Below, piece by piece: positions 1-64,000 of a stretch of 64,000 nt of DNA. The notes beneath the pieces are model-generated. The model had not been told where the DNA came from. It saw only the letters and a list, made by a program, of their open reading frames with translations, and did not search any database. The translations under genes were made by a program, and so were the position numbers. The stretch comes from Clostridiales bacterium (GTDB taxonomy: Bacteria; Bacillota; Desulfotomaculia; Desulfotomaculales; VENG01), in contig JADQBQ010000018.1 in assembly GCA_016278505.1 (NCBI GenBank), positions 4,002-68,001 of the forward strand, written 5' to 3'. Positions within the stretch are counted from its first letter, which is position 1. Every line of letters starts with the position of its first letter.

Positions 1-2559
1 TTCTGCTCTTGTAATCTCACCCGATGGTATGAATTTGCCATCACCCATGCCCTTCACCATTAAGCCGGCGGCCATGGATTTGATGTCATTTTCAGCCCAG
101 TGTCCGACAATATCTCTAAAGTCTGCCTCGTTTGCTATTATTGTGTAAGTGCTGTTGGTTCTACTTGAGAGCACAGCCCGGATTCCACCGTTTTCAGGGA
201 CAAAACGAGTGGGAATGTGATTGAGTTTTCCGTCACGCATTACCATCCCAAAAACCCCATCAATGTCTTTGATATCTGGCAATACAATACTTCTATTGAC
301 ATAACTACCAAAAGAGTTTACTTCCACTGTCTCATCACCGGCTGCAACCTCAATACGGAATTTCACAGGCTGTATTAACATTCTTCCGTTAGTTTGCGCG
401 GCAACGGCATTGCCTATTTCTTTGGTCCGGAGCTCACCTGTTCTTTCTATAACAACAGTAACTTCCACCTGGCCGATATCCACGCCCAGCCGTGCAGCTA
501 CTTTTTTCACCTGCACCAGCAGATCCTGTGCCGGAACAGTGTAGTTAGCAACAGGCGTTCTGATTTCGATCTGTACCCCTCCGGCAGCAAGATTGTCAAT
601 AACGCCGCTGGGGATCTTTGTTCTAACCGTGTCCGCCGCCTCGGTAACTTCTATGACAGCCAATTCGATACCCTCAATGTTTTTAATGTAATCAACTTCA
701 GACTGTTCATCTAACCGCACCGTAACCACAGTACGGCCGTCTGCATCAACTTCAATGTTCGTTTCGGTACTATCGGAGAGATTAATACTACCATCATTCT
801 TCTCCGTACCGGTTGCATCTCCGTCTTGGCTGCCACCGTTCCCACTATTATTATCGCTGCTATTATTACTGTCATTATTGTTATTACTGTCGCCGTCATT
901 ATTATTATCGTTGCCGTTACTATTGTCGTTGTCGCTGCTGTCGTTGTTATCGCTGTTTTCTGACGAGTTAACCTGTACTTCGAATTCATCAGCCACAGTA
1001 CTATCGTTTCCATCGCCTGCGGTTACAGTTACGGTTGATTCGCCTGGAGAGACGGGCACGAGAGTAAGGGCGTTTTCACTGGCCGTTACTAATACCTTAT
1101 CAGGGTTACTGTTTTCAATTGTATAGTTAAGCTTATCCCCGTCAGCATCATTGAAAACGGCCCCCAGGTCTAGCTCAATTTCTTCGCCCATCTGAAATTC
1201 CTGATCAGGAATTTCATTTTCTACCGTTGGTGCATAATTTGCTTCGTAACGGGCAAAGTACTCTTCTCCGGAATGATTGGCAACAAAATTAAGTATTCCT
1301 TCGTCACTGTCATAACTCACATTTTCTGTATCAACAACATCTTCTAATTCCTCGTCATTTTCATCATATACCCTGACATTAGGAACATACGGGTGTGTCA
1401 AATCGTACATGGTTACCGTGGAATCTTTTTGGGCCAACTGAGCAAGAACATCATTTTCTGTATCAAATATAATGGAGCCTTTTTTAATGTTTATAGTTAT
1501 TTCATTGAGCTGTTTATAGGCTTCAAGATAGGAAAGGATGTCCACCTCACCCGCAAATTCAATCTTACCGTATTTGTTACTGAAATAAAAGCCGCTTATA
1601 CTAGTCAAATCATCCTCACCGGACAAATCTTTTGTTTCATACCCTGCATCCGCCAGTGTGTCCGGCACATTTACATTGACGTAGGAACCATTCCCGTCAT
1701 CAACCTCACCATCCGCTCCGTCGCCGTCACTTATTGGAAACGGGTCACTGGGCTGGTCCGGGTGCATTTCATTATTCAATTGGACCCATAACGGGTGCAT
1801 GCTGTTATTATTATCGTTCATTATTGGCGTGGAAAACGTGTAGGTCCCTGCACTGGTTTCCTCACCGTAAAGCACACCGTCGTAAACTGCTCCGGAAACT
1901 GTAAGTTCATCGTCTGCATCGAGATAACCGAATTCTAACCCATACCTACTCCCCTGTGCTAGGTTGGATAGTTCAAAGGATAGTGTATCACTGTCAGAAT
2001 CAGAACCCCGGTAATAATATACCTTATCGGTATCTACAGCACCGGTCTCGGAATCAGAGGTAAAGGTTACTGCCGGGGTCTCAACATGCAAGTCTATTGT
2101 TTTATTGTCCTGATTACCCGATGAATCTTCGGCAGTAACTGTCATTTTGTGTTCTCCGGGCAACACGATGGTATGTTCAACGGGACTATAAACATATTCT
2201 TGCACTGATTCTATATCGCCTATTCTGCATGTAATAGTGATTTTCACAATATCTCCGTCAACGGAAACCCTTAGAATAGTACCGGCTTCAATACTCACTC
2301 CATCAGATAGGGGCTCGCCATCAAGGGTTGTTACAGTTATTTCCGGCAGAGGTTCATTAACGTTATCCTCATAAGTATCTCCGGAAACTGAATCCTTTTC
2401 CTGGTATACTGCATCCGGTACTGTGTTATAAACACTTTTTACTACAGTATTCAATTCTTCAGTTGATTGACCGGTCTCCGCGGCTAAAACAATCTGTGGC
2501 ATAAACAGGCTTAAGGCAAGAAAAACGGCCAAAATGGTACGAATTTTTCTAGATCTCAA
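1..2559 (-). CDS. Secreted cell-surface protein with Ig/cadherin-like repeats, an Asn/Asp/Ser low-complexity linker and a C-terminal SLH domain (3' end runs off the window)
   Basis: The minus-strand frame is open from TTG at 2559 (GAGGTGA RBS just upstream) to position 1. N-terminus (M)RSRKIRTILAVFLALSLFMPQIVLA/AE is a signal peptide. Residues near position 1 (FRDIVGHWAENDIKSMAAGLMVKGMGDGKFIPSGEITRAE) fit the SLH consensus. Absent from the ORF track because there is no stop in the window. Frame continuity was spot-checked at several points only. Confidence 0.75.
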   Translation of the reverse strand, partial: MRSRKIRTILAVFLALSLFMPQIVLAAETGQSTEELNTVVKSVYNTVPDAVYQEKDSVSGDTYEDNVNEPLPEITVTTLDGEPLSDGVSIEAGTILRVSVDGDIVKITITCRIGDIESVQEYVYSPVEHTIVLPGEHKMTVTAEDSSGNQDNKTIDLHVETPAVTFTSDSETGAVDTDKVYYYRGSDSDSDTLSFELSNLAQGSRYGLEFGYLDADDELTVSGAVYDGVLYGEETSAGTYTFSTPIMNDNNNSMHPLWVQLNNEMHPDQPSDPFPISDGDGADGEVDDGNGSYVNVNVPDTLADAGYETKDLSGEDDLTSISGFYFSNKYGKIEFAGEVDILSYLEAYKQLNEITINIKKGSIIFDTENDVLAQLAQKDSTVTMYDLTHPYVPNVRVYDENDEELEDVVDTENVSYDSDEGILNFVANHSGEEYFARYEANYAPTVENEIPDQEFQMGEEIELDLGAVFNDADGDKLNYTIENSNPDKVLVTASENALTLVPVSPGESTVTVTAGDGNDSTVADEFEVQVNSSENSDNNDSSDNDNSNGNDNNNDGDSNNNNDSNNSSDNNSGNGGSQDGDATGTEKNDGSINLSDSTETNIEVDADGRTVVTVRLDEQSEVDYIKNIEGIELAVIEVTEAADTVRTKIPSGVIDNLAAGGVQIEIRTPVANYTVPAQDLLVQVKKVAARLGVDIGQVEVTVVIERTGELRTKEIGNAVAAQTNGRMLIQPVKFRIEVAAGDETVEVNSFGSYVNRSIVLPDIKDIDGVFGMVMRDGKLNHIPTRFVPENGGIRAVLSSRTNSTYTIIANEADFRDIVGHWAENDIKSMAAGLMVKGMGDGKFIPSGEITRAE

Positions 2560-2887
2560 CTTCTCACCTCTCTATTTCATTTTGCAAATTCAGGTTTATA
2601 AATTTTGATTCCACCCCCCCAAAAATATTGCAGAGCTAAATTATGACAATTATTTTTCTGCTAAGATTAGACTACAAAACCAAATTTACAAACTTTATAC
2701 GAAAGCAGCACAAATATTTAACTTTTTACCATGATTTCACTCGCAAGCAAAAGGGAGATACTCAATTAATGTCGAAATTTAATACATCTTGCAAATACAG
2801 TTATTTTTTGAATAGAGGGGTGGGTGATGGAAACTATTGCCAGGGGAATTAATAATTAGCTATTTTTTATTGAGGGAGGTTAATACC

Positions 2888-3313
2888 GTGAAAAAACTAA
2901 GTTTAATTTTGGTCTTTATGTTTATTACCTTTGTTGCTACCGGGTGTAGCCAGTCAAACCAAATGGACAATACTATGATGGACCAACAACAAATGAATCA
3001 GTACTTTCAAAACAACTTTATGGAAATGAGTAGTTATATGAGTTCCCCTGAATATTTGGATCAAATGACTGCTATTATGAGCTCGGAGGATATGCAATCT
3101 ACATTCATTGATATGATGCATTCCCAAGAGATGCGTGAAACAATGGTGAGCATTATGGCCTCCGACGAAGTCAGAAATGATATGGTAGCAATCATGTCCG
3201 ACCCTGCTTTGCAACAGTCCATGATTGACATTATGGCCAACCCGGAAATGCTTGAAACAATGCAGAAAGCTTTTAAAGATCCTCGTATACAGGCTATTTA
3301 TAATGGTAATTAG
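2888..3313 (+). CDS. Methionine-rich repeat lipoprotein (function unknown)
   Basis: GTG at 2888 lies 7 nt after GAGGGAGGT. Signal peptide VKKLSLILVFMFITFVATG-C has a lipobox. The mature part is dominated by Met-containing periodic motifs (..IMSSEDMQSTFIDMMHSQEMRETMVSIMASDEV..). Confidence 0.6.
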   Translation: MKKLSLILVFMFITFVATGCSQSNQMDNTMMDQQQMNQYFQNNFMEMSSYMSSPEYLDQMTAIMSSEDMQSTFIDMMHSQEMRETMVSIMASDEVRNDMVAIMSDPALQQSMIDIMANPEMLETMQKAFKDPRIQAIYNGN

Positions 3314-3335
3314 ATTTTCAGACTAAAAAAGTAAA

Positions 3336-3384
3336 AAGGGGACAGGCACCTTTTTAAAAAAACGAAAAAGGTGCCAGTCCCCTT
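3336..3384. terminator. Bidirectional intrinsic terminator between convergent genes
   Basis: AAAGGGGACAGGCACCTTTTT ... AAAAAGGTGCCAGTCCCCTTT inverted repeat with A/T tracts on both sides. Confidence 0.6.
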
Positions 3385-3401
3385 TGAGTATGTTTTTTTA
3401 T

Positions 3402-5402
3402 TTAAATCCTCATTGCCAGTTCATACGCTTCATGTATAGCATCAAAGGCTTTTCGGGGCCTACTCGCATCTCCCAGCAAGTGAATACTAATTAAGTCCTT
3501 TTTGATTTCTGTAAATAGTGTATTTTCCGGACTCGAGCCCACCGCCAGAACCACTGTGTCGGCAACCACTTCCTCTTGGCCTGCACTACCTTCTATTACC
3601 ACGTTGCCGTCACCGATCTGAAGGGCCTTTGCACCGGACACCGCTTTTACCCCGTAGCGGCGTAATTCCTGCAGAATGGTCCACCGGGTGGAAACACCGA
3701 TATCCGCTCCTATCTGATTTTGCATTTCCAACACTGTGATATCTTTGTTTCCCTGTTTAGCCAGCGCTATAAGTTTTTCCGGGGTTTCCGCCCTGTTTAG
3801 TGCCAAAAAGTGCAGCTGCTCCGGGCTTAAAGCTCCCTTTCGGGCCAGGAAAAGCGCCGTTTCACAACCTACCGCGCCCCCGCCTATGATCACAACCTTT
3901 TTGCCTGCCACGGCTTTACCGGCCAATATATCCCAGGCCTGTACCACAGTAGTGTCATCAACCCCGGTTATTGCAGGTGTCACCGGTACGGCACCTGTGG
4001 CAGCCAGTACCACGTCTGCACCAAATTCCCGCACATTGGTTGCCGTAGCTTCCTTTCCCTTTTCTACTTTTACTTTTTCCTTTAGCAGTTGGGTCTTTAA
4101 ATAGTATACCAGTGTTTTAAACTCTTCTCTCCCCGGTGGTACGCCGGCTATATTTAACTGCCCGCCGGTATGACTCTCTTTTTCCCACAGAGTTACTTTA
4201 TGACCCCGCCGCGCGGCAACCCGGGCTGCTTCCATCCCGGCAGGACCACCCCCGATGACCAAAACTTTTTTTATTTGGGTGACCGGCTTGATAGCAGTTT
4301 CTTCTTCCCGCCCGGCACGGGCATTTACGGTACATCTCACTTCGGAAAGGTTAAACACGGCGTCCAAACAGCCCTGGTTGCAGCCAATACACTTGCAAAT
4401 ATCTTCCAGCCGCCCCTCCTTTGCCTTCTGCGGCAACTCTGGATCAGCAATTAGCCCCCTGGCTATACCCACCATATCAGCCAAACCATCCTGTAGAATC
4501 TCTTCAGCCAACACAGGGTCATTAATGCGATTACATGCTATCACCGGGATATGCACGGCGTCTTTAATAGCTTTTGCCAAGTAAACAAAGGCCCCCCGAG
4601 GTACCCCCATAGTAATTTGCGGAACCTTCGTTTCATGCCACCCGCCGGTTACATTGATGGCATTTACCCCGGCTTCTTCTAAGCGCCGGCAAAATATCGC
4701 CATTTCCTCAGTGGTGTTTCCTCCGTCCATAAACTCATTACCGGAAATCCTGAAGATTACCGGGTAGTCCGCGCCCACTTCGGCGCGAATATCGTTCATA
4801 ACCTGAAGGCCAAACCTCATGCGCCGCTCCGAGTCCCCTCCGTATTTATCATTACGCCGGTTTGTGATTGGCGACAAGAACTGTGACACCAAGTATCCCG
4901 CACTGCCGATAACCTCCACCGCATCAAACCCGGATTCCTTAACCCTGGATGCTGCAAGGGCAAAACCATTCACTATATCTTCGATTTCCTTCACTGTTAA
5001 TTCTCGGGGCACCTGCCGGGTAATTTTTGAAGCAACCGCCGATGGTGCGACAGGCTGTATCCCGTGCATAAAGGAAGCTGAATAACGGCCCGGGTGGTAA
5101 AGCTGGGCTGCTATTTTAGCTCCACCATCATGCACATTGTCCACGAGCATTTTTAGTCCCGGCATAAATTTGTCGTGATCCACACAGATCATATTATCGT
5201 ATCCGTGTTCGTCAACGGCACATCCCCCGACAATTATAAGGCCGGCACCTCCCTGTGAGCGCTGATAATAGAAATTAGCCAGTTGATCAGTTACATATCC
5301 TTTGTTGCAGTATCCAAGGTGCATGGCCGGCATTACTATGCGATTTTTTAATTCCAAATTCCCAATGTTAACTATCTCAAACAATCTTTGATTGTTTTCC
5401 AC
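3402..5402 (-). CDS. 2-enoate reductase / 2,4-dienoyl-CoA reductase family flavoprotein (OYE-like FMN domain, Fe-S cluster, FAD/NAD(P) domain)
   Basis: 666 aa. OYE-type N-terminus (LKNRIVMPAMH, AQLYHPGR), Cys cluster CKCIGCNQGC, and GGGPAG and GGGAVG dinucleotide-binding motifs in the C-terminal half. Confidence 0.8.
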   Translation of the reverse strand: MENNQRLFEIVNIGNLELKNRIVMPAMHLGYCNKGYVTDQLANFYYQRSQGGAGLIIVGGCAVDEHGYDNMICVDHDKFMPGLKMLVDNVHDGGAKIAAQLYHPGRYSASFMHGIQPVAPSAVASKITRQVPRELTVKEIEDIVNGFALAASRVKESGFDAVEVIGSAGYLVSQFLSPITNRRNDKYGGDSERRMRFGLQVMNDIRAEVGADYPVIFRISGNEFMDGGNTTEEMAIFCRRLEEAGVNAINVTGGWHETKVPQITMGVPRGAFVYLAKAIKDAVHIPVIACNRINDPVLAEEILQDGLADMVGIARGLIADPELPQKAKEGRLEDICKCIGCNQGCLDAVFNLSEVRCTVNARAGREEETAIKPVTQIKKVLVIGGGPAGMEAARVAARRGHKVTLWEKESHTGGQLNIAGVPPGREEFKTLVYYLKTQLLKEKVKVEKGKEATATNVREFGADVVLAATGAVPVTPAITGVDDTTVVQAWDILAGKAVAGKKVVIIGGGAVGCETALFLARKGALSPEQLHFLALNRAETPEKLIALAKQGNKDITVLEMQNQIGADIGVSTRWTILQELRRYGVKAVSGAKALQIGDGNVVIEGSAGQEEVVADTVVLAVGSSPENTLFTEIKKDLISIHLLGDASRPRKAFDAIHEAYELAMRI

Positions 5403-5516
5403 CGCACAATATACCTCCTCTCCTTAATGAATGAATATTCACTTATTCTAGTTTATATCATTGTTTTCCTGCCCCCAAAAAAATAAATGCCGGCCGGCAT
5501 TTATTTTTTACGTCTT

Positions 5517-6095
5517 TTATTCAGATGGAGTTCTCTTATTTTCAAAACCTATTTTATCTTTTACCATCTGCACCCTGTTATCCATATCCCCCGTTACAAT
5601 TGTATAAGGGACATTCATAATATCTAAGAAATTCCTTATTTTTGTATCAACTATTTCGGCAAATTCTTCATCCTGGTACCTGATGCCATCTTTATCCATG
5701 CTAAACTCCCTCGGTATATAAAATACCTCATAACCGGGCAGGTCTTTCATTGCCCACTCATACAACTTCATCAGTGCATACACTTCTTTGGGATCTTTTA
5801 AATTCCCTGACATTAAACCATAAACATAATTTAGAATGGTTGCGTTGTCACAAAAGATAATGTCACAGTAATTAAGTTCCTTTTCCCTTCTTTTCTGCCC
5901 TTCATAAAGTAAAAATTGTTCAAAAATACTTACCGGGACTCCATAATGAGAAATATAAGACCGGGCAAATTCTAAACAAACGCTGCTCACATAACCAGCC
6001 AGACTGTAGTCAACATCCAGTTGTTTACAAAGAGTTGTCTTGCCGGTGCCTGGACCACCCAAAATGGCAATTTTTTTTCTTTCCGCCATGGTCAA
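5517..6095 (-). CDS. P-loop ATPase/kinase (AAA_28, NadR-kinase-like)
   Basis: Walker A ILGGPGTGKTT near the N-terminus. 192 aa. Confidence 0.55.
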   Translation of the reverse strand: MTMAERKKIAILGGPGTGKTTLCKQLDVDYSLAGYVSSVCLEFARSYISHYGVPVSIFEQFLLYEGQKRREKELNYCDIIFCDNATILNYVYGLMSGNLKDPKEVYALMKLYEWAMKDLPGYEVFYIPREFSMDKDGIRYQDEEFAEIVDTKIRNFLDIMNVPYTIVTGDMDNRVQMVKDKIGFENKRTPSE

Positions 6096-6241
6096 AAAGT
6101 CACCACCTCAAAAGTTTTAATACTTGCTATATTCTACAATTACGGATATTCCCCTGCCAGGATGGAAATATGCCCAACTTGGACTGATTATGTTATAATT
6201 AAGTTATTTTAACAATTCAGTTTAGGATGTGAAACGATTAA

Positions 6242-6862
6242 ATGCCCAAGGTAGGTATGGAAGAAATAAGGCGAGAGCAAATCTTGCAAGCTGCATATCG
6301 CTGTGTGGCACAAAAAAGCATTAACGGTACAAGAATGAAAGATATAGCCAGGGAAGCGGGAATCAGCCAGGGAGTTATTCATTATTACTTCCAAACCAAA
6401 GAAAAACTACTCAATGAACTACTTGCCTGGTCGCTGCAAGAATACCTGGAAGGTGCGCTAAACAAAATAACCTATGAAAAGGACCCCGTGAAACGCCTAA
6501 AAACATTATTCAAATATCAAAAACAAGTGGTAAAAGAAAGAGCTGACCTGGTTACAGTTTTTTATGATTTTTGGGTTCAGGGCACCAAACAGCCGGATGT
6601 AAGAGATAAAATGAAGGAGCAGTTTAAATTATACAGAGATTTTATACATAGGATTGTCCAGGAGGGTGTCCATATGGGCACATTTAAGGAAGAGGCGCTG
6701 GATTACGTACCCGGTCTTACCGTTGGTCTTTTGGAGGGATTTGCCATCCAGCAGGTAATTGACCCTGATTGTTTTGATGCATCCCTACTGGCGGAGAAAT
6801 CTGTTGAGATATTGCTTCACACAATGGCTCGTGACTGGGACAACCCGGATAATTTAGGCTGA
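6242..6862 (+). CDS. TetR/AcrR family transcriptional regulator
   Basis: N-terminal HTH (MKDIAREAGISQGVIHYYF). About 200 aa. Divergent from the upstream gene. Confidence 0.8.
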   Translation: MPKVGMEEIRREQILQAAYRCVAQKSINGTRMKDIAREAGISQGVIHYYFQTKEKLLNELLAWSLQEYLEGALNKITYEKDPVKRLKTLFKYQKQVVKERADLVTVFYDFWVQGTKQPDVRDKMKEQFKLYRDFIHRIVQEGVHMGTFKEEALDYVPGLTVGLLEGFAIQQVIDPDCFDASLLAEKSVEILLHTMARDWDNPDNLG

Positions 6863-7036
6863 ATTTCCCTCTAAGAGGTACTAACCCTACAACCACACGG
6901 CCTCTTTCTGAAAAATATTAGAATTTTTACAATTTACAAAGCAGGAAACTATAAAAATTTCGGCGAATGCTAAGTATAACAATGCAAATTAGGTTAGATA
7001 AATCTGACTTATTATGTGCGGGAGGAGGAGCTCCAA

Positions 7037-8182
7037 ATGGAGGCTGTTACTTACTTTGATGAAGTTCGTGAAATTATCCAGGAAATGGGTGGCGATGATA
7101 TTACCCTGTGCTTACAGTGCGGCATGTGTGCCGGAAGTTGCCCCTGGGGCAAAATGGAGAAAGAAAGCGAATTCATAATTCGAAAAATGCTGCACATGGG
7201 ACGCATGGGTATAGAAGGTTTCGAAAATGATGATGTTCTTTACGCTTGTACTACATGCAACCAGTGCGTTGTAAAATGTCCGCGGGGAGTAAACATTGTG
7301 AACGTGGTAAGAGCCATGCGTTCTATTGTGGCTGAAACCGGCGGCATACCCAAAAACCTTAAAGCTGTGGTGGGAAGCATAAGCAGCAACGGTAACCCCT
7401 GGGGACAGGATGCTGAGCAGCGAACATCCTGGACAAAAGACATTGACGTACCTACCTTTGCAGACCATGAATACCTACTTTATGTTTGCTGTACGTCGGC
7501 CTTTGACAGCCAAAAAATTGCTCGTGCGACTGCCCAATTGCTACAGCAAGCCGGCATAAGCTTCGGCATTATCGGCAATGAAGAAAAATGCTGTGGGGAA
7601 GCTACCAGGAAAATCGGTGCTGAAGAGGAATTTGCCGGCCTGGCAGAACACAACATAAACCTTTTCCAGTCCAAAGGTGTTAAAAAAATCATTACCACTT
7701 CTCCACACTGCTATTATACTTTCACCCAGGAATATCCTGAGTTTGGTGCTGAGTTTGAGGTCATTCACTATACTCAACTGCTGGCTCAACTGGTTGAAGA
7801 GGGTAAACTCGCTTTTAACACTCCCCTTGCCAAAAAAGTAATTTATCATGACCCATGCTACCTGGGGAGACACAATAATGTCTATGAAGAGCCACGGCAA
7901 CTTCTGCAGGCGGTGCCTGAATTACAGCGCATGGACTACGATGACAACAGGGAATACAGCATGTGCTGTGGCGGTGGCGGCTCGCGTATCTGGATGGAAA
8001 CAGAATCCGGACTGCGCTTCTCTGATGTAAAAGTTAAAGAGGCTGCTGACAAAGGGGCAGAAATAATAGCCACAGCCTGTCCATACTGCGTTGTTATGTT
8101 GGAAGACAGCTGTAAAAACTTGAACAAAGACGAAGAAATCATGGTGCGGGATATTAGCCAGATACTGGCAGATAGCCTGTAA
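7037..8182 (+). CDS. (Fe-S)-binding protein with two CCG domains (HdrD/GlpC-like)
   Basis: Two CxxCxxCxxxCP ferredoxin motifs (CLQCGMCAGSCP, CTTCNQCVVKCP) and CCG motifs (EKCCGE, SMCCGGGG). ATG 7037 follows GGAGGAGGAG. The ORF-track start at 7016 is probably too early. Confidence 0.75.
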   Translation: MEAVTYFDEVREIIQEMGGDDITLCLQCGMCAGSCPWGKMEKESEFIIRKMLHMGRMGIEGFENDDVLYACTTCNQCVVKCPRGVNIVNVVRAMRSIVAETGGIPKNLKAVVGSISSNGNPWGQDAEQRTSWTKDIDVPTFADHEYLLYVCCTSAFDSQKIARATAQLLQQAGISFGIIGNEEKCCGEATRKIGAEEEFAGLAEHNINLFQSKGVKKIITTSPHCYYTFTQEYPEFGAEFEVIHYTQLLAQLVEEGKLAFNTPLAKKVIYHDPCYLGRHNNVYEEPRQLLQAVPELQRMDYDDNREYSMCCGGGGSRIWMETESGLRFSDVKVKEAADKGAEIIATACPYCVVMLEDSCKNLNKDEEIMVRDISQILADSL

Positions 8183-8213
8183 TTATATATTATTGACGAA
8201 GGAAAGTACAGAT

Positions 8214-8251
8214 GAGGGATCCTTTACAATAAAAAGGATCTCTCTTTTTTT
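8214..8251 (+). terminator. Intrinsic terminator
   Basis: GGGATCCTTT-loop-AAAGGATCTC followed by a T-run. Confidence 0.5.
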
Positions 8252-8351
8252 CAGTTAATAAAACCATGTAATACCACCCCTTGCAATATAACCCTTCTTT
8301 CGCCTACAATATACATAACATATTGCTAATAAATATCAAGGAGGCGAAACT

Positions 8352-9050
8352 ATGAGTCACAGCATAAAATGGTTGGGACATGCTGCTTGTCAAATAACAA
8401 GCGAAAAAGGGAAAGTTATCTTAATTGACCCGTGGATTACAGGAAACCCCAGTTGCCCCATTAAGAAGGAAGACATTACACGGGCAGACATTATTCTGAT
8501 TACCCACGATCATGACGACCACCTTGGAAGTGACGTGCCGGACATTGTAAAAGCCACAGGCGCAACAGTGCTTGTACAGCCTGAACTGGCCGGCAAACTA
8601 CAGGAAGCCGGCGTTAGCGCAGACAATATTATATTTGGCATGGGAATGAATATTGGCGGACAAGTAGAAGTCAGCGGAATCAAGGTCACTATGACCCAAG
8701 CTTTCCATTCCGCCGGAGCGGGGGACCCCACCGGTTTTATAGTTATTTTGGAAGACGGCAAAACCGTCTACCACGCCGGAGATACCGGTATTTTTTCCAG
8801 CATGGGAATTTTGGGCGAACTTTATGACATTGACCTTGCCCTTCTTCCCATTGGCAGCGTATTTGTCATGGACCCGGTTCAAGCCGCATACAGCCTTACG
8901 CTTTTAAAACCCCAAAAAGTAATTCCTATTCACTATGGCACTTTCCCCATACTGGTACAGGATGCCGAAGAATTTACCGAGCTGGCCAAACAAAAAACTC
9001 CGGGTGTTACCATTGAAGCTATTAAACCGGGAGAGGAAATTTCTTTATAA
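8352..9050 (+). CDS. Metal-dependent hydrolase, metallo-beta-lactamase fold (UPF0173-like)
   Basis: HDHDDH motif. 232 aa. Good RBS AAGGAGG upstream. Confidence 0.75.
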   Translation: MSHSIKWLGHAACQITSEKGKVILIDPWITGNPSCPIKKEDITRADIILITHDHDDHLGSDVPDIVKATGATVLVQPELAGKLQEAGVSADNIIFGMGMNIGGQVEVSGIKVTMTQAFHSAGAGDPTGFIVILEDGKTVYHAGDTGIFSSMGILGELYDIDLALLPIGSVFVMDPVQAAYSLTLLKPQKVIPIHYGTFPILVQDAEEFTELAKQKTPGVTIEAIKPGEEISL

Positions 9051-9114
9051 GGGGTTAGGGGTTAGGGGTTAGGTTTATAAAATTTCTAACGCCTATCGCC
9101 TAACACCTAACCCC
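9051..9114. repeat. (GGGGTTA)x3 heptad repeat pairing with a downstream CCTAACCCC-type arm. Imperfect long hairpin between convergent genes.
   Basis: GGGGTTAGGGGTTAGGGGTTAGG at 9051-9073. CTAACGCCTATCGCCTAACACCTAACCCC at 9086-9114. The outer 9 bp are perfectly complementary. Confidence 0.6.
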
Positions 9115-10235
9115 TATGCAGTTTGAAAAGGGTCGTAATCCCTCTGGCTTTCCAACACTTCAACCCTCATACCCCGGTCGTTTACACATCTACGCAAGTA
9201 TTCTGCCATGGATGCTACCACAATTCTCTCCGTGCCATAATGACCGGCATCCACGAAAAAAATACCTTCTGCCATCATATCTTTGGCCGTATGATACTTT
9301 ATATCTCCTGTTAACAGCACCTGCGCTCCCATGGCCTTTGCCGCAGGCCATAAATCGGCCCCGGAACCTCCGCAAACTGCAACCCGCTGCACCTTTGCAT
9401 CCTTATCATCACATCCAAAGCGCACGGATGTAACCCCCAGGGCCTCTTTAACCAGCTGTATAAATTCAGGCCATAGCAGTGGAGAATTAAGATTACCCAC
9501 TCGCCCCAGTCCTTTTTTAGGTCCTTCCAGGGCCAGGGGATATAAATCATAGGCCACTTCTTCGTAAGGATGGGCCTTTACCATTGCATCCACTACCCTA
9601 GCCTTTTCAGAAGTAGGCAGTATAGTTTCCAGACGCACTTCCTCCACGCGCTCCAATTCACCCTGGCTGCCTATGTATGGGTCAGTGCCCTCGCCCGGGC
9701 GGAAGGTACCGGTACCCTTTAGCTGGAAAGTACAGTCACTGTAATTTCCAATCCAGCCGGCTCCCTCACTGCGCAAAGCCTGCATAACATTTTCCAGGTG
9801 AGATTCAGGCACAAATACCACCAGTTTTAAATACTTTTCCTCCTGTACTGCATAAAGCACGCGGGCATCCCTTAAGCCCAGCTTTTCTGCTAAAATATCA
9901 TTTACCCCGCCACCCGCACTGTCCAAATTAGTGTGGGCGGCGTAACTTCCCACCCCGTGCTGAATCAGCTTAGCTACTATGCGGCCGGGCATTGTGTCTA
10001 GACGCAGGCTTTTTAAGCCCTTCATAAACAAAGGATGATGGCTGACTAACAGCTGCACTCCCTTCTGCACCGCTTCCTCAACCACTTGTTCATCAATATC
10101 CAGGGTCACCATTACCCGCTCAACATCTTGGAAGGGGTCTCCCACCTGCCACCCGCTATTGTCCCATGATTCTGACAGTACTGGTGGAGCCAATTCTTCA
10201 ATGAATCCGGTTAATTCCTTAGCTTTTGCGCACAC
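9114..10235 (-). CDS. Nif3-like dinuclear metal center protein (YqfO family)
   Basis: 373 aa. WDNSGWQVG and HHPLFMKG motifs. Follows trmK as in Bacillus. Confidence 0.85.
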   Translation of the reverse strand: MCAKAKELTGFIEELAPPVLSESWDNSGWQVGDPFQDVERVMVTLDIDEQVVEEAVQKGVQLLVSHHPLFMKGLKSLRLDTMPGRIVAKLIQHGVGSYAAHTNLDSAGGGVNDILAEKLGLRDARVLYAVQEEKYLKLVVFVPESHLENVMQALRSEGAGWIGNYSDCTFQLKGTGTFRPGEGTDPYIGSQGELERVEEVRLETILPTSEKARVVDAMVKAHPYEEVAYDLYPLALEGPKKGLGRVGNLNSPLLWPEFIQLVKEALGVTSVRFGCDDKDAKVQRVAVCGGSGADLWPAAKAMGAQVLLTGDIKYHTAKDMMAEGIFFVDAGHYGTERIVVASMAEYLRRCVNDRGMRVEVLESQRDYDPFQTA

Positions 10236-10929
10236 GTATCAATTCCTCCTTTATACCTCGTAGTAACTTGGTTATTCTTTGCTGCTTTTCTACCTTTAAA
10301 GGATTGGTACTCCTGGATAGACCGTCTAAGATCCCAGCGCACTCCCTGCTTCTTTTCTCCAGAAACCTTTCCACCAGCGGACCTCCCTTTTCCAGCAAAC
10401 GGGGCCCTATTTCGAGAGCTACAGGATCTTCAGTGACTATTCCCCTATTTTGTTCGCAGATAATAACCGGATAAAACTTGCCCCTCTCCAATACAAGCCG
10501 TTCATCAACAATACCCCAACCGCTACCCATAAGCCAGCTGCGCACCTCAAAGGCATGATTATTGGGCTGCAAAAGCAGGCTATTTACATTTTGCAGCTTA
10601 TCTTTCCCTTCGGACAGTATTTGTTCTATCAGAAGTCCTCCCATGCCAGCAATAATAATCATATCCACTTCACCGGGGGACAAAATTTGCAGCCCATTTC
10701 CCTGCCTGACTTCAATTTTTGTTTCCAGCCCATAAGATTCTACGGTATTCATGGCCGACTCCACCGGTCCGGCATTCAGATCACCGGCAATTGCCTTGGG
10801 GCATATCCCTTTTTCAACCAGATACACTGGGACGTATGCATGGTCCGTACCAATGTCTGCTATGATTGTATCAGGGCGGACACATTCAACTAATGTGGCC
10901 AGCCGCCCGGAAAGCTGCATCATAATCAC
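10219..10929 (-). CDS. trmK: tRNA (adenine22-N1)-methyltransferase
   Basis: 236 aa. IADIGTDHAY and IAGMGG motifs. Upstream of nif3 with a 17-nt overlap. Confidence 0.8.
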   Translation of the reverse strand: MIMMQLSGRLATLVECVRPDTIIADIGTDHAYVPVYLVEKGICPKAIAGDLNAGPVESAMNTVESYGLETKIEVRQGNGLQILSPGEVDMIIIAGMGGLLIEQILSEGKDKLQNVNSLLLQPNNHAFEVRSWLMGSGWGIVDERLVLERGKFYPVIICEQNRGIVTEDPVALEIGPRLLEKGGPLVERFLEKRSRECAGILDGLSRSTNPLKVEKQQRITKLLRGIKEELIRVRKS

Positions 10930-11049
10930 TACCTTATGTTTTATATAGTTTTATCTTCGCACAGCAAGGACACTCTAGTCCATGATAGAATAAAGTAACA
11001 ATTAAAATCCAGTATTTTCGTCATAAAACGTTAGGAAAGCGGTGTTTTT

Positions 11050-11985
11050 TTGGTGTCAAACAAATCTATGGTCGTCGAAGCCACGAAACTCACCAAAAAG
11101 TACGGTAACTTTATGGCTGTGGACAACATCAATTTTGATATAAGAGCGGGAGAATGTTTCGGTTTTTTGGGACCCAACGGCGCCGGCAAAACCACCACCG
11201 TAAAAATGATTCAATGTTTTTCTCCCCTTACCTCCGGAACCCTTAACGTATTAGGTATGAATGTACAGCATGAAGAGCGTAAAATAAAGTCACGTCTGGG
11301 GGTGGTTCCCCAGGAAGACAACCTGGACCCTGAACTTACCGTGATGCAAAACCTGATTATCTACGCCGCCTATTTTGACTTTAAAGGCATCAAGGCCCAA
11401 AGAAAAGCTAAAGAGTTATTGGATTTTTTTGAGCTGGGAGAAAAACGGGACGCTCTGGCCAGCAACCTTTCGGGCGGCATGAAAAGAAGATTGACTATCG
11501 CCAGGGCCCTCATTAACAATCCTGCTCTACTGGTATTGGACGAACCTACCAACGGTCTGGACCCCCGGGCCCGGCACATGGTATGGCAAAAACTAAGAGA
11601 GTTAAAAAACAGAAATATTACCCTTGTACTTACAACTCATTACCTGGAGGAAGCGCACAGGCTTTGTGACCGTTTGCTGATAATGGCAGGAGGAAAGATA
11701 CTGGATCTGGGCACCCCAAAGGAAATGGTTAATAAACACATTGGTGACGAGGTTCTAGAGCTTAATATCCCGCCGGAACAAATGTCGCCATTGTTAGAAA
11801 AAGTCCGAAAACACATCCATGGCTCCTTAAACCTGGGGACAAGCCTCTGCTTGTCCCCCAAAGACTCCAAGACTTTGATGACAGTTTTACAGGAAACCCC
11901 TTTTGACTTACAATACCAACTCCTGCGTCCTGCAAACTTGGAAGATGTATTTTTTAAGCTCACCGGAAGGGGATTGGAGCAATGA
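11050..11985 (+). CDS. ABC transporter ATP-binding protein (ABC-2 exporter type)
   Basis: Walker A GPNGAGKTT, signature LSGGMKRR, Walker B LLVLDEPT. Confidence 0.85.
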   Translation: MVSNKSMVVEATKLTKKYGNFMAVDNINFDIRAGECFGFLGPNGAGKTTTVKMIQCFSPLTSGTLNVLGMNVQHEERKIKSRLGVVPQEDNLDPELTVMQNLIIYAAYFDFKGIKAQRKAKELLDFFELGEKRDALASNLSGGMKRRLTIARALINNPALLVLDEPTNGLDPRARHMVWQKLRELKNRNITLVLTTHYLEEAHRLCDRLLIMAGGKILDLGTPKEMVNKHIGDEVLELNIPPEQMSPLLEKVRKHIHGSLNLGTSLCLSPKDSKTLMTVLQETPFDLQYQLLRPANLEDVFFKLTGRGLEQ

Positions 11986-12743
11986 GAATCTCCTACCGGG
12001 TTTGGCATGTTTTTATGCGTAATTTTACAGTGTTTAAAAAAACCTGGCTTGCAAATGTGATGTTTAATTTTATAGAGCCCCTTTTATATCTTGGAGCAAT
12101 GGGTTTCGGCCTGGGGGTTTTTGTAGAAGACATTGACGGGCTACCCTATATCAACTGGATGGCACCTGGATTGATCGCAACTTCGGCCATGTGGGCCGCG
12201 GCATTGGAATGCACTTACGACAGCTATATGCGTATGAATTACCAAAAAACATACCATGCCATCATCGCCACCCCGGTAAACCTGGAAGAGGTTGTAGTGG
12301 GGGAAATACTTTTCGGGACATTTAAGAGCCTACTTTACGGGATAATTATTATCATTGTCATTTCAGCACTGGGCCTGGTTCCCTCCCCCTGGGTATTACT
12401 GGTCCTACCGGTTCTCGCATTAGAAGGGCTGGCAGTTACTGAATTAAGTATCACCTGGACCGGCCTTGTACCAGGCGTAGACGCCTTCGGCTTTTTCTTT
12501 ACCCTGGTAATCACTCCCATGTTCTTGTTCTCGGGAGTTTTTTTCCCACTGGACGGCCTACCTGTCTTAGTACAGGTAATTGCCTGGTTTATGCCCCTTT
12601 ATCACGTGGTGGAATTAACAAGAAGCCTTACACTGGGGACAGTGGGACCGTCATTATTATATGACGTGCTGTGGTTAGTGGTCTTTATTACCGCCATATT
12701 TAAGCTACCGCTATATTTAATGCGCAAGCGTTTAATAGACTGA
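11982..12743 (+). CDS. ABC-2 type transporter permease
   Basis: 253 aa multi-TM protein. Start overlaps the stop of the ATPase gene by 4 nt. Confidence 0.8.
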   Translation: MRISYRVWHVFMRNFTVFKKTWLANVMFNFIEPLLYLGAMGFGLGVFVEDIDGLPYINWMAPGLIATSAMWAAALECTYDSYMRMNYQKTYHAIIATPVNLEEVVVGEILFGTFKSLLYGIIIIIVISALGLVPSPWVLLVLPVLALEGLAVTELSITWTGLVPGVDAFGFFFTLVITPMFLFSGVFFPLDGLPVLVQVIAWFMPLYHVVELTRSLTLGTVGPSLLYDVLWLVVFITAIFKLPLYLMRKRLID

Positions 12744-12812
12744 CATGCTATTATGAATAATAGGCTCCTTACCACGGCATTCTATGAGTATTGTTATTGG
12801 TAGATATGCCCC

Positions 12813-13562
12813 TTGAAAAAGGAGTGGGTGATATTGAATGAAACCCTTATGGTGTTAGTTAGAGGCGTAATAGCTTTTTTCACATTGTTCATATTTGCCC
12901 GCATACTGGGAAAGCAGCAAATGAGCCAGCTCACCTATTTCGATTACATACTGGGCATCACCATTGGCTCCATTGCCGCCACGCTTACCACAAACCTTGG
13001 TAACAATACGTGGTCTGAATGGGTGGGCCTTTTCACTTGGTTTATTTTAGTGTTTATCATTCAAATGATTGCGATTAAATCACGCTATATTGCAAAATAC
13101 ATGGATGGAGAGCCTACTGTGGTCATTATGAACGGTCATATTATGGAAGACGCTATGAAGACCATGAGGTACAGCATAGACCACCTCCTGGGTCAACTGC
13201 GCCTCAAAGGGATTTTTGATTTGACGCAGGTGGAATTTGCTGTTTTAGAAACTAATGGCAAACTATCTGTACAAAAAAAATCTGAGTTTCAGCCCGTTAC
13301 TGCCAAGGATTTAAACTTATCCACCAGCTACTCGGGCTTAAGCACAGAGGTTATTTTCGACGGTATAGTACTGGACCAAAACCTGGAGCAATTAAAACTT
13401 GACCGGTTATGGCTGGATGCAGAGTTGAAGAAACTTGGCATAGATGATTATTCCGAAATTGCCCTGGCCAGTCTGGATACTGCAGGGAGATTGTACGTTG
13501 ATAGATATAACGATCGTCTTAAATCATTGACCGACCCGAGTGATTATCGCGGGCCTAATTGA
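12813..13562 (+). CDS. DUF421 (YetF-like) membrane protein
   Basis: ILGKQQMSQLTYFDYILGITIGSIAA motif typical of DUF421. The true start may be TTG 12834 or ATG 12849. Confidence 0.7.
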   Translation: MKKEWVILNETLMVLVRGVIAFFTLFIFARILGKQQMSQLTYFDYILGITIGSIAATLTTNLGNNTWSEWVGLFTWFILVFIIQMIAIKSRYIAKYMDGEPTVVIMNGHIMEDAMKTMRYSIDHLLGQLRLKGIFDLTQVEFAVLETNGKLSVQKKSEFQPVTAKDLNLSTSYSGLSTEVIFDGIVLDQNLEQLKLDRLWLDAELKKLGIDDYSEIALASLDTAGRLYVDRYNDRLKSLTDPSDYRGPN

Positions 13563-13575
13563 GGGGTGAAATAAT

Positions 13576-13944
13576 GTGAGGAAAACCATACTTTATCTGA
13601 TTCCGATACTTACTTTAATTGTCTTTTACGTGGGCCTGACCAGCGGTTCATATTTAAAAAAGCCCACGAGTGAATTAGATGATGTAGCCCAACATATGCA
13701 GATTTTAAAAATGAATATTGAAGGCGGCAATTGGGATGCAGCTGCAACGAATCTAAAAAAAATGAAAAGAGCGTGGGGGAAAGTTAAATCAAGGATCCAA
13801 TTCAATGTTGACAAAAGAAAGATAACTGAAATTGATGTTAAAATTGCTCGCCTGCAAGGTTTAATAGATGCGAAAGATAGAGCGGGGGCTCTAACTGAGC
13901 TAAGCGAAGCCGCCATGTACTGGGATAGTCTTGGAGAATTTTAA
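13576..13944 (+). CDS. Small N-terminally anchored protein, DUF4363-like (usual partner of DUF421)
   Basis: 122 aa. One N-terminal TM helix. Immediately downstream of the DUF421 gene. Family assignment is from memory. Confidence 0.5.
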   Translation: MRKTILYLIPILTLIVFYVGLTSGSYLKKPTSELDDVAQHMQILKMNIEGGNWDAAATNLKKMKRAWGKVKSRIQFNVDKRKITEIDVKIARLQGLIDAKDRAGALTELSEAAMYWDSLGEF

Positions 13945-14010
13945 AATAAAAAGAGAGAGCCCACCTTCAGGGCCCTCCCATAAACATAGCTGAACTTATG
14001 TGCTTAATTA

Positions 14011-14148
14011 TTAATCCCACTCAGTGTTTTCAAGCCAATCGGCACATTTTGTACAAATTGCCCTGCCGGCATAATCCATGTTCTCGTCCTGCAACTGTTT
14101 GGCTAACTCAGCTCCACAAATAGGACAGTTTTCGTTACGCATGATCAA
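14011..14148 (-). CDS. Small zinc-ribbon protein (about 45 aa)
   Basis: CPICG...CTKC pair. TTG 14148 lies 7 nt after AAGGAG. The ORF-track start at 14250 has no RBS. Confidence 0.4.
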   Translation of the reverse strand: MIMRNENCPICGAELAKQLQDENMDYAGRAICTKCADWLENTEWD

Positions 14149-14386
14149 GTTAACACTCCTTTTTTGAGATGAAATATATGATAACAGCCAATTTAAGGAC
14201 TTAAACAAATCCTTAAATGCAAAATCTGAAAATTCGAGCTTATCTTGCATTTATGTTTTGTTTAATGTTATCACTACTTACCATCCCAGGCAAGAAAGTA
14301 TTAGCTATGATAAACATAAGCAGTTATAATCACTTTGAGGAAAAAAGAAACCCGGCGTTGTAACAGCCGGGTTTCTCATCACTTAA

Positions 14387-15292
14387 TTAGGAAGTCCACT
14401 CGTTAACCATATCCTGGTGATTTTCAATAAATTTCTGTGCTGCTTCATCGGGGGTCATACCCTCTTTAATGTTTACCATTACAGGACCGAGTTCCTCGGA
14501 TGTCCAGTAGAAGTTGTCGGCGATGCTGGCAGCTTCCGGCATATCTTCTTTAAATCCCTGGCGGGTCACGGTGTTGATATGCTCTTCGCCCCCGTAAACT
14601 CCCTTGGGATCTTCCAGATATTTGAGGTCAAACTTGGAAAATTTCCAATGCGGGTTCCAACCGGTAACAGCAATCCATTTTTCATTGCTTATTGCTCTTT
14701 CCAGAGCTGCTGCCATGGCAGCACTACTGCTGTCATTAAGTTCTAAATTTAAGCCGTATTCTGTAATTGCTTCTTCAGTAGCCTGCATAATGCCCGCACC
14801 AGGCTCAATGCCGGTAATGGCACCGTCAAACTTATCTGCCACGCTATTCATTTCAGTAATGGAGTCGATGGTAACGTACTCCGGCACGACCAGACCGATT
14901 TTAGCGCCTTCAAAGTTGGGGCCGAGATCAACTACTTGATCCTTAAATTCTTTCCAGTAGTTTTCATGAGTTCCGGGCAGCCAAGCCGCTACCATAAAGT
15001 CAAAATCCCCCTGGGCAACTCCGCTCCACATTACCCCTGCGTCCACTGAAGTTATTTCAACATCATATCCTTCATTGGCAAGCACATTTTTCAATACATA
15101 AGTGCTGGCAATACAGTCGTCCCACTCAACGTAACCTATGTTAACTTTACCTTTGCTTTCTGTTTGGTTACCACCTTGATCTTCACCATTTCCGTTTTCA
15201 CCGGTGCCTTCCTGTCCTCCACAGCCAAAAAGTATTCCGGCCATAAACATTAATACTAAAGCTATACTTAATATTCTTAATACTTTACGCAT
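14387..15292 (-). CDS. Glycine betaine/osmoprotectant-binding lipoprotein (OpuAC/ProX family), without cognate permease or ATPase nearby
   Basis: ATG 15292 after AGGAGGA. Lipobox LFG-C. VNIGYVEWDDCIAST...GDFDFMVAAWLP motifs of the OpuAC family. Confidence 0.8.
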   Translation of the reverse strand: MRKVLRILSIALVLMFMAGILFGCGGQEGTGENGNGEDQGGNQTESKGKVNIGYVEWDDCIASTYVLKNVLANEGYDVEITSVDAGVMWSGVAQGDFDFMVAAWLPGTHENYWKEFKDQVVDLGPNFEGAKIGLVVPEYVTIDSITEMNSVADKFDGAITGIEPGAGIMQATEEAITEYGLNLELNDSSSAAMAAALERAISNEKWIAVTGWNPHWKFSKFDLKYLEDPKGVYGGEEHINTVTRQGFKEDMPEAASIADNFYWTSEELGPVMVNIKEGMTPDEAAQKFIENHQDMVNEWTS

Positions 15293-15677
15293 ACATTTTC
15301 CTCCTTTAAAGCTTAATAACATAGTAAAAGATTAAAAAATAATTTCAGAGCACTAACCTGCTGCTATCTTTACTTATGTACTTTTCCCTGTCCATAAATC
15401 CCCCCTATTCTTACTCGCACAATAGGAATTATATCACAAGAATGTTAAACTACCACACCGCCAACTTGGCTGCTAAATTCAGTGTGGCAGAGATGCAGTA
15501 AGGTATTTACGTGAAATCAGTAAAAATAAAGAATTTTGGAGTATCTGGAGGATTCTTGCCTTTAACAATTCAGCATAGTCCACCACACCCGCCAAACTCA
15601 TCCTTGCCTCACAAGTTGTCAGTGATATATAATGACTAGAAATAGTAAACTTGAGTCAAATCAGGGAGGTTCTTATA

Positions 15678-16502
15678 GTGAGTTCAACCGTGGCAAAAAC
15701 AAAAGAATATTATGACGGCCCTGCGGACGAGATTTACAAGCAGATTTGGCAGGATAACATTCACATGGGAACATGGGAAACAGGGAATGAGGATTTCAAT
15801 ACCGCCCAGGAAAAGACAAACATAGTAATGGCTGAAAAGGCAGGTATTAAAAAGGGCGACAAAGTATTGGATTCCGGATGCGGGTACGGGGCAACCGCAC
15901 GGTACCTGGCAAAAACGTTTGAGTGCAGCATTACCGGCATCAACATTAGCGAAAAAGAATTGGAGCTGGCCAGCCAACGTACCCGTGAGCAAGGTCTGGA
16001 TAATCTTTGTGTATTTGAGTATGGAGACTTTCACCGTTTAAAATACCCGGATCAATCCTTTGATATGGTTTGGAGCCAGGAGGCATTTTTACACGGAGAG
16101 GACAAGCGCAAAATACTTGAAGAATGCTTTAGGGTGGTTAAAAAAGGTGGGAAGTTTGTTTTTAGTGACATCGTAATGATTAAAAGAAATGCCACACCGG
16201 AAGACGAAAAGAAAATTCATGAGCGTTTACAGACCTCCGACATATGGGACTTTGAAGACTACCATAAAGCGTTAAAGGATATAGGGTTTAACGTAAGGAT
16301 CGAAGAGACGTGGTCGGAAAAAGTGGCCCCCAGTTATCATGCCGTAGCCACAGGACTGCGGGAAAACAGGCAGCATATAGAATCCAGAGTTGGTGCAGAG
16401 GTTGTTGATAAGACCTTGGCAGCTCTGGACTTTTGGGTACAAGCAGCTAAAAATGATAAGATAGGACAAATTTTTGTTGTTGCAGAAAAACCAGCTAACT
16501 AA
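15678..16502 (+). CDS. Class I SAM-dependent methyltransferase resembling glycine/sarcosine/dimethylglycine N-methyltransferases
   Basis: GTG 15678 after AGGGAGG. N-terminal YYDGPADEIYKQIWQDNIHMGTW block. Motif I VLDSGCGYG. Confidence 0.65.
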   Translation: MSSTVAKTKEYYDGPADEIYKQIWQDNIHMGTWETGNEDFNTAQEKTNIVMAEKAGIKKGDKVLDSGCGYGATARYLAKTFECSITGINISEKELELASQRTREQGLDNLCVFEYGDFHRLKYPDQSFDMVWSQEAFLHGEDKRKILEECFRVVKKGGKFVFSDIVMIKRNATPEDEKKIHERLQTSDIWDFEDYHKALKDIGFNVRIEETWSEKVAPSYHAVATGLRENRQHIESRVGAEVVDKTLAALDFWVQAAKNDKIGQIFVVAEKPAN

Positions 16503-16543
16503 TTAAAAATTTACAAAGGCCTCCGGTATTTTTCCGTCGGCAA

Positions 16544-16594
16544 CCCTTCTTCTAAAAAGAAGAAGCAGCACGGTATCATATCCGCGCTGCTTCT
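16544..16594. terminator. Overlapping hairpins between the methyltransferase gene and the tRNA cluster
   Basis: CTTCTTC-TAAAAA-GAAGAAG, and GAAGCAGCACGG...CCGCGCTGCTTC. Confidence 0.4.
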
Positions 16595-16672
16595 CTGTTA
16601 ATTAAAACCGTATAGGAATATGCGAGGTTTGGGCTCTTCCCACCTCCAACCTCTCACATCCCACTTCCCATA

Positions 16673-16748
16673 TGGTGGGACCAACAGGACTTGAACCTGT
16701 GACATCCTGCTTGTAAGGCAGGCGCTCTCCCAACTGAGCTATGATCCC
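16673..16748 (-). tRNA. tRNA-Val (anticodon TAC), CCA encoded
   Basis: GGGATCATAGCTCAGTTGGGAGAGCGCCTGCCTTACAAGCAGGATGTCACAGGTTCAAGTCCTGTTGGTCCCACCA folds as a cloverleaf with a 7-bp acceptor stem. Confidence 0.9.
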
Positions 16749-16787
16749 ATTTCATAAACTCCAACCTCTCACTTCCCACGTCCCAAA

Positions 16788-16862
16788 TGGTGGGCCCACC
16801 AGGATTTGAACCTGGAACCAGCCGGTTATGAGCCGGATGCTCTGCCGTTGAGCTATGGGCCC
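16788..16862 (-). tRNA. tRNA with CAT anticodon (elongator tRNA-Met, or tRNA-Ile2 if lysidinylated), CCA encoded
   Basis: GGGCCCATAGCTCAACGGCAGAGCATCCGGCTCATAACCGGCTGGTTCCAGGTTCAAATCCTGGTGGGCCCACCA. The G1-C72 pair argues against an initiator. Confidence 0.85.
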
Positions 16863-16869
16863 AAAATAA

Positions 16870-16944
16870 TGGCTCCCCGAGTAGGATTCGAACCTACAAC
16901 CCTCCGGTTAACAGCCGGATGCTCTACCGTTGAGCTATCGAGGA
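16870..16944 (-). tRNA. tRNA-Asn (anticodon GTT), CCA encoded
   Basis: TCCTCGATAGCTCAACGGTAGAGCATCCGGCTGTTAACCGGAGGGTTGTAGGTTCGAATCCTACTCGGGGAGCCA. Confidence 0.9.
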
Positions 16945-17003
16945 ACGCACTGCACTAGTTATTATACATTATGCAGCTACCATGGTCAACATATTACATT
17001 TTA

Positions 17004-18131
17004 CTATTCAAGGTAATCTTTTAATTTCTTACTTCTACTTGGATGCCTTAGTTTACGTAACGTTTTAGCTTCAATCTGACGAATTCTTTCCCGGGTAACA
17101 CCAAACTGCTGTCCCACTTCCTCCAGGGTGCGGGCCCGCCCGTCATCCAGACCGAATCGCAGGCGCAACACCCTTTGCTCCCTGTCGGTTAGGGTGGAAA
17201 GTACATTTTCCAACTGTTCCCGCAGCAGTGTGAAGGATGCTTCCTCAGCCGGCGCCTTGGCATCATGGTCTTCAATAAAATCACCCAAATGAGAATCCTC
17301 TTCCTCACCAATAGGAGTCTCCAACGATACAGGTTCTTGAGCAATCTTCATTATTTCACGCACTTTGTCTTCAGATATGTCCATTTCCTTAGCTATTTCT
17401 TCCGGATTTGGTTCGCGACCCAGTTCCTGTAATAGCTGCCTGCTCACCCTGATCAGCTTATTAATGGTTTCAACCATGTGCACCGGAATTCGAATTGTCC
17501 TGGCCTGATCCGCTATGGCCCTGGTAATAGCCTGGCGAATCCACCAGGTGGCATAGGTACTAAATTTGTATCCCTTACGATAATCAAATTTCTCTACCGC
17601 CTTGATTAACCCCAGATTACCTTCCTGTATAAGGTCAAGAAACAGCATTCCTCTTCCGACATATCTCTTAGCTATACTTACTACTAACCTTAAGTTAGCC
17701 TCAGCCAACCGCCTTTTAGCTTCTTCTTCACCCTGTTCCATTCGTTTAGCTAAGTCAACCTCTTCTTCCGGGCTAAGGAGGGGAATGCGTCCAATTTCTT
17801 TAAGGTACATGCGTACCGGATCGTCTATACCAATTCCTTCCGGCACAGTGAGATCAACTTCTACTTCTTCTTCGTCTGCAACTTCTGGTTCTTCCGCCTG
17901 CACGGGTGACCCTTTCTTGACTTTAATAGGATCCAGATCTGTAGGCTCTGGAACTACTTCTATACCCATTCCGGCCAATTTTTCGTAGATATCATCTATT
18001 TGTTCAGGAGTCAGTTCTATCCCTTGCAGGCCATCCATAACTTCCGTATAAGTTAAGACCCCACGCTTTTTACCTTTATCTACAAGCGGTTTAACATCTT
18101 TTAAGATGTCAACTTTTTCATTCTCCCTCAT
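17004..18131 (-). CDS. rpoD: RNA polymerase primary sigma factor
   Basis: 375 aa. Regions 1.1-4 are recognisable ([34 protein letters not shown]). Confidence 0.95.
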
Positions 18132-18169
18132 ATCGCCACTCCCCCTCTCCTAGGGTATTCCTTCAAGTG

Positions 18170-19942
18170 TTATAAAAGGGTTTGCAACTGTTCTAACATC
18201 TCACTAACCCGTTTTTGGTCACCGGCCTTTTCGGCCTCAACCAGTTTATCCATTAGACTCTCTCGTCTTTCCCGTTTTAAAAACTTCTGCATAGCTTGAA
18301 TATAGGAGGGCAATATTTTGACCGGTTCAGCCTCGGGTACATTTTCCATAAGCAAATCCCCAAGTAACTTCTGGTCATCTTCATCCAGAAAATCGAAAAT
18401 AATTGCCGGGTTATAATCTGACCGCTCTATTAGCGGTAATGCCGTCTTAAAAACTCTGTCCAACATAGGATGCTTAAAGAAATTTTCTTCCAGTTCTTTT
18501 TGAACAGTTGACACTAATTGAGGATTCTCCAATATTAATCGCAGAATCATTTTCTCTGCTTTAGTTCTAGCATCCAATTGCTCAGTATTGTGTTTAGTAT
18601 TATGCTTATTTTTAGTAATTTTATCCGAATTTGGCCTTTTTTTTCGGTCTTTCTCAATAAACCTTTTAAACTCACCGGCTATTGCATCCCAACTGGTGTG
18701 TAACCTTGTTGCCAGCAGCTTTATACTTTCCGCCCTCTCCACATCATCCCGAATATTTACCAGGTTGGGTAGTAGCTGCTGCAACACCGCTGATTTATTA
18801 TTCGACTCACCCGCAGCATCTGCCTTAATCTGTCTAAATTTATATTCTAACAGGGGTTCAGCACCGGCCACAAGACCTTCCCACCCTTGAGCACCATGCA
18901 GCTGCAGAAATTCATCAGGGTCTTTACCATCAGAAATACTGATCACCCGCACACGGCAGCCCATTTCCTGCATTAAGTCCAATCCTCTAATAGTGGCGGC
19001 AATACCGGCAGCATCAGCATCATAAGCAATCACCACATCATTGGTATAACGTTGCAGTAACCTCACCTGATCCTTGGTAAGGCTGGTGCCCAACGACGCT
19101 ACGGCATTGTTAACCCCATTTTGATTAGCGGCAATAACATCCATATAGCCTTCCATTATTATAACGTAGCCACTTTCTCTAATATACCGACGTGATTCGT
19201 TAATGCCGTATAAAACCCTGCTTTTATTAAAATATTCCGTTTCCGGCGTATTTAAATATTTAGGTTCTCCAGAACCGAGAACACGTCCTCCAAAACCCAC
19301 AACATTTCCACTAACATCATGGATAGGAAATATTATTCGCGAGCGAAAACGATCATACGCACCTCTTTTACCCTCTGCAGCAAGCCCTAATTTAACTAAA
19401 GCATCAGCGCCTACTTTATGTTTGTTCAAATGCCTTACCAGACTGTTCCATGCACCTGGAGCAAATCCCAACTCAAAATTGCTTACGGTTTCCTCAGACA
19501 CCCCTCGCCCTTGAAGATACTCTCTGGCCGGTGCGGCCTCTTCCCAGTGGGCCAAAACCTCTTGAAAAAATTTCTTTGCCATTGCGTTAACCTTAAAGGC
19601 AGAGTCATTTTTCCGTGAGCGCGTCGGTTTATCACCCTGCCCTTCAACGGATACGGTTACTCCCACCCGCCTGGCCAAGGTCTCAACAGATTCCTGGAAA
19701 GTAAAGCCTTCATGGAGCATTAAAAACTTAAATACATTTCCTCCGGCTGCACAGCCAAAACAATAAAAAATTTGTTTTTCGGGACTTACCGTAAAAGAAG
19801 GGTCCCTTTCCTGGTGAAACGGACAAGGCCCCACAAAATTTCTACCCTTCTTTTTGAGCTGGATATAATCGGATATAACTTCAACAATATCCACTCTGCT
19901 ACGAATATCATCCAATGTATTTTCAGGAATAAAACCTGACAC
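18170..19942 (-). CDS. dnaG: DNA primase
   Basis: 590 aa. Zinc ribbon CPFHQERDPSFTVSPEKQIFYCFGC. TOPRIM EGYMDV. Immediately upstream of rpoD. Confidence 0.95.
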   Translation of the reverse strand: MSGFIPENTLDDIRSRVDIVEVISDYIQLKKKGRNFVGPCPFHQERDPSFTVSPEKQIFYCFGCAAGGNVFKFLMLHEGFTFQESVETLARRVGVTVSVEGQGDKPTRSRKNDSAFKVNAMAKKFFQEVLAHWEEAAPAREYLQGRGVSEETVSNFELGFAPGAWNSLVRHLNKHKVGADALVKLGLAAEGKRGAYDRFRSRIIFPIHDVSGNVVGFGGRVLGSGEPKYLNTPETEYFNKSRVLYGINESRRYIRESGYVIIMEGYMDVIAANQNGVNNAVASLGTSLTKDQVRLLQRYTNDVVIAYDADAAGIAATIRGLDLMQEMGCRVRVISISDGKDPDEFLQLHGAQGWEGLVAGAEPLLEYKFRQIKADAAGESNNKSAVLQQLLPNLVNIRDDVERAESIKLLATRLHTSWDAIAGEFKRFIEKDRKKRPNSDKITKNKHNTKHNTEQLDARTKAEKMILRLILENPQLVSTVQKELEENFFKHPMLDRVFKTALPLIERSDYNPAIIFDFLDEDDQKLLGDLLMENVPEAEPVKILPSYIQAMQKFLKRERRESLMDKLVEAEKAGDQKRVSEMLEQLQTLL

Positions 19943-20145
19943 TTTATAACCACCTGCAAAAAATTATTACTATAAATAAATGAAATTCTACACAGCAGAG
20001 TTTTTCCCTTTTCTTTTTTTACAATGTCTTTAAAGCAACAATAACCGTTCTTCTTTTCTATAATTCGATATTACTATAGATTCTCCTTCCTCTGTTTCGA
20101 CAAATTTTCTGCTATGAAAGCATTACTTAGCATTCCCAACATTTG

Positions 20146-21186
20146 TCAACAATAAACTTGATCCGGTGTAGTGAAAGAACGGGGAATAAACAATCTCCCA
20201 AAGGTGGTAATAGCATATCTATCTGTCATTCCCGCTATATAATCGCAAACTGTCCTTTCCACTCCCACCTCTTCACATAAAGCCCTGTATTCCGTAGGTA
20301 GCTTTTGCGGGTTGGTGACAAAAAAATGATATAAATATTGCAGAACGTGACGGGCTTTTTCCTCTTCTCTCTTAGCCTCAGAACCAATATATACATGGTC
20401 AAAGAGAAACTGTCTTAGCCTATCCGTTGCCTCCTGCACAACAGGTCCCATACCAATGGCAGGCCGCTCCCAGCTATTTTTAATTAAATCCATTACCATT
20501 ACGTTGATTCTTTCTCTGTGGCTATTTCCCAGGATCGAAATACAACTCGGCGGCAACTCATCTTCACTCAAAATACCGCCCCTTACAGCATCATCTATGT
20601 CATGGTTTATATAAGCTATCCTGTCAGCTATTTTCACAACCTGGCCTTCCAAGGTATTTGGCTTTTCTCGGCCGGTATGATGGAGGATCCCGTTTTGCAC
20701 CTCGGCTGTAAGGTTAAGTCCGCAATCTCCTTCGAGATGCCGAACTACCCTAAGGCTTTGTTCGTTGTGACGAAACCCCCCCGGAAAAACTTCATCCAAA
20801 GCAGACTCTCCGGCATGGCCAAAAGGTGTATGCCCTAAATCGTGGCCAAGTGATATAGCCTCGGTAAGGTCTTCATTTAATCGTAGTGCTTTAGCTACGG
20901 TACGTGCAATTTGCGCAACCTCCAGGGTATGTGTTAGCCTGGTCCGGTAATGATCACCGGCAGGAATTATGAAGACCTGGGTTTTTTGTTTGAGACGCCG
21001 GAAACTCTTAGAATGAATAATCCTGTCCCGGTCTCTTTGAAAGACAGTACGAACCCGGCATGATTTCTCCGGCACCATTCGCCCTTTGCTGTCAGCGCTA
21101 TAACAGGCATAAGGAGATAGAATCTTCTTTTCCAGGCTTTCAGTATGCTCGCGTATATCCACTGTACCACCTCGTCTCACCGGCAA
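20146..21186 (-). CDS. dGTP triphosphohydrolase-like HD-domain protein
   Basis: HD motifs (RLTHTLEVAQIAR, HDLGHTPFGH). The likely true start is GTG 21162 after GAGGTGG. Confidence 0.8.
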   Translation of the reverse strand: MPVRRGGTVDIREHTESLEKKILSPYACYSADSKGRMVPEKSCRVRTVFQRDRDRIIHSKSFRRLKQKTQVFIIPAGDHYRTRLTHTLEVAQIARTVAKALRLNEDLTEAISLGHDLGHTPFGHAGESALDEVFPGGFRHNEQSLRVVRHLEGDCGLNLTAEVQNGILHHTGREKPNTLEGQVVKIADRIAYINHDIDDAVRGGILSEDELPPSCISILGNSHRERINVMVMDLIKNSWERPAIGMGPVVQEATDRLRQFLFDHVYIGSEAKREEEKARHVLQYLYHFFVTNPQKLPTEYRALCEEVGVERTVCDYIAGMTDRYAITTFGRLFIPRSFTTPDQVYC

Positions 21187-21190
21187 AAGT

Positions 21191-21220
21191 CATGCCCCGA
21201 CAGTGTCCTGCCGGGGCATG
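21191..21220 (-). terminator. Hairpin downstream of the flavoprotein gene
   Basis: CATGCCCCG-loop-CGGGGCATG perfect stem. Confidence 0.45.
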
Positions 21221-21306
21221 TAACCGGATACAAACAGCTTCGAGGCTTGTTGCAGGACCGTACATTAACATGGCCGGCTTATGAGGTCCTGTTTTTTTAC
21301 AGACGA

Positions 21307-21909
21307 TTACCGGTCTGCCCGGAGGCCTTTAGTTGCCTGTGCAACTTCAACCATCCTGCGGGCCAGTATTTTGGTCCGTTTCAAGCCTTCCTGGTCCTCG
21401 CCGGACGGTTTTTGAGAGCACCCTCCCTGGTGCCCGGCATCGTCATCATGGAAGCCGTCTCCAATCACAGTCATTCCCTGGCAAAGCATCATGTCCTGCA
21501 AAGCCCTTAAAGTTGTCTCCTGGCCGCCGAAGCGGGCTCCCCCCACGGCCAGCGCTCCTCCTATGGTATTCACAAGCTTTTTACCGGTACGCAACTTTCT
21601 GGTCTTATCCCAAAAACCTTTTAACTGGGCAGACACTGTACAAAAATATACCGGACTACCGAAAATAATCCCATCAGCCCGGCTCATTAAGTCAAAAGTT
21701 TCGTCAAGAGCGGTTCCTTGATAACACTTCCCTTCACACGGGTGAGAACAGGCGGTACAAAAGGGAACCTTGACACTCCTCATTATTTCCGGAACTTGAA
21801 CGAAAACCCCTTCCGCCCCTTGAGCCTGAATTTCTTCGATGGCCGAATTTAACATGATTGAAGTATTGCCCGATCTATTGGGACTTCCGTTAACTGCCAG
21901 AATTAGCAT
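21307..21909 (-). CDS. NADPH-dependent FMN reductase / iron-sulfur flavoprotein family protein
   Basis: MLILAVNGSPNRSGNTS flavodoxin-like N-terminus. Compact Cys cluster CTACSHPCEGKC. Confidence 0.7.
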   Translation of the reverse strand: MLILAVNGSPNRSGNTSIMLNSAIEEIQAQGAEGVFVQVPEIMRSVKVPFCTACSHPCEGKCYQGTALDETFDLMSRADGIIFGSPVYFCTVSAQLKGFWDKTRKLRTGKKLVNTIGGALAVGGARFGGQETTLRALQDMMLCQGMTVIGDGFHDDDAGHQGGCSQKPSGEDQEGLKRTKILARRMVEVAQATKGLRADR

Positions 21910-22459
21910 GTAATCATCCCTCTTTCAAGCAAAGTTGGTAAAGTTAAGGCGGTCTTTCCTGTTTAAAACAAATTAAGCTACATTTAAGCCGATATAATCA
22001 AATAGTATGCCTTTATCTACGCTTTAGAACATTAACACCTACATTAACACAACTTTAAGGTAAGGTGTAGGTTTTTCTCTTACAACCACTTCAAATCAGC
22101 TGGAATAGAAAATAACGGGGGAGCTTATTTGGTTACTAAATATTGCTTTTTATAAGCCTGTTGGTAAATTTACGGCCCCCAAAAGTCGCATCTACCCCAC
22201 AATTTTTACCTCCGCACCGAAGTGCAGGTTTTATACGAATTAACGGATATTGGATTTAATTTCTCTATGATAAACAAATTTCCTGTTTTTTATGTCAAAA
22301 AATTTTCCCTCTATGATTAAATTTCCGGTTTTCAATAAAAACATCCTCATACACCGCTGCTAAGTTATTTTGTGTCGGCCAAAGCATCAAAAGTTTTTCC
22401 GCATGGGATAATAGATTTTATGTTTAACATTCGAATCCACTTAATGTTTTCGGGGATTG

Positions 22460-23246
22460 ATGCTCATGTTAGTTTTTGAACTGGCAATTATACTGCTGGC
22501 ATCCAAGATTTTTGGAAATGGGACAGCTTAAATCCCGAGAAGGAACAGCGATTTTGGGGGCAGCCGTAATTGATGACGTATTGGTAATTATCATGCTGGC
22601 CTTTGCCATGAGTTTCGGAGGCGGAGACGTAAGCTTGGGCGGTGTAATTCTAAAGAAAATAATTTTCTTCGTGACTGCAATTATTATAGGTTGGAAAATA
22701 GTCCCCCCAGCCTTAGAGCAACTGGCCCCCTTGAGAGTTACTCAGACGGTTATTTCCGCAGGGCTGATCACCTGCTTTATCTTTGCATATATGGCTGAAA
22801 TTGCCGGTGTAGCTCCTATCATAGGTGCTTACATTGCAGGAATTGCCATTAGCACCACCGATTTTAAACACAAAGTATTCGAAAAGGTGGAAACCATAGG
22901 CTATGCTATATTTGTACCCGTTTTTTTCACCTCTATCGGCGTCACGGCAGAATTTATCGGTTTAGGTGGCTACATCTGGCTGGCTATGGTTTTAACAATT
23001 GTTGCGGTACTTGCCAAATTAGTTGGATCGGGAATTGGAGCCAAACTGGCAGGATTTAGCTGGAAAAGTGCAGCCGGAATAGGTGTCGGCATGGCTCCCC
23101 GGGGTGAAGTGACATTGATTATAGCCTCGGTGGGCTTAAGTTCAGGGCTTATAGCCGATAAAATGTTCGCCGTAATTGTTATTGTTGTCTTAGCTGCAAC
23201 CCTGGTGACCCCACCCTTAATGAAGGTGTTTTTTTCACGGACATAA
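22460..23246 (+). pseudogene. Cation:proton antiporter (CPA2/Kef-NapA type) with an internal deletion and frame change
   Basis: 22460/22466 encodes (ML)MLVFELAIILLASKIFG, a typical antiporter N-terminus, then stops after NGTA. A second frame resumes at ..MGQLKSREGTAILGAAVIDDVLVIIMLAF, which is a mid-protein motif. The first transmembrane helices are therefore missing. Confidence 0.7.
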
Positions 23247-23826
23247 AAAAGAAGGATAGACTGTTAATGGAGTGCCACATTGCCATATCCTTCTTATGTG
23301 CATGATAATTATTCTTACCACTATTGAAATAGCGCCCTTCGATGTCGGATGGACTTAAATTCTCATTGAGGCTCATAGCCTCTGGATCATAGGATGCACT
23401 AGTAAGTCTTTTTGCTAGACCCTCCTGTGTAAAATCTACCGGAATGAAATGTAATTGTCCTGGCTTCGCCCATCCTAATTCAGTTATTCGGCGACGTTTA
23501 AAGTCTTGTGTGGCGGGATGATCAATCCCAAAAACCTTAAGCCTTTCTACGATTTCCGGTCGTCTAAATACAAATGTATCCATCCCTGCCCCTAATATTA
23601 CATACTGCTTAACTCCATGAACTACAGCCTTCTCAAGGAGATCTTCCAAATATCGTGCACCACTAATAGCATTATTTGCTTGCATTAAAGCCTCTTTAGG
23701 TAAAATTTTGTTCAATTAATTTCCGGCTATCTTCAGGAATCAAGCTGTATGCTAAGAAATCATCAAAGATCTTTGGTTCAGCATATCTGTTCGAAGGCCT
23801 GCAGTTTACAATACCATTAAAATAAG
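23179..23826 (-). pseudogene. LCM/TcmP-like class I SAM-dependent O-methyltransferase, frameshifted and C-terminally degraded
   Basis: The ORF contains GVKQYVILGAGMDTF motif I. An upstream segment (..RYAEPKIFDDFLAYSLIPEDSRKLIEQNFT) reads in another frame and ends in a stop 1 nt out of phase. The C-terminal third loses family resemblance and overlaps the antiporter remnant. Confidence 0.5.
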
Positions 23827-24274
23827 GGGAATCTGAGGAGGATCGATCGGGGGTTAGGGATTTCTAAAGCTTTAATAATTTGCGCTATACTAATTTTTGT
23901 TCTATTTCCGTAACACATTCTGTTTTGATTTTTTCAACCAAGAATTGCAGGCCATCTACAACATGTGGCAACTATCTTGACGTTCCGTTCCAGGCACCAG
24001 CGGACGGTGTTGGCGGATATGGTATGCAGAAGGTGCTCCTTTCGCCGCTCAAATCTGTTAAGGAAACGATTCATTTTGCAAAAATACCGATTTTGCCCCA
24101 ATAGATTTATCAATATCAGAAGCATATATTTTGTTTCTTTATAAACATAAATATTTTTGTCTCGGGAATTGTGCCTAAAGTTAAAACAATTTCCTTCTTA
24201 CCATTATCGTCTAAATCAAATTCCACTGTATGCCCGTCTTATCTGTAGGCTCAAATTACCCCCGCCTTAAGCCT

Positions 24275-24592
24275 TCAGGAATCACGTAAACGCTTGGCTA
24301 TATCGCTGGCACTGTACAAAACGTTTGTAATGATTACCCGATCTTCTCTGGTATGGAAAAATACAGAAAAGTTATCAACAAGCATTAGCCTGAGTCCCAG
24401 CGCACCTTCTTCTTCTGTCTCCATTAACTTCACACGTTCCGGGAACGTATCAAGAGTTTCGATTGCGTCAGCTATTCTGGTATACTGTCCCATGGCCGCT
24501 TCCGGTGCCTGTAGCTGCTCTGCGATATAATAATAAATCTCTTCCATATCGGAAAGTGCCTTCTCCGTGATCTGAACCTTATACTGCTTCAT
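24275..24592 (-). CDS. Type II toxin, RelE/ParE family
   Basis: 105 aa. Typical ParE-like organisation (..FPERVKLMETEE...RLMLVDNFSVFFHTREDRVIITNVLY). 4-nt overlap with the upstream antitoxin gene. Confidence 0.8.
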   Translation of the reverse strand: MKQYKVQITEKALSDMEEIYYYIAEQLQAPEAAMGQYTRIADAIETLDTFPERVKLMETEEEGALGLRLMLVDNFSVFFHTREDRVIITNVLYSASDIAKRLRDS

Positions 24593-24894
24593 GCATGTGT
24601 CTTCCGAAATCTCCGAAAGGCAGCAGATGCATCCTGCACATTACCTTTTTCAATATCGTTGTATCCTTCCTTTAACTTGGCATGAATTTCGTCCGTTGTC
24701 ATCAAATCGGCGTTTACGGAAACCGGTGCTTTCGGCAGTGTTACAGCAAAAGGTATTCCGCCGGTCATTGAAATCTGCTTCAGATAAATATCTATTGCTG
24801 TGGACATAGGCATGCCCAGTTGCGAAAGGACTTCTTCAGCCCTTCTTTTTACGTCAGGATTAACTCTTAAATTTAAAGTCGTAGTTTTTTCCAT
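24589..24894 (-). CDS. Type II antitoxin, RelB/DinJ family
   Basis: MEKTTTLNLRVNPDVKRRAEEVLSQLGMPMSTAIDIYLKQI is a ribbon-helix-helix DinJ-type N-terminus. ATG 24894 lies 9 nt after AGGGAG. Confidence 0.8.
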   Translation of the reverse strand: MEKTTTLNLRVNPDVKRRAEEVLSQLGMPMSTAIDIYLKQISMTGGIPFAVTLPKAPVSVNADLMTTDEIHAKLKEGYNDIEKGNVQDASAAFRRFRKTHA

Positions 24895-25157
24895 GTTAAT
24901 CATCTCCCTTTTAATAACATTGTAAGGCTTTCGTCGTTACTATACAATAACAATCTTCCTTTGTCTCACAACAATTCTCTTAAGTACTTAATATGTGAAG
25001 CTTTGTAATTTACCCCCTGTCATTTGAAGCTACTTTAATTGGTCTTTGTTGTTAACCTTAGCCTGGGCTGCGACTATCATAAAAGACTAATCACTATTTT
25101 CTACTGTTATGAAACACTACTTGTAACCGATGCTGCGGCGACTAAATCCTATCAAAC

Positions 25158-25345
25158 CTACCCGTAAAATGCTCCCAGGTGGGATACATCGTGGACACCG
25201 GGAAACTTATCCAAATCTGCGACAGGCTTGATAGTTTCCGCCGTGACAGTTTTACGGGTCAGGTGGCGTAGCTCTGCCAAGGTTCCGGATTCTACAATTT
25301 CCCCCTGTCGGATGATGCCAACACGATCACAAAAGGCTAAGGCAA
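25158..25345 (-). pseudogene. Fragment of an ABC transporter ATPase (C-terminal part only)
   Basis: ..CDRVGIIRQGEIVESGTLAELRHLTRKTV.. with no Walker A/B or signature motif, and no credible start. Confidence 0.6.
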
Positions 25346-25347
25346 TT

Positions 25348-25845
25348 TTATTCCAAAATATACACAGTACCCTGCCCTCCATCAACAACAACCTTATCGC
25401 CCGTCTTAAGTCTTAAAGTGGCGTTACCGCATCCTACAACAGCAGGAATCCCTAGCTCTCTGGCAACTATAGCAGCATGGGACAAGGGTGCACCTACGTC
25501 AGTTATTATTGCTGCAACTCTAGGGAAAAGAGGGGTCCAACCTACATTAGTAGTTGTTGCAACTAGAATTTCACCTCCATAAGTTCAGCAGTTCTTCCTT
25601 AGTGTTTGTTTTCTTAATGGCTGCCTTTGTCCTTCTGCACCAATCAGGCGTATCCTGAACAAATTGCGACAGGCTTTTTGAAACTTCCCGATTCTTTTTC
25701 AAGTAATATCTGATTCCCGGAAACATTGCCTTTATTACATCCATTCTTGAAAATGGATAGGCTGGAATTGTTAACCCTTCTGGTATCTGGCCGAATACTT
25801 CCCCGAGAATTTTTAAACCTAATTTTGGGTGTTTCTCCGTTTTTA
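25348..25845 (-). pseudogene. C-terminal remnant of a PEP-utilising (PpsA/rifampicin-phosphotransferase-like) enzyme, frameshifted
   Basis: Mobile His-domain sequence GGEILVATTTNVGWTPLFPRVAAIITDVGAPLSHAAIVARELGIPAVVGCG...GTVYILE-stop. The preceding segment (..QIPEGLTIPAYPFSRMDVIKAMFPGIRYYLKKN..) is in a different frame. There is no N-terminal ATP-grasp part. Confidence 0.6.
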
Positions 25846-25849
25846 ATTA

Positions 25850-26200
25850 TTATTTCCGCAAAATCTTATCCATCGCTTTTCCCTTTGCTAACTCATCGAT
25901 CAGCTTATCCAAATAGCGAATTTCCTGCATAGTTGGTTCTTCAATGTCTTCCACTCGGACACCGCAGACCACACCTTTGATCAAAGCCCGTGAAGGATTC
26001 AGTTGGGGAGCTTCCGCAAAGAAGGTTTCAAAGTCTGTCTGTTTTTCCAGTTGCGCTTCTAACTCTTCCTGGCTATATCCTGTCAACCAACGGATGATTT
26101 CATCGACTTCTGTTTTCGTACGTCCTTTTTTCACCGCCTTCGCAACATAATGGGGATAGACACTTGCAACACTCATTGTATAGATACGATGTTTGGTCAT
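25850..26200 (-). CDS. DUF2200 domain protein
   Basis: 116 aa. [42 protein letters not shown] matches my recollection of the DUF2200 family. Confidence 0.6.
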
Positions 26201-26674
26201 GATACATCCTCGCTTATATTTATTAAATTACCGATATTTAGTATTACCATTGAGCTTGCATCAGTTCATAATCTTACGTGCTGTGTTGACATTTCTTATC
26301 GTAACTTGTTTATATATCTTTGATCCAACGATCTTTTGCTTTCCACTTTTGGTTACATTTTTCTTGTCAACCGACCATAGGATTGCGCCGGGTACATATT
26401 TTATCGTGTCAATATTTGCTTTAATAACCAAATTCTCAAGTACAGATTCATCATGCTAATATTTCACCATTCACCATTATACCCTGACATTTTCGGCAAC
26501 AAATTACCTTGCAAATCTATTAATGCACATTATAACAATTTTTTTGGCACTGCCCCTTTTTAAGAAGCCCAGACTTACTAATGTGGTAGAATAATTGGAA
26601 GAAATTTAATATTACATCATACAGTAACTCATGCTTATTAACACACTCGCCCTAATTTAATAAATAACAAAGCA

Positions 26675-26723
26675 AAACCAGGGTACTGCCTCTTAATCTC
26701 ATTAAGTGACAGTACCCTGGTTT
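26675..26723 (-). terminator. ppdK intrinsic terminator
   Basis: CCAGGGTACTG ... CAGTACCCTGG 11-bp perfect stem followed (minus strand) by TTTTGCTTTGTT. Confidence 0.7.
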
Positions 26724-26749
26724 AAATTTTCATTGAAGCCTTACTTCGA

Positions 26750-29398
26750 TTAGTCTTTGTTGTTAACGGCGGCCTGGGCAGCGGATAACCGGGCAATGGG
26801 AACCCTAAAGGGTGAACAGCTTACGTAATCCAGTCCTATTAAGTGGCAAAACTCAATTGAACTGGGTTCACCACCATGTTCTCCACATATACCGATAAGC
26901 ATATCCGCATCAAATTGCCGGCTTTCTTGCACGGTCATTTTCATGAGCCGGCCTACCCCATCGCGATCAAGTACCACAAAGGGGTTTTCCTTTAATATCT
27001 TTCTGTCTACATATTCGTGCAGAAATTTTCCTTCAGCGTCATCCCTGCTAAATCCGAATGTAGTTTGAGTAAGGTCGTTGGTGCCGAAAGAGAAAAAGTC
27101 AGCTTCCGGAGCAATTTCTCCGGCCATCAGAGCTGCCCTTGGCACCTCTATCATGGTACCCACTGTATATGCAAAAACAGTTTCTGTTTCTTTGGCGACT
27201 TGTTTAGCTATATCATCTACCATTCCCCGCAAGGTTTTTAGCTCATTAACTTCACCCACCAGGGGAATCTCCACTTCAGGAATCACTTTAACGCCCTCTT
27301 TGATCAGCTTGGCAGTTGCCTGAAATACCGCCCTGGCCTGCATGGCATATATATCAGGGAAAGTTATACCCAGGCGGCAACCACGATGCCCCAGCATGGG
27401 GTTGAACTCGGTAAGCTGTCTGACCTGCTTTAGTAACTCCTGTTTTTCTTTAAGTTTTGCCGAATTACTACCGGTCAGGCGCAATTCAGTTATTTCTACC
27501 AAAAGGTCTTCAGCATTAGGCAAAAATTCGTGTAGAGGGGGATCGAGAAGCCTAATGGTCACAGGCAGGCCTTCCATGGCCTTTAAAATACCGTAAAAAT
27601 CATCTTCCTGCATGGGCAAGAGTTTATTAAGGGCCTCCTGACGCTTTTCCTCGCTGCCCGCTAAAATCATCCTTTGTACAATGGGCAAGCGGTCTTGAGC
27701 CATAAACATATGCTCTGTACGGCAAAGTCCAATCCCTTCCGCTCCAAATTCCCGGGCCTTTGCTGCATCTGCCGGAGTATCGGCGTTAGCCCTGACCCCT
27801 AATTTTCTAACGTCATCCGCCCAATCCAATAGCTGCTGAAATTCAGGGCTCAGCTCGGGATCCAACATTGGTACGTCCCCGATAATAACCTGTCCTGCAG
27901 AGCCGTCAATAGATATCAGGTCACCTTTCTTAATCACCCTATCTCCCACCATGAAAGTGTCCGCCTCGTAATCTATACGCAAAGCTTCACAACCGCATAC
28001 ACACGGCTTACCCATTCCCCGGGCAACCACTGCGGCGTGACTGGTCATTCCTCCCCGTGAGGTGAGCACACCCTGGGCGGCAATAATCCCATGAATATCA
28101 TCAGGAGTTGTTTCAGTACGAACCAGTATTACCTTTTCCCCTTGCTGCGTTATTTTCTCGGCCTCATCAGCATCAAATACCACCTTCCCGCCTGCAGATC
28201 CAGGAGAAGCAGGAAGTCCTTTAGCAATAACTTCCAAGGCCGCATCCGGATCTATGCGCCTGTGCAAAAGGTGATCCAGATGAGACGGCTCTACCCTGTT
28301 GATGGCTTCTTGCCTGGTAATTAACTCTGCATTCACCATATCAACAGCAATTTTTAAAGCTGCTTGCGCCGTCCGCTTTCCTGTTCTGGTCTGAAGTATG
28401 TATAGTTTGCCGCGTTCGATGGTAAATTCAATATCCTGCATATTGCGATAATGGTTTTCCAATAAGTTACACGTACTCACAAACTGTCCGTAAACAGCCG
28501 GCAAATCATCCTTCATGGTAGCGATTGGCTGCGGTGTCCTAATGCCGGCAACTACGTCTTCTCCCTGTGCATTGATGAGGTACTCACCATAAAGTATATT
28601 TTCTCCTGTTGACGGGTTGCGGGTAAATGCCACTCCTGTGCCACAGTCATCACCCAAATTACCAAATACCATGGTCTGAACGTTTACTGCCGTACCCAGT
28701 TCATCCGGGATTTTATTAACTTTGCGGTAAACCACGGCCCGGTCTGTATTCCAAGAATTAAATACTGCAAAAATAGCATTAAACAACTGTTCCATGGGCT
28801 CTTCAGGAAATGGCTTCCCGGTTTCTTTTTTAATTAACTGCTTATAGTCTTTGATTACCTCTTTCCACTGTTCAGCTGTCAATTGATTATCAAATTCAAC
28901 GCCACACTGGTGTTTTTTATCTTCCAGGTACCGCTCAAACTTATGATGCTCAATTCCCAGCACCACATCACCGAACATGTTAAGAAAACGCCGGTAACAA
29001 TCCATGGCAAAACGCTCATCACCTGATGCCGCGGCCAATCCCTGTACAGTGTCATCGTTTAATCCCAAATTTAAAACTGTATCCATCATGCCGGGCATTG
29101 AAATGGGCGCTCCGGAACGAACACTCACCAAGAGAGGGTTACTGGGATCGCCAAATTTTTTCCCTGTTTTCTTCTCAAGATCCTGCATCTTTTCCCTTAC
29201 CTGCTCCTTCATGCCGGCAGGAAACTGCCTTTCATGGACATAAAACTCGTTACACGCCTCGGTGGAAATAATCATACCCGGGGGTACAGTTAAACCAATA
29301 TTAGTCATTTCCGCCAAGTTTGCACCCTTTCCGCCCAGAAGGTCCTTCATATCTGCACGACCTTCGCCAAACAGGTATACATATTTCTTACTTGCCAT
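26750..29398 (-). CDS. ppdK: Pyruvate, phosphate dikinase
   Basis: MASKKYVYLFGEGRADMKDLLGGKGANLAEM N-terminus. Catalytic His region GGMTSHAAVVARGMG. ATG 29398 after GGGGGGAAAGGC. The ORF-track start at 29470 is an upstream extension. Confidence 0.95.
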   Translation of the reverse strand: MASKKYVYLFGEGRADMKDLLGGKGANLAEMTNIGLTVPPGMIISTEACNEFYVHERQFPAGMKEQVREKMQDLEKKTGKKFGDPSNPLLVSVRSGAPISMPGMMDTVLNLGLNDDTVQGLAAASGDERFAMDCYRRFLNMFGDVVLGIEHHKFERYLEDKKHQCGVEFDNQLTAEQWKEVIKDYKQLIKKETGKPFPEEPMEQLFNAIFAVFNSWNTDRAVVYRKVNKIPDELGTAVNVQTMVFGNLGDDCGTGVAFTRNPSTGENILYGEYLINAQGEDVVAGIRTPQPIATMKDDLPAVYGQFVSTCNLLENHYRNMQDIEFTIERGKLYILQTRTGKRTAQAALKIAVDMVNAELITRQEAINRVEPSHLDHLLHRRIDPDAALEVIAKGLPASPGSAGGKVVFDADEAEKITQQGEKVILVRTETTPDDIHGIIAAQGVLTSRGGMTSHAAVVARGMGKPCVCGCEALRIDYEADTFMVGDRVIKKGDLISIDGSAGQVIIGDVPMLDPELSPEFQQLLDWADDVRKLGVRANADTPADAAKAREFGAEGIGLCRTEHMFMAQDRLPIVQRMILAGSEEKRQEALNKLLPMQEDDFYGILKAMEGLPVTIRLLDPPLHEFLPNAEDLLVEITELRLTGSNSAKLKEKQELLKQVRQLTEFNPMLGHRGCRLGITFPDIYAMQARAVFQATAKLIKEGVKVIPEVEIPLVGEVNELKTLRGMVDDIAKQVAKETETVFAYTVGTMIEVPRAALMAGEIAPEADFFSFGTNDLTQTTFGFSRDDAEGKFLHEYVDRKILKENPFVVLDRDGVGRLMKMTVQESRQFDADMLIGICGEHGGEPSSIEFCHLIGLDYVSCSPFRVPIARLSAAQAAVNNKD

Positions 29399-30263
29399 GC
29401 CTTTCCCCCCTGTAATATATTTCCAATACCCTGCTCGCCGTCTCTTCAACTGCCTTATTACTGACGTCAATTATGGAACAACCGGCCCTTTTCATGATAT
29501 TTTCCGCGTATTCAAGCTCACGTAATATCCTTTCCATACTGGCATAGTCCGCGTTTGATGTTAACCCTAAGGTTTTAAGCCGCTCCCGCCGGATTTCATT
29601 TAAAAGTTGGGGCCGTATTGTTAGACCGATAAGCTTATGCGGATTTAAACTGAAAACTTCTTCCGGCGGTGCCACTTCAGGCACCAGCGGCACATTAGCG
29701 GCCTTTATTTTTTTATGCGCCATATACATGCAAAGGGGGGTCTTAGAAGTACGACTAACCCCAATAATAACAAGATCAGCCTTTAAGATTCCTCGCGGAT
29801 CTTTCCCGTCGTCATATTTAACGGCAAATTCAATGGCTTCAACCTTGCGAAAATACTCTCTGTCCATTTTACGAACTAAGCCCGGCTCGCGTTTTGGTTG
29901 CTTTCCCTGCAGTGTGGTAAGTGCGTCCAGCATTGCACTCATAATGTCTACTGTAATAATGTTATGTTGTTTAGCTTCCCGCATCACTGCTTCTTTTAAT
30001 TCAGGTAACACCAGAGTATAAGCAATCATCCCGTGATTTTCTATTACCTCTTGCATAATCTCAGGGATTTCCTGCGGGTCATTTACGTACGGTACCTGCC
30101 TGATTTCAACACTGCCACCGTTAAACTGGCTGGCTGCTGCCCGTGCTACGAGTTCTGCCGTCTCCCCGACGGAGTCGGAAAGTATGTAAACAATCGGTAC
30201 CGAATTCTTTTCCCCTGTGGAAATGGGAATCCCCTCCTTAATCTTTGCCTTCTCCAAGTTCAA
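29388..30263 (-). CDS. Pyruvate phosphate dikinase regulatory protein (PDRP, kinase/pyrophosphorylase, YqfL-like)
   Basis: IVYILSDSVGETAE and GVSRTSKTP (P-loop) motifs. The 3' end overlaps the ppdK start by 11 nt. The start is uncertain: either TTG 30263, or a non-canonical codon after the TAAGGAGGGG that overlaps the ccpN stop. Confidence 0.85.
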   Translation of the reverse strand: MNLEKAKIKEGIPISTGEKNSVPIVYILSDSVGETAELVARAAASQFNGGSVEIRQVPYVNDPQEIPEIMQEVIENHGMIAYTLVLPELKEAVMREAKQHNIITVDIMSAMLDALTTLQGKQPKREPGLVRKMDREYFRKVEAIEFAVKYDDGKDPRGILKADLVIIGVSRTSKTPLCMYMAHKKIKAANVPLVPEVAPPEEVFSLNPHKLIGLTIRPQLLNEIRRERLKTLGLTSNADYASMERILRELEYAENIMKRAGCSIIDVSNKAVEETASRVLEIYYRGERHGK

Positions 30264-30894
30264 CGAACAATCTTGTTATATTGGTTTTACTTACTTTGCC
30301 TACAATTTCAAAGCCTTCAAGATCATTTTCGCTTTCCCCGTTATGTTTGCCTACCGGGGATACTACCGGAAGGGCATCAATCTCGTGGGTAATAATCTTT
30401 TGGGCTGCAGACCACACGGATTCGTCGGGAGTTATAGTGATTACATTAGGCATTCTGGTCATAACTACTCCCACAGGAAGCTTTTGAATATCCTGCCCGC
30501 CCAGAGTAATCTTTAACATGTCTTTACGGGACAGTACTCCCTCTAAAAATCCCCTTTCCTTTACCACAAAAAGTGAACCCACATCCTCAATAAACATGGT
30601 CACGACAGCATCATAAACCGTACACTGCTCAGGCACAACCACCGGCACCGATTTTATTTCGGCAACCTTTATTTTATGCAGCTTATCACCCAAAACCCGG
30701 GCCGGGGACTTTCCACTGTAAAAATAACCCACCCGTGGTCTTGCTTCCAAAAGGCCGGACATGGTCAAAATAGCCATGTCCGGCCTTAAAGTTGCTCTTG
30801 TCAAATTTAGCCTGTCAGCAATTTGCTCACCGGTAATGGGCCCGTCACTCTTTACTATCTCCATAATTATTTCCTGCCGTTTGGAAAGTTCCAA
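30238..30894 (-). CDS. ccpN: Transcriptional repressor CcpN (HTH plus CBS pair)
   Basis: Near-colinear with B. subtilis CcpN from memory (NLTRATLRPDMAILTMSGLLEARPRVGYFY, IDALPVV). Followed by the PDRP gene as in Bacillus. Confidence 0.85.
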   Translation of the reverse strand: MELSKRQEIIMEIVKSDGPITGEQIADRLNLTRATLRPDMAILTMSGLLEARPRVGYFYSGKSPARVLGDKLHKIKVAEIKSVPVVVPEQCTVYDAVVTMFIEDVGSLFVVKERGFLEGVLSRKDMLKITLGGQDIQKLPVGVVMTRMPNVITITPDESVWSAAQKIITHEIDALPVVSPVGKHNGESENDLEGFEIVGKVSKTNITRLFVELGEGKD

Positions 30895-31066
30895 AATTAT
30901 CTCCCCTTATAGAGAGCAAATATGTCATACTAATTAAGTACTAACTATTAATTAATATATATTATATGTCTACATTAAATTCCCTTCTTAGTTTAATAAA
31001 AATTTCTTTACCTTTTTTACCTAATTTGTATGCCTCATTTACCGTACAGCCTCCATATATCTATTT

Positions 31067-33154
31067 TTACGTTTCACGCTCTACTACTATTTTACTAAAG
31101 TCAGCCACTGAACTAATAAAACGAGCAATGTTTTTTAGCATTATGAGGCGGTTTTCCCTGATCTGCGCATCATCCACCATCACCATTACCTGTTCAAAAA
31201 ATTCATTCACCGGCTCCTGCAGGCGGGCAATGTTGTTGAGTGCCTCTTGGTAATCACGCGCCCTGATTAAAGGGCGTACTTTGTCCTGCAAGGCGGTAAA
31301 AGCATGATAAAGCTTTTTCTCTGCTTCATCCTGTAAAAGGCTGGTATCCACATCCGAAACCTGGGTCTTTTTACTCAAATTAGAGGCCCTGGTAAAGGCG
31401 GTAAACAGTGCTTCAAATGCAGGCTCTGTTCTAAATTGTTCCACCGCCCGTCCCCTCATATATACATCCGCTATGTCATCAAATCCGCTGACCAGTATGG
31501 CCTCAACAGTATCGTAGTTAAGTCCCCATTCTCCTAATAGGCCACGCAGACGCTGGCGAACAAATTCCTGCAGGTTGGCCCAAACCTCTTCTTCACTGTG
31601 CTCAAGCTGTACGGTTTTACTCAGGCCTTCATAAGCATGGTGCACTATCGCTTTGATGGAGAGCCCGGGACCATATTCCAGAATAATGTGGCATATTCCC
31701 AATGCCTGCCTGCGCAAAGCATACGGATCCTGAGATCCGGTAGGCTGGATACCAATAGCAAAGCACCCCACCAGAGTATCCATTTTATCTGCTATGCTCA
31801 AAGCTTTACCGGGCAGAGAAGCGGGTAATTCATCGCCGGCATGCCGGGGTAAATAGTGCTCAAAAATTGCCCTGGCCACATCAGGTTTTTCTCCCTGGCG
31901 CAGCGCGTATTCACGGCCCATGATCCCCTGCAGCTCAGGGAATTCATAAACCATATTGGTTACTAAGTCAGCTTTAGCCAACAATGCAGCACGGTGGGTG
32001 ACAGAGACAGCCTGTTCGTCACCTTGTAATGATTTAATCAGGTAGCCGGAAAGCTGTGCAATACGCTCCACCTTTTGGTACATAGTACCCAGTGCTTCTT
32101 GAAAGACTACCTTCTTTAAATGTTCCACACGTGCGGCTAAGGTTTCTCTCAAGTCCTCCTGCCAGAAAAAGGCAGCATCTTCCAGGCGGGCTTTGAGAAC
32201 CTTTTCGTTTCCAGCCCGTACAACATCGATATGTTCTGCACCGCCGTTACGAACGGCAATGAAACGGGCCATTAATTTTCCTTGGTTATCCTGTACCGGG
32301 AAATAGCGCTGGTGCTCCTTCATTGGTGTTATGAGCACCTCCGGCGGCAGTTCCAAATAACTGGCATCAAAACTTCCCATCAAAGCTGTAGGGAATTCCA
32401 CCAGATTAGTCACCTCATCAAGTAAATCCTCATCCTTAAGAACGGCACCCCCGGCCTCCCGTGCAAGCTTTTCGATCTGTTGTCTTATTCTTTCTTTTCT
32501 TTCACCGGGCTCGGCAAGCACGTAAGCTTCCTCCATTTTGGCCAGGTAATCCGCGGGTCTTTCTATTGTCACCGGACCCTCACTCATGAAACGGTGCCCG
32601 TATGTATTCCGGTCACTCTTTTGCCCTGCCAGTTCAAAGGGAATCACCCGGTCACCCCAAAGCGCCAATAGCCAACGTATGGGGCGGGCAAAGCGAAATT
32701 CCATACTGCCCCAGCGCATTGGCTTGGGGAAATGCAGCCCGGATATAAGAGCGGGAGCTATTTTAGCCAGCAGTTCCTCTGTAGGCCTGCCTTCTTCCTG
32801 CTTAACTGCAAAAACATAGTCCACATGGCCCAAGGGTTTGGTAATTAAATCTGCCAATGTGACACCCTGGCTTTTGGCAAACCCTTCAGCAGCCCTGGTG
32901 GGCTGTCCGTCCTTAAAGGCCACTTTTACTGCCGGACCCTTCACTTCCTCCTGCAGAGACTCCTGCTTTTCAGCCAATCCCCGTACAAAAAGAGTTAAGC
33001 GGCGAGGTGTACCCATGGTATGCACTTCTTCAAAATTGAGCCTATGTTCCGCAAAACTGGATTTTGCCAAGCTTTTTAACTGGTTGAGGGCCGGGAAGAG
33101 AAACCTGGCCGGCATTTCCTCTATCCCAATCTCCAAAAGAAAATCCCTTGCCAT
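31067..33154 (-). CDS. glyS: Glycine--tRNA ligase beta subunit
   Basis: 695 aa. MARDFLLEIGIEEMPARF N-terminus. Directly follows glyQ. Confidence 0.95.
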   Translation of the reverse strand: MARDFLLEIGIEEMPARFLFPALNQLKSLAKSSFAEHRLNFEEVHTMGTPRRLTLFVRGLAEKQESLQEEVKGPAVKVAFKDGQPTRAAEGFAKSQGVTLADLITKPLGHVDYVFAVKQEEGRPTEELLAKIAPALISGLHFPKPMRWGSMEFRFARPIRWLLALWGDRVIPFELAGQKSDRNTYGHRFMSEGPVTIERPADYLAKMEEAYVLAEPGERKERIRQQIEKLAREAGGAVLKDEDLLDEVTNLVEFPTALMGSFDASYLELPPEVLITPMKEHQRYFPVQDNQGKLMARFIAVRNGGAEHIDVVRAGNEKVLKARLEDAAFFWQEDLRETLAARVEHLKKVVFQEALGTMYQKVERIAQLSGYLIKSLQGDEQAVSVTHRAALLAKADLVTNMVYEFPELQGIMGREYALRQGEKPDVARAIFEHYLPRHAGDELPASLPGKALSIADKMDTLVGCFAIGIQPTGSQDPYALRRQALGICHIILEYGPGLSIKAIVHHAYEGLSKTVQLEHSEEEVWANLQEFVRQRLRGLLGEWGLNYDTVEAILVSGFDDIADVYMRGRAVEQFRTEPAFEALFTAFTRASNLSKKTQVSDVDTSLLQDEAEKKLYHAFTALQDKVRPLIRARDYQEALNNIARLQEPVNEFFEQVMVMVDDAQIRENRLIMLKNIARFISSVADFSKIVVERET

Positions 33155-34033
33155 TTACGCCCCCTCCTTTCTTAATAAAGGATAACCCAATTCTTCTCTC
33201 TGCTTCACATATGCCTGGGCACAAACCCGGGCCAGGTTACGTACCCGCCCAATATAGCCGGTCCTTTCAGTTACACTGATGGCGCCTCTAGCATCTAAAA
33301 GATTGAAGGTGTGAGAACACTTCAGCACGTAATCGTAGGCAGGAAGAACTAACCCCTTCTCCACAATACGCAAGGCCTCCCCCTCATACATATCAAATGC
33401 CTTAAACAGCATATCTGTATCAGCCTGCTCAAAGTTATAATGAGAGTGCTCTATTTCTCCTTGGTGATGAACATCACCGTAGGTTATGTCACCAACCCAC
33501 TCTATGTCAAAAACATTGTCTTTTTCTTGGATATACATGGCCAACCGCTCTAAACCATAAGTTATTTCAGCACTTACAGGGTGACAGTCAATGCCACCAC
33601 ACTGCTGGAAGTAAGTGAACTGAGTTATTTCCATACCGTCAAGCCATACTTCCCATCCCAACCCCCAGGCACCAAGAGTGGGAGACTCCCAGTTATCTTC
33701 TACAAACCTAATGTCATGAACTTCCGGGTCAATGCCAATGGCACGCAGACTATCCAAGTAAATTTCTACCACGTCAATTGGTGAGGGCTTCAGTATTACC
33801 TGGTATTGGTAATAATGTTGCAGGCGGTTTGGGTTTTCACCGTAACGCCCATCGGTGGGTCTGCGGGAAGGTTCTACATAAGCCACTCTCCATGGCTCTG
33901 GTCCCAGCGCACGTAATACGGTGGCCGGATTCATTGTTCCCGCCCCCTTTTCTATGTCATAGGGCTGCTGGATGATACAATCTTGCTTGGCCCAGAAGCT
34001 ATTTAAGGCCTGGATCAAATCTTGGAAATTCAT
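33155..34033 (-). CDS. glyQ: Glycine--tRNA ligase alpha subunit
   Basis: [26 protein letters not shown]... ATG 34033 lies 7 nt after GGGGG. The ORF-track start at 34072 is an extension. Confidence 0.95.
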
Positions 34034-34077
34034 CTTCATACCCCCTTTAATGATACATCCCTCCAAACACAACTAAC

Positions 34078-34313
34078 CTCCCGCCCCAGGCACAAAGCCA
34101 GGGACGGGAGGTACTTTCCCGCGGTTCCACCCTGTTTGGCAGTAATATTACCGCCCCCTTAAGCAGTGCAAGTTTTACTCATCGCTTCATGAGGTGATTC
34201 GAAACGATTTTCCTCTTGCGGTTCAGGAACCCCTTTCAGCCGGTTTCACTCACCGGTTTCCACCATCCCGGCTCTCTGAAGAATTACATCCGCCTACTCT
34301 TTCCATCATCACC
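34078..34313 (-). promoter_or_regulatory. T-box leader of glyQS with putative GGA (Gly) specifier and terminator/antiterminator
   Basis: Minus strand: Stem I base GGTGAT/ATCACC with a GA (K-turn) motif, an AGAGAG bulge and a GGTGGAAA distal loop. Specifier-loop 3' side is AAGA-GGA-A (GGA = plus 34211-34213). T-box sequence AAACAGGGTGGAACCGCGGGAAAG. Terminator CCCGTCCCTGG...CCTGGGGCGGG. Confidence 0.8.
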
Positions 34314-34398
34314 AAAGTATTATTTGCGATTAATTTACCAAATTTACGTTGTAAAGTCAAATACCCTTTTACCTTAATCATCAGCTATCGTTGGTAAT

Positions 34399-34851
34399 CT
34401 AACCAATATTACGTGGGTCAAATTGTGTGTTATCTTTAGCATCTTCGTCCTGGCCGACATTACCATCTTTATCGATTTCCAGGCTGTATTTTCTTGTCAT
34501 AGCAACCACCCCGCCCAAAGCGCCCAACAGCGCCAGTTCGCTACTCACCGCAACACCGACTAGCCCCAGCGCACCGACTGTGGCCGGAACTTCAAAAACT
34601 GTACGGTCATCCTTTTTCACCTTAATCTTCGTTTCCTGTCCCTGGTTCCACAAGCCTTTCACTCTCTTAAACATCTCTTCCCTCGTTCCCCTCATTTTAC
34701 CGCAGCAGTGACTATTTCCTTCTTCCATGTTTATTATTGCTTGTACCACATCTCCCCCGGCGTCATCCAGGGCCTGTTTCGCCTCATTGTAACTCACACC
34801 GGTTCTGGCCCGAATTATATCAATTTTTTCTAAATCACTGGCCACAGACAA
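34399..34851 (-). CDS. DUF4342 protein with N-terminal UBA/EF-Ts-N-like domain
   Basis: IIRARTGVSYNEAKQALDDAGGDVVQAII followed by a Gly/Ala-rich hydrophobic segment. Confidence 0.6.
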   Translation of the reverse strand: MSVASDLEKIDIIRARTGVSYNEAKQALDDAGGDVVQAIINMEEGNSHCCGKMRGTREEMFKRVKGLWNQGQETKIKVKKDDRTVFEVPATVGALGLVGVAVSSELALLGALGGVVAMTRKYSLEIDKDGNVGQDEDAKDNTQFDPRNIG

Positions 34852-34930
34852 TCCCTCCTTAAGTAACTTATTTTATGCTTATTTTATTTAACCCTTACAG
34901 GTTAAATTTTATGCAAGTTTGTTTTATTGA

Positions 34931-35686
34931 CTAATAATGATAGTATAGTTTTTCTAAAAAAAGTGCCGTCGCCAATTTTTTTTCCAGGTGATAACTTATA
35001 TAGTTCTGCATTATCTGCCTTAACTGCTGCCGTACACGGGGAGACACTTTTATACGTTCCGTCTTTTTAAGGTCCCACTTTAGCAGCAATTTTAAGATTT
35101 CTACCGTGCCTCGCGGAAAAAACTTTACATCTCCGGCAATACCGGAACACCGTCCGCACACCACACCTCCGGTGCTGCTGCTAAACCCTACGGTTTCTGA
35201 CTCCACCGGCACCCCACAACCCACGCAATTATCAAGATGAGGTCTAAGGCCGGCAATATCCAACAGTCGTATTTCAAACGATCGGGTTAAGAGTTCCACG
35301 TCTGCCCCGTCCCGGGAAATTAAGTGTAGGATTGTTAATAAAAGAAAAAATGCTTCACCGTTTATCTGGTCTTCCATGGAGGCATAATCAGTTAATTCGG
35401 CCAGATAGCTGGCATAAGAAATCCTATCCAAATCAGCACGCAAACCTGAAAAGGCCTCTATTCCTTCACACTGGTTGACCGAATCTAACTCTCTACCACG
35501 GTAGAGAAGAAAAGAAGAATAACAAAAAGGCTGTACTGCACCTCTTTTTCGGCTCGAAGGTTTATTCACACCGTGAGCCACTGCCTTTATTTTACCCTTT
35601 TGGCGGGATAATAAAGTTAGAATACGGTCAGCATCACGCATCTCCCGTGACCTCAACACTATGGCGTCCACTTTATATAATTTCAC
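34931..35686 (-). CDS. recO: DNA repair protein RecO
   Basis: 251 aa. OB-fold N-terminus MKLYKVDAIVLRSREMRDADRILTLLS. Zinc motif CVGCG...CGRC. Confidence 0.9.
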   Translation of the reverse strand: MKLYKVDAIVLRSREMRDADRILTLLSRQKGKIKAVAHGVNKPSSRKRGAVQPFCYSSFLLYRGRELDSVNQCEGIEAFSGLRADLDRISYASYLAELTDYASMEDQINGEAFFLLLTILHLISRDGADVELLTRSFEIRLLDIAGLRPHLDNCVGCGVPVESETVGFSSSTGGVVCGRCSGIAGDVKFFPRGTVEILKLLLKWDLKKTERIKVSPRVRQQLRQIMQNYISYHLEKKLATALFLEKLYYHY

Positions 35687-35775
35687 TATGGATATGCCCC
35701 TTCTTGATGTTATACTTTAATTATACTATCTATTATAAAGGTAGTCCGGTGATTTCTTAAAGTGGAGGAACCAAT

Positions 35776-36330
35776 ATGAATATAATTGTTGCTATTACCG
35801 GTGCCAGCGGGTCCATTTACGGCATAAGGCTTTTGGAAGAGCTTTATCGATGCCACATAGAAACCCACCTGGTGTTAAGCCATTGGGCGGAAAAAAATAT
35901 TCTTTTGGAAACAAAATATACCCCGGAGCAAGTGCGCCGGCTGGCCACTCATAACTATGCAGACCGTGCCATGTCTGCGCCCATTGCCAGCGGCTCTTTT
36001 CTTTGCCGGGGTATGATAGTAGCTCCCTGCAGTATGAAGACAATGGCAGCTATTGCTACCGGGCTTGCCGATAACTTAATAGTGAGGGGGGCGGATGTTT
36101 GTATAAAAGAAGGGCGAAAACTGATATTGATGCCACGGGAAACCCCGCTCAATTCCATACACATGGAAAACATGCTAAAACTATCCCGCCTGGGAGTTAC
36201 TATTATGCCGCCTGTACCGGCATTTTACCATCAGCCCGAGACTATTGAAGACATCGTCAACCATACGGTGGGAAGAGTACTGGATGTAATGAACATTGAA
36301 AATGACCTGGTAAAACGTTGGCAGGGGTAA
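35776..36330 (+). CDS. ubiX: UbiX-family flavin prenyltransferase
   Basis: MNIIVAITGASGSIYGIRLLEEL... 184 aa. Confidence 0.85.
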   Translation: MNIIVAITGASGSIYGIRLLEELYRCHIETHLVLSHWAEKNILLETKYTPEQVRRLATHNYADRAMSAPIASGSFLCRGMIVAPCSMKTMAAIATGLADNLIVRGADVCIKEGRKLILMPRETPLNSIHMENMLKLSRLGVTIMPPVPAFYHQPETIEDIVNHTVGRVLDVMNIENDLVKRWQG

Positions 36331-36343
36331 TAAATGTGAAATT

Positions 36344-36394
36344 ATAGGGGACAGTCTACTTTTTCTTATACCGTCAAAAAAGTAGTGTCCCCTA
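36344..36394. terminator. Bidirectional terminator shared by ubiX and mgtE
   Basis: ATAGGGGACAGTCTACTTTTT ... AAAAAGTAGTGTCCCCTAT. Confidence 0.6.
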
Positions 36395-36414
36395 TAAGTT
36401 GTTGATAGAGCGTT

Positions 36415-36475
36415 AACCTGTCTTTTGCGCCCACTCATTCATTTCATCTCGCAGGCCAGGCTAAGGCTCAGTCTC
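36415..36475 (+). repeat. Copy A of the AACCTGTCT-terminus repeat family (61 nt, A/C subtype)
   Basis: AACCTGTCTTTTGCGCCCACTCATTCATTTCATCTCGCAGGCCAGGCTAAGGCTCAGTCTC. Matches 49912-49950 plus 50050-50071 at 58 of 61 positions by hand alignment. Confidence 0.8.
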
Positions 36476-36488
36476 CCTTTTTCTTTTT

Positions 36489-37841
36489 TTAGAGCAATAT
36501 CATACTAGCCAAAGAAAAATATATAAGCATGCTGGTAACATCCATCACGGTAGTAATGAACGGTCCTGAGGCCAGGGCCGGGTCTATACCAAAAGTATTT
36601 ATGATCAAGGGAATGAAGCTGCCCAGGATTGTGGCCACTATCATATTTAAGGCCAGAGATAATCCAACCACAATTCCTAATGTGGGAGAACCCATCCATA
36701 GGTATCCTATCGCGGCCAGCACTACCCCGCAGATGGTTCCCACTAAGAGGCCTACCCTCAGCTCTTTGAAAATGATAGGTATTATTCCTCGCGAATCAAC
36801 CTCCCCGGTAGCAAGCCCTCTAACAACTACAGTCAGCGACTGCGTGGCTACATTTCCGGGACCTCCGGCCATCACTGTAATAAAGAAGGCCAGTGTAGCC
36901 ATTTGCTCTAAGGCCGAAGAAAAACCTGCAATTACATTTCCTGCCAGCAAGGAGCCAAACAAAAGAACAATTAGCCACGGTAAACGACGCCCGGCTCTTT
37001 GCAAGGCACCGGCGTCAAACTCCTGCCCCTCGCTATCCATACTGGCAGTCATTAACATTATGTCCTCGGTGGCTTCTTCCTCCATAACGTCCAATACATC
37101 ATCGACCGTGATAATCCCAAGCAAAGTCTGGTTATCATTAACAACCGGAATAGCCAAAATATCATACTTAGCTACTATACGGGCCACTTCTTCTTGGTCA
37201 GTTCGCACATGCACACTTATGACATTGGAACGCATTATATCTTCAATTAAAGAATCGGGCGGAGGAACAATCAGTTCCCGCAGAGAAATTATCCCCGCCA
37301 ATTGGTTATTATTATTAACTACATATAGATAGTAAACTGTCTCAGCATCAGGGGCTATATTCCTGAGTACTTCGATTGCCTGCCCGGCAGTAATATCTTT
37401 GGGTATAGCCACATATTCCGTGGTCATAATGCCGCCGGCAGTTTCTTTGCCGTACTTAAGTAGTTCCCTTACACTTTTGGCGTCGGACGCATGCATTAAA
37501 TCCAGGAGCATTTTCTGTTGATCCTCAGGCAGCTCACCCAGCAGGTCAACAGCGTCATCCGTAAACATTTCCGAAAAAATATCAGCAATACGCTGCCGAC
37601 CCAATCCTTCCAGGAATTGTGGAACCATCTCCGGGTCCAATTCCATTAAAACCATAGCTGCCTTACTGCTGTCCATAACCCGCAGCACTTTAACACCCTG
37701 GGCTACATTTACTGAATCCATCACCTCGGCAATATCCACAGCATGAAATTGCTCAAGGCAAATACGCAGTCTTTCCGTTGACACTTCGTTAAGGCAAGAT
37801 ATTATTTCCCGATATACATCCTTTGCATCATTACGGGACAA
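36489..37841 (-). CDS. mgtE: Magnesium transporter MgtE
   Basis: MgtE N-domain, CBS pair and C-terminal TM domain. Start probably TTG 37841 (8 nt after AAGGAGG) rather than GTG 37850. Confidence 0.9.
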   Translation of the reverse strand: MSRNDAKDVYREIISCLNEVSTERLRICLEQFHAVDIAEVMDSVNVAQGVKVLRVMDSSKAAMVLMELDPEMVPQFLEGLGRQRIADIFSEMFTDDAVDLLGELPEDQQKMLLDLMHASDAKSVRELLKYGKETAGGIMTTEYVAIPKDITAGQAIEVLRNIAPDAETVYYLYVVNNNNQLAGIISLRELIVPPPDSLIEDIMRSNVISVHVRTDQEEVARIVAKYDILAIPVVNDNQTLLGIITVDDVLDVMEEEATEDIMLMTASMDSEGQEFDAGALQRAGRRLPWLIVLLFGSLLAGNVIAGFSSALEQMATLAFFITVMAGGPGNVATQSLTVVVRGLATGEVDSRGIIPIIFKELRVGLLVGTICGVVLAAIGYLWMGSPTLGIVVGLSLALNMIVATILGSFIPLIINTFGIDPALASGPFITTVMDVTSMLIYFSLASMILL

Positions 37842-38276
37842 CGGGCCCACCTCCTTTTTAGAGGTTCAAAAAGTCCACGCAGGATCCAAACGTGTCTATT
37901 ATGCTCCTTTTCGAACCCTCACTTTAGGGCAGCCCGGCTGTACAATAAACGGGTGGTATCCTGGGCAACCCTTATTCCTTTAATAACACATCGCCTACTA
38001 GGGTCGGCGTCCACGCAACCACCTCCTAAAATCAAATAAGGCCTTCCCCAAAAACAGCTGAAGAAGGCCAGCCATATTACATTTATTATGTTACTATAAA
38101 GAAGACTTGGTTCAGGTGGGGTTTTAACCCCATCTGAACCTTAGTCGCACTTATTTCGAGCTTACAGCCTGTTGATCCCATTAGTTGGGGACATTCCTGT
38201 CCCCAGAGAAAATACCCAAGCTTCAGCAGGTGTGTCCCCTTTCCTTATGCGAGGGCGGGGTCTTACAGGCTGTGCG
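37842..38276 (-). promoter_or_regulatory. Long structured 5' leader upstream of mgtE with M-box-like sequence blocks and an internal intrinsic terminator (class not resolved)
   Basis: Minus strand: closing helices CGCAC/GUGCG and AGCCUGU/ACAGGCU (38146-38276) enclose hairpins (GGGGACAGGAAUGUCCCC). Blocks CUAAUGGGAUCAACAGG and CUGUAAGCUCGAAAU resemble M-box core blocks as I recall them. Terminator GGTTCAGATGGGGTTAAAACCCCACCTGAACC (38109-38140). A second segment (about 37860-38040) has UUAGGAGGUGG and GCUGCCCUAAAG blocks. Confidence 0.35.
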
Positions 38277-38384
38277 AAGATCAAACCAGGTTAAATCTAT
38301 CAATTTTTAATATCTCTGTCAAGAAGCTTTAGCTTATATATCTTGAAGTCCTTTTTGTACTTGCTTGAATTTGATACAGCAGAG

Positions 38385-39458
38385 TTACTCGACAATATTT
38401 GGAGTAGTAGTGACCTGCCCTTTATAATTACGGAGAGTGTATTCTTTTTCGTTTTTGTCCTGGATATAATAGTCAGGCATCAGAGGGATTTTCCCAATAT
38501 TTGTGGCTACCACATACATTGGTTGGGCTAAGCCCGTGGTGTGCCCTCTAAGTGTGTCTCTGATCAACTGGGCGCCTTTCTCCACAGGAGTTCTAAAATG
38601 ATCGATTCCCGGGGCAGGCTCACAGTAAAATACATAATAAGGCCTAATACGTACTGTCAACAATTTTTGATGCAATTCCTTAAAAGACTGCTTATCATCG
38701 TTAATACCTTTTAAAAGTACAGCCTGGTTGCCAACGTTGATTCCCGCGGACATGAGGTCATATACCGCTTCGGCTGTTCTTTCGGTAATCTCTTTAGCAT
38801 GGTTGCACTGTGTATTCAACCAAACAGGCACTCTATGGTAGCCGCCCAAAACCTTTAAGAGCTGTTTGGTAATCCTATGAGGCAGCACAATAGGTAAGCG
38901 GCTGCCAAAGCGAATCATTTCCACGTGTGGTATTTCACGCAGCTTTCTAATCAGAAATTCCAGTTTATCGTCGGAAAGCAGCAGGGGGTCGCCGCCGGTA
39001 ATCAAAACATCCCGTACTTCTGAATGTTCCTTTATCCAATCGAGCCCCTCATTAATATCAAATTTTAATTTCAGCGAACCGTCCACTACCAGCTCTTTCC
39101 GGAAACAATGCCGGCAGTAGTTAGCACAGGTGTTCATTACAGTAAATGCTACGCGGTCGTAGTACTGTCTGGCAATGGTATCGGGTCTGTCTTCATCGGT
39201 GGCCCGGTTTTCCTTATACACAAGGTAATTTTCTAATCCATACCGATTTTCCTTTTCTTGCAAAGAAGGAACAACCTGTTTGCGAATAGGGCAATTGGAA
39301 TCGTCAGGATCCATTAGACTGGCAAAATAAGGTGTAGTGCCCCATTTAGTATTAATAGTCTCAATGGCTTCCCTTTCCTTCGGTGTGACGTTAATAAACT
39401 CTTCCAATTTCTCCAATGAATCTACTTGGTTTTGCATTTGTAATTTCCACTCTTGCAC
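38385..39458 (-). CDS. KamA-family radical SAM aminomutase (lysine 2,3-aminomutase-like)
   Basis: CANYCRHCFRKE CxxxCxxC motif. TPYFASLMDPDDSNCPIRKQVVP N-terminal KamA signature. 357 aa. Confidence 0.8.
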   Translation of the reverse strand: MQEWKLQMQNQVDSLEKLEEFINVTPKEREAIETINTKWGTTPYFASLMDPDDSNCPIRKQVVPSLQEKENRYGLENYLVYKENRATDEDRPDTIARQYYDRVAFTVMNTCANYCRHCFRKELVVDGSLKLKFDINEGLDWIKEHSEVRDVLITGGDPLLLSDDKLEFLIRKLREIPHVEMIRFGSRLPIVLPHRITKQLLKVLGGYHRVPVWLNTQCNHAKEITERTAEAVYDLMSAGINVGNQAVLLKGINDDKQSFKELHQKLLTVRIRPYYVFYCEPAPGIDHFRTPVEKGAQLIRDTLRGHTTGLAQPMYVVATNIGKIPLMPDYYIQDKNEKEYTLRNYKGQVTTTPNIVE

Positions 39459-39635
39459 CTTAGTGACACCTCCTAGGTTGTCAATAATAACGCCTTAAAA
39501 CAAGCGCAAAGCTTAAAAAACCTTATTCCATCCTACACAGTATCATATAAATTAGTCAATCGATTTTTGGGCAAAAAAAAAGTCAATAAAAAATCATCTT
39601 CCCTTCCCAGATGATAAATTAATTTACCATACCTT

Positions 39636-40568
39636 TTAGCTATCTTCATAATAACCAAGGGTACGCAGCAGCCCATCATGGTTGCGCCAGTCCTTTTTAA
39701 CTTTTACCCAGATATCAAGGTAAATACGAGAACCAAGCAGTACTTCAATTTCCTTCCGGGCTAATTGTCCAACCTGCTTTAGCATATTACCGCTTTTACC
39801 GATAATAATCTTTTTTTGTGAATCCCTTTCCACGAATACGGTGGCATTTACAAGTACCAAATCATCTGAACGTTTTTTCACCTCATCTACCATTACCGAT
39901 ATAGAATGTGGAATTTCCTGGTTGGTTAAATGCAATACCTTTTCCCGTATTAATTCTGCCATTATGAAACGCTCCGGCTTATCGGTAAGCATGTCATCCG
40001 GATAATATTGAGGCCCTTCAGGAAGATAATCCATTATTTTCTTTACCAGCAATTGAACATTCTCTCCGGTTAGAGCTGAGACCGGAAATACTTCATCAAA
40101 GTGATGTTCCTGCCACCAGGTATCAATAACTTTAGCCAATTGTTCTTTACTAACAAGGTCTATCTTGTTGATAATTAAAAATACCGGCCCATTTAATTCT
40201 TTTAACCGTTTGAGCACATATTTGTCTCCGGAGCCGGGCGGGAAAGCCTCCACCATAAATAATACCACATCTACTTCTCGCAAGGATCCCAAGGCTACGT
40301 CCACCAAGTGCTGTCCCAGTTTATGCTGGGGCTTATGTATTCCGGGAGTATCTAAAAAAATTATTTGCGCGTTGTCACCGCTTAAAACCAGGCTTATTTT
40401 ATGTCGAGTAGTTTGAGGTTTATCAGACATTATGGCCACTTTTTGCCCTAATGCTTTATTCAGCAGAGTGGACTTACCCACATTTGTACGGCCAACTATA
40501 GATACAAACCCTGATTTATATCCGCTTTGATTGTTTTTCACCCTTTCCTCCCCCGGATGTCTACTCAT
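39636..40568 (-). CDS. era: GTPase Era
   Basis: G1 GRTNVGKST, G3 DTPG, NKID. C-terminal KH domain. Confidence 0.95.
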   Translation of the reverse strand: MSRHPGEERVKNNQSGYKSGFVSIVGRTNVGKSTLLNKALGQKVAIMSDKPQTTRHKISLVLSGDNAQIIFLDTPGIHKPQHKLGQHLVDVALGSLREVDVVLFMVEAFPPGSGDKYVLKRLKELNGPVFLIINKIDLVSKEQLAKVIDTWWQEHHFDEVFPVSALTGENVQLLVKKIMDYLPEGPQYYPDDMLTDKPERFIMAELIREKVLHLTNQEIPHSISVMVDEVKKRSDDLVLVNATVFVERDSQKKIIIGKSGNMLKQVGQLARKEIEVLLGSRIYLDIWVKVKKDWRNHDGLLRTLGYYEDS

Positions 40569-40956
40569 CCTTAACTTTTAATTCAAAGGCCGCAGGCAGT
40601 AATTCTCCAACATTCATCAGCTTATATTCTCCCTGATCATTGGACATATATACCTCAATACCCGCACCAAACTCCAGCAACACCTGCCGGCAGGCGCCAC
40701 ATGGGCTGCAATAATTACCGGTAGGAGCGTTAATAGCAATGGCTTCAAACTGCCGTTCCCCCTCCGAAATAGCCTTAGCAACCGCCGCCCGCTCAGCACA
40801 AACTGTCAGACCATAGGAAGAGTTTTCTATATTGCACCCTGTGTAGACATTTCCTTTCACTGTCAAAAGAGCAGCTCCCACCTTGAAGCCGGAGTAAGGT
40901 GCATAAGCATTTTCCCGTACTTTTTGAGCTTGAGCAATAAGTTCTTCAGGATTCAA
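40561..40956 (-). CDS. cdd: Cytidine deaminase
   Basis: 131 aa. CAERAA and CSPCGACRQ zinc motifs. Confidence 0.9.
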   Translation of the reverse strand: MNPEELIAQAQKVRENAYAPYSGFKVGAALLTVKGNVYTGCNIENSSYGLTVCAERAAVAKAISEGERQFEAIAINAPTGNYCSPCGACRQVLLEFGAGIEVYMSNDQGEYKLMNVGELLPAAFELKVKDE

Positions 40957-41309
40957 ATCATACGCCTCCCAAATACAAAAAAAGCTACCACCAGCGAATG
41001 AAGTGCGGCCATGAGTACTGCCCCGGCAGCCACATCCTTGGCAGCCCGGGCTAAAGGATGGTAACCCGGGCTCAGCAAATCAACCACAGTTTCCACCGCT
41101 GTATTTAAAAGCTCGGTCACTATTACCATAAATATAGCCAATATCAGCCATAATAATTCAAGCCCGGTTATACCCATCACCCATGCCAGCAACAGCGCTA
41201 CTGCTGTGGCCAAACAGTGAATTCTCATGTTGGGCTGGGTCTTAAGTGCATATAAAATTCCCCTGGCAGCATATAAAAACCCGATACCCTTAGCAAAGTT
41301 TAGCATCAT
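40953..41309 (-). CDS. dgkA: Diacylglycerol/undecaprenol kinase DgkA
   Basis: Three-TM small kinase (NMRIHCLATAVALLLA..., ELLNTAVETVVDL). The start is uncertain: ATG 41309 gives about 118 aa, and the ORF track extends to 41381. Confidence 0.8.
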   Translation of the reverse strand: MMLNFAKGIGFLYAARGILYALKTQPNMRIHCLATAVALLLAWVMGITGLELLWLILAIFMVIVTELLNTAVETVVDLLSPGYHPLARAAKDVAAGAVLMAALHSLVVAFFVFGRRMI

Positions 41310-41381
41310 TCTGCCGCACCCATCCCTTTTAACCCCTCTTAGCTTACAACAGCTCCATGCCGCGAGACCGGCATGGAGCAA

Positions 41382-41837
41382 TTACCTGGAAAGATTGACC
41401 TTATTCATTATCGCCTCTTCCTTTTGGCGCATAATTTTTTTACTCTGACTATCTTCATGGTCATAGCCCAAAAGGTGCAGCACACCGTGAACTGTTAGGT
41501 AGGCTACCTCACGGTCAACACTGTGCCCGTATTCCTCGGCCTGGTTTACCGCAGTTTCCAAGGATATTACCACGTCACCGAGCAACTCTTCTTCTCCCCC
41601 GGGAAAATCTTCCCCTTCCGTCATGGCAAAACTAAGCACGTCGGTTGGCCTGCCCACCCCTCGGTATTGTTTGTTTAATTCCTGCATTCTTACATCATCT
41701 ACAAAAACGACGCTTACTTCCGACTCCTTACCACTGTCTTCTTCTTCCAGCACCATATTTACAGTCTTCATTACCAGGCCTTCCTGCTCATTACTTACGC
41801 TCACTTTTTGCTGTAGATTGCTTACGAGAACCGGCAC
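41382..41837 (-). CDS. ybeY: rRNA maturation endoribonuclease YbeY
   Basis: HGVLHLLGYDH zinc motif. 151 aa. Confidence 0.9.
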   Translation of the reverse strand: MPVLVSNLQQKVSVSNEQEGLVMKTVNMVLEEEDSGKESEVSVVFVDDVRMQELNKQYRGVGRPTDVLSFAMTEGEDFPGGEEELLGDVVISLETAVNQAEEYGHSVDREVAYLTVHGVLHLLGYDHEDSQSKKIMRQKEEAIMNKVNLSR

Positions 41838-43968
41838 GCTTTGATTTTCTCCTTTCTATTTCTTTAGCATCCGGATATTCAATACGCGAATGAAATATTC
41901 CGGATAAAACTTTGAGGAATGCATCACCAATAGTATTTAAATCTTTCAAGGTCAGGTCACATTCATCCAGCTGACCGTCCAAAAGCTTATCCTTGATTAT
42001 CTTGCGCACAACTCCTTCGGTTTTACCCGGGGTACGATTCTTCATTGACCGAACGGCAGCCTCAACTGAATCAGCCAACATTACTACCGCAGCTTCTTTG
42101 CTTTGCGGCTTAGGCCCATCATAACGGAAATCGTCTTCTGAAATACTTTCGCTGTTAGCGCTTTCTTTCGCTTTATGATAAAAATAGCCACAAAGGCTGG
42201 TACCATGGTGCTGCTCAATTATATCAATAACCGCCTGTGGTAACTTGGCGTCTTTAGCCTGTTCCACACCATCCTTAACATGAGAAGCAAGGATAAGGGT
42301 ACTTAAACTGGGGGCAATCTTTTCGTGTGGGTTCTCAGCAGTCATTTGGTTTTCAATAAAAAAATACGGTCTTTTCAGTTTACCAATATCATGGTAATAA
42401 GCCCCCACCCGTACCAACATAGGCTCTCCCCCCACCTCGTCAGCAGCTGATTCGGCCAAATTACCCACTATAATGCTGTGGTGATACGTCCCCGGTGCCT
42501 CGGTAAGCAACCTGCGCAAAACAGGATTACTGGGATGCGAAAATTCTAACAGCCTAACGGATGATGTGATGGCAAAAGTGCTCTCTAAATATGGCAGCGC
42601 ACCATTGGTCAGTATGGAAGACAATAAACCATTTATTGTTCCCAACGCCAGGCTGGAAGTTAATAAAAGTCCCATTGGGGTATCGGATATCAGCCCCATG
42701 GTGAAGATGGCAAGCACATTCGCTGCTGCGGTTATAACCCCCGCCCGAGCTAAATCTCCCCTTTGGCTGAGTTTACTGACTCCGTACACCCCGGTAATGC
42801 CGCCAATAAGACCAACGACGCCAAACCTGATTTGCCCTGCGGTCATAATGCCCACTAAAAAACTCACCACAGCGACAACAAGAACAGCCAAGCGAGAATC
42901 CAATAAAATAGCAATGAGCATCCCCGCAGCGGCAACCGGAACCATATATGCAAACAACGCGCCAAATTGCGGCCATTGAGCTACGTTAATGGCCATTAGG
43001 GCTCGTCCCACGCCTAGAACTACAATCACAATTAAACCTATCAGATATAAGTGACCAGCATTTTGATAGATATTTTTGTTTTGCTGGTAAATAAAAAACA
43101 AAACCACAGTCATCAATAATGCAATCAGTAAGGCTGCCCCTGTAAGGGACTTAATGGGTGAAGAAGGGCCGGTTAAACCCAAGGCTGCTAATTTAGCCAT
43201 ATGGTCCTCGGTGACAATTTCGCCCTCTCCGATAATTTTTTCATTTTCCTTGATGGACACCATTACCGGCGGTACAGCATCCATGGCTGTTTTTTGTAAC
43301 AAATCTGTTTTATATTCATCGAAGAATTCATTGGGACGAACAAATTTACGTATCAAACCTTCGGCAAGACTGGCGTAAGAAGAATTCAGTCCCAGGTGCT
43401 TAACCTGTGCTACAAGCTGTTCTACCACTTGCTCTTGATTTTCAAAGGTAATCCCCTGTTCCATGGCCTGCTTTACCAGACTGTTAACCCCATCTTCCAA
43501 TCTCTGCAGGCTTTCTGGCCTGGGAGCGATTAAATCCTTTAAGACATTTTCCGGTAGTGCAAGGTTAATTTCGTCTCGCACCCCATTTATTTTTTCCTCC
43601 TCAGTCAGAGACTGATTCTTTTGCACCTTCCCAACTGCATCCACTGCGGATGAAATATCTTCCTGCACACCCACACTTACTTGGGGGTCGGTTCTATATT
43701 GCTTTTCTATGGCTTCTTTAGCTTGCTCACGCGCTTCCTTGGTTTTAGCCTTATTTTCAAAAATAACGGTACGTGAAGCAAAAATATCGGTGGGCGCAAC
43801 CTGACCCACCTGCAAATCCACCTTTTGGGGAACATAATGCACGGATACTAATAATGTAAGTAAAACAAAAAGGAGCACCGCAGCGATACCCCTGCGAACC
43901 TTGCGTTTCCCCGCAAGGGAGGAAAAGACTGCACGAACTTTCCCCCAAACCTGTTGGAGAGGAAACAT
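41791..43968 (-). CDS. pgpH: 7TM-HD membrane phosphohydrolase (PgpH/YqfF-type cyclic-di-AMP phosphodiesterase family)
   Basis: 725 aa. Extracellular N-domain, 7 TM helices, C-terminal HD domain (HHSIIVGNLAE, YYHDIGK). Confidence 0.8.
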   Translation of the reverse strand: MFPLQQVWGKVRAVFSSLAGKRKVRRGIAAVLLFVLLTLLVSVHYVPQKVDLQVGQVAPTDIFASRTVIFENKAKTKEAREQAKEAIEKQYRTDPQVSVGVQEDISSAVDAVGKVQKNQSLTEEEKINGVRDEINLALPENVLKDLIAPRPESLQRLEDGVNSLVKQAMEQGITFENQEQVVEQLVAQVKHLGLNSSYASLAEGLIRKFVRPNEFFDEYKTDLLQKTAMDAVPPVMVSIKENEKIIGEGEIVTEDHMAKLAALGLTGPSSPIKSLTGAALLIALLMTVVLFFIYQQNKNIYQNAGHLYLIGLIVIVVLGVGRALMAINVAQWPQFGALFAYMVPVAAAGMLIAILLDSRLAVLVVAVVSFLVGIMTAGQIRFGVVGLIGGITGVYGVSKLSQRGDLARAGVITAAANVLAIFTMGLISDTPMGLLLTSSLALGTINGLLSSILTNGALPYLESTFAITSSVRLLEFSHPSNPVLRRLLTEAPGTYHHSIIVGNLAESAADEVGGEPMLVRVGAYYHDIGKLKRPYFFIENQMTAENPHEKIAPSLSTLILASHVKDGVEQAKDAKLPQAVIDIIEQHHGTSLCGYFYHKAKESANSESISEDDFRYDGPKPQSKEAAVVMLADSVEAAVRSMKNRTPGKTEGVVRKIIKDKLLDGQLDECDLTLKDLNTIGDAFLKVLSGIFHSRIEYPDAKEIERRKSKRAGSRKQSTAKSERK

Positions 43969-43990
43969 TATTTCACTCCTCTATGGTGAC

Positions 43991-44953
43991 CTACGCCTCA
44001 TTGCCGGAATCATATGCCTTGACAATCTCCTGAACCAGAGGATGTCGAACGATATCTTCTCCGGTAAAGTAGTGGAAAACTATGCCTGTAATACCTGTTA
44101 ACACCCTGCCCGCATGAACCAGTCCCGATGATTGCCCTTTCGGCAAATCAACTTGTGTGATATCTCCGGTAATAATTGCATTGGAACCAAAGCCTATGCG
44201 GGTCAGAAACATTTTCATCTGCTCAGGTGTTGTATTTTGGGCTTCGTCAAGTATGATAAAGGCGTCATCCAAAGTACGGCCCCTCATATATGCTAATGGT
44301 GCAATTTCTATAATGTGCCGATCCAAGTATTTTTGCGTGCTTTCAATACCGAGCACATCGTACAAGCTATCATAAAGGGGTCGCAGATAAGGATCCACTT
44401 TTTCTTGCAAGTCACCGGGTAAAAAACCCAATTTTTCTCCGGCCTCGACTGCCGGCCGGGTAAGCACTAATCTGCTTATTTCTTTATTTTTTAATGCCCT
44501 TATGGCCATAACCACTGCCAAGTACGTTTTACCGGTACCCGCAGGTCCAATACCAAAGACAATGTCATGCTTCTTGATGGCCTCAATGTACTTCTGCTGC
44601 CCTACTGTCTTAGGTTTTATTTGTTTCCCTCGCGGAGTAACCAGTGTAATATCCCGGGCTAAGGAAGACAGTGCATTATGCATTCCCGCCTTTACCGCCT
44701 TAAGTGTATAGTTTACCTCGTGTAATGTAAGGTGGTTTCCGACCCTGTAAAAATCCTGCAGCTGCTCCAACACTTTTTGAGCTATTTTAACCTGTTCCGG
44801 TGAGCCCAGAATAACAAGTTCTTCTCCCCGGGCAACCACTCTGACCCCTAAAGTCTTTTCTATCAGGGATAGGTTTTCATCGTGCCTGCCGAATATTTCA
44901 GCCGCAGCTCCTATATCGTCTAAAGTAACTTTTGTTTCAGTATAATCCGTCAA
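43991..44953 (-). CDS. phoH: PhoH family ATPase
   Basis: Walker A GPAGTGKTY. 320 aa. Confidence 0.9.
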   Translation of the reverse strand: MTDYTETKVTLDDIGAAAEIFGRHDENLSLIEKTLGVRVVARGEELVILGSPEQVKIAQKVLEQLQDFYRVGNHLTLHEVNYTLKAVKAGMHNALSSLARDITLVTPRGKQIKPKTVGQQKYIEAIKKHDIVFGIGPAGTGKTYLAVVMAIRALKNKEISRLVLTRPAVEAGEKLGFLPGDLQEKVDPYLRPLYDSLYDVLGIESTQKYLDRHIIEIAPLAYMRGRTLDDAFIILDEAQNTTPEQMKMFLTRIGFGSNAIITGDITQVDLPKGQSSGLVHAGRVLTGITGIVFHYFTGEDIVRHPLVQEIVKAYDSGNEA

Positions 44954-45009
44954 TAAGACCGGCCCCTCCTTGAGGTTAATGCCTTCGGTTAATACATTAG
45001 GTTAATGCA

Positions 45010-46281
45010 TTAGGGTTTAAATGCCTTTTCGACACCTATTTCTTCTATGGTTTCTATGGTGACTTTTACTCTGGCAACATTCACTCCGGCCATATTTGCT
45101 CCACCATGGCCAGCCTCTACACGTTCAACCTTGCGGTTAACAATTGGTGCATTTTCAGGTATTCTCTTTTTAGCATCTTTAAGCGCATTTTTCAAGGCTA
45201 TATCTCGTGCCTGCGTTAGAGTTCTCTGCACCTTGAACGACTTAAGTTCAACATATCGCTCAGTATTGATTTCTACGGGAATATTTATATTCCTCCAAGC
45301 CGGGAGTCTTTTCGTATGAATAGATGATTCATATTCTTTAAAGGGTATTTTTTCCGGCCCTGATAGAATTATTTCCTTGTCACCTATTTTAATGCGAATC
45401 CTGGAAACCTCTGCACCGGTACGTCGCGTAATTTTTTCAACCAGTGGCACCTCACTGTACCCATCATACCATACACGGGCACGAACTATTCCCTGGGCAT
45501 GGACATACTGGGACTGTCCTTCTCCGGTAAGCTTTTCATCCTCTTCCGAGCTCTGTGGTGTGTCTGTTTCCTCATTTATTTCAGGTGGCGGAATGACTCC
45601 TGAAATAAGTACCTGCCCTTTGCTGACGGTTTGACCTTCCTCCACAGCCGGATGCCCTTTTAAAACCAATATTTCCTTGAGCAGTCCTTCTTTACGCGCT
45701 ACGATGTGGGCTGGATTATGACCCACCCCATCCGGAGGTATCTTCTTTTCTACTATTTCTACAATTACCCTGGTGCCTTTAACACTTACGCCGGACCATG
45801 ATACCTTAGATAAATTATCTTGAATAGCCTCTTCAACACCGGCTGTATCTAAATTCCACTTTAAAACCCCCACAGATAAACCTGCTTGCCGCGCCACTTT
45901 CAATATTTGAGAATCTTTAACCGTGGTATTACCGGTTACATCTATAAACCAAACAAAAGATGATAGCATGTACAACAATGCAAGAAACAAAAGGGCCCCG
46001 GCTACCATAGTTTTACGCCTGCGCATTTTAGAAATAAAAAAGGGCAACCCCAAACGATGCTCTATGGAAAACCGACAGCCCGTCTCACGGGCAATGTGCC
46101 TAAGCGGGCGCAAACCACTCAGCCGAATGCTGGCCATAATGCTTTCCTGATTAACCCACTTTATATTCCAGAGCCAGATACCCCTGGTAGATGCCATATT
46201 AATTAACCGCTCAGGTGAAGAACCGCGCACAATAACAACAACATAGCCGGCCAGGAAGGAAACCAGTTTAAAAAGAGTCAT
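45010..46281 (-). CDS. yqfD: Sporulation protein YqfD
   Basis: MTLFKLVSFLAGYVVVIVRG start with an ATGA overlap to the yqfC stop. Conserved position downstream of yqfC. Confidence 0.85.
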   Translation of the reverse strand: MTLFKLVSFLAGYVVVIVRGSSPERLINMASTRGIWLWNIKWVNQESIMASIRLSGLRPLRHIARETGCRFSIEHRLGLPFFISKMRRRKTMVAGALLFLALLYMLSSFVWFIDVTGNTTVKDSQILKVARQAGLSVGVLKWNLDTAGVEEAIQDNLSKVSWSGVSVKGTRVIVEIVEKKIPPDGVGHNPAHIVARKEGLLKEILVLKGHPAVEEGQTVSKGQVLISGVIPPPEINEETDTPQSSEEDEKLTGEGQSQYVHAQGIVRARVWYDGYSEVPLVEKITRRTGAEVSRIRIKIGDKEIILSGPEKIPFKEYESSIHTKRLPAWRNINIPVEINTERYVELKSFKVQRTLTQARDIALKNALKDAKKRIPENAPIVNRKVERVEAGHGGANMAGVNVARVKVTIETIEEIGVEKAFKP

Positions 46282-46571
46282 AATTTCCCTCCTAAAAACA
46301 CTATACTGTCGATACGCCCTTCCACACACATCTCTTCAGGTAAAATACTGCGCAGCTGCAGCCCTTCACCAACTATTTCAATTTCACCTTCCCCAACGGC
46401 TATACGTACCAATTCAGGAGTATATTCGGTAATTCCACGGTGATTCTCCAAGAATACCTGCAGATTTCCAACCAATACAATCTTAGGCAAGTCCAACATG
46501 ACCTCGCCTGGAATTTCCAATATTTCAGAAAACTGTCGCTTAACTTTCTTCTTTACGTCGCGCCAGGCCAT
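46278..46571 (-). CDS. yqfC: Sporulation protein YqfC
   Basis: MAWRDVKKKVKRQFSEILEIPGEVMLDLPKIVLVGN. ATG 46571 after GGGGGG. Confidence 0.85.
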   Translation of the reverse strand: MAWRDVKKKVKRQFSEILEIPGEVMLDLPKIVLVGNLQVFLENHRGITEYTPELVRIAVGEGEIEIVGEGLQLRSILPEEMCVEGRIDSIVFLGGKL

Positions 46572-46643
46572 AAAAAAATCCCCCCTTGCCAAAAATGTAT
46601 GCGGCAAGGGGAGGAAAGATTACTCAGCAATGGCTAATAATGG

Positions 46644-46988
46644 TTACTCTTTATTTTCTTGCATCTCTTTGATAGCTTGACCGATCATTTCAGCCGAAAG
46701 CCCGCCATGAAAGCGGGGTTGGCCGTCAATAACCGTTAAAGGAAGGCGTACCCTATCGAGAACAGATGAAACTTGAGGGTACTCCTTAATATCCGGTGTA
46801 GTTACATCTACAAACTTAAAATCCACTTCAGAGCCAAAACTGTTTTCTAGTTCTGTCTTTAACTCAGATGCTTCTTCTTTCATGGTCTTTTGCGAACCGC
46901 ATCCAGCGGCAGGAGAAGGGCCTCACCCGCCAGTCTGCACCGGTGCATCAAGACCGAAAACCATTACTTCAATTGGTTGTTCTGCCAT
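46644..46988 (-). CDS. Small thioredoxin-fold selenoprotein candidate (in-frame UGA at 46923-46925 read as Sec)
   Basis: ATG 46988 lies 5 nt after GAGAGGTGA. MAEQPIEVMVFGLDAPVQTGG-U-GPSPAAGCGSQKT then joins the ORF-track ORF 46644..46883 in frame (345 nt in total). A GCCGC-UGGAU-GCGGU hairpin lies about 12 nt downstream of the UGA. The TGGUG motif resembles the TGVCG motif of ArsD-type thioredoxin-fold proteins. Confidence 0.6.
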
Positions 46989-47076
46989 ACTATCACCTCT
47001 CAGTTAGCCTTTTTTACCAATGTATAACAGATTGTAACATAATTACGTATGTTATGATACCCCGGCAGTCAAGACT

Positions 47077-47109
47077 AATTTCACTAAAAATATATTTTTT
47101 AGTGAAATT
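47077..47109. promoter_or_regulatory. 33-bp perfect AT-rich palindrome in the divergent selenoprotein promoter region
   Basis: AATTTCACTAAAAATATATTTTTAGTGAAATT-type symmetry read directly from the sequence. Confidence 0.5.
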
Positions 47110-47121
47110 GAATGATTACCG

Positions 47122-47150
47122 GGGGGATAATAAAATTATTTTATTATCCC
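47122..47150. promoter_or_regulatory. Second perfect palindrome or hairpin in the same intergenic region
   Basis: GGGGATAATAAAA-TTA-TTTTATTATCCCC. Confidence 0.5.
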
Positions 47151-47195
47151 CATAAAGGAATCTCTCAATGCATAATTGAAAAATATAGAAAGAAG

Positions 47196-47243
47196 GATGA
47201 TAAACCTGTCTTTTGCGCATAGCGAATGAATTGAATCGAGCTG
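47196..47243 (+). repeat. Copy B of the repeat family (48 nt, B/E subtype), left arm of the inverted pair bracketing selD-yedF-kinase
   Basis: GATGATAAACCTGTCTTTTGCGCATAGCGAATGAATTGAATCGAGCTG. 45 of 48 identical to the reverse complement of 50349-50396. Confidence 0.8.
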
Positions 47244-47265
47244 AAAATAATAAAGGATGATAAAC

Positions 47266-48309
47266 TTGAATAAACAAGAACACAGATTAACCCAAATGAC
47301 CAAAAGTTCAGGGTGAGCTGCCAAATTGGGGCCTGAGGCCCTGTCGCAGGTACTGCGGCAGCTACCGGTGCTTGATCACCCTAACTTATTGGTGGGATTG
47401 GAAACCTCAGATGACGCTGCAGTTTACAAACTGAACGGGAGCACTGCCATTATTAATACCGTTGATTTTTTTACCCCTATTGTGGACGACCCCTATCTAT
47501 TTGGCCAAATTGCAGCAACCAACGCGCTGAGCGATATCTATGCCATGGGCGGGCAACCGCTTCTTGCTTTGAACATTGCATGTTTTCCCAGCTGCCTGCC
47601 CAAGGAAATGCTGGCCCAAATATTACGCGGGGGCGCCGATAAAGTTATGGAGGCTGAGGCCATTATAGCCGGAGGTCATACCATAGAAGATGACGAACCT
47701 AAATACGGTTTAGCCGTTACCGGACTGGTGCACCCGGATAAAGTAACATCTAATTCCAATGCCCGAACAGACAACCTCTTAGTATTAACCAAACCCCTGG
47801 GCACCGGAATCATAAATACTGCCATCAAAGGCGGCCTGGCCAGTGATGAAGTGATAAGGCAGGCATCGCATAGCATGTGTGAATTAAATAAAGAGGCTGC
47901 CCGGATAATGAATAATACAGGTGCCCGGGCTTGTACTGATATAACCGGGTTTGGATTGATGGGACATGCTGCTGAAATGGCTGAGGCAAGTAATGTAAGT
48001 CTGGAAATCTGGTCGGAGGAAGTACCCCTATTACCCGGAACATTGGACATGGCCTCGATGGGGATGATCCCCGCAGGGGCTTACAATAACCAAACATATC
48101 TACAGGGAAAGACTAAATTTTCAGGACAAATAAAAGCTGAATTACAGTTAGCCTTTTTTGACCCACAAACCTCGGGAGGTCTGCTCATTTCCATACCGGA
48201 AGGCAAGGCTGACATCTTAATGCAGGGTATGAATGATGCCGGAATTGCCCACGCTGCAGTAATAGGCAAAGTAAAACAGCGAAAAAGTCATTTAATAGAG
48301 ATAGTGTAG
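47266..48309 (+). CDS. selD: Selenide, water dikinase (selenophosphate synthetase) with active-site selenocysteine (UGA 47314-47316)
   Basis: (M)NKQEHRLTQMTKSSG-U-AAKLGPEAL aligns with the E. coli SelD N-terminus [20 protein letters not shown] (Sec at the Cys17 position, Lys at +3). TTG 47266 lies 8 nt after AAAGGA (ATG 47257 is also in frame). The ORF track begins only at 47326, after the UGA. Confidence 0.85.
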
Positions 48310-48331
48310 CTAATTTAAGGAGGTCATAATA

Positions 48332-48943
48332 ATGGTAAAGGAAATTGATTGCCGCGGACTTAACTGCCCGCAACCGGTAATCAATACCAAGAAGGCTTTG
48401 GATGAAATTTCCACAGGAAGAATAACAACCATTGTTGATAACCCTGTGGCTCATAAAAATGTATCCCTTTTTGCCCGAAATTCCGGACACCAGGTAGAAG
48501 ACAAAGAAGAAAACGGTGTTTTTTACATATCCATTACCAAAGGCAGTGGGGAAAATCCCCCATCCGAGCAAACCGAAACTGAACAAACCCTACCGGTGGC
48601 AGCACAAAAGCCCGTTTATTTAATATCTTCCAATTGTTTCGGACAGGGTTCGCCGGACCTTGGAACCGTGCTCATGAAAAGCTTAATGCTTACACTAGCA
48701 GAGAGCGACCCCGCTCCCGGGGCACTGATATTTTTAAACACCGGTGTCTACCTTGCTGCCGAAGGATCTGACGTTTTACCTTACCTGAGCAAGCTTTCCG
48801 AAAGGGGCACATCGATAATGGCCTGCGGTACCTGTCTTGACTATTACCAACTCAGGGAAAAATTAGCCGCCGGGCAGATATCCAACATGTATGAAATAAA
48901 CAGTAAGCTCACCGGCTCAAGTAAGGTAATAACGGTTTCTTGA
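48332..48943 (+). CDS. yedF: Selenium metabolism protein YedF (TusA/SirA-like domain plus DsrE-like domain)
   Basis: IDCRGLNCPQPVINTKKAL TusA-type CPxP motif. C-terminal DsrE-like half. Immediately downstream of selD. Confidence 0.75.
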   Translation: MVKEIDCRGLNCPQPVINTKKALDEISTGRITTIVDNPVAHKNVSLFARNSGHQVEDKEENGVFYISITKGSGENPPSEQTETEQTLPVAAQKPVYLISSNCFGQGSPDLGTVLMKSLMLTLAESDPAPGALIFLNTGVYLAAEGSDVLPYLSKLSERGTSIMACGTCLDYYQLREKLAAGQISNMYEINSKLTGSSKVITVS

Positions 48944-48991
48944 TGTCTACGGGTAGGAATTTAAAGGTGTTGTGACTAATGTAAGTAAATT

Positions 48992-49870
48992 ATGAAAACA
49001 GCATTTATTATCAACCCCGCTGCGGGGAGGGGAAAAACAAAAAAACTATGGCCCGTTTTAAGAAATCTTTTGATACCGGAAACAGTGTTCGAAGAACATT
49101 ATACAACCGGGCATGGGCATGCTTCCAAGTTAGCCGGTGTTTTGGAAAATAAAGGGGTTAAACGGATAGTGATTGTAGGAGGCGACGGCACACTTCATGA
49201 AGTAATAAACGGCCTTAAGAAAAAAGAAGCCGTTATGGGGGTAATTCCCACCGGCACCGGCAATGATTTTTGCCGCTCAATAGGCATACCTGCTGATCCC
49301 CGCAGTGCAATAAGGATTTTATCGGAAGGCCGCATACGAAAACTGGACCTTGGCTGTGTAAACAACAGATTTTTTATCAATGTTGCCGGAGTGGGCTTTG
49401 ATGCCCAGGTTGCACAAGAAATAAACAAGGGAATAAAATGGCTTACCGGTTCCCCCGCTTATTTAGTAGCAGTTGTAAAACTAATAATGACCTATCGGAA
49501 TATACCGCTGCAGATCATTCTAGATAACAATACTAAAATCCACTTAAATAGTTTTCTACTGGCTGTAGGAAACGCTCAATATTACGGTGGAGGTATGCGT
49601 ATTGTTCCCTCTGCTGTCCCGGATGATGGTTATTTTCACATCTGTGCCGCGGGTGATGTTAGAAAAAGGGATGTTTTAATTACCCTACCTAAGATTTTCA
49701 GCGGCAAACATATGGATCACCCCCTGGTTCGGGGGTATACAGCTAAAGAAATTGAAATTTCATCTGACTGCAGGGCAGTGGTGCATGCTGACGGGGAAAT
49801 AATAGGGCACCTGCCGGCAAAGTTTTCAATACTTCCCAGAGAGCTAAAATTATTGGTCCCTGCCAGGTAG
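48992..49870 (+). CDS. Diacylglycerol kinase catalytic-domain lipid kinase (YegS/BmrU family)
   Basis: NPAAGRGK, GGDGTLHEVINGL and PTGTGNDF motifs. Confidence 0.85.
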   Translation: MKTAFIINPAAGRGKTKKLWPVLRNLLIPETVFEEHYTTGHGHASKLAGVLENKGVKRIVIVGGDGTLHEVINGLKKKEAVMGVIPTGTGNDFCRSIGIPADPRSAIRILSEGRIRKLDLGCVNNRFFINVAGVGFDAQVAQEINKGIKWLTGSPAYLVAVVKLIMTYRNIPLQIILDNNTKIHLNSFLLAVGNAQYYGGGMRIVPSAVPDDGYFHICAAGDVRKRDVLITLPKIFSGKHMDHPLVRGYTAKEIEISSDCRAVVHADGEIIGHLPAKFSILPRELKLLVPAR

Positions 49871-49911
49871 CACCTGCTAAAAAAGGTTCTATATATTAAA
49901 GCTGGGTAGCT

Positions 49912-50389
49912 AACCTGTCTCTTGCGCCCGCTCATTCATTTCATCTCGCACTTTAAGCATATTACCTTGCCATATATATGGCAAGCGTTAAGGAATAAAG
50001 TATAAAAAAGCGCGCGCTAAGGGAACTGATTTAAGCACGCTTTTTTTCAGGCCAGGCTAAAGCTCAGTCTCACGCTCCAGCGGGATTCCCAAATTAGCAA
50101 GCCTCCTTCTTTAGACCAGCTGTTTTCGCAATGGCATAGATAAAAGTTAGTATTAAGAAAACAGTTATAATGCCATTGCCGTCCGCCGTCCTGGCTCAGG
50201 GGGCGGCCTCGCACGTCCTGTGCTCGGTCCCGCTTATTACCCAACTTTGGTCTAATTCTAGACTTTGTTTTGCAATGGCTAAAGTAAAGTTCGGCTTTAA
50301 GAAATGTGTCAGGTTGCCATTGCCGTCCGACTTCGCTAAGCCTGGCAGCTGCTCGATTCAATTCATTCGCTCTGCGCAAAAGACAGGTT
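49912..50389. mobile_element. 478-bp ORF-less element bounded by 16-nt terminal inverted repeats (MITE-like) containing two tandem hairpin units
   Basis: AACCTGTCTCTTGCGC (49912-49927) versus GCGCAAAAGACAGGTT (50374-50389), 15/16 complementary. A second-tier inverted match lies at 50050-50074 / 50324-50349. Related copies lie at 36415 and 47196. Confidence 0.5.
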
Positions 50390-50414
50390 TATGATCAATT
50401 TTCTTTGACATAAG

Positions 50415-50446
50415 CAAAAAAACCCGCCCGTAGGCGGGGGTTTTTT
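50415..50446. terminator. Intrinsic terminator downstream of the 50452..50931 gene
   Basis: AAAAAAACCCGCC-CGTA-GGCGGGGGTTTTTT. Confidence 0.75.
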
Positions 50447-50451
50447 GCTTA

Positions 50452-50931
50452 TCACCGGGAACGGGCCTGCCGCCCGCCCCTCTTGCTAATCACTTCGCCA
50501 AAAACTACGGATGCGCCAAGAGTATTACGATCGGCAAGAAGACTGTGCAGGGGGTTTACACGTTTCCCCCGGCGTTTCGGCGTTGCAGTCGACATAAGTT
50601 CCTGCTTCCACCTTCTTTCGCCTTTAATATCATTATCACGTTTTGACGGACTAATGTCCTTCGGCTGATCATCAATCCCGTCCTGAGGATCACTGCGCTG
50701 CTCATTGCGTGCGCCCGCATCCCAAGGGCCTGGTAGTGGACTGTCCGGCTCAACATCTTCTCTCTCGGAAGGAGAGCTCCACGGTCCCCGCAGAGGCATA
50801 TCATCTTCCTGTGTAGGAAACTCCCGGGGATTACGCTGCCCCGGTACGGGGAAATGATTACTTTTTCCCGCCGCGGCCAAAACCTTCCGTATAATAAGAA
50901 ATATTATAAATATCCAAATTAATTTTTCCAT
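50452..50931 (-). CDS. Membrane-anchored, Pro/Asp/Arg-rich hypothetical protein (occupies the yqfB position after floA)
   Basis: N-terminal TM MEKLIWIFIIFLIIRKVLAAAG followed by low-complexity sequence with GPW repeats. Operon position is the only functional clue. Confidence 0.5.
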   Translation of the reverse strand: MEKLIWIFIIFLIIRKVLAAAGKSNHFPVPGQRNPREFPTQEDDMPLRGPWSSPSEREDVEPDSPLPGPWDAGARNEQRSDPQDGIDDQPKDISPSKRDNDIKGERRWKQELMSTATPKRRGKRVNPLHSLLADRNTLGASVVFGEVISKRGGRQARSR

Positions 50932-50949
50932 ACTGTTTTTTCACACCCA

Positions 50950-51960
50950 TTATTCTGATTCAGACAGTTTTCTGTACCCGGATTCTTCAGTATCCTGCCC
51001 CACCTCAGATATATTCTCGCGCATCTTTGTATCCGCTGTAAGATTCTGCATGTTGTAATAGTCCATGACTCCTATTCTGCCCTGACGCAAAGCCTCTGCC
51101 ATAGCCCGGGGCACTTCGGACTCGGCTTCCACAACCTTGGCCCGCATCTCTTCCACGTAAGCACTCATTTCCTGTTCCCGGGCTACTGCCATAGCCCTTC
51201 TCTCTTCCGCCCTGGCCTGGGCTATCTGTTTGTCGGCCTCGGCCTGGTCAGTCTGCAGATTGGCACCGATGTTGCGGCCTACATCCACATCGGCAATATC
51301 GATAGACAATATTTCAAACGCCGTTCCTGCATCCAAACCTTTTTCTAATACAGTATGGGAAATAGAATCAGGATTTTCCAAGACATCTTTATGGCTATTG
51401 GCAGAACCTACATTGGTAACAATCCCCTCGCCGACCCGGGCAAGAATAGTATCCTCCCCGGCACCACCTACCAGGCGGTCTATATTGGCTCTTACAGTAA
51501 CCCTGGCTATAGCTTTTACTTCTATGCCATCCTTTGCTACCGCCGACACCCAAGGCGTCTGGATCACTTTAGGGTTTACACTCATTTGTACTGCTTCCAA
51601 GACGTCACGACCTGCCAGATCAATAGCCGCAGCCCTTTCGAAGGGCAGGTTAATATCCGCACGCTCAGCTGCAATCAGAGAATCCACCACCCGGTCCACG
51701 TTACCGCCCGCCAGGTAATGAGCTTCCAGTTGGTTCACGGAAACTACCAGCCCGGCCTTATCCGCCTTAATTAACGGGCTTACAATTCTGGCCGGCGGGA
51801 CCCTCCGGAAACGCATGCCGATGAGAGTCATAATGCCTATTTTTACCCCCGCCGCCAGGGCAGAAATCCACAGTCCGATAGGAATAAAACTAAAAATAAC
51901 AACTATCCCGACAATACCAAATATAACAAGTAACAAAAAAGAAACTGTTGCCAAACTCAA
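50950..51960 (-). CDS. floA: Flotillin-like protein FloA (YqfA, UPF0365)
   Basis: 336 aa. N-terminal hairpin anchor and SPFH-like domain. Follows the nfeD-like gene as in Bacillus. Confidence 0.85.
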
Positions 51961-52046
51961 ACTACTGAAACCTCCTCCACCTAAAACATCCAGATTATCT
52001 TTTTATGTATTAACAGATATGTCATTTAAAAACTATCTTCGCCCAT

Positions 52047-52547
52047 CTACGATTCTTTTATCCACCTTACAATTATTCTGCTGCCCTCCACATTGATTAC
52101 TTCCACCTTTGCATCCCTAGGTATAAATCCCCCCTCCGTGACCACATCCAGGCGCTCACCATCCACTTCAACCGTGCCGGACGGACGCAGTGGTGTAATT
52201 ACTGTGCCCCTACTGCCCACGTAACGGGCCAACCCGGGTTTGGGCGCTGTATATCCTGTTTCCTTGTACTGCCTCGAGCTTAAAGAAACCCGCTGCAACA
52301 AGTTTAATTTAGCAACCACCTTGATGCTGATAATAAATAAAACAATAGTGACTACCAGAGCTATTACAAGGGCTTGCGTGGCTTGAGTCACATCAACCAC
52401 AAGCAGTAAGACTCCCCAGCCCAGTAAAAGCAAACCTGATATGCCGGCCACGCCAAAACCGGGGACAATAAAGATTTCGAGTATTAATCCCAGTGCACCC
52501 AACAAAAAGCACAGTGCGGCAAGCCAGGGTATAAGTTCAGGAGACAT
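52047..52547 (-). CDS. NfeD family membrane protein
   Basis: Three N-terminal TM helices plus a C-terminal OB-fold (GTVITPLRPSGTVEVDGERLDVVTEG). Confidence 0.8.
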   Translation of the reverse strand: MSPELIPWLAALCFLLGALGLILEIFIVPGFGVAGISGLLLLGWGVLLLVVDVTQATQALVIALVVTIVLFIISIKVVAKLNLLQRVSLSSRQYKETGYTAPKPGLARYVGSRGTVITPLRPSGTVEVDGERLDVVTEGGFIPRDAKVEVINVEGSRIIVRWIKES

Positions 52548-52692
52548 TAGATTCCCTCCAGATTCAAACTTTAAATGCCCGGCACATGCAATTGCACGAA
52601 CCGGGCACTATAACTGCTCTTTTCACGAGAAACGTAAAGGCTGGCTAATCTCAAAAACGCTCCTCACTGTAACGCATTATTCTCATTTAGAT

Positions 52693-52887
52693 TTACCTAA
52701 ACTTACGTTTACTTTTGCTGGCCGCCCGTCTGGCTGCCTCAGATTTTTTCTTTCTTTTAACACTAGGCTTTTCATAATGCTCATGCTTACGAGCTTCCGC
52801 CAGAACGCCCGACTTCTGGCAGGTACGCTTAAAGCGTCGGAGGGCACTGTCCAGTGTCTCATTTTTTCCAACCTTGACAATTGCCAC
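52693..52887 (-). CDS. rpsU: 30S ribosomal protein S21
   Basis: (M)[50 protein letters not shown] 52887 after GGAGGGGGGG. The ORF-track start at 52926 is an extension. Confidence 0.9.
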
Positions 52888-53001
52888 TGCTTTTTCCCCC
52901 CCTCCGCCGATAGATAAGACAAACACTCAACATAAACCTAAAACACAACCTCCATCTAGACAATACTTAGTTATTGTACAACAGAACCTTTACCACGTCA
53001 A

Positions 53002-53343
53002 TTAGCCCGGTGGCCATTGTAATGGTCTTCCGGCCAGAAGGTGGTAATGGACGTGAAACACAATTTGTCCGGCATCTTTATTGCAATTAGATACAAGACG
53101 GAAACCACTTTCCAACTCCATTTCCCGGGCTACCTGGGCAACTGCCCTGTGCAGGTCACCCATTAAATGAGCATTCTCACCGTCTACATCCATTAAAGTA
53201 GGAATGTGTTTTTTGGGAATAAATAAGAGGTGGATAGGAGTTGCCGGGTTTACATCTTTAAATGCCATAACATTACCATCTTCATATACAATGTCGGCAG
53301 GAATCTCCTTATTTATTATTTTGCAGAAGATACAATCTTTCAC
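53002..53343 (-). CDS. HIT family (histidine triad) protein
   Basis: HVHYHLL histidine triad. CIFCKI N-terminus. Confidence 0.9.
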   Translation of the reverse strand: MKDCIFCKIINKEIPADIVYEDGNVMAFKDVNPATPIHLLFIPKKHIPTLMDVDGENAHLMGDLHRAVAQVAREMELESGFRLVSNCNKDAGQIVFHVHYHLLAGRPLQWPPG

Positions 53344-53430
53344 CCTGCCACCTCCTTCCCAACAAAAGGGTAAAACCAGCCTTATTGTGACTTTTTATTC
53401 AACGTAAATATTATAAATCCTGCCTCTAAA

Positions 53431-54741
53431 TTAAATTATTCTACCTGTCAAATGATCGTCCTCAACTTTTTTTCCCCAAACTTTTACTATTTCTCCCCGC
53501 AATGAAGGCTTGGCGGGAAAAATCATTTTTATGTAGTTGTCTGTTAATCCTTCATATAGATTATTATCTTCAGACCGGGGTTGTTCAACTAAAACCTCAC
53601 TCGCCTCGCCCACAAAGTCAGACATAAATCCCAAACGCAGTTTTTTCCCAACCTTAATTAATTGCATGCTTCTTGCTTCTTTTTCCGCGGCAGGAACTTG
53701 ATCCTTGAAAGAAGCTGCTGCTGTACCGCGGCGAGGAGAATACTTAAATACATGAAGATCGGCAAATTCCATTTCCCTTACAAAGTTTAAACTGTTCCTG
53801 AAATTCTCTTCTTTTTCCCCCGGAAAACCCACCATAATGTCAGTAGTGATGGCAACCCCGGGCATTTTCTTTCTCAGCCTTTGGACAAGCTTCCGGTAAT
53901 GTTCTGTCCCATATCTCCTTCTCATTAACCCCAATACTCGGTCATCTCCACTTTGCAGCGGAAGGTGCAGGTGTCGGCAAACAATGGGAGATGAAACTAA
54001 AACATCGATCAAATTAAAATCTGCGTCCTGCGGCTCTAACGAACTTAACCGCAAGCGCCTCAACCCCCGTAGCTCAGATATTTTTTCAACTAAAACTGCC
54101 AAATTTAAATCTCCGGCCGCATCTTTTCCGTAAGCACCCGTATGAATCCCTGTCAATACTATTTCTTTAAATCCTTGATCCAACAGCTTTTTTGTTTCCT
54201 CCAAAACACTTTCAAGGCTCCGGCTGCGAAGCGGCCCGCGAGCATATGGAACGATGCAGTAAGCGCAATAGTTATCACAGCCCTCCTGAATCTTCAAAAA
54301 ACCGCGCACACGGTTTTGTACCAATGCAGGCAGTTCCTCGAAAGTATCGGCGGACATTATATCGGCAACAGCATTCACCGGACGGTTACCTTCTAACCCA
54401 ACACCTTCCACCAGATCAACAATTTTTGACCTGTCCTTGGTACCGACTACAAGATCAACACCAGGGATATCCAACACCTCTGCCGGAGAAGTCTGTGCAT
54501 AACAGCCGGTAACCACAACCACGGCTCCGGGATTGGTCCGGGTGGCCCGGCGGATAAGCTGTCTTGACTTACGGTCTCCCATGTGAGTGACCGTGCAGGT
54601 ATTTATAACATACACATCAGCATAATCGTTGAAATCAGTAATTTTATAGCCTTTTTCCATGAACAACTGTACTATGGCCGACGATTCGTATTGATTAACC
54701 TTGCACCCCAGCGTAGTGCAAGCTACGGTCTTTTTTTTCAT
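53431..54741 (-). CDS. mtaB: tRNA t6A37 methylthiotransferase MtaB
   Basis: UPF0004 N-domain, radical SAM CDNYCAYC, TRAM C-terminus. Synteny with B. subtilis yqeV. Confidence 0.85.
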   Translation of the reverse strand: MKKKTVACTTLGCKVNQYESSAIVQLFMEKGYKITDFNDYADVYVINTCTVTHMGDRKSRQLIRRATRTNPGAVVVVTGCYAQTSPAEVLDIPGVDLVVGTKDRSKIVDLVEGVGLEGNRPVNAVADIMSADTFEELPALVQNRVRGFLKIQEGCDNYCAYCIVPYARGPLRSRSLESVLEETKKLLDQGFKEIVLTGIHTGAYGKDAAGDLNLAVLVEKISELRGLRRLRLSSLEPQDADFNLIDVLVSSPIVCRHLHLPLQSGDDRVLGLMRRRYGTEHYRKLVQRLRKKMPGVAITTDIMVGFPGEKEENFRNSLNFVREMEFADLHVFKYSPRRGTAAASFKDQVPAAEKEARSMQLIKVGKKLRLGFMSDFVGEASEVLVEQPRSEDNNLYEGLTDNYIKMIFPAKPSLRGEIVKVWGKKVEDDHLTGRII

Positions 54742-55489
54742 TCAGAGCACCACCAAGGTCTCCCCATTCGTATAGCACCAAAGCCAGAGCAGCCAATCCC
54801 GCAGTTTCCGTACGTAAAATGCGGGGACCTAAAGTTACAGGTATAACGCCCTTTCTTTGTGCTTGTTCAAACTCTTCGGGATGGATTCCGCCTTCCGGTC
54901 CAATAAAAATAAATATTTCAGAAGGCACATCTTTTTTATTAAAAATATTACGCATCTTTTGCTCTGTTTCACCCTCGTAAGGCATTACTCCCATTGCCTC
55001 TGCAGGGACGTCATCCAAAGCCTCCCACCAAGTGGTGGGAGTTGCTACACGGGGTACAACAGAACGACGACATTGCTTGGCTGCCTCTACCGCTATGCGC
55101 TGCCAGCGGTCACGCCTTTCCGTCGCCTTTGTGGACGACAACTTAACCACGGACCGCTGACATATTACCGGAATGATGGCTGTAGCGCCAAGTTCTGTAC
55201 CTTTTTGCATAACCAAGTCCATTTTTTCACCCTTGGAGATGCCCTGCACCAAAGTTACCCTTATGGGTGGTTCTCCTCCGGCCTGCCCCTGTTCCAAAAC
55301 CTCACAGCTTACTTTACCCTTTGTAACACTCTCGATGCGGGCTTCGTATGCTTTTCCGTCACCATCTAATACTGTAATTATATCCCCGGTACCCATTCGC
55401 AATACCTTGGAAATATGACGAACATCCGGCCCGGAAATTGTAATATGGCCTGACTTTACTTGTTCGGGCGACACAAAGAAACGTGGCAT
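54695..55489 (-). CDS. rsmE: 16S rRNA (uracil1498-N3)-methyltransferase RsmE
   Basis: MPRFFVSPEQV start (ATG 55489). IGPEGG motif. Confidence 0.85.
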   Translation of the reverse strand: MPRFFVSPEQVKSGHITISGPDVRHISKVLRMGTGDIITVLDGDGKAYEARIESVTKGKVSCEVLEQGQAGGEPPIRVTLVQGISKGEKMDLVMQKGTELGATAIIPVICQRSVVKLSSTKATERRDRWQRIAVEAAKQCRRSVVPRVATPTTWWEALDDVPAEAMGVMPYEGETEQKMRNIFNKKDVPSEIFIFIGPEGGIHPEEFEQAQRKGVIPVTLGPRILRTETAGLAALALVLYEWGDLGGALNEKKDRSLHYAGVQG

Positions 55490-55541
55490 GAATCGGCCCT
55501 CCAAAAGAAGCAAAATTTTTACATTGAGACCTTACAAGCCT

Positions 55542-56456
55542 TTACGGGTACACTGCTACCAAAGCAACCCATTCACCCTGGTGGCGCAATTCCTTAATTA
55601 GAAAACCCATTTTCTCTAAAACACCACGAACCTCCGGCAGCCGTTCCTTGATAATCCCCGAAGCGATGAAATAACCTCCGGACCTTAAAACTTTAGCGGC
55701 ATCAGGGGCAAGTTCTATAATTACAGACGACAGTATGTTAGCAACAACAATGTCATACCTACCCTCTACATTATCCAACAAGTTGCCTTCCTTAACCCTT
55801 ACCGTTGAAGAAACACCGTTACGCCCGGTATTCTCTGTGGCCATTTGTACGGCCACTTTATCCATGTCCAGAGCCAAAACCCTTGCCGATCCCAAAAGGG
55901 CAGCCGTAACCGCCAAGATACCGGAACCGGTACCAACATCTATAACAGAATCACCGGCAGCCACATATTCTTCTATTAATTCAAGACACATAGCAGTGGT
56001 GGGATGGGTACCGGTGCCAAACGCCTGACCGGGATCCATTTGAATAATAATCTCATCTTCCTGCGTACTGTATTCTTCCCATTCCGGTTTCACAACCAAT
56101 TTATTTCCAATTTTAACAGGTTTATAGTATATTTTCCAGGCATCCTGCCACTCTTTTTCTTCCATTTCCCGGGTTTCGACCTTAATAATTGGTAAAGACA
56201 TTGATTCCAATATTTCTGCCAACTTTTGCAGCTGTTTTTCTTGTGTTTCCCATGGGAAATAAGCCTTTACCACTGCCGGTGCCCCGTCCGGGGGAATAAT
56301 ATCCGGTCTGATCTCGGGCTCGGTGGCAGATAAACTACGCAGCGCCCCCGGATCATCAATGGCAATGCCATTTACCCCTGTTTCTCTCAGTGCATAACTG
56401 AGAGATTCAATCCACTCTTCAGGTATAGAAACTGCAACTTCCACCCATTTTGGCAT
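55542..56456 (-). CDS. prmA: Ribosomal protein L11 methyltransferase
   Basis: MPKWVEVAV start (ATG 56456). DVGTGSGILA SAM motif. Confidence 0.9.
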   Translation of the reverse strand: MPKWVEVAVSIPEEWIESLSYALRETGVNGIAIDDPGALRSLSATEPEIRPDIIPPDGAPAVVKAYFPWETQEKQLQKLAEILESMSLPIIKVETREMEEKEWQDAWKIYYKPVKIGNKLVVKPEWEEYSTQEDEIIIQMDPGQAFGTGTHPTTAMCLELIEEYVAAGDSVIDVGTGSGILAVTAALLGSARVLALDMDKVAVQMATENTGRNGVSSTVRVKEGNLLDNVEGRYDIVVANILSSVIIELAPDAAKVLRSGGYFIASGIIKERLPEVRGVLEKMGFLIKELRHQGEWVALVAVYP

Positions 56457-56523
56457 GTGATTCCCTTCTTCACAACTAATTGCCCTCAACTAATTTCTTA
56501 ACATCGCTTTTTTGCGCGCCCGC

Positions 56524-57642
56524 CTATCCCATAAAAGCGTCGCGCACTTTTCCGAAAAAACCCTTTTCTTCCTCTCTGGTTTGTTCACCCAGACTGCGTC
56601 CCAATTCTTTTAACAGCTCACGCTGCTCATCGGTGAGCTTGGTAGGTGTAAATACCTTTACCCTTATATGCTGGTCTCCTCTGCCATACCCATTTACATC
56701 GGGGATTCCATGGCCCCGCAGCCGGAAAACCGTTCCGGTTTGAGTCCCTTCCGGAATTTTCAAAGAGGCTTTGCTTTCCAAAGTAGCAACATCAACTTCG
56801 TCTCCCAGGGCTGCCTGCACAAAAGAAATGGGTATTTCACATACAACGTCGTTTCCATCCCGCCTGAAGAATTTATGCGGTCTGACCCTGATATAGACGT
56901 ACAGATCTCCTCTGGGACCGCCCCGCGCCCCGGCCTCTCCTTCTCCGGATACCCGCAGGCGGGAGCCATTATCAACACCGGCAGGAATCTTAATATGGAT
57001 ATTTCTGTTACGCCTCACCTGACCCGAACCATGGCAAGTAGGACATGGTTTTTCTATAATGGTACCTTTCCCATGACAGCGATCACAGGTGCGTGACTGT
57101 ACCACCCGGCCAAAAGGTGTATTTTGAGCAAACTGCATCTGACCGGTACCGCCGCACTGCACACACGGATGGGACTTAGTGCCGGGTGCCGCACCATCAC
57201 CACCGCAGGTACCGCAATCTTCCACCCGCGGCACTTTTATATCCTTTTCCAAACCGAACGCGGCCTCTTCAAAGGAAAGTTCCATATCCACCCTAACATC
57301 AGAGCCCCGCTGCGGACCATGCCTTTGTCTTCCGCCACCGCCACCGAAAAACATATCAAAAATATCGCCGAGGCCTCCGAAGTCCGATCCGCCAAAACCT
57401 TCAAACCCACCCTGCCCGTCGGTTGCGGCATGGCCAAAACGGTCATAAGCGGCCCGCTTATCATCTTCCATTAATACATCATAAGCTTCAGTGGCTTCGG
57501 AAAATTTCTTAGCCGCCTGCTCATCATCCGGATTAGCATCGGGGTGATACTTACGGGCCAGTTTCCGATATGCCTTTTTTACCTCATCCTTGGAAGCATC
57601 TCGGGATATACCGAGCACCTCGTAGTAATCACGTTTGGCCAT
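56524..57642 (-). CDS. dnaJ: Molecular chaperone DnaJ
   Basis: J domain with HPD, G/F region, four CxxCxGxG zinc motifs. Confidence 0.95.
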
Positions 57643-57675
57643 AGTTTCACCACCTTTTTCATTCTAAACACCATT

Positions 57676-57720
57676 AGGAGGGCGAAAGTCCGCAAAAAAC
57701 CGGAAATCCAACGCCCTCCT
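57676..57720 (-). terminator. Hairpin (attenuator or partial terminator) between dnaK and dnaJ
   Basis: AGGAGGGCG ... CGCCCTCCT 9-bp stem with a large loop. Confidence 0.35.
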
Positions 57721-57813
57721 TAAATAGGCATTCTCAAATAGGTATTCTTAAATACTGGCTCTAATCATTTCAATACCGTACATTGCTATTCTACGTAAGG
57801 GTTAAAAATCCTG

Positions 57814-59649
57814 TTACTTATCCTTTTTATCTTCATCGTCTTTAACCTCATAATCCGCATCTACAACGTTTTCATCAGCTTCATTTCCCTGGCCGGCCGC
57901 ATCTTCACCCTGCTGCTCCTGCTGCTGGTAAAGTTCTGCCGTAAGCTCATACAGCGGTCCGGTCAAGTTCTCTGTCTTTGCCTTAATATTCTCTAAATCG
58001 TCACCTTTTATAGCTTCCTGCAGTTCTTCCTTGGCCTTTTCAACCGTTTCCACCTTGGCCGGATCAAGTTTATCCTTATTATCCTTGATGGTCTTTTCAG
58101 CCTGGTAAATCATACTGTCAGCCTGATTGACCAATTCCACCTTCTCCTTGCGTTTTTGGTCTTCCTCTGCATTCTTTTCAGCATCCTTGACCAGGCGATC
58201 GATTTCATCGTCGCTGAGCCCGGTACCTCCTTGGATGGTTATACTTTCCGCCTTACCCGTACCCTTATCCTTGGCTGACACATTGACAATGCCATTAGCA
58301 TCTATATCAAAGGTAACCTCTATTTGTGGCACTCCCCGGGGGGCGGGCGGAATACCGGTCAACTGGAACCTGTCCAGGGTTTTATTGTCCGCCGCCATAG
58401 GGCGCTCACCCTGCAGAACGTGAATTTCAACCGTCGTCTGCCCGTCTGCGGCGGTGGAAAACACCTGACTTTTGGAAGTGGGTATAGTGGTATTGCGCTC
58501 GATTAGCTGGGTAGATACACCGCCCAGCGTTTCAATTCCCAGAGACAAAGGTGTAACATCCAAAAGCAGTACATCCTTAACCTCTCCGGCCAATACACCG
58601 GCCTGAATGGCCGCTCCTATAGCTACACACTCATCAGGGTTAATACCCTTATGAGGATCTTTACCCAGATACTTTTTAATTGCCTCTTGTACTGACGGTA
58701 TACGGGTGGACCCACCAACCAACAATATTTTATTTATATCTTTGGGCTCAAATCCCGCATCTTTCATGGCCTGCCTGGTAGGAACCATTGTCTTTTCAAT
58801 TAGATCCGACGTCAATTCATCAAATTTAGCCCTGGTTAAGTTTACATCTAAATGTTTTGGACCCTCAGCATCAGCGGTAATAAAGGGTAGGTTAACATTT
58901 GTGGTGGCAACTCCACTCAGCTCAACCTTGGCCTTTTCTGCCGCTTCATTTACCCTTTGCATGGCCATGCGGTCTTTACTGAGGTCAACACCCGTATCCT
59001 TCTTAAATTCACTTACCAGGTAATCCATAACCCGTTGGTCAAAATCGTCACCGCCCAAGCGATTGTTACCACTGGTGGCTTTAACTTCAAAAACACCTTC
59101 GCCTAATTCCAAGATAGATACATCGAAAGTACCTCCACCCAGGTCAAAAACCAGTATGGTCTGGTCATCTTGCTTGTCAAGCCCATAGGCCAGTGCGGCC
59201 GCGGTGGGCTCGTTGATAATCCTTGATACTTCCAAACCGGCAATTTTACCGGCATCCTTTGTAGCCTGGCGCTGGGAATCGGTAAAATAGGCAGGAACTG
59301 TGATCACTGCCTGCTCAACTTTTTCACCCAGGTAAGCTTCAGCATCGGTTTTTAGCTTCTGCAAAATCATGGCTGAAATTTCTTCCGGGGTATATGCTTT
59401 GCCATCTATGTTCTCTTTATGTTTTGAGCCCATATGCCTTTTGATAGAATGTACGGTTTTTTCCGGATTACTAATTGCCTGACGTTTAGCCACCTGCCCT
59501 ACCAGGCGTTCCCCCGTCTTGGAAAAACCGACAACAGAAGGAGTAGTACGTCCCCCTTCGGCATTTGGAATAACTGTAGGCTCGCCACCTTCCATAACTG
59601 CCATACATGAGTTGGTTGTTCCTAAATCAATTCCTATTACTTTCCCCAT
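57814..59649 (-). CDS. dnaK: Molecular chaperone DnaK
   Basis: 611 aa. GIDLGTTNS and DLGGGTFD motifs. Confidence 0.97.
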
Positions 59650-59689
59650 TTGCTAGTGCCTCCTTATCCATAAAAATGTTATTTTCTTT

Positions 59690-60280
59690 CTATGAAGAGC
59701 GGGCCACTTTTACCATGGCCGGCCTGATTATCTTATCTTTAAACATATAACCCCGCTGCATTTCCTCAATAACTGTATTATCCGGATACTCATCTGTTTC
59801 TTCCTGCATTACGGCCTCGTGTTTATTAGGATCAAATTCCTCACCTTTAGCGTCTATCACCTCCAGCCCCTCATTTTCCAGGACCTCATACAACTGGCGG
59901 TAAATCATCTGGATTCCTTCTAAAAACTTCTCTCCATCTCCCGGCGTGGCATCCAGTGCACGCCCAAAATTGTCCAGTACAGGCAAAAGCTGTGATAATA
60001 ACGGTTCTGACGCGTACTTCCAGAACTCATCCTTTTCCTTTTGATTTCTTTTGCGAAAATTATCAAAATCAGCCTGCGCCCGAATAAGCCGGGTATAGTG
60101 TTCATTCGACTGGGCCTTTTCCCGGGCCAGTTCTTGTTTAAGCTTTGCTATTTCCTTCGCAGCGTCTTCTTCCCCCAGAAGAACCTCAGCCGTTTCCTCG
60201 CTGCAATCCGGTGCAGAGACGTTTTCTTCTGCCGGGCTTACCTCCGGATTCTCCATCTTTTCAAACTGCTTCTCATCCAC
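59690..60280 (-). CDS. grpE: Nucleotide exchange factor GrpE
   Basis: 196 aa. Coiled-coil plus C-terminal beta domain (RGYMFKDKIIRPAMVKV). Confidence 0.9.
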   Translation of the reverse strand: MDEKQFEKMENPEVSPAEENVSAPDCSEETAEVLLGEEDAAKEIAKLKQELAREKAQSNEHYTRLIRAQADFDNFRKRNQKEKDEFWKYASEPLLSQLLPVLDNFGRALDATPGDGEKFLEGIQMIYRQLYEVLENEGLEVIDAKGEEFDPNKHEAVMQEETDEYPDNTVIEEMQRGYMFKDKIIRPAMVKVARSS

Positions 60281-60317
60281 TACACATCACCTCTTTGTAA
60301 CAAATACAATTTTTCTA

Positions 60318-61895
60318 TTATTGGGGTATAATCTTATCGACGTCAACCCTGGCACCTTCCTGTTCTTCTTTTTTCTTAATTATAGTATCTATACGTAAAA
60401 TTGCCTCGGCGATTTCCCCTGCTGCCTTAAATGCATATGTCTTTACCGGAGCAGGATCAATGACCCCAAGCCGGTACATATCCGATACTGTTCCGCTGTC
60501 ACAATCGATACCCAAAGAATCCAACCCGGCCTCCACCTGGGCAGCTGTAACGTCGCCCATTTTTTCCAGGGGGTTGAATCCGGCATTGGCTACAATTTGG
60601 GACATTGGTCTTTTAAGTGCCTCAATTACACAATCAACGCCAAATACCGTCATACCCTTGAGGCCGGCTTTCTCCCGTTCAATTTCACGGGCCACAGCCA
60701 GTTCCAGCGAACCACCACCAGGAACCACACCCCCTCGTAATGATGCCTGTACGGCAGACGCAGCATCTCTGGCAATACGTTCCCTTTCACCTACCACTTC
60801 CGCGGTAGCGGCGCCTACCAACACAGTAGCCATAGGTTTCCCCTGACCGCCTGTTAACCAAACCTGTTTCAGCTTTTCATCATGGAATACCTTATCTGTA
60901 CGGCCCAAAAAGCCGCATATATCGTTTATACTTCGTTTTAACGCAGTACGTTTAATAATGCGGGCACCGGTATGTTCAGCTGCCCTGTGCAATTCCCTGT
61001 TAGAGACGCGCTCCACGACCATGATGCCGGCATCAGTTAAGATTTCTTCTGCCAAATCATGGACACTGCGGTCAACCAAAACCATACTTACCCCTGCAGA
61101 TGCCAGTTTTTGTAAATTTTGTTTAAAATGTTCCTTGAGTTCCAACGATAGGTTAAAACCTACTTCCGTGGCCAAGGCCTCGGGCTCTATTTCCTCCGGT
61201 TCTAAGGCATCATCGATAACCAGAACACCGGCGTGGTTAAATTTTTTGGGCGTTTGGCGACTTACCGGTTCTTTATTTATAATTACACCGGAGAAAACCT
61301 TATTATCTGATCCCTCTTCAGCTACCACCGTGTCGGAAAATTTAAAATTGGGATCCACAATTTTTTCTTTTCCCACCAGGCGTGCCGCCTCCACAACCAG
61401 ATCTGCAATATCAAGGTAACCTCTCCCTGCTACCAAGGCCACTTGCTTTAACACCGGGTCATCCATATCATCTACAGGGCGCACCCGGGCTTGCATTAAC
61501 CTTAGCCCATGCTGAAACCCAAACCTTAACCCTTCTATGACGCGGGCAACCGGCACCCCTCTCGCTACCTGATCTACCCCCGTGGAAACCATAGTTCCGG
61601 CCATAATCGTGGCCGTTGTAGTTCCATCTCCGATTTCATCCTGTTGAGCCCTGGCCACGTTGATTAGCATACGCGCAGCCGGGTGATTGGCCTCCATCAA
61701 TGTGAGTATGGTTACACCGTCATTGGTAATCACCACATCGCCGTATCTGTCAACCAGCATAGTATCCAAACCCTTAGGTCCCAGAGTACCCTCCACCGAG
61801 GAAGATATAGCCCGCACGGCATTGCTGTTAGTAATTAAAGCGGCCAGCTGCTCATCAACTTCTGACCCCTTATTGGCCTGCTGCTTTAGGCTCAA
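60318..61895 (-). CDS. Archaeal-type (group II/III, thermosome/CCT-like) chaperonin embedded in the dnaK operon
   Basis: 525 aa. LGPKGLDTMLVD, ITNDGVTIL and GDGTTTATIMAG motifs are thermosome/CCT signatures, not GroEL. Located between hrcA and grpE. Confidence 0.85.
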   Translation of the reverse strand: MSLKQQANKGSEVDEQLAALITNSNAVRAISSSVEGTLGPKGLDTMLVDRYGDVVITNDGVTILTLMEANHPAARMLINVARAQQDEIGDGTTTATIMAGTMVSTGVDQVARGVPVARVIEGLRFGFQHGLRLMQARVRPVDDMDDPVLKQVALVAGRGYLDIADLVVEAARLVGKEKIVDPNFKFSDTVVAEEGSDNKVFSGVIINKEPVSRQTPKKFNHAGVLVIDDALEPEEIEPEALATEVGFNLSLELKEHFKQNLQKLASAGVSMVLVDRSVHDLAEEILTDAGIMVVERVSNRELHRAAEHTGARIIKRTALKRSINDICGFLGRTDKVFHDEKLKQVWLTGGQGKPMATVLVGAATAEVVGERERIARDAASAVQASLRGGVVPGGGSLELAVAREIEREKAGLKGMTVFGVDCVIEALKRPMSQIVANAGFNPLEKMGDVTAAQVEAGLDSLGIDCDSGTVSDMYRLGVIDPAPVKTYAFKAAGEIAEAILRIDTIIKKKEEQEGARVDVDKIIPQ

Positions 61896-61908
61896 ATTAA
61901 AATCCTCC

Positions 61909-62955
61909 TTACCTGTTACGTCCCGTAATCAACCTGTGCATTACAAGGGATAAATTTCGAGTCATGTGCTCTACAACAGTCACTACCCGGGTATAATCCA
62001 TCCGGGTCGGGCCAAGCACCCCTATAGATCCCATGGGTTCATCCCCCAGGCCGTAGGTTCCGATAACCAAACTGCATTCCTGCATCTTCTCATTGCTCAA
62101 CTCGCCGCCGATCCGCACCGTAATGCCGCCGGCATCAAAGACTTCGGACATCAACTTATGCAAAAGCTTTTCCTGTTCTAAAAGGCTTAGCAGCGTTTTA
62201 ACCTTTTCCACATTATGAAATTCGGGCTGGTTAAGGATATTAAATACCCCTCCCAGGTAAATCTTATCCTCTGCTTCCAGTGTTAAACCTTCATTGATAA
62301 GGTCCATAGCTTTATTTAAAATTTGTTTCTGTTTGGCAAGTTCAAAATAAATTTCTTTCATTAACGTAAGCCGTATATCTTCCATAGCCCGGCCTTGCAA
62401 TTTACGGTTCAATACGCCGGATATTGTTTCTAAATCTCCTGCGGTGATACTTTCCGGGATGTCTATTATGCGGTGGTGAACAGCACCGGTTTCGGTTACT
62501 ACTACCACCATGGCCTGCCCTTCACTCATTTGTATAAGCTGGATATGTTTAAAAGCTGTTCTGCCCCTCTGAGCGGTCATAACCACCGCGGCATAGTTGG
62601 TCAGCTGGGATAACATATCACCGGTTCCCTGAATGACATGGCCTACATCTTTCAGCTTACTTTCATAACCATTTTTAATGATATCCTCTTCGTCCTTGGT
62701 AAGCTCTCCACGCTGCATCAAATTATCGACATAATAGCGATAGCCCAAGTCCGAAGGAATACGACCGGCGGAAGTATGAGGCTGTTCTATTAAACCCATT
62801 TCCTCCAGGTCTGCCATTTCATTTCTAATGGTAGCAGGGCTAACCCCTAATTTATATTTGCGGGCTATAGTTCTGGAACCAACCGGCTCAGCGGTAGCAA
62901 TAAAGTCCTGAATAATGGCCATTAAAACTTGCTGTTTGCGACCATCCATTTTCAT
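61909..62955 (-). CDS. hrcA: Heat-inducible transcription repressor HrcA
   Basis: MKMDGRKQQVLMAIIQDFIATAEPVGSRTIARK. ATG 62955 lies 8 nt after GGGGG. Confidence 0.95.
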   Translation of the reverse strand: MKMDGRKQQVLMAIIQDFIATAEPVGSRTIARKYKLGVSPATIRNEMADLEEMGLIEQPHTSAGRIPSDLGYRYYVDNLMQRGELTKDEEDIIKNGYESKLKDVGHVIQGTGDMLSQLTNYAAVVMTAQRGRTAFKHIQLIQMSEGQAMVVVVTETGAVHHRIIDIPESITAGDLETISGVLNRKLQGRAMEDIRLTLMKEIYFELAKQKQILNKAMDLINEGLTLEAEDKIYLGGVFNILNQPEFHNVEKVKTLLSLLEQEKLLHKLMSEVFDAGGITVRIGGELSNEKMQECSLVIGTYGLGDEPMGSIGVLGPTRMDYTRVVTVVEHMTRNLSLVMHRLITGRNR

Positions 62956-62972
62956 CCCGCAATACCCCCTTG

Positions 62973-62999
62973 TTAGCACTCACACTACTTGAGTGCTAA
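62973..62999. promoter_or_regulatory. CIRCE operator (HrcA binding site)
   Basis: TTAGCACTC-N9-GAGTGCTAA, a perfect match to the consensus. Confidence 0.9.
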
Positions 63000-63010
63000 A
63001 CCTTAAATAA

Positions 63011-63039
63011 AACATAGCACCGGAACTAACTTTTGTCAA
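63011..63039 (-). promoter_or_regulatory. SigA-type promoter of the hrcA operon
   Basis: Minus strand TTGACA-17 nt-TATGTT immediately upstream of CIRCE. Confidence 0.6.
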
Positions 63040-63077
63040 GCAATTACAGCCAGTAAGAAGCACCTCTTTTCCATAGT

Positions 63078-64000
63078 TTAAGGCAAAAATTCTATAAAGA
63101 CCCTGTTCGCAACGGGCAATCCGCGCCGGGTGAGTCTTAGGTAACCACCGGCAATTTCCACTAACCCCATATCTGTGAGCTTTTGCAATGGCACGGGATA
63201 AACTTCATCAATGGCACACCCAAAGCGCTTCTTGAAACAATCTAAACTTAATCCTTTCAGTAAACGGAGTCCTAGAAAAACTGTTTCCGCCATTTCCGTT
63301 ACAGTATCGATTTTTTCCTTATTAGCCACAGGCAGGCATTCCGCATCAAGGACATTTTTATAAGCAAGTATTTGCTGCTCATTAGCATAACGGTAACCAT
63401 TGATAAAGGAATGTGCCGCCGGTCCGATACCCAGGTATTCTTGGTTGTGCCAGTAAATCAAATTGTGCCTGCACTGTCTTCCTGGAGTGGCAAAGTTTGA
63501 AATCTCGTAGTGATCGAAACCATATTCGCCTAGGAAGTCTCCGGTTTGCAAAAACATTTCCAGCTCTTCTTCTTCGCTACAAGGAGCTAGCGATCCACTT
63601 TGGACATCTTCATAAAGAGGCGTTCCTGCTTCCAACTGAAGACCGTAAGCGGAAACATGATCCGGTTCAAGAGCAATAATATTCTTAAGGGTTTCCATCC
63701 ATTCCAGGGCGGATTGCCCCGGCAGGCCAGATATTAAATCCACACCTATATTATGCAGTCCTGCTTCTCTGGCCATAAGAAATGTCTCCTTGGCCTGTCT
63801 AAAGGAGTGAATTCGCCCCAGCAATCTGAGTTCATCATCGCGGCAGGACTGCACTCCCAAGCTTAATCTGTTAACTCCCGCCGCTTGGACCGATGCCAGA
63901 AGGTGTGGATTGACTGTGCCCGGATTTGCCTCCATAGTTACTTCGGCACCGGTATATACATGGAAATATTTAAAGACGTCATTTATAATTTTTCCCAAAT
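63078..64000 (-). CDS. hemW: Radical SAM heme chaperone HemW / HemN-like protein (5' end outside the window)
   Basis: HemN-family middle and C-terminal regions (NRLSLGVQS, HVSAYGLQ). Upstream of hrcA as in Bacillus. The frame is open to the window edge. Confidence 0.85.
   Translation of the reverse strand, partial: LGKIINDVFKYFHVYTGAEVTMEANPGTVNPHLLASVQAAGVNRLSLGVQSCRDDELRLLGRIHSFRQAKETFLMAREAGLHNIGVDLISGLPGQSALEWMETLKNIIALEPDHVSAYGLQLEAGTPLYEDVQSGSLAPCSEEEELEMFLQTGDFLGEYGFDHYEISNFATPGRQCRHNLIYWHNQEYLGIGPAAHSFINGYRYANEQQILAYKNVLDAECLPVANKEKIDTVTEMAETVFLGLRLLKGLSLDCFKKRFGCAIDEVYPVPLQKLTDMGLVEIAGGYLRLTRRGLPVANRVFIEFLP

What the first reader, a model, noticed from the sequence alone, without database searches (positions are those of the whole stretch)
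46644..46988. Unannotated small selenoprotein: the ORF extends 35 codons upstream through an in-frame UGA
The ORF track starts this gene at 46883 with no RBS. Reading upstream in the same frame gives MAEQPIEVMVFGLDAPVQTGG-UGA-GPSPAAGCGSQKT from an ATG (46988) with a good RBS (GAGAGGTGA). The UGA (46923-46925) sits in a TGG-U-G context with a Cys 8 residues later. That is where thioredoxin-fold proteins of the ArsD/YuzD type carry their redox or metal-binding cysteines (TGVCG in ArsD, as I recall). A 5-bp hairpin with a UGGAU loop starts about 12 nt after the UGA, the spacing expected for a bacterial SECIS. The gene is divergent from a Sec-containing selD. I cannot tell whether this selenoprotein family has been described.
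Basis: partly seen in the sequence, partly recalled or inferred. Interest (0 to 1): 0.65.

Follow-up and report, generated by a model that had tools for sequence, protein, structure and literature searches.

The report
Unannotated YuzD-like selenoprotein next to selD
A small gene annotated as a 79-residue hypothetical protein really starts 35 codons earlier and reads through a UGA as selenocysteine; it belongs to a thioredoxin-fold selenoprotein family that I could not find in any catalogue, and whose copies sit beside selenium-activation genes or inside arsenic-resistance operons.

Summary

**The gene.** The minus-strand ORF 46988..46644 encodes a 114-residue protein. Sec is at codon 22 (TGA 46925-46923) and a partner Cys is at codon 30.

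**Evidence across 49 related genomic loci.**
- 38 loci keep an in-frame TGA at this position, and 9 have Cys instead.
- The peptide upstream of the TGA is conserved and shows a protein-coding substitution pattern.
- A strong ribosome-binding site precedes the upstream ATG.
- One subfamily has no internal Met at all.

**SECIS.** A 5-bp hairpin lies 12 nt after the UGA. It pairs in 94.7% of cells in the Sec genes, with compensatory changes, and in only 35% in the Cys genes.

**Sec decoding.** The adjacent selD contains Sec, here and in all 10 orthologous loci where its 5' end could be read.

**Fold and relatives.** The protein has a thioredoxin fold. It is distantly related to YuzD/DUF1462 (PDB 1xg8) and, more weakly, to the ArsD-related protein VcpD.

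**Novelty.** No Pfam or NCBIfam model captures it. A 2026 catalogue of 119 prokaryotic selenoprotein families does not list it. Databases hold only truncated stubs, or versions with Trp at the TGA.

**Function (inferred, not shown).** The Sec-Cys loop probably binds or reduces a chalcogen or metalloid. The window's orthologue group is always paired with selD-yedF, and many paralogues are operonic with ACR3, ArsR, ArsP or ArsM genes.

This is a new member of a known kind.

The parts
46644..46988 (-). Full selenoprotein ORF: 114 codons plus a TAA stop (46646-46644). It reads M1...G21-U22-G23...C30...M36...E114.
   Evidence: sequence and translation. (conserved full-length family with U or C at codon 22).
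46993..47001 (-). Shine-Dalgarno sequence GAGAGGTGA, 4 nt upstream of the ATG at 46988.
   Evidence: AGGAGG-type sites precede the equivalent upstream ATG in nearly all homologous loci. Nothing comparable precedes the internal ATG at 46883.
46923..46925 (-). Sec codon UGA (codon 22).
   Evidence: TGA sits at the aligned position in 38 of 49 loci, and Cys in 9. An independent strain keeps it. TGA is otherwise a normal stop in this genome, ending 6 of 40 long ORFs.
46896..46910 (-). Candidate bacterial SECIS apical hairpin: 5' stem GCCGC (46910-46906), loop UGGAU (46905-46901), 3' stem GCGGU (46900-46896). There are 17 nt from the UGA to the loop.
   Evidence: It pairs in 94.7% of cells across Sec genes, with compensatory GC/AU changes. 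It pairs in 35% of cells in Cys genes.
46899..46901 (-). Codon for Cys30 (UGC), the conserved partner of Sec22. Its third base pairs with the first base of the Ala28 codon in the hairpin.
   Evidence: C30 is at least 90% conserved. Ala(GCN) goes with UGC in 17 of 17 genes, and Thr(ACN) with UGU in 10 of 10.
46881..46883 (-). Internal Met36 codon, the start used by gene callers. I read it as an ordinary residue at the N-terminus of helix a1.
   Evidence: The Met is just as conserved in most Cys-form proteins, which need no re-initiation. It is absent in L044-L047. No SD precedes it.
47031..47041 (-). Candidate extended -10 promoter element, TATGTTACAAT, about 42 nt upstream of the ATG.
   Evidence: A TATGnTAnAAT element stands 30-60 nt upstream of the upstream ATG in most orthologous loci. 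This is inferred. The consensus scan did not list it, because no -35 hexamer lies at standard spacing.
46572..46611 (-). Terminator-like hairpin CCCCUUGCC(12-nt loop)GGCAAGGGG followed by a U-run, 33 nt after the stop codon.
   Evidence: Inverted repeat I4 and the sequence. The terminator scan missed it because the loop exceeds that tool's 8-nt limit.
47257..48309 (+). Divergent neighbour selD (selenophosphate synthetase), itself a selenoprotein with UGA at 47314-47316. It was mis-called as starting at 47326.
   Evidence: MINLNKQEHRLTQMTKSSG-U-AAKLGPE. TIGR00476 at 403 bits. Sec-SelD is also adjacent in all 10 orthologous loci whose 5' end is readable.
48332..48943 (+). yedF, a sulfurtransferase-like selenium-metabolism gene, downstream of selD.
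   Evidence: TIGR03527 at 201.6 bits. It is conserved with selD in 9 orthologous loci.

Best explanation
SHOWN BY COMPARATIVE EVIDENCE. The gene at 46988..46644 (minus strand) encodes a 114-residue cytoplasmic selenoprotein. Translation starts at the ATG with a good ribosome-binding site. The UGA at codon 22 is decoded as selenocysteine. The annotated 79-residue ORF is only the C-terminal two thirds of the protein.

INFERRED: HOW THE UGA IS DECODED. A short stem-loop begins 12 nt after the UGA and overlaps the codons for the conserved A-G-C-G motif. I take it to be the SECIS that recruits SelB carrying Sec-tRNA(Sec).

FOLD AND ACTIVE SITE. The protein has a thioredoxin fold and is a divergent relative of the YuzD/DUF1462 family. 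The CxxC dithiol that YuzD carries between strand b1 and helix a1 has been stretched here into a flexible Gly/Pro-rich loop. That loop holds Sec22 and Cys30. Ars-operon paralogues carry C-U...C-C or U-x-C...C in the same loop.

INFERRED: FUNCTION. The Sec-Cys pair either cycles through a selenenylsulfide or chelates a soft chalcogen or metalloid, in the way ArsD's loop cysteines hold As(III). The orthologue group that includes this window is always divergently paired with selD-yedF. So its most likely role is handling or reducing selenium on the way to selenophosphate synthetase. Paralogues operonic with ACR3, ArsR, ArsP or ArsM most likely do the equivalent job for arsenite.

CONFIDENCE. The figure given applies to the core claim: a genuine Sec-encoding gene of a YuzD-like thioredoxin-fold family. 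I put the specific selenium-handling role at about 0.3.
For: (1) Conserved UGA with Cys homologues. TGA is at the same aligned position in the window and in 38 of 49 loci. Cys is there in 9. The column is invariant U/C in the alignment.

(2) Repeated Sec/Cys switches. A neighbour-joining tree needs at least 3. L036 (Cys) is 85% identical to L032 (Sec).

(3) The upstream segment is coding. Differences per site at codon positions 1/2/3 are 0.155/0.031/0.514 upstream of the TGA. Between the TGA and Met36 they are 0.162/0.108/0.449. In the undisputed domain they are 0.226/0.071/0.534. An independent strain differs at 7 sites, all on third codon positions, including 2 upstream of the TGA; by my reading of the codons those two are synonymous.

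(4) Start signals. AGGAGG-type sites precede the upstream ATG in nearly all loci.

(5) L044-L047 have no internal Met, so read-through is the only route to the domain.

(6) Database proteins are bimodal in length. Some are 104-128 aa with Cys, or with W where a TGA was called under code 4; this was verified at the DNA level in L050. The rest are 75-87 aa stubs.

(7) Hairpin. In the Sec genes 94.7% of cells are paired, against 83% in shuffles (0 of 500 reach it) and 30-59% in slid registers. Two pairs show compensatory change, GC in 20 and AU in 9 at one of them. RNAalifold recovers the core independently. The same register pairs in only 35% of cells in the Cys genes. The Cys codon is UGC with Ala in 17 of 17 genes and UGU with Thr in 10 of 10.

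(8) Sec decoding. Sec-SelD is adjacent here and in 10 of 10 readable orthologous loci. TGA is a normal stop in the window.

(9) Fold and relatives. AF2 gives pLDDT 77.5 and a thioredoxin topology. Foldseek returns thioredoxins, with the best TM-score of 0.62 at 24% identity to 1xg8. The wider family profile hits 1xg8 at E 2.1e-8. DUF1462 is hit by 6 of 31 core and 18 of 62 distant members, and VcpD by 13 of 31.

(10) Context. The order yedF, selD, X, yqfC, yqfD, phoH is seen in the window and 12 loci. X lies 13-14 nt downstream of ACR3 in L014, L017 and L027. It lies 27-60 nt downstream of ArsR or ArsP in L026, L032, L033 and L035.
Against: - There is no direct evidence of expression or of selenium incorporation. 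Only DNA metagenomes hold this sequence.
- selA, selB and tRNA-Sec are not in the window or in any fetched locus.
- The published generic bSECIS criteria are met, but they hardly discriminate here. 67% of synonymous-codon shuffles and 5 of 9 Cys genes also pass. Four Sec loci (L005, L014, L017, L027) fail.
- A plain MFE shuffle test is only weakly positive, with mean z of -0.86 for Sec genes against -0.47 for Cys genes.
- The covariation rests on a few clades, so the number of independent events is small.
- The Sec/Cys loop is modelled with low confidence (pLDDT below 50 for residues 18-29).
- The link with selD could be inherited synteny within one clade of Desulfotomaculia. It need not be functional. 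The window's intergenic palindromes are not conserved.
- No member reaches a curated cut-off of any named family.
Confidence: 0.87

Rival explanations
1. The TGA is a true stop. The real product is the annotated 79-residue protein from Met36, and the upstream 21 codons form a separate leader peptide or are non-coding.
For: All gene callers using the standard code start at Met36. That Met is conserved in most members. No expression data exist.
Against: - No SD precedes Met36, while a strong SD precedes the upstream ATG.
- L044-L047 lack the Met.
- Cys-form homologues are continuous proteins, and most carry the same Met.
- Coding-type substitution patterns run on both sides of the TGA in one frame.
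- The 79-residue product would lack strand b1 and the whole active-site loop of the thioredoxin fold.
Confidence: 0.04
2. Two products are made. Sec insertion gives the full protein when selenium is available. When it is scarce, termination at the UGA followed by re-initiation at Met36 gives a truncated domain.
For: The Met lies 13 codons after the UGA and is conserved in most Sec forms. UGA decoding by SelB always competes with release factor 2 (general knowledge).
Against: The Met is just as conserved in Cys forms and is absent in one Sec subfamily. No SD is present for re-initiation. The truncated product would lack the catalytic loop and a core strand.
Confidence: 0.05
3. The UGA is read through as Trp, Cys or Gly, either by an alternative genetic code or by near-cognate suppression, and not as Sec.
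For: Several database entries translate it as W.
Against: - Those W entries are TGA called under code 4.
- TGA ends 6 of 40 long ORFs in the window, so the standard code applies.
- Homologues carry Cys, never a genuine TGG, at that site.
- A hairpin specific to the TGA forms follows it.
- Sec-SelD is adjacent.
Confidence: 0.02
4. The gene is a pseudogene, or the TGA is an assembly or sequencing error.
For: A single in-frame stop could be a lesion. L048 and L049 do look degraded.
Against: The same stop sits at the same codon in 38 loci from many genera, under purifying selection. An independent metagenome keeps it.
Confidence: 0.01

Closest known systems
YuzD / DUF1462 family (Pfam PF07315; structure 1xg8, S. 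aureus SA0798)
   Same: It is a single-domain thioredoxin-fold protein of about 110 residues, with a Cys pair between b1 and a1. It gives the best structural match (TM 0.62, 24% identity). The wider family profile hits 1xg8 at E 2.1e-8, aligning the family's Cys pair on its C-A-S-C motif. DUF1462 is the commonest Pfam hit among distant members, 18 of 62. One JGI record already calls a Cys-form member 'disulfide oxidoreductase YuzD'.
   Different: The window protein and most core members give no Pfam hit at all. The compact CxxC is replaced by a Gly/Pro-rich loop with U/C-x7-8-C(C). The first position is Sec in most members. The gene contexts (selD-yedF, ars operons) are not ones I know for YuzD. 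YuzD's own function is uncharacterised in the literature I could search.
ArsD arsenic metallochaperone (Pfam PF06953) and the ArsD-related vicinal-cysteine protein VcpD (NCBIfam NF047871)
   Same: These are thioredoxin-fold proteins without a canonical CxxC. They hold soft-metalloid ligands, some of them vicinal Cys pairs, in a flexible loop after b1. As I recall, ArsD has C12-C13...C18 in CCSTGVCG. Many paralogues of the present family are operonic with arsenic-resistance genes. 13 of 31 members give sub-threshold hits to VcpD, best E 8.8e-6.
   Different: No member hits Pfam ArsD. VcpD's 90-bit cut-off is never approached (12.6 bits for the window protein, 17.2 for P0032). No ArsA ATPase, which is ArsD's client, is found in any locus. 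The neighbours are ACR3, ArsP or ArsM instead. The window's own subfamily has only two ligands (U22, C30), one short of the three that bind As(III) in ArsD.
Catalogued thioredoxin-fold bacterial selenoproteins (for example Thioredoxin_3-type Sec.1/Sec.2, SaoT, HUIPC-motif Trx-like, VPGUxxT family; Table 1 of PMC13188914)
   Same: The evolutionary pattern is the same. Sec replaces the N-terminal redox Cys of a thioredoxin-fold protein, Cys-form homologues exist, a SECIS lies in the coding region just after the UGA, and databases truncate the protein.
   Different: None of their models matches. The best hits are Thioredoxin_3 at E 0.024 or worse, SaoT at 0.16 and TsoX at 0.088. The Sec-to-Cys spacing of 7-8 residues is unlike their UxxC, CxxU, CxU or UxC motifs. 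The family is absent from that 119-entry table.
Bacterial SECIS elements (E. coli fdhF type, and the selD SECIS of this same genome)
   Same: It is a stem-loop inside the ORF with 17 nt from the UGA to a 5-nt apical loop that has G at loop position 2 followed by G. It fits the published consensus. The L006-L008 versions (CCGCA-GGU-UGCGG) share a GCAGGU apex with the neighbouring selD SECIS (UCGCAGGUNCUGCGA).
   Different: The upper stem is very short (5 bp, one of them G-U) and the lower stem is not clearly conserved. The register differs in three subfamilies (L019/L021/L028; L044-L047; the A-C-C-G class closes to a UGU triloop). Binding to SelB is untested.

Membership tests
Bacterial selenoprotein gene (general definition) | An in-frame UGA conserved at the same codon in orthologues. 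| tested here: met
   TGA is at the aligned position in the window and 38 of 49 loci. It is also present in L050 and in an independent strain.
Bacterial selenoprotein gene (general definition) | Homologues with Cys aligned to the UGA. | tested here: met
   L024 and L036-L043, plus database proteins P0028, P0029, P0031, P0032 and others. The column is invariant U/C. There were at least 3 Sec/Cys switches.
Bacterial selenoprotein gene (general definition) | Protein-level conservation on both sides of the UGA in one frame. | tested here: met
   The motifs V-x-V-F-G-x-[ND]-A-P upstream and G-P...[AT]-G-C-G downstream are conserved. Codon-position differences are 0.155/0.031/0.514 upstream and 0.162/0.108/0.449 just downstream.
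Bacterial selenoprotein gene (general definition) | A bSECIS stem-loop just downstream of the UGA: loop of 3-9 nt, stem of at least 4 bp, G in the first two loop positions, 16-37 nt from UGA to loop, MFE of -7.5 kcal/mol or lower (PMC13188914, Fig. 2 legend). | tested here: met
   The window hairpin has loop UGGAU, a 5-bp stem, 17 nt spacing and -7.5 to -8.0 kcal/mol. 35 of 39 Sec genes pass, but so do 67% of synonymous shuffles, so passing the model means little here. The discriminating evidence is covariation and specificity to the TGA forms.
Bacterial selenoprotein gene (general definition) | The host genome has the Sec machinery (selA, selB, selC, selD). | tested here: inconclusive
   selD is present and itself contains Sec, here and in 10 of 10 readable orthologous loci. 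That implies a working Sec system. selA, selB and tRNA-Sec are not in the 64-kb window or the fetched loci, and whole genomes could not be scanned.
Bacterial selenoprotein gene (general definition) | Selenium demonstrated in the protein (75Se labelling or mass spectrometry). | not testable with these tools
   This needs an experiment. There are not even RNA data for this organism.
YuzD / DUF1462 (Pfam PF07315) | A significant match to the Pfam model. | tested here: not met
   The window protein has no hit at E up to 10. 6 of 31 core members hit only weakly, best E 8.4e-5. 18 of 62 distant relatives hit, best E 2.8e-7. It is a distant relative, not a member by the model.
YuzD / DUF1462 (Pfam PF07315) | Thioredoxin fold of about 110 aa with a Cys pair at the b1-a1 junction, as in 1xg8. 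| tested here: met
   AF2 topology. TM 0.62 to 1xg8. Profile hit to 1xg8 at E 2.1e-8, with the Cys pair aligned to C-A-S-C.
ArsD (Pfam PF06953) | A significant match to the ArsD model. | tested here: not met
   ArsD is not among the Pfam hits of any of 31 members at E up to 1, nor of 62 distant members at E up to 0.01.
ArsD (Pfam PF06953) | Genomic partnership with the ArsA ATPase, to which ArsD hands As(III). | tested here: not met
   No ORF in any locus carries the GKGG[VI]GK[TS] P-loop typical of ArsA/ParA-type ATPases. The partners are ACR3, ArsP, ArsM and ArsR.
ArsD (Pfam PF06953) | Three loop thiolates that bind As(III). | tested here: inconclusive
   Ars-operon paralogues carry 3-4 Sec/Cys in the loop (C-U...C-C, or U-x-C...C). 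The window's subfamily has only U22 and C30. Binding is untested.
VcpD, ArsD-related vicinal cysteine protein (NCBIfam NF047871) | A score at or above the curated cut-off of 90 bits. | tested here: not met
   The window protein scores 12.6 bits. 13 of 31 members hit, best E 8.8e-6. P0032 scores 17.2 bits.
Thioredoxin_3-type selenoproteins Sec.1/Sec.2 (PF13192) | A match to PF13192 with a CxU or UxC motif. | tested here: not met
   Only weak hits, 9 of 31 members at E 0.024 or worse. The motif here is U-x7-C. A genuine Thioredoxin_3 gene is a separate neighbour in L014 and L027.

The most novel reading that the evidence does not exclude
The selD-linked subfamily, which includes this window's gene, is a dedicated selenium chaperone. 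It captures or reduces selenium on its Sec22-Cys30 loop as a Se-Se-S type adduct. It then hands the selenium to selenophosphate synthetase, working with YedF. This would be the selenium counterpart of ArsD handing arsenite to its client. Its ars-operon paralogues would be selenocysteine-based arsenite chaperones that feed ACR3, ArsP or ArsM. The family would then be a Sec-using metalloid-trafficking system with paralogues specialised for As or for Se.
Probability: 0.2. Interest if true: 0.8.

Novelty: new member of a known kind. Interest (0 to 1): 0.6.

Why it matters
**Annotation.** Every public record I saw is wrong in one of two ways. Either it is a 75-87-residue 'hypothetical protein' that lacks the active site, or it carries Trp at the Sec position. 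The searches returned 192 database proteins and 304 clusters of representatives, and there is no family model. A model built from the alignment made here would correct those records.

**Biology.** The family adds a thioredoxin-fold selenoprotein with an unusual long U-x7-C loop. Its contexts are informative:
- One orthologue group is always divergent from selD-yedF.
- Other copies lie 13-60 nt from ACR3, ArsR or ArsP genes.

The 2026 review states that the in vivo selenium donor for SelD is still unresolved. A Sec-containing, ArsD-like protein encoded beside selD is a concrete and testable candidate for that role.

**Environment.** The family also bears on selenium-arsenic interplay in subsurface sulfate-reducing Firmicutes. 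This sequence is found in mine-drainage and groundwater metagenomes.

Tried and rejected
- **Family scans of the window protein.** Pfam and NCBIfam gave no usable hit.
- **Structure prediction of the read-through protein.** I modelled the Cys-form homologue P0032 instead.
- **Plain MFE against synonymous shuffles.** The result was weak (mean z -0.86 for Sec, -0.47 for Cys), because the peptide itself favours hairpins. I did not use it as evidence.
- **Generic bSECIS criteria.** A strict hairpin-only version passed only 9 of 39 Sec genes (against about 5% of shuffles and 0 of 9 Cys genes). The proper version passed 35 of 39, but also 67% of shuffles. I rejected it as a discriminating test.
- **Intergenic palindromes.** The two perfect 14-nt palindromes between gene X and selD looked like a shared operator. 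They are not conserved in the orthologues, so I dropped the idea.
- **RNA-seq evidence.** No RNA runs exist. Runs X1, X3 and X8 laid no contigs on the stretch, although they share its words.
- **Sec machinery.** I searched for SelB-like P-loops and tRNA-Sec in the window and loci and found none.
- **ArsA.** Not found in any locus.
- **Literature.** Searches for YuzD, ArsD or VcpD together with selenoprotein found nothing relevant.
Full report
**1. The observation**

On the minus strand the frame reads MAEQPIEVMVFGLDAPVQTGG, then TGA, then GPSPAAGCGSQKT, then MKEEA...KE, then stop.

- The ATG at 46988 is the only start codon after the upstream in-frame stop. GAGAGGTGA (47001-46993) precedes it.
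- The annotated start, Met36 at 46883, follows GGTTCGCAAAAGACC, which has no Shine-Dalgarno sequence.
- The TGA is at 46925-46923.
- A Cys codon lies 8 codons later, at 46901-46899.
- The hairpin GCCGC-UGGAU-GCGGU occupies 46910-46896 and starts 12 nt after the UGA.
- The divergent neighbour is selD, with its own in-frame UGA (MINLNKQEHRLTQMTKSSG-U-AAKLGPE; TIGR00476 at 403 bits). yedF follows it (TIGR03527 at 201.6 bits).

**2. Is the UGA a conserved coding position?**

A protein search with the read-through form returned 27 homologues. All are 75-81 residues and cover only the C-terminal 65-69% of the query. Gene callers truncate them all at the same place.

I fetched 49 genomic loci from Desulfotomaculia and allied Firmicutes: Desulfallas, Desulfotruncus, Desulfoscipio, Pelotomaculum, Sporotomaculum, Syntrophaceticus, Thermacetogenium and many MAGs. 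I translated upstream of each match in frame.

- 38 loci have TGA at the aligned position, preceded by a conserved V-x-V-F-G-x-[ND]-A-P segment.
- 9 loci (L024, L036-L043) have Cys there.
- 2 loci (L048, L049) are degraded.

In the full-length alignment the U/C column is invariant, and the second Cys is at least 90% conserved.

AGGAGG-type ribosome-binding sites precede the upstream ATG in nearly every locus. In L044-L047 the internal Met does not exist (...GCGSGKSAREEF...). There, read-through is the only way to make the domain.

A second search, with the family profile, found 192 proteins with a bimodal length distribution.
- The proteins of 104-128 residues either carry Cys at the position (P0028, P0029, P0031, P0032...) or carry Trp.
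- The Trp entries are TGA translated under genetic code 4. I verified this on the DNA of L050.

**3. Is the upstream segment really translated?**

Among the selD-linked orthologues, pairwise differences per site at codon positions 1/2/3 are:

| Segment | pos 1 | pos 2 | pos 3 |
|---|---|---|---|
| Upstream of the TGA | 0.155 | 0.031 | 0.514 |
| Between the TGA and Met36 | 0.162 | 0.108 | 0.449 |
| Undisputed downstream domain | 0.226 | 0.071 | 0.534 |

All three segments show the same purifying-selection signature in one frame.

An independent, slightly diverged strain from a subsurface metagenome keeps the TGA. It differs at 7 positions, all on third codon positions. Two of them lie upstream of the TGA, and from the codons I read them as synonymous (GGC to GGT, ACT to ACC).

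TGA ends 6 of the 40 long ORFs in the window, so the organism uses the standard code.

A neighbour-joining tree needs at least three Sec/Cys switches. The Cys form L036 is 85% identical to the Sec form L032.

**4. The SECIS**

A stem-loop recurs at a fixed place, centred on the codons of the conserved [A/T]-G-C-G motif.

*Pair counts in the Sec genes.* I built an ungapped alignment of 32 Sec genes that share one register.
- 94.7% of cells pair, against 83% in column shuffles (0 of 500 reach it) and 30-59% in slid registers.
- Two of the five pairs change on both sides.
- RNAalifold recovers the core independently.

*Codon choice.* Every A-G-C-G gene uses Cys-UGC (17 of 17). Every T-G-C-G gene uses Cys-UGU (10 of 10). 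This keeps a G-C or an A-U pair between the first base of the Ala or Thr codon and the third base of the Cys codon. The synonymous third position on the 5' arm is C in all 30 distinct rows, while the loop third positions vary.

*Negative control.* The same register pairs in only 35% of cells in the Cys-form genes, no better than their controls.

*Other registers.* Three subfamilies use a shifted register, but each still has a hairpin at the same location.

*Published criteria.* The window hairpin meets the published bSECIS criteria: a 5-nt loop with G at position 2, a 5-bp stem, 17 nt from UGA to loop, and -7.5 to -8.0 kcal/mol.

*Caveat.* These criteria are nearly uninformative in this G/C-rich coding stretch.
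- 35 of 39 Sec genes pass, but so do 67% of synonymous shuffles and 5 of 9 Cys genes.
- The plain MFE z-score is weak.

So the case for a SECIS rests on position, covariation and specificity to the TGA forms. It does not rest on the consensus model.

*Shared apex with selD.* The selD SECIS of these genomes (UCGCAGGUNCUGCGA) shares a GCAGGU apex with the L006-L008 versions of the hairpin.

**5. Sec-decoding capacity**

selA, selB and tRNA-Sec are not in the 64-kb window or in any fetched locus. However, selD is itself a selenoprotein here and in all 10 orthologous loci where its 5' end is available. That requires a working Sec system.

**6. What the protein is**

*Family models.* No Pfam or NCBIfam model captures the window protein.

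*Structure.* An AlphaFold2 model of the Cys-form homologue P0032 has pLDDT 77.5. It shows a b-a-b-a-b-b-a thioredoxin topology. The Sec/Cys-rich segment is a long, low-confidence loop between b1 and a1. Foldseek returns thioredoxins. The highest TM-score is 0.62, at 24% identity, for 1xg8 (S. aureus SA0798).

*Extent of the family.* An exhaustive profile search shows that the family extends to 304 representative clusters.

*Link to YuzD.*
- The profile of the distant members hits 1xg8 at E 2.1e-8. It aligns the family's Cys pair on that protein's C-A-S-C motif.
- 18 of 62 distant members, and 6 of 31 core members, give sub-threshold hits to Pfam DUF1462, the YuzD family.

*Link to ArsD.*
- 13 of 31 core members give sub-threshold hits to NCBIfam NF047871, the 'ArsD-related vicinal cysteine protein VcpD'.
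- None hits Pfam ArsD.

The family is therefore a divergent branch of the YuzD-like thioredoxin-fold proteins. In it, the CxxC has been stretched into a U/C-x7-8-C(C) loop.

**7. Gene context**

*The selD-linked group.* The window and 12 loci share the order yedF, selD (both divergent from X), X, yqfC, yqfD, phoH.

*Paralogues in ars-type operons.* These often occur in the same genomes as the selD-linked copy.
- X lies 13-14 nt downstream of an ACR3-type gene in L014, L017 and L027, and ACR3's start overlaps the end of X in L012.
- X lies 27-60 nt downstream of ArsR or ArsP genes in L026, L032, L033 and L035.
- An ArsM-like methyltransferase, PadR, a Thioredoxin_3 protein, and a GcvH-like/DGC/OsmC/pyridine-nucleotide-disulfide-oxidoreductase cassette lie nearby.
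- No ArsA is present.

*Loop composition.* The ars-linked copies carry three or four Sec/Cys in the loop (C-U...C-C, or U-x-C...C). The selD-linked copies carry two (U22, C30).

**8. Mechanism**

*Supported by comparative evidence:* a 114-residue protein with Sec at codon 22, a hairpin specific to the TGA forms, and a thioredoxin fold related to YuzD.

*Inferred:* the Sec22-Cys30 pair forms a selenenylsulfide or chelates a soft chalcogen or metalloid. The selD-linked orthologue would handle selenium on the way to SelD, possibly with YedF. The ars-linked paralogues would handle arsenite.

*Why this is only a hypothesis:* the selD link could be inherited synteny within one clade, and the window's intergenic palindromes are not conserved.

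**9. Novelty**

The 2026 review of the prokaryotic selenoproteome lists 119 families or subfamilies. It never mentions ArsD, YuzD or DUF1462, and none of its entries fits this family. Most of those families are defined by NCBIfam or Pfam models, and none of those models matches. Literature searches found no description. All NCBI and UniProt names seen are 'hypothetical protein' on truncated products.

New bacterial selenoprotein families of exactly this type are found regularly: thioredoxin fold, Cys homologues, and a SECIS inside the ORF. So I rate this as a new member of a known kind. The context beside selD and inside ars operons is what raises its interest. The review itself notes that the in vivo selenium donor for SelD is unresolved.

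**10. Verdict**

- Confidence that this is a genuine selenoprotein gene of a YuzD-like family: about 0.87.
- Confidence in a selenium-handling role: about 0.3.
- Interest: 0.6.

Noticed in passing
window 47257-48309 (+), UGA at 47314-47316: selD is itself mis-called. The ORF list starts it at 47326, but it extends 23 codons upstream through a Sec codon. Two hairpins follow the UGA (GGGGCC-UGA-GGCCCU and CGCAG-GUA-CUGCG). The second is conserved in the orthologous loci.
   Followed up: partly
window 47077-47109 and 47123-47151: Two perfect 14-nt inverted repeats (AATTTCACTAAAAA/TTTTTAGTGAAATT and GGGGATAATAAAAT/ATTTTATTATCCCC) lie in the 268-bp spacer between the start codons of gene X and selD. 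They are not conserved in the orthologous loci, and their role is unknown.
   Followed up: partly
window 46572-46611 (-): A terminator-like hairpin (9-bp stem, 12-nt loop, U-run) sits between gene X and yqfC, and its U-run reaches the likely yqfC start codon. The terminator scan missed it because of that tool's loop-length limit.
   Followed up: no
Database proteins P0030, P0037, P0043, P0044, P0046, P0048, P0049, P0060; locus L050:381-731: Public protein sets hold full-length versions of this family with Trp at the Sec position. Metagenome gene callers translated the TGA under genetic code 4. I confirmed this on the DNA for P0030/L050.
   Followed up: yes
L017, L021, L028, L033, L038 (downstream of gene X): A recurrent cassette accompanies ars-linked paralogues: a GcvH-like protein, a DGC-domain protein, an OsmC-like protein and a pyridine-nucleotide-disulfide oxidoreductase. 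It may be a dithiol-based redox module for metalloid handling.
   Followed up: partly
L014, L027, L030, L035, L049 (cluster c14, e.g. L027:182-469): A conserved protein of about 95 residues with no Pfam hit recurs in the ars-type neighbourhoods.
   Followed up: no
L005, L009, L010, L011 (upstream of yedF): A CitMHS/ArsB-superfamily permease sits next to yedF-selD in four orthologous loci but not in the window. It is a candidate transporter linked to the selenium genes.
   Followed up: no
L044-L047: A distinct Sec subfamily (G-G-U-G-P...A-G-C-G, with no internal Met) lies between pcrA/ligA-like genes and gatCAB-like genes, named by my reading of the ORF sequences. This is a housekeeping context with no selenium or arsenic genes nearby.
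   Followed up: partly
L048 and L049: Two copies look degraded. L048 has a disrupted frame upstream of the domain, and L049 keeps only the C-terminal 43 residues next to ArsM, PadR, ArsR and ACR3 genes.
   Followed up: no
window 34097-34318 (-) and 16673-16944 (-): A T-box leader (97.6 bits) and a tRNA-Val/Met/Asn cluster. Both are ordinary features unrelated to the finding.
   Followed up: no
window, minus strand near 60289 and 62982; plus strand near 52384 and 60844: A mechanical scan lists a few other ORFs that could extend upstream through a TGA. Apart from selD, none has an obvious Sec-like context. They are probably chance.
   Followed up: no

Follow-up and report, generated by a model that had tools for sequence, protein, structure and literature searches.

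MITEs derived from DDE insertion sequences include the Correia elements of Neisseria, RUP of Streptococcus pneumoniae and bcr1 of Bacillus cereus. REP/BIME sequences are repeated imperfect palindromes of 20-40 nt, which are usually clustered. The inside end of IS50 reads CTGTCTCTTGATCAGATCT. The IS4 family, with its IS50 subgroup, is characterised by a DDE transposase carrying a YREK motif. End signatures have been tabulated for this family, the one of the IS50 subgroup being CW------Y---CA-A--W- (PMC2266710, Table 1). Target duplications measure 8-13 bp in the IS4 family, 8-9 bp in the IS50 subgroup and 10-13 bp in the IS4 subgroup (PMC2266710). The IS50 subgroup is mostly proteobacterial (PMC2266710); the host of the DNA described here is an uncultured member of the Bacillota, whose lipid kinase has Candidatus Syntrophonatronum as its closest named relative (55% identity).

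The stretch of DNA analysed here, 64 kb in length and referred to as the window, holds one two-ended element of 478 bp (49912-50389) and two solo fragments (36415-36475 and 47203-47241). Together they make up the sole interspersed repeat family of the window, tRNAs aside. The family is probably a lineage-specific, non-autonomous transposon derivative of the MITE-like kind, whose ends are similar to IS50-subgroup ends within the IS4 family. The features of the element, the two fragments and the contigs that stop within them are collected in Table 1.

Table 1. Features of the 478-bp element, related fragments and contigs stopping inside them (positions in the window)
Feature	Position	Strand	Remark
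Left terminal inverted repeat, AACCTGTCTCTTGCGC	49912..49927	+	Probable functional tip is the C of CTG, 49915 (duplication at copy B and signature test)
Left subterminal pyrimidine-rich block, CCGCTCATTCATTTCATCTCGCA	49928..49950	+	A/C subtype; 95% identical to 36431-36453
99-nt insert	49951..50049	+	Missing in copy A; contains palindrome and hairpin; no second copy in the window
Second-tier inverted-repeat arm, left, GGCCAGGCTAAAGCTCAGTCTCACG	50050..50074	+	Also found in copy A (36454-36475)
Core unit 1, ~144 nt	50050..50193	+	Ends in hairpin GCAATGGCAT...ATGCCATTGC (50128-50179), then CGTCCG
Core unit 2, duplicate of unit 1	50205..50349	+	Hairpin GCAATGGC...GCCATTGC (50272-50323), then CGTCCG
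Second-tier inverted-repeat arm, right	50324..50349	-	Inverted match to the left arm
Right subterminal block, TGCTCGATTCAATTCATTCGCTCT	50350..50373	+	B/E subtype; same absolute orientation as the left block
Right terminal inverted repeat, minus-strand AACCTGTCTTTTGCGC	50374..50389	-	16-mer matches and complementarity
Copy A, solo left-end module	36415..36475	+	Has terminal repeat, block and second tier but lacks the 99-nt insert
Copy B, solo right-end-type fragment	47203..47241	+	Terminal repeat and block only; directly upstream of the selD start
13-nt direct repeat bracketing copy B, AAGGATGATAAAC	47193-47205 and 47253-47265	+	Exact; single copy in L126 and L120
L114 (Logan, same strain)	Starts 47212, ends 49943		Stops inside ends B and C
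L127 and L128 (Logan, two different runs)	Both end at 50363		Stop inside end E
L131 (Logan, same strain)	Ends at 36442		Stops inside end A
L113 (JGI contig)	Stops at 50224		Inside the core

Four ends bearing AACCTGTCTYTTGCGC are present in the 64-kb window, against 0.46 expected by chance. When the 16-mer terminus was searched with up to 3 mismatches, it matched at 36415 (end A), 47203 (end B) and 49912 (end C) on the plus strand and at 50374 on the minus strand (end E, starting at 50389); shuffled windows gave a mean of 0.46 matches, and four were reached in 0 of 100 shuffles. The termini of the two-ended element, AACCTGTCTCTTGCGC (49912-49927) and GCGCAAAAGACAGGTT (50374-50389), are complementary at 15 of 16 positions, as a first-pass annotation made from the sequence alone had stated. 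That annotation had also divided the ends into two subtypes with two copies each, and this division was confirmed: ends A and C are 95% identical over 40 nt, and ends B and E 96% identical over 46 nt. Copy A (61 nt) sits between convergent flavoprotein and MgtE genes. Its sequence is identical in the same-strain contig L129, and exact-match look-ups with its neighbour proteins retrieved only same-strain contigs. Copy B, 39-46 nt in size, has a single recognisable end.

The surroundings of copy B were informative on where the element begins. The 13-nt direct repeat that brackets this copy includes the ribosome-binding site and ATG of selD, and its first copy adjoins CTGTCT. Because the repeat is the native selD leader, as judged from the relatives, and abuts CTGTCT, the trinucleotide AAC at copy B is target DNA and the tip is CTG. 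The outer AAC/GTT is probably flanking target DNA in general and not part of the inverted repeat. With the tip placed at CTG, ends B and E agree with the signature of the IS50 subgroup at 6 of 7 positions, end A at 5 and end C at 4, where about 2.5 of 7 are expected by chance; with the tip placed at AAC, all ends score only 2-3 of 7. The likeness to IS50/Tn5 ends that had been noticed at first reading finds partial support in these scores. AAC precedes all four tips. The Tn5 target consensus is GNTYWRANC, and AAC fits its ANC end. The trinucleotide may be a sign of target preference and not belong to an inverted repeat. Outside the tips of B and E (47196-47202 and 50390-50396) the DNA is also alike, with GATGATAAAC and GATCATAAAC before CTG; this may be due to target preference or chance, and the relatives suggest that both flanks are native.

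The 13 nt duplicated at copy B are within the range of the IS4 subgroup and outside the 8-9 bp of the IS50 subgroup, while it is the IS50 subgroup that the end signature fits. For the two-ended element no target duplication was found in any of 225 boundary combinations around 49912-50389, the longest flanking direct repeat being 3 nt. Given this result, the two-ended element is probably not the product of one clean insertion: either it inserted with a small deletion of the flank, or ends C and E stem from different events and were joined by recombination.

Syntenic contigs of relatives were retrieved by exact-protein look-ups. Contigs L125 and L126 (NCBI GCA_009711705.1) are 93.5-96.5% identical to the window at the DNA level over 20 kb. 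The 478-bp element is missing between the lipid kinase gene and the downstream gene in L115, L117 and L125/L126. In L125/L126 the two genes are separated by a short spacer with a terminator, and the same short spacer is found in L117; L115, with a kinase 97% identical in amino acid sequence, has a different spacer. The orthologous intergenic DNA of the relatives is too diverged to fix the exact empty site of the element. When the flanks of the element were joined and compared with L115, they met between CT and TAT, with about 8 nt of the L115 terminator missing. Copy B is missing upstream of selD in L126 and in the more distant L120, both of which have a single ribosome-binding site and start region at this position. 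As both the 478-bp element and copy B are missing in the relatives, the two loci are lineage-specific gains. The first-pass annotation had described a repeated, ORF-less element with terminal inverted repeats that looked inserted, and the empty orthologous site in L115, L117 and L125/L126 agrees with this description; the static intergenic region in relatives that it had named as the contrary outcome was not found.

The comparison with the relatives also bears on a reading in which ends B (47203) and E (50389) are the two ends of a 3.2-kb mobile cassette carrying selD, a TusA-like gene and the lipid kinase gene, comparable to the MIC231 cassettes of Bacillus cereus. These ends do form a 46-nt inverted pair, 96% complementary and 3109 nt apart, and the lipid kinase is missing in the more distant L120. 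However, L125/L126 have the same three genes with the same neighbours and neither of the ends, and copy B has its own local 13-nt duplication. A composite, MIC-like cassette is hardly credible and was rejected on the intact synteny of L125/L126 without the ends.

Within the 478-bp element, the 99-nt segment that the left arm carries relative to copy A (49951-50049) was found as first described, as was the 20-nt perfect palindrome in it (49966-49985), which is unique in the window. The insert further contains a hairpin at 50004-50046, with an A run and a T run on its flanks. This hairpin had been put forward as terminator-like; the structure and its A and T runs are there, but at -12.6 kcal/mol (z = -1.15) it is not unusually stable compared with shuffled sequence, and it was not flagged in a terminator scan. 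The 8-nt direct repeat TTTAAGCA, thought at first to bound the insert, is not a clean boundary: its copies are at 49952-49959 and 50030-50037, and the second ends 12 nt short of the right edge of the insert.

The second tier of inverted repeats (50050-50074 against 50324-50349) matches at about 18 of 24 positions, close to the 19 of 24 of the initial count. Its left arm is present in copy A with 1 mismatch in 22, at a position where the pattern is degenerate (R). If the insert is removed, the two arms of the element can be aligned as an imperfect inverted repeat of about 60 nt. Between the arms, core units 1 and 2 are 70% identical over their best stretch of 67 nt, and the hairpin of unit 1 has a folding energy of -17 kcal/mol (z = -2.66). 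By sequence comparison, the 250-nt core arose long ago by tandem duplication of a hairpin-bearing unit of ~144 nt. An ancestor with a single unit and free of the insert would have measured about 235 bp, a size typical among MITEs. The stems of the core hairpins have been kept by identical sequence and not by compensatory change, and therefore give no information on RNA structure.

A core of duplicated hairpin units is also compatible with a mosaic of short intergenic repeat modules, BOX or BIME/REP-like, spread by recombination or by an unrelated recombinase instead of a DDE transposase. The modules occur singly (copy A of 61 nt, copy B of 39-46 nt), three of the four ends are situated between convergent genes, and the two-ended copy has no target duplication, all of which is in line with such a mosaic. 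We nevertheless regard it as unlikely, since the modules are no REP-like palindromes and, folded as DNA, are not more stable than shuffled sequence (z = +0.46 to +1.17), the core hairpins are found nowhere else in the window, the ends fit the IS50-type signature, and copy B is surrounded by an exact 13-nt duplication of the type a transposase would leave. Similarly unlikely is the corollary that the modules act as transcript-end or mRNA-stability signals and that the 478-bp unit is a chance juxtaposition of them.

The subterminal block (~23 nt) keeps one direction at both ends of the element, whereas its neighbouring sequences on both sides are inverted. In all four pairings of a left-type block (A, C) with a right-type block (B, E), the alignment score was 9-12 in direct and 2-3 in inverted orientation, which upholds the earlier observation of a block that is "flipped" between the ends. 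It is conceivable, though we attach very little weight to it, that the two end subtypes are "flip" and "flop" isomers of one end module, the block being inverted by strand switching or through a hairpin intermediate. The block would then be, an equally doubtful proposition, the spacer between a terminal arm (TAACCTG...TGCG) and a second-tier arm (CGCA...CAGGCTAA). Short complementarity (about 8 bp plus 4 bp) is present on either side of the block. A stable end-module hairpin with a flipping loop is unsupported: the 8-bp complementarity flanks the block, but the stability of the end modules, given above, does not exceed that of shuffled sequence. A duller alternative is that a parent element simply had unlike left and right ends, and the four ends (n=4) do not separate the two. 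If flip and flop isomers did exist, they would imply an unusual end-processing or replication step in this transposon family, or a small invertible switch. This direct orientation of the subterminal block is the one feature of the element that is out of the ordinary, and is best seen as a curiosity.

The element has no coding potential. Two ORFs were found inside it, one of 110 aa on the minus strand and one of 74 aa on the plus strand; the 110-aa ORF had no protein homologue, and neither had a significant Pfam match. The description of the element as ORF-less at first reading needs correcting to this extent, since these two ORFs do exist. No transposase is encoded in the element.

The element belongs to no known RNA family. 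Rfam gave nothing at the gathering score, and at E <= 10 only chance-level matches, nearly all of them over the adjacent bidirectional terminator at 50423-50438. The folding energy of the element is below that of shuffled sequence on both strands (z = -3.39 on the plus and -5.71 on the minus strand), as would be the case for a structured non-coding RNA gene or family in which the inverted repeats are RNA helices. However, any DNA inverted repeat yields such z-scores. The solo fragments, moreover, keep only the ends, the stems of the core hairpins are identical without compensatory change, and no Rfam match rose above chance level, for which reasons an RNA gene appears very improbable at this locus.

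Further copies were searched for in several collections. In the scanned part of the genome collection, the 16-mer matched in at least 112 stretches; among the matches listed, which are put down to chance, none aligned with the element over more than about 32 nt and all E-values were 7e-4 or weaker. A cluster of these 16-mer matches in an Oligoflexus MAG was rejected, as these matches lie within a different, unrelated repeated element, at least 40 nt from the borders of the repeat that is shared. In the JGI metagenome collection, a 30-nt degenerate end pattern gave 0 matches, though the same sequence exists in a JGI contig; a pattern combining tip and second tier gave 2 matches in the metagenome scan, both by chance. 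Two patterns gave 0 matches in viral contigs, and sensitive BLASTN found no match in plasmids. Gene calls on other copies were sought with the 110-aa ORF as bait, with 0 matches. A literature search on the terminal strings returned only unrelated papers, and one on the accession numbers of the relatives returned nothing. As plasmids, viral contigs, JGI metagenomes and the scanned genomes yielded no relatives, the copy number and the boundaries of the family rest on one 64-kb window. In these searches no transposase or full-length autonomous parent was found, and no ORF flanked by termini of the element was found in the window.

The behaviour of short-read assemblies hints at further copies in the same genome, which were inferred from it and not counted. 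Contigs of the same strain (Logan) break off within all four ends, at a depth of 9-32 nt. When the variants at these stops were checked by eye, they were not shared with the window's other copy of the same subtype; for this reason, the branches in the assembly probably involve copies elsewhere in the genome. Contigs reaching beyond the window, found through the genes at its ends, held no new copies, and the contig ends there correspond to a palindromic terminator. The perfect palindromic terminator AAAATAAATGCCGGCCGGCATTTATTTT at 5486-5509 coincides with the end of a Logan contig. Since this terminator sits at a contig end, not all assembly breaks in the genome are due to the repeat family.

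That assembly breaks suggest more near-identical copies speaks against an in-situ remnant of one full-length IS, which would have lost its transposase gene by internal deletion and be no part of a mobilisable non-autonomous family, while copies A and B derive from other full-length copies. Such a remnant would explain why only one two-ended copy is known and why copies A and B are clearly truncated, and a single IS would naturally have two end subtypes, one on the left and one on the right. On the other hand, the 250-nt core has no likeness to any transposase remnant and consists of a duplicated hairpin unit, as is typical inside MITEs. We think it quite improbable that the 478-bp element arose in this way.

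For the favoured interpretation of a MITE-like derivative, the following course of events can be proposed. A DDE transposase encoded elsewhere in the genome would recognise the CTGTCTYTTGCGC termini, and copies devoid of a transposase gene would have been moved by cut-and-paste into intergenic DNA; this mobility and the affiliation to IS4/IS50 are deduced from the ends and from the duplication at copy B. The copy at 49912-50389 would have been remodelled later, by tandem duplication of its ~144-nt core and by insertion of the 99-nt hairpin-rich segment into the left arm. With its flanks now unmatched, this copy might have arisen by recombination between two copies, or it might have inserted and then lost a little flanking DNA. 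For copies A and B, decay to one-ended remnants is proposed.

Both gained loci lie next to genes on which they may have an effect. The kinase gene of L115 has a hairpin terminator of its own downstream, of which the window keeps only the left half. The first hairpin plus T run downstream of the kinase gene in the window is the one inside the 99-nt insert, and this hairpin could replace the lipid-kinase terminator carried by the relatives. The full copy occupies the site of the relatives' terminator and brings its own hairpin plus T run. Copy B has duplicated the ribosome-binding site and ATG of selD, so that one fragment doubles the start signals of a selenoprotein-pathway gene. The upstream duplicated ATG opens a frame of 10 codons (47198-47230, MINLSFAHSE) that stops before the true selD start. 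The selD gene (47258-48309) contains an in-frame TGA (selenocysteine) codon at 47314-47316. The mechanically called selD ORF start at 47326 is an artefact, since the real start is upstream (ATG at 47258 or TTG at 47266); the NCBI gene call for selD in a relative is 349 aa.

Some other variable features were observed in the same region and elsewhere in the window. In L120 (11585-11731) the lipid-kinase gene, located at 48992-49870 in the window, is missing, and the TusA-like gene is directly followed by a 166-aa gene. In view of this missing gene, the spacer at the kinase appears to be a hotspot for insertions and deletions at the level of both genes and repeats. In L115 (about 1033-1195) the gene that follows the kinase gene has a different insertion of ~160 nt in its 3' end, as a result of which the product is 170 aa long instead of 159 aa. 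This insertion includes a long hairpin (GTCATTCTGAATGAAACGAAG...CTTCGCTGCACTCAGAATGAC) and is absent from the window and from L117/L126. At 23700-26750 the window has a 3-kb stretch without long ORFs, with a 116-aa ORF and short ORFs that are maybe gene fragments. Two adjacent ORFs in it, of 104 and 105 aa, look like a putative toxin-antitoxin pair, and the stretch may be a small variable islet. Finally, a T-box leader with a score of 97.6 bits, which exceeds the gathering score, is located at 34097-34318 on the minus strand, upstream of the genes for the two glycyl-tRNA synthetase subunits.

The repeat described here adds one more family of small non-autonomous elements, from a poorly sampled lineage of uncultured Bacillota. 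In practical terms, each of its copies interrupts short-read assemblies. As small bacterial repeats go it is of an ordinary kind, if with a somewhat untidy internal history, and it opens no long-standing question.

Compared with known systems, the element shares with BOX and BIME sequences the occurrence of modules alone or combined and the repeated internal units. It differs from them in the termini of its modules, which are transposon-like, and in the target-type duplication around one of these modules. In contrast to REP/BIME sequences it has no REP-type palindromes; its end modules fold like shuffled sequence, and its palindrome and core hairpins are unique in the window. With IS50/Tn5 it has in common the tip CTGTCT(C/T)TTG and, for ends B and E, six of the seven positions of the IS50-subgroup signature. 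Unlike in that subgroup, where duplications are 8-9 bp, there are 13 nt at copy B and none at the full copy, and no transposase was found for this element. The two-ended copy also departs from MITEs in having no target duplication and in that no cognate IS was found in the window or in the collections scanned, and it is unusually composite, with a duplicated core, a nested insert and subterminal blocks that are direct rather than inverted; the copies in 64 kb are one two-ended and two partial. The likeness to MITEs comprises a length below 600 bp (478 bp), terminal inverted repeats, the absence of a transposase, an intergenic position, internal hairpins and presence or absence among close relatives.
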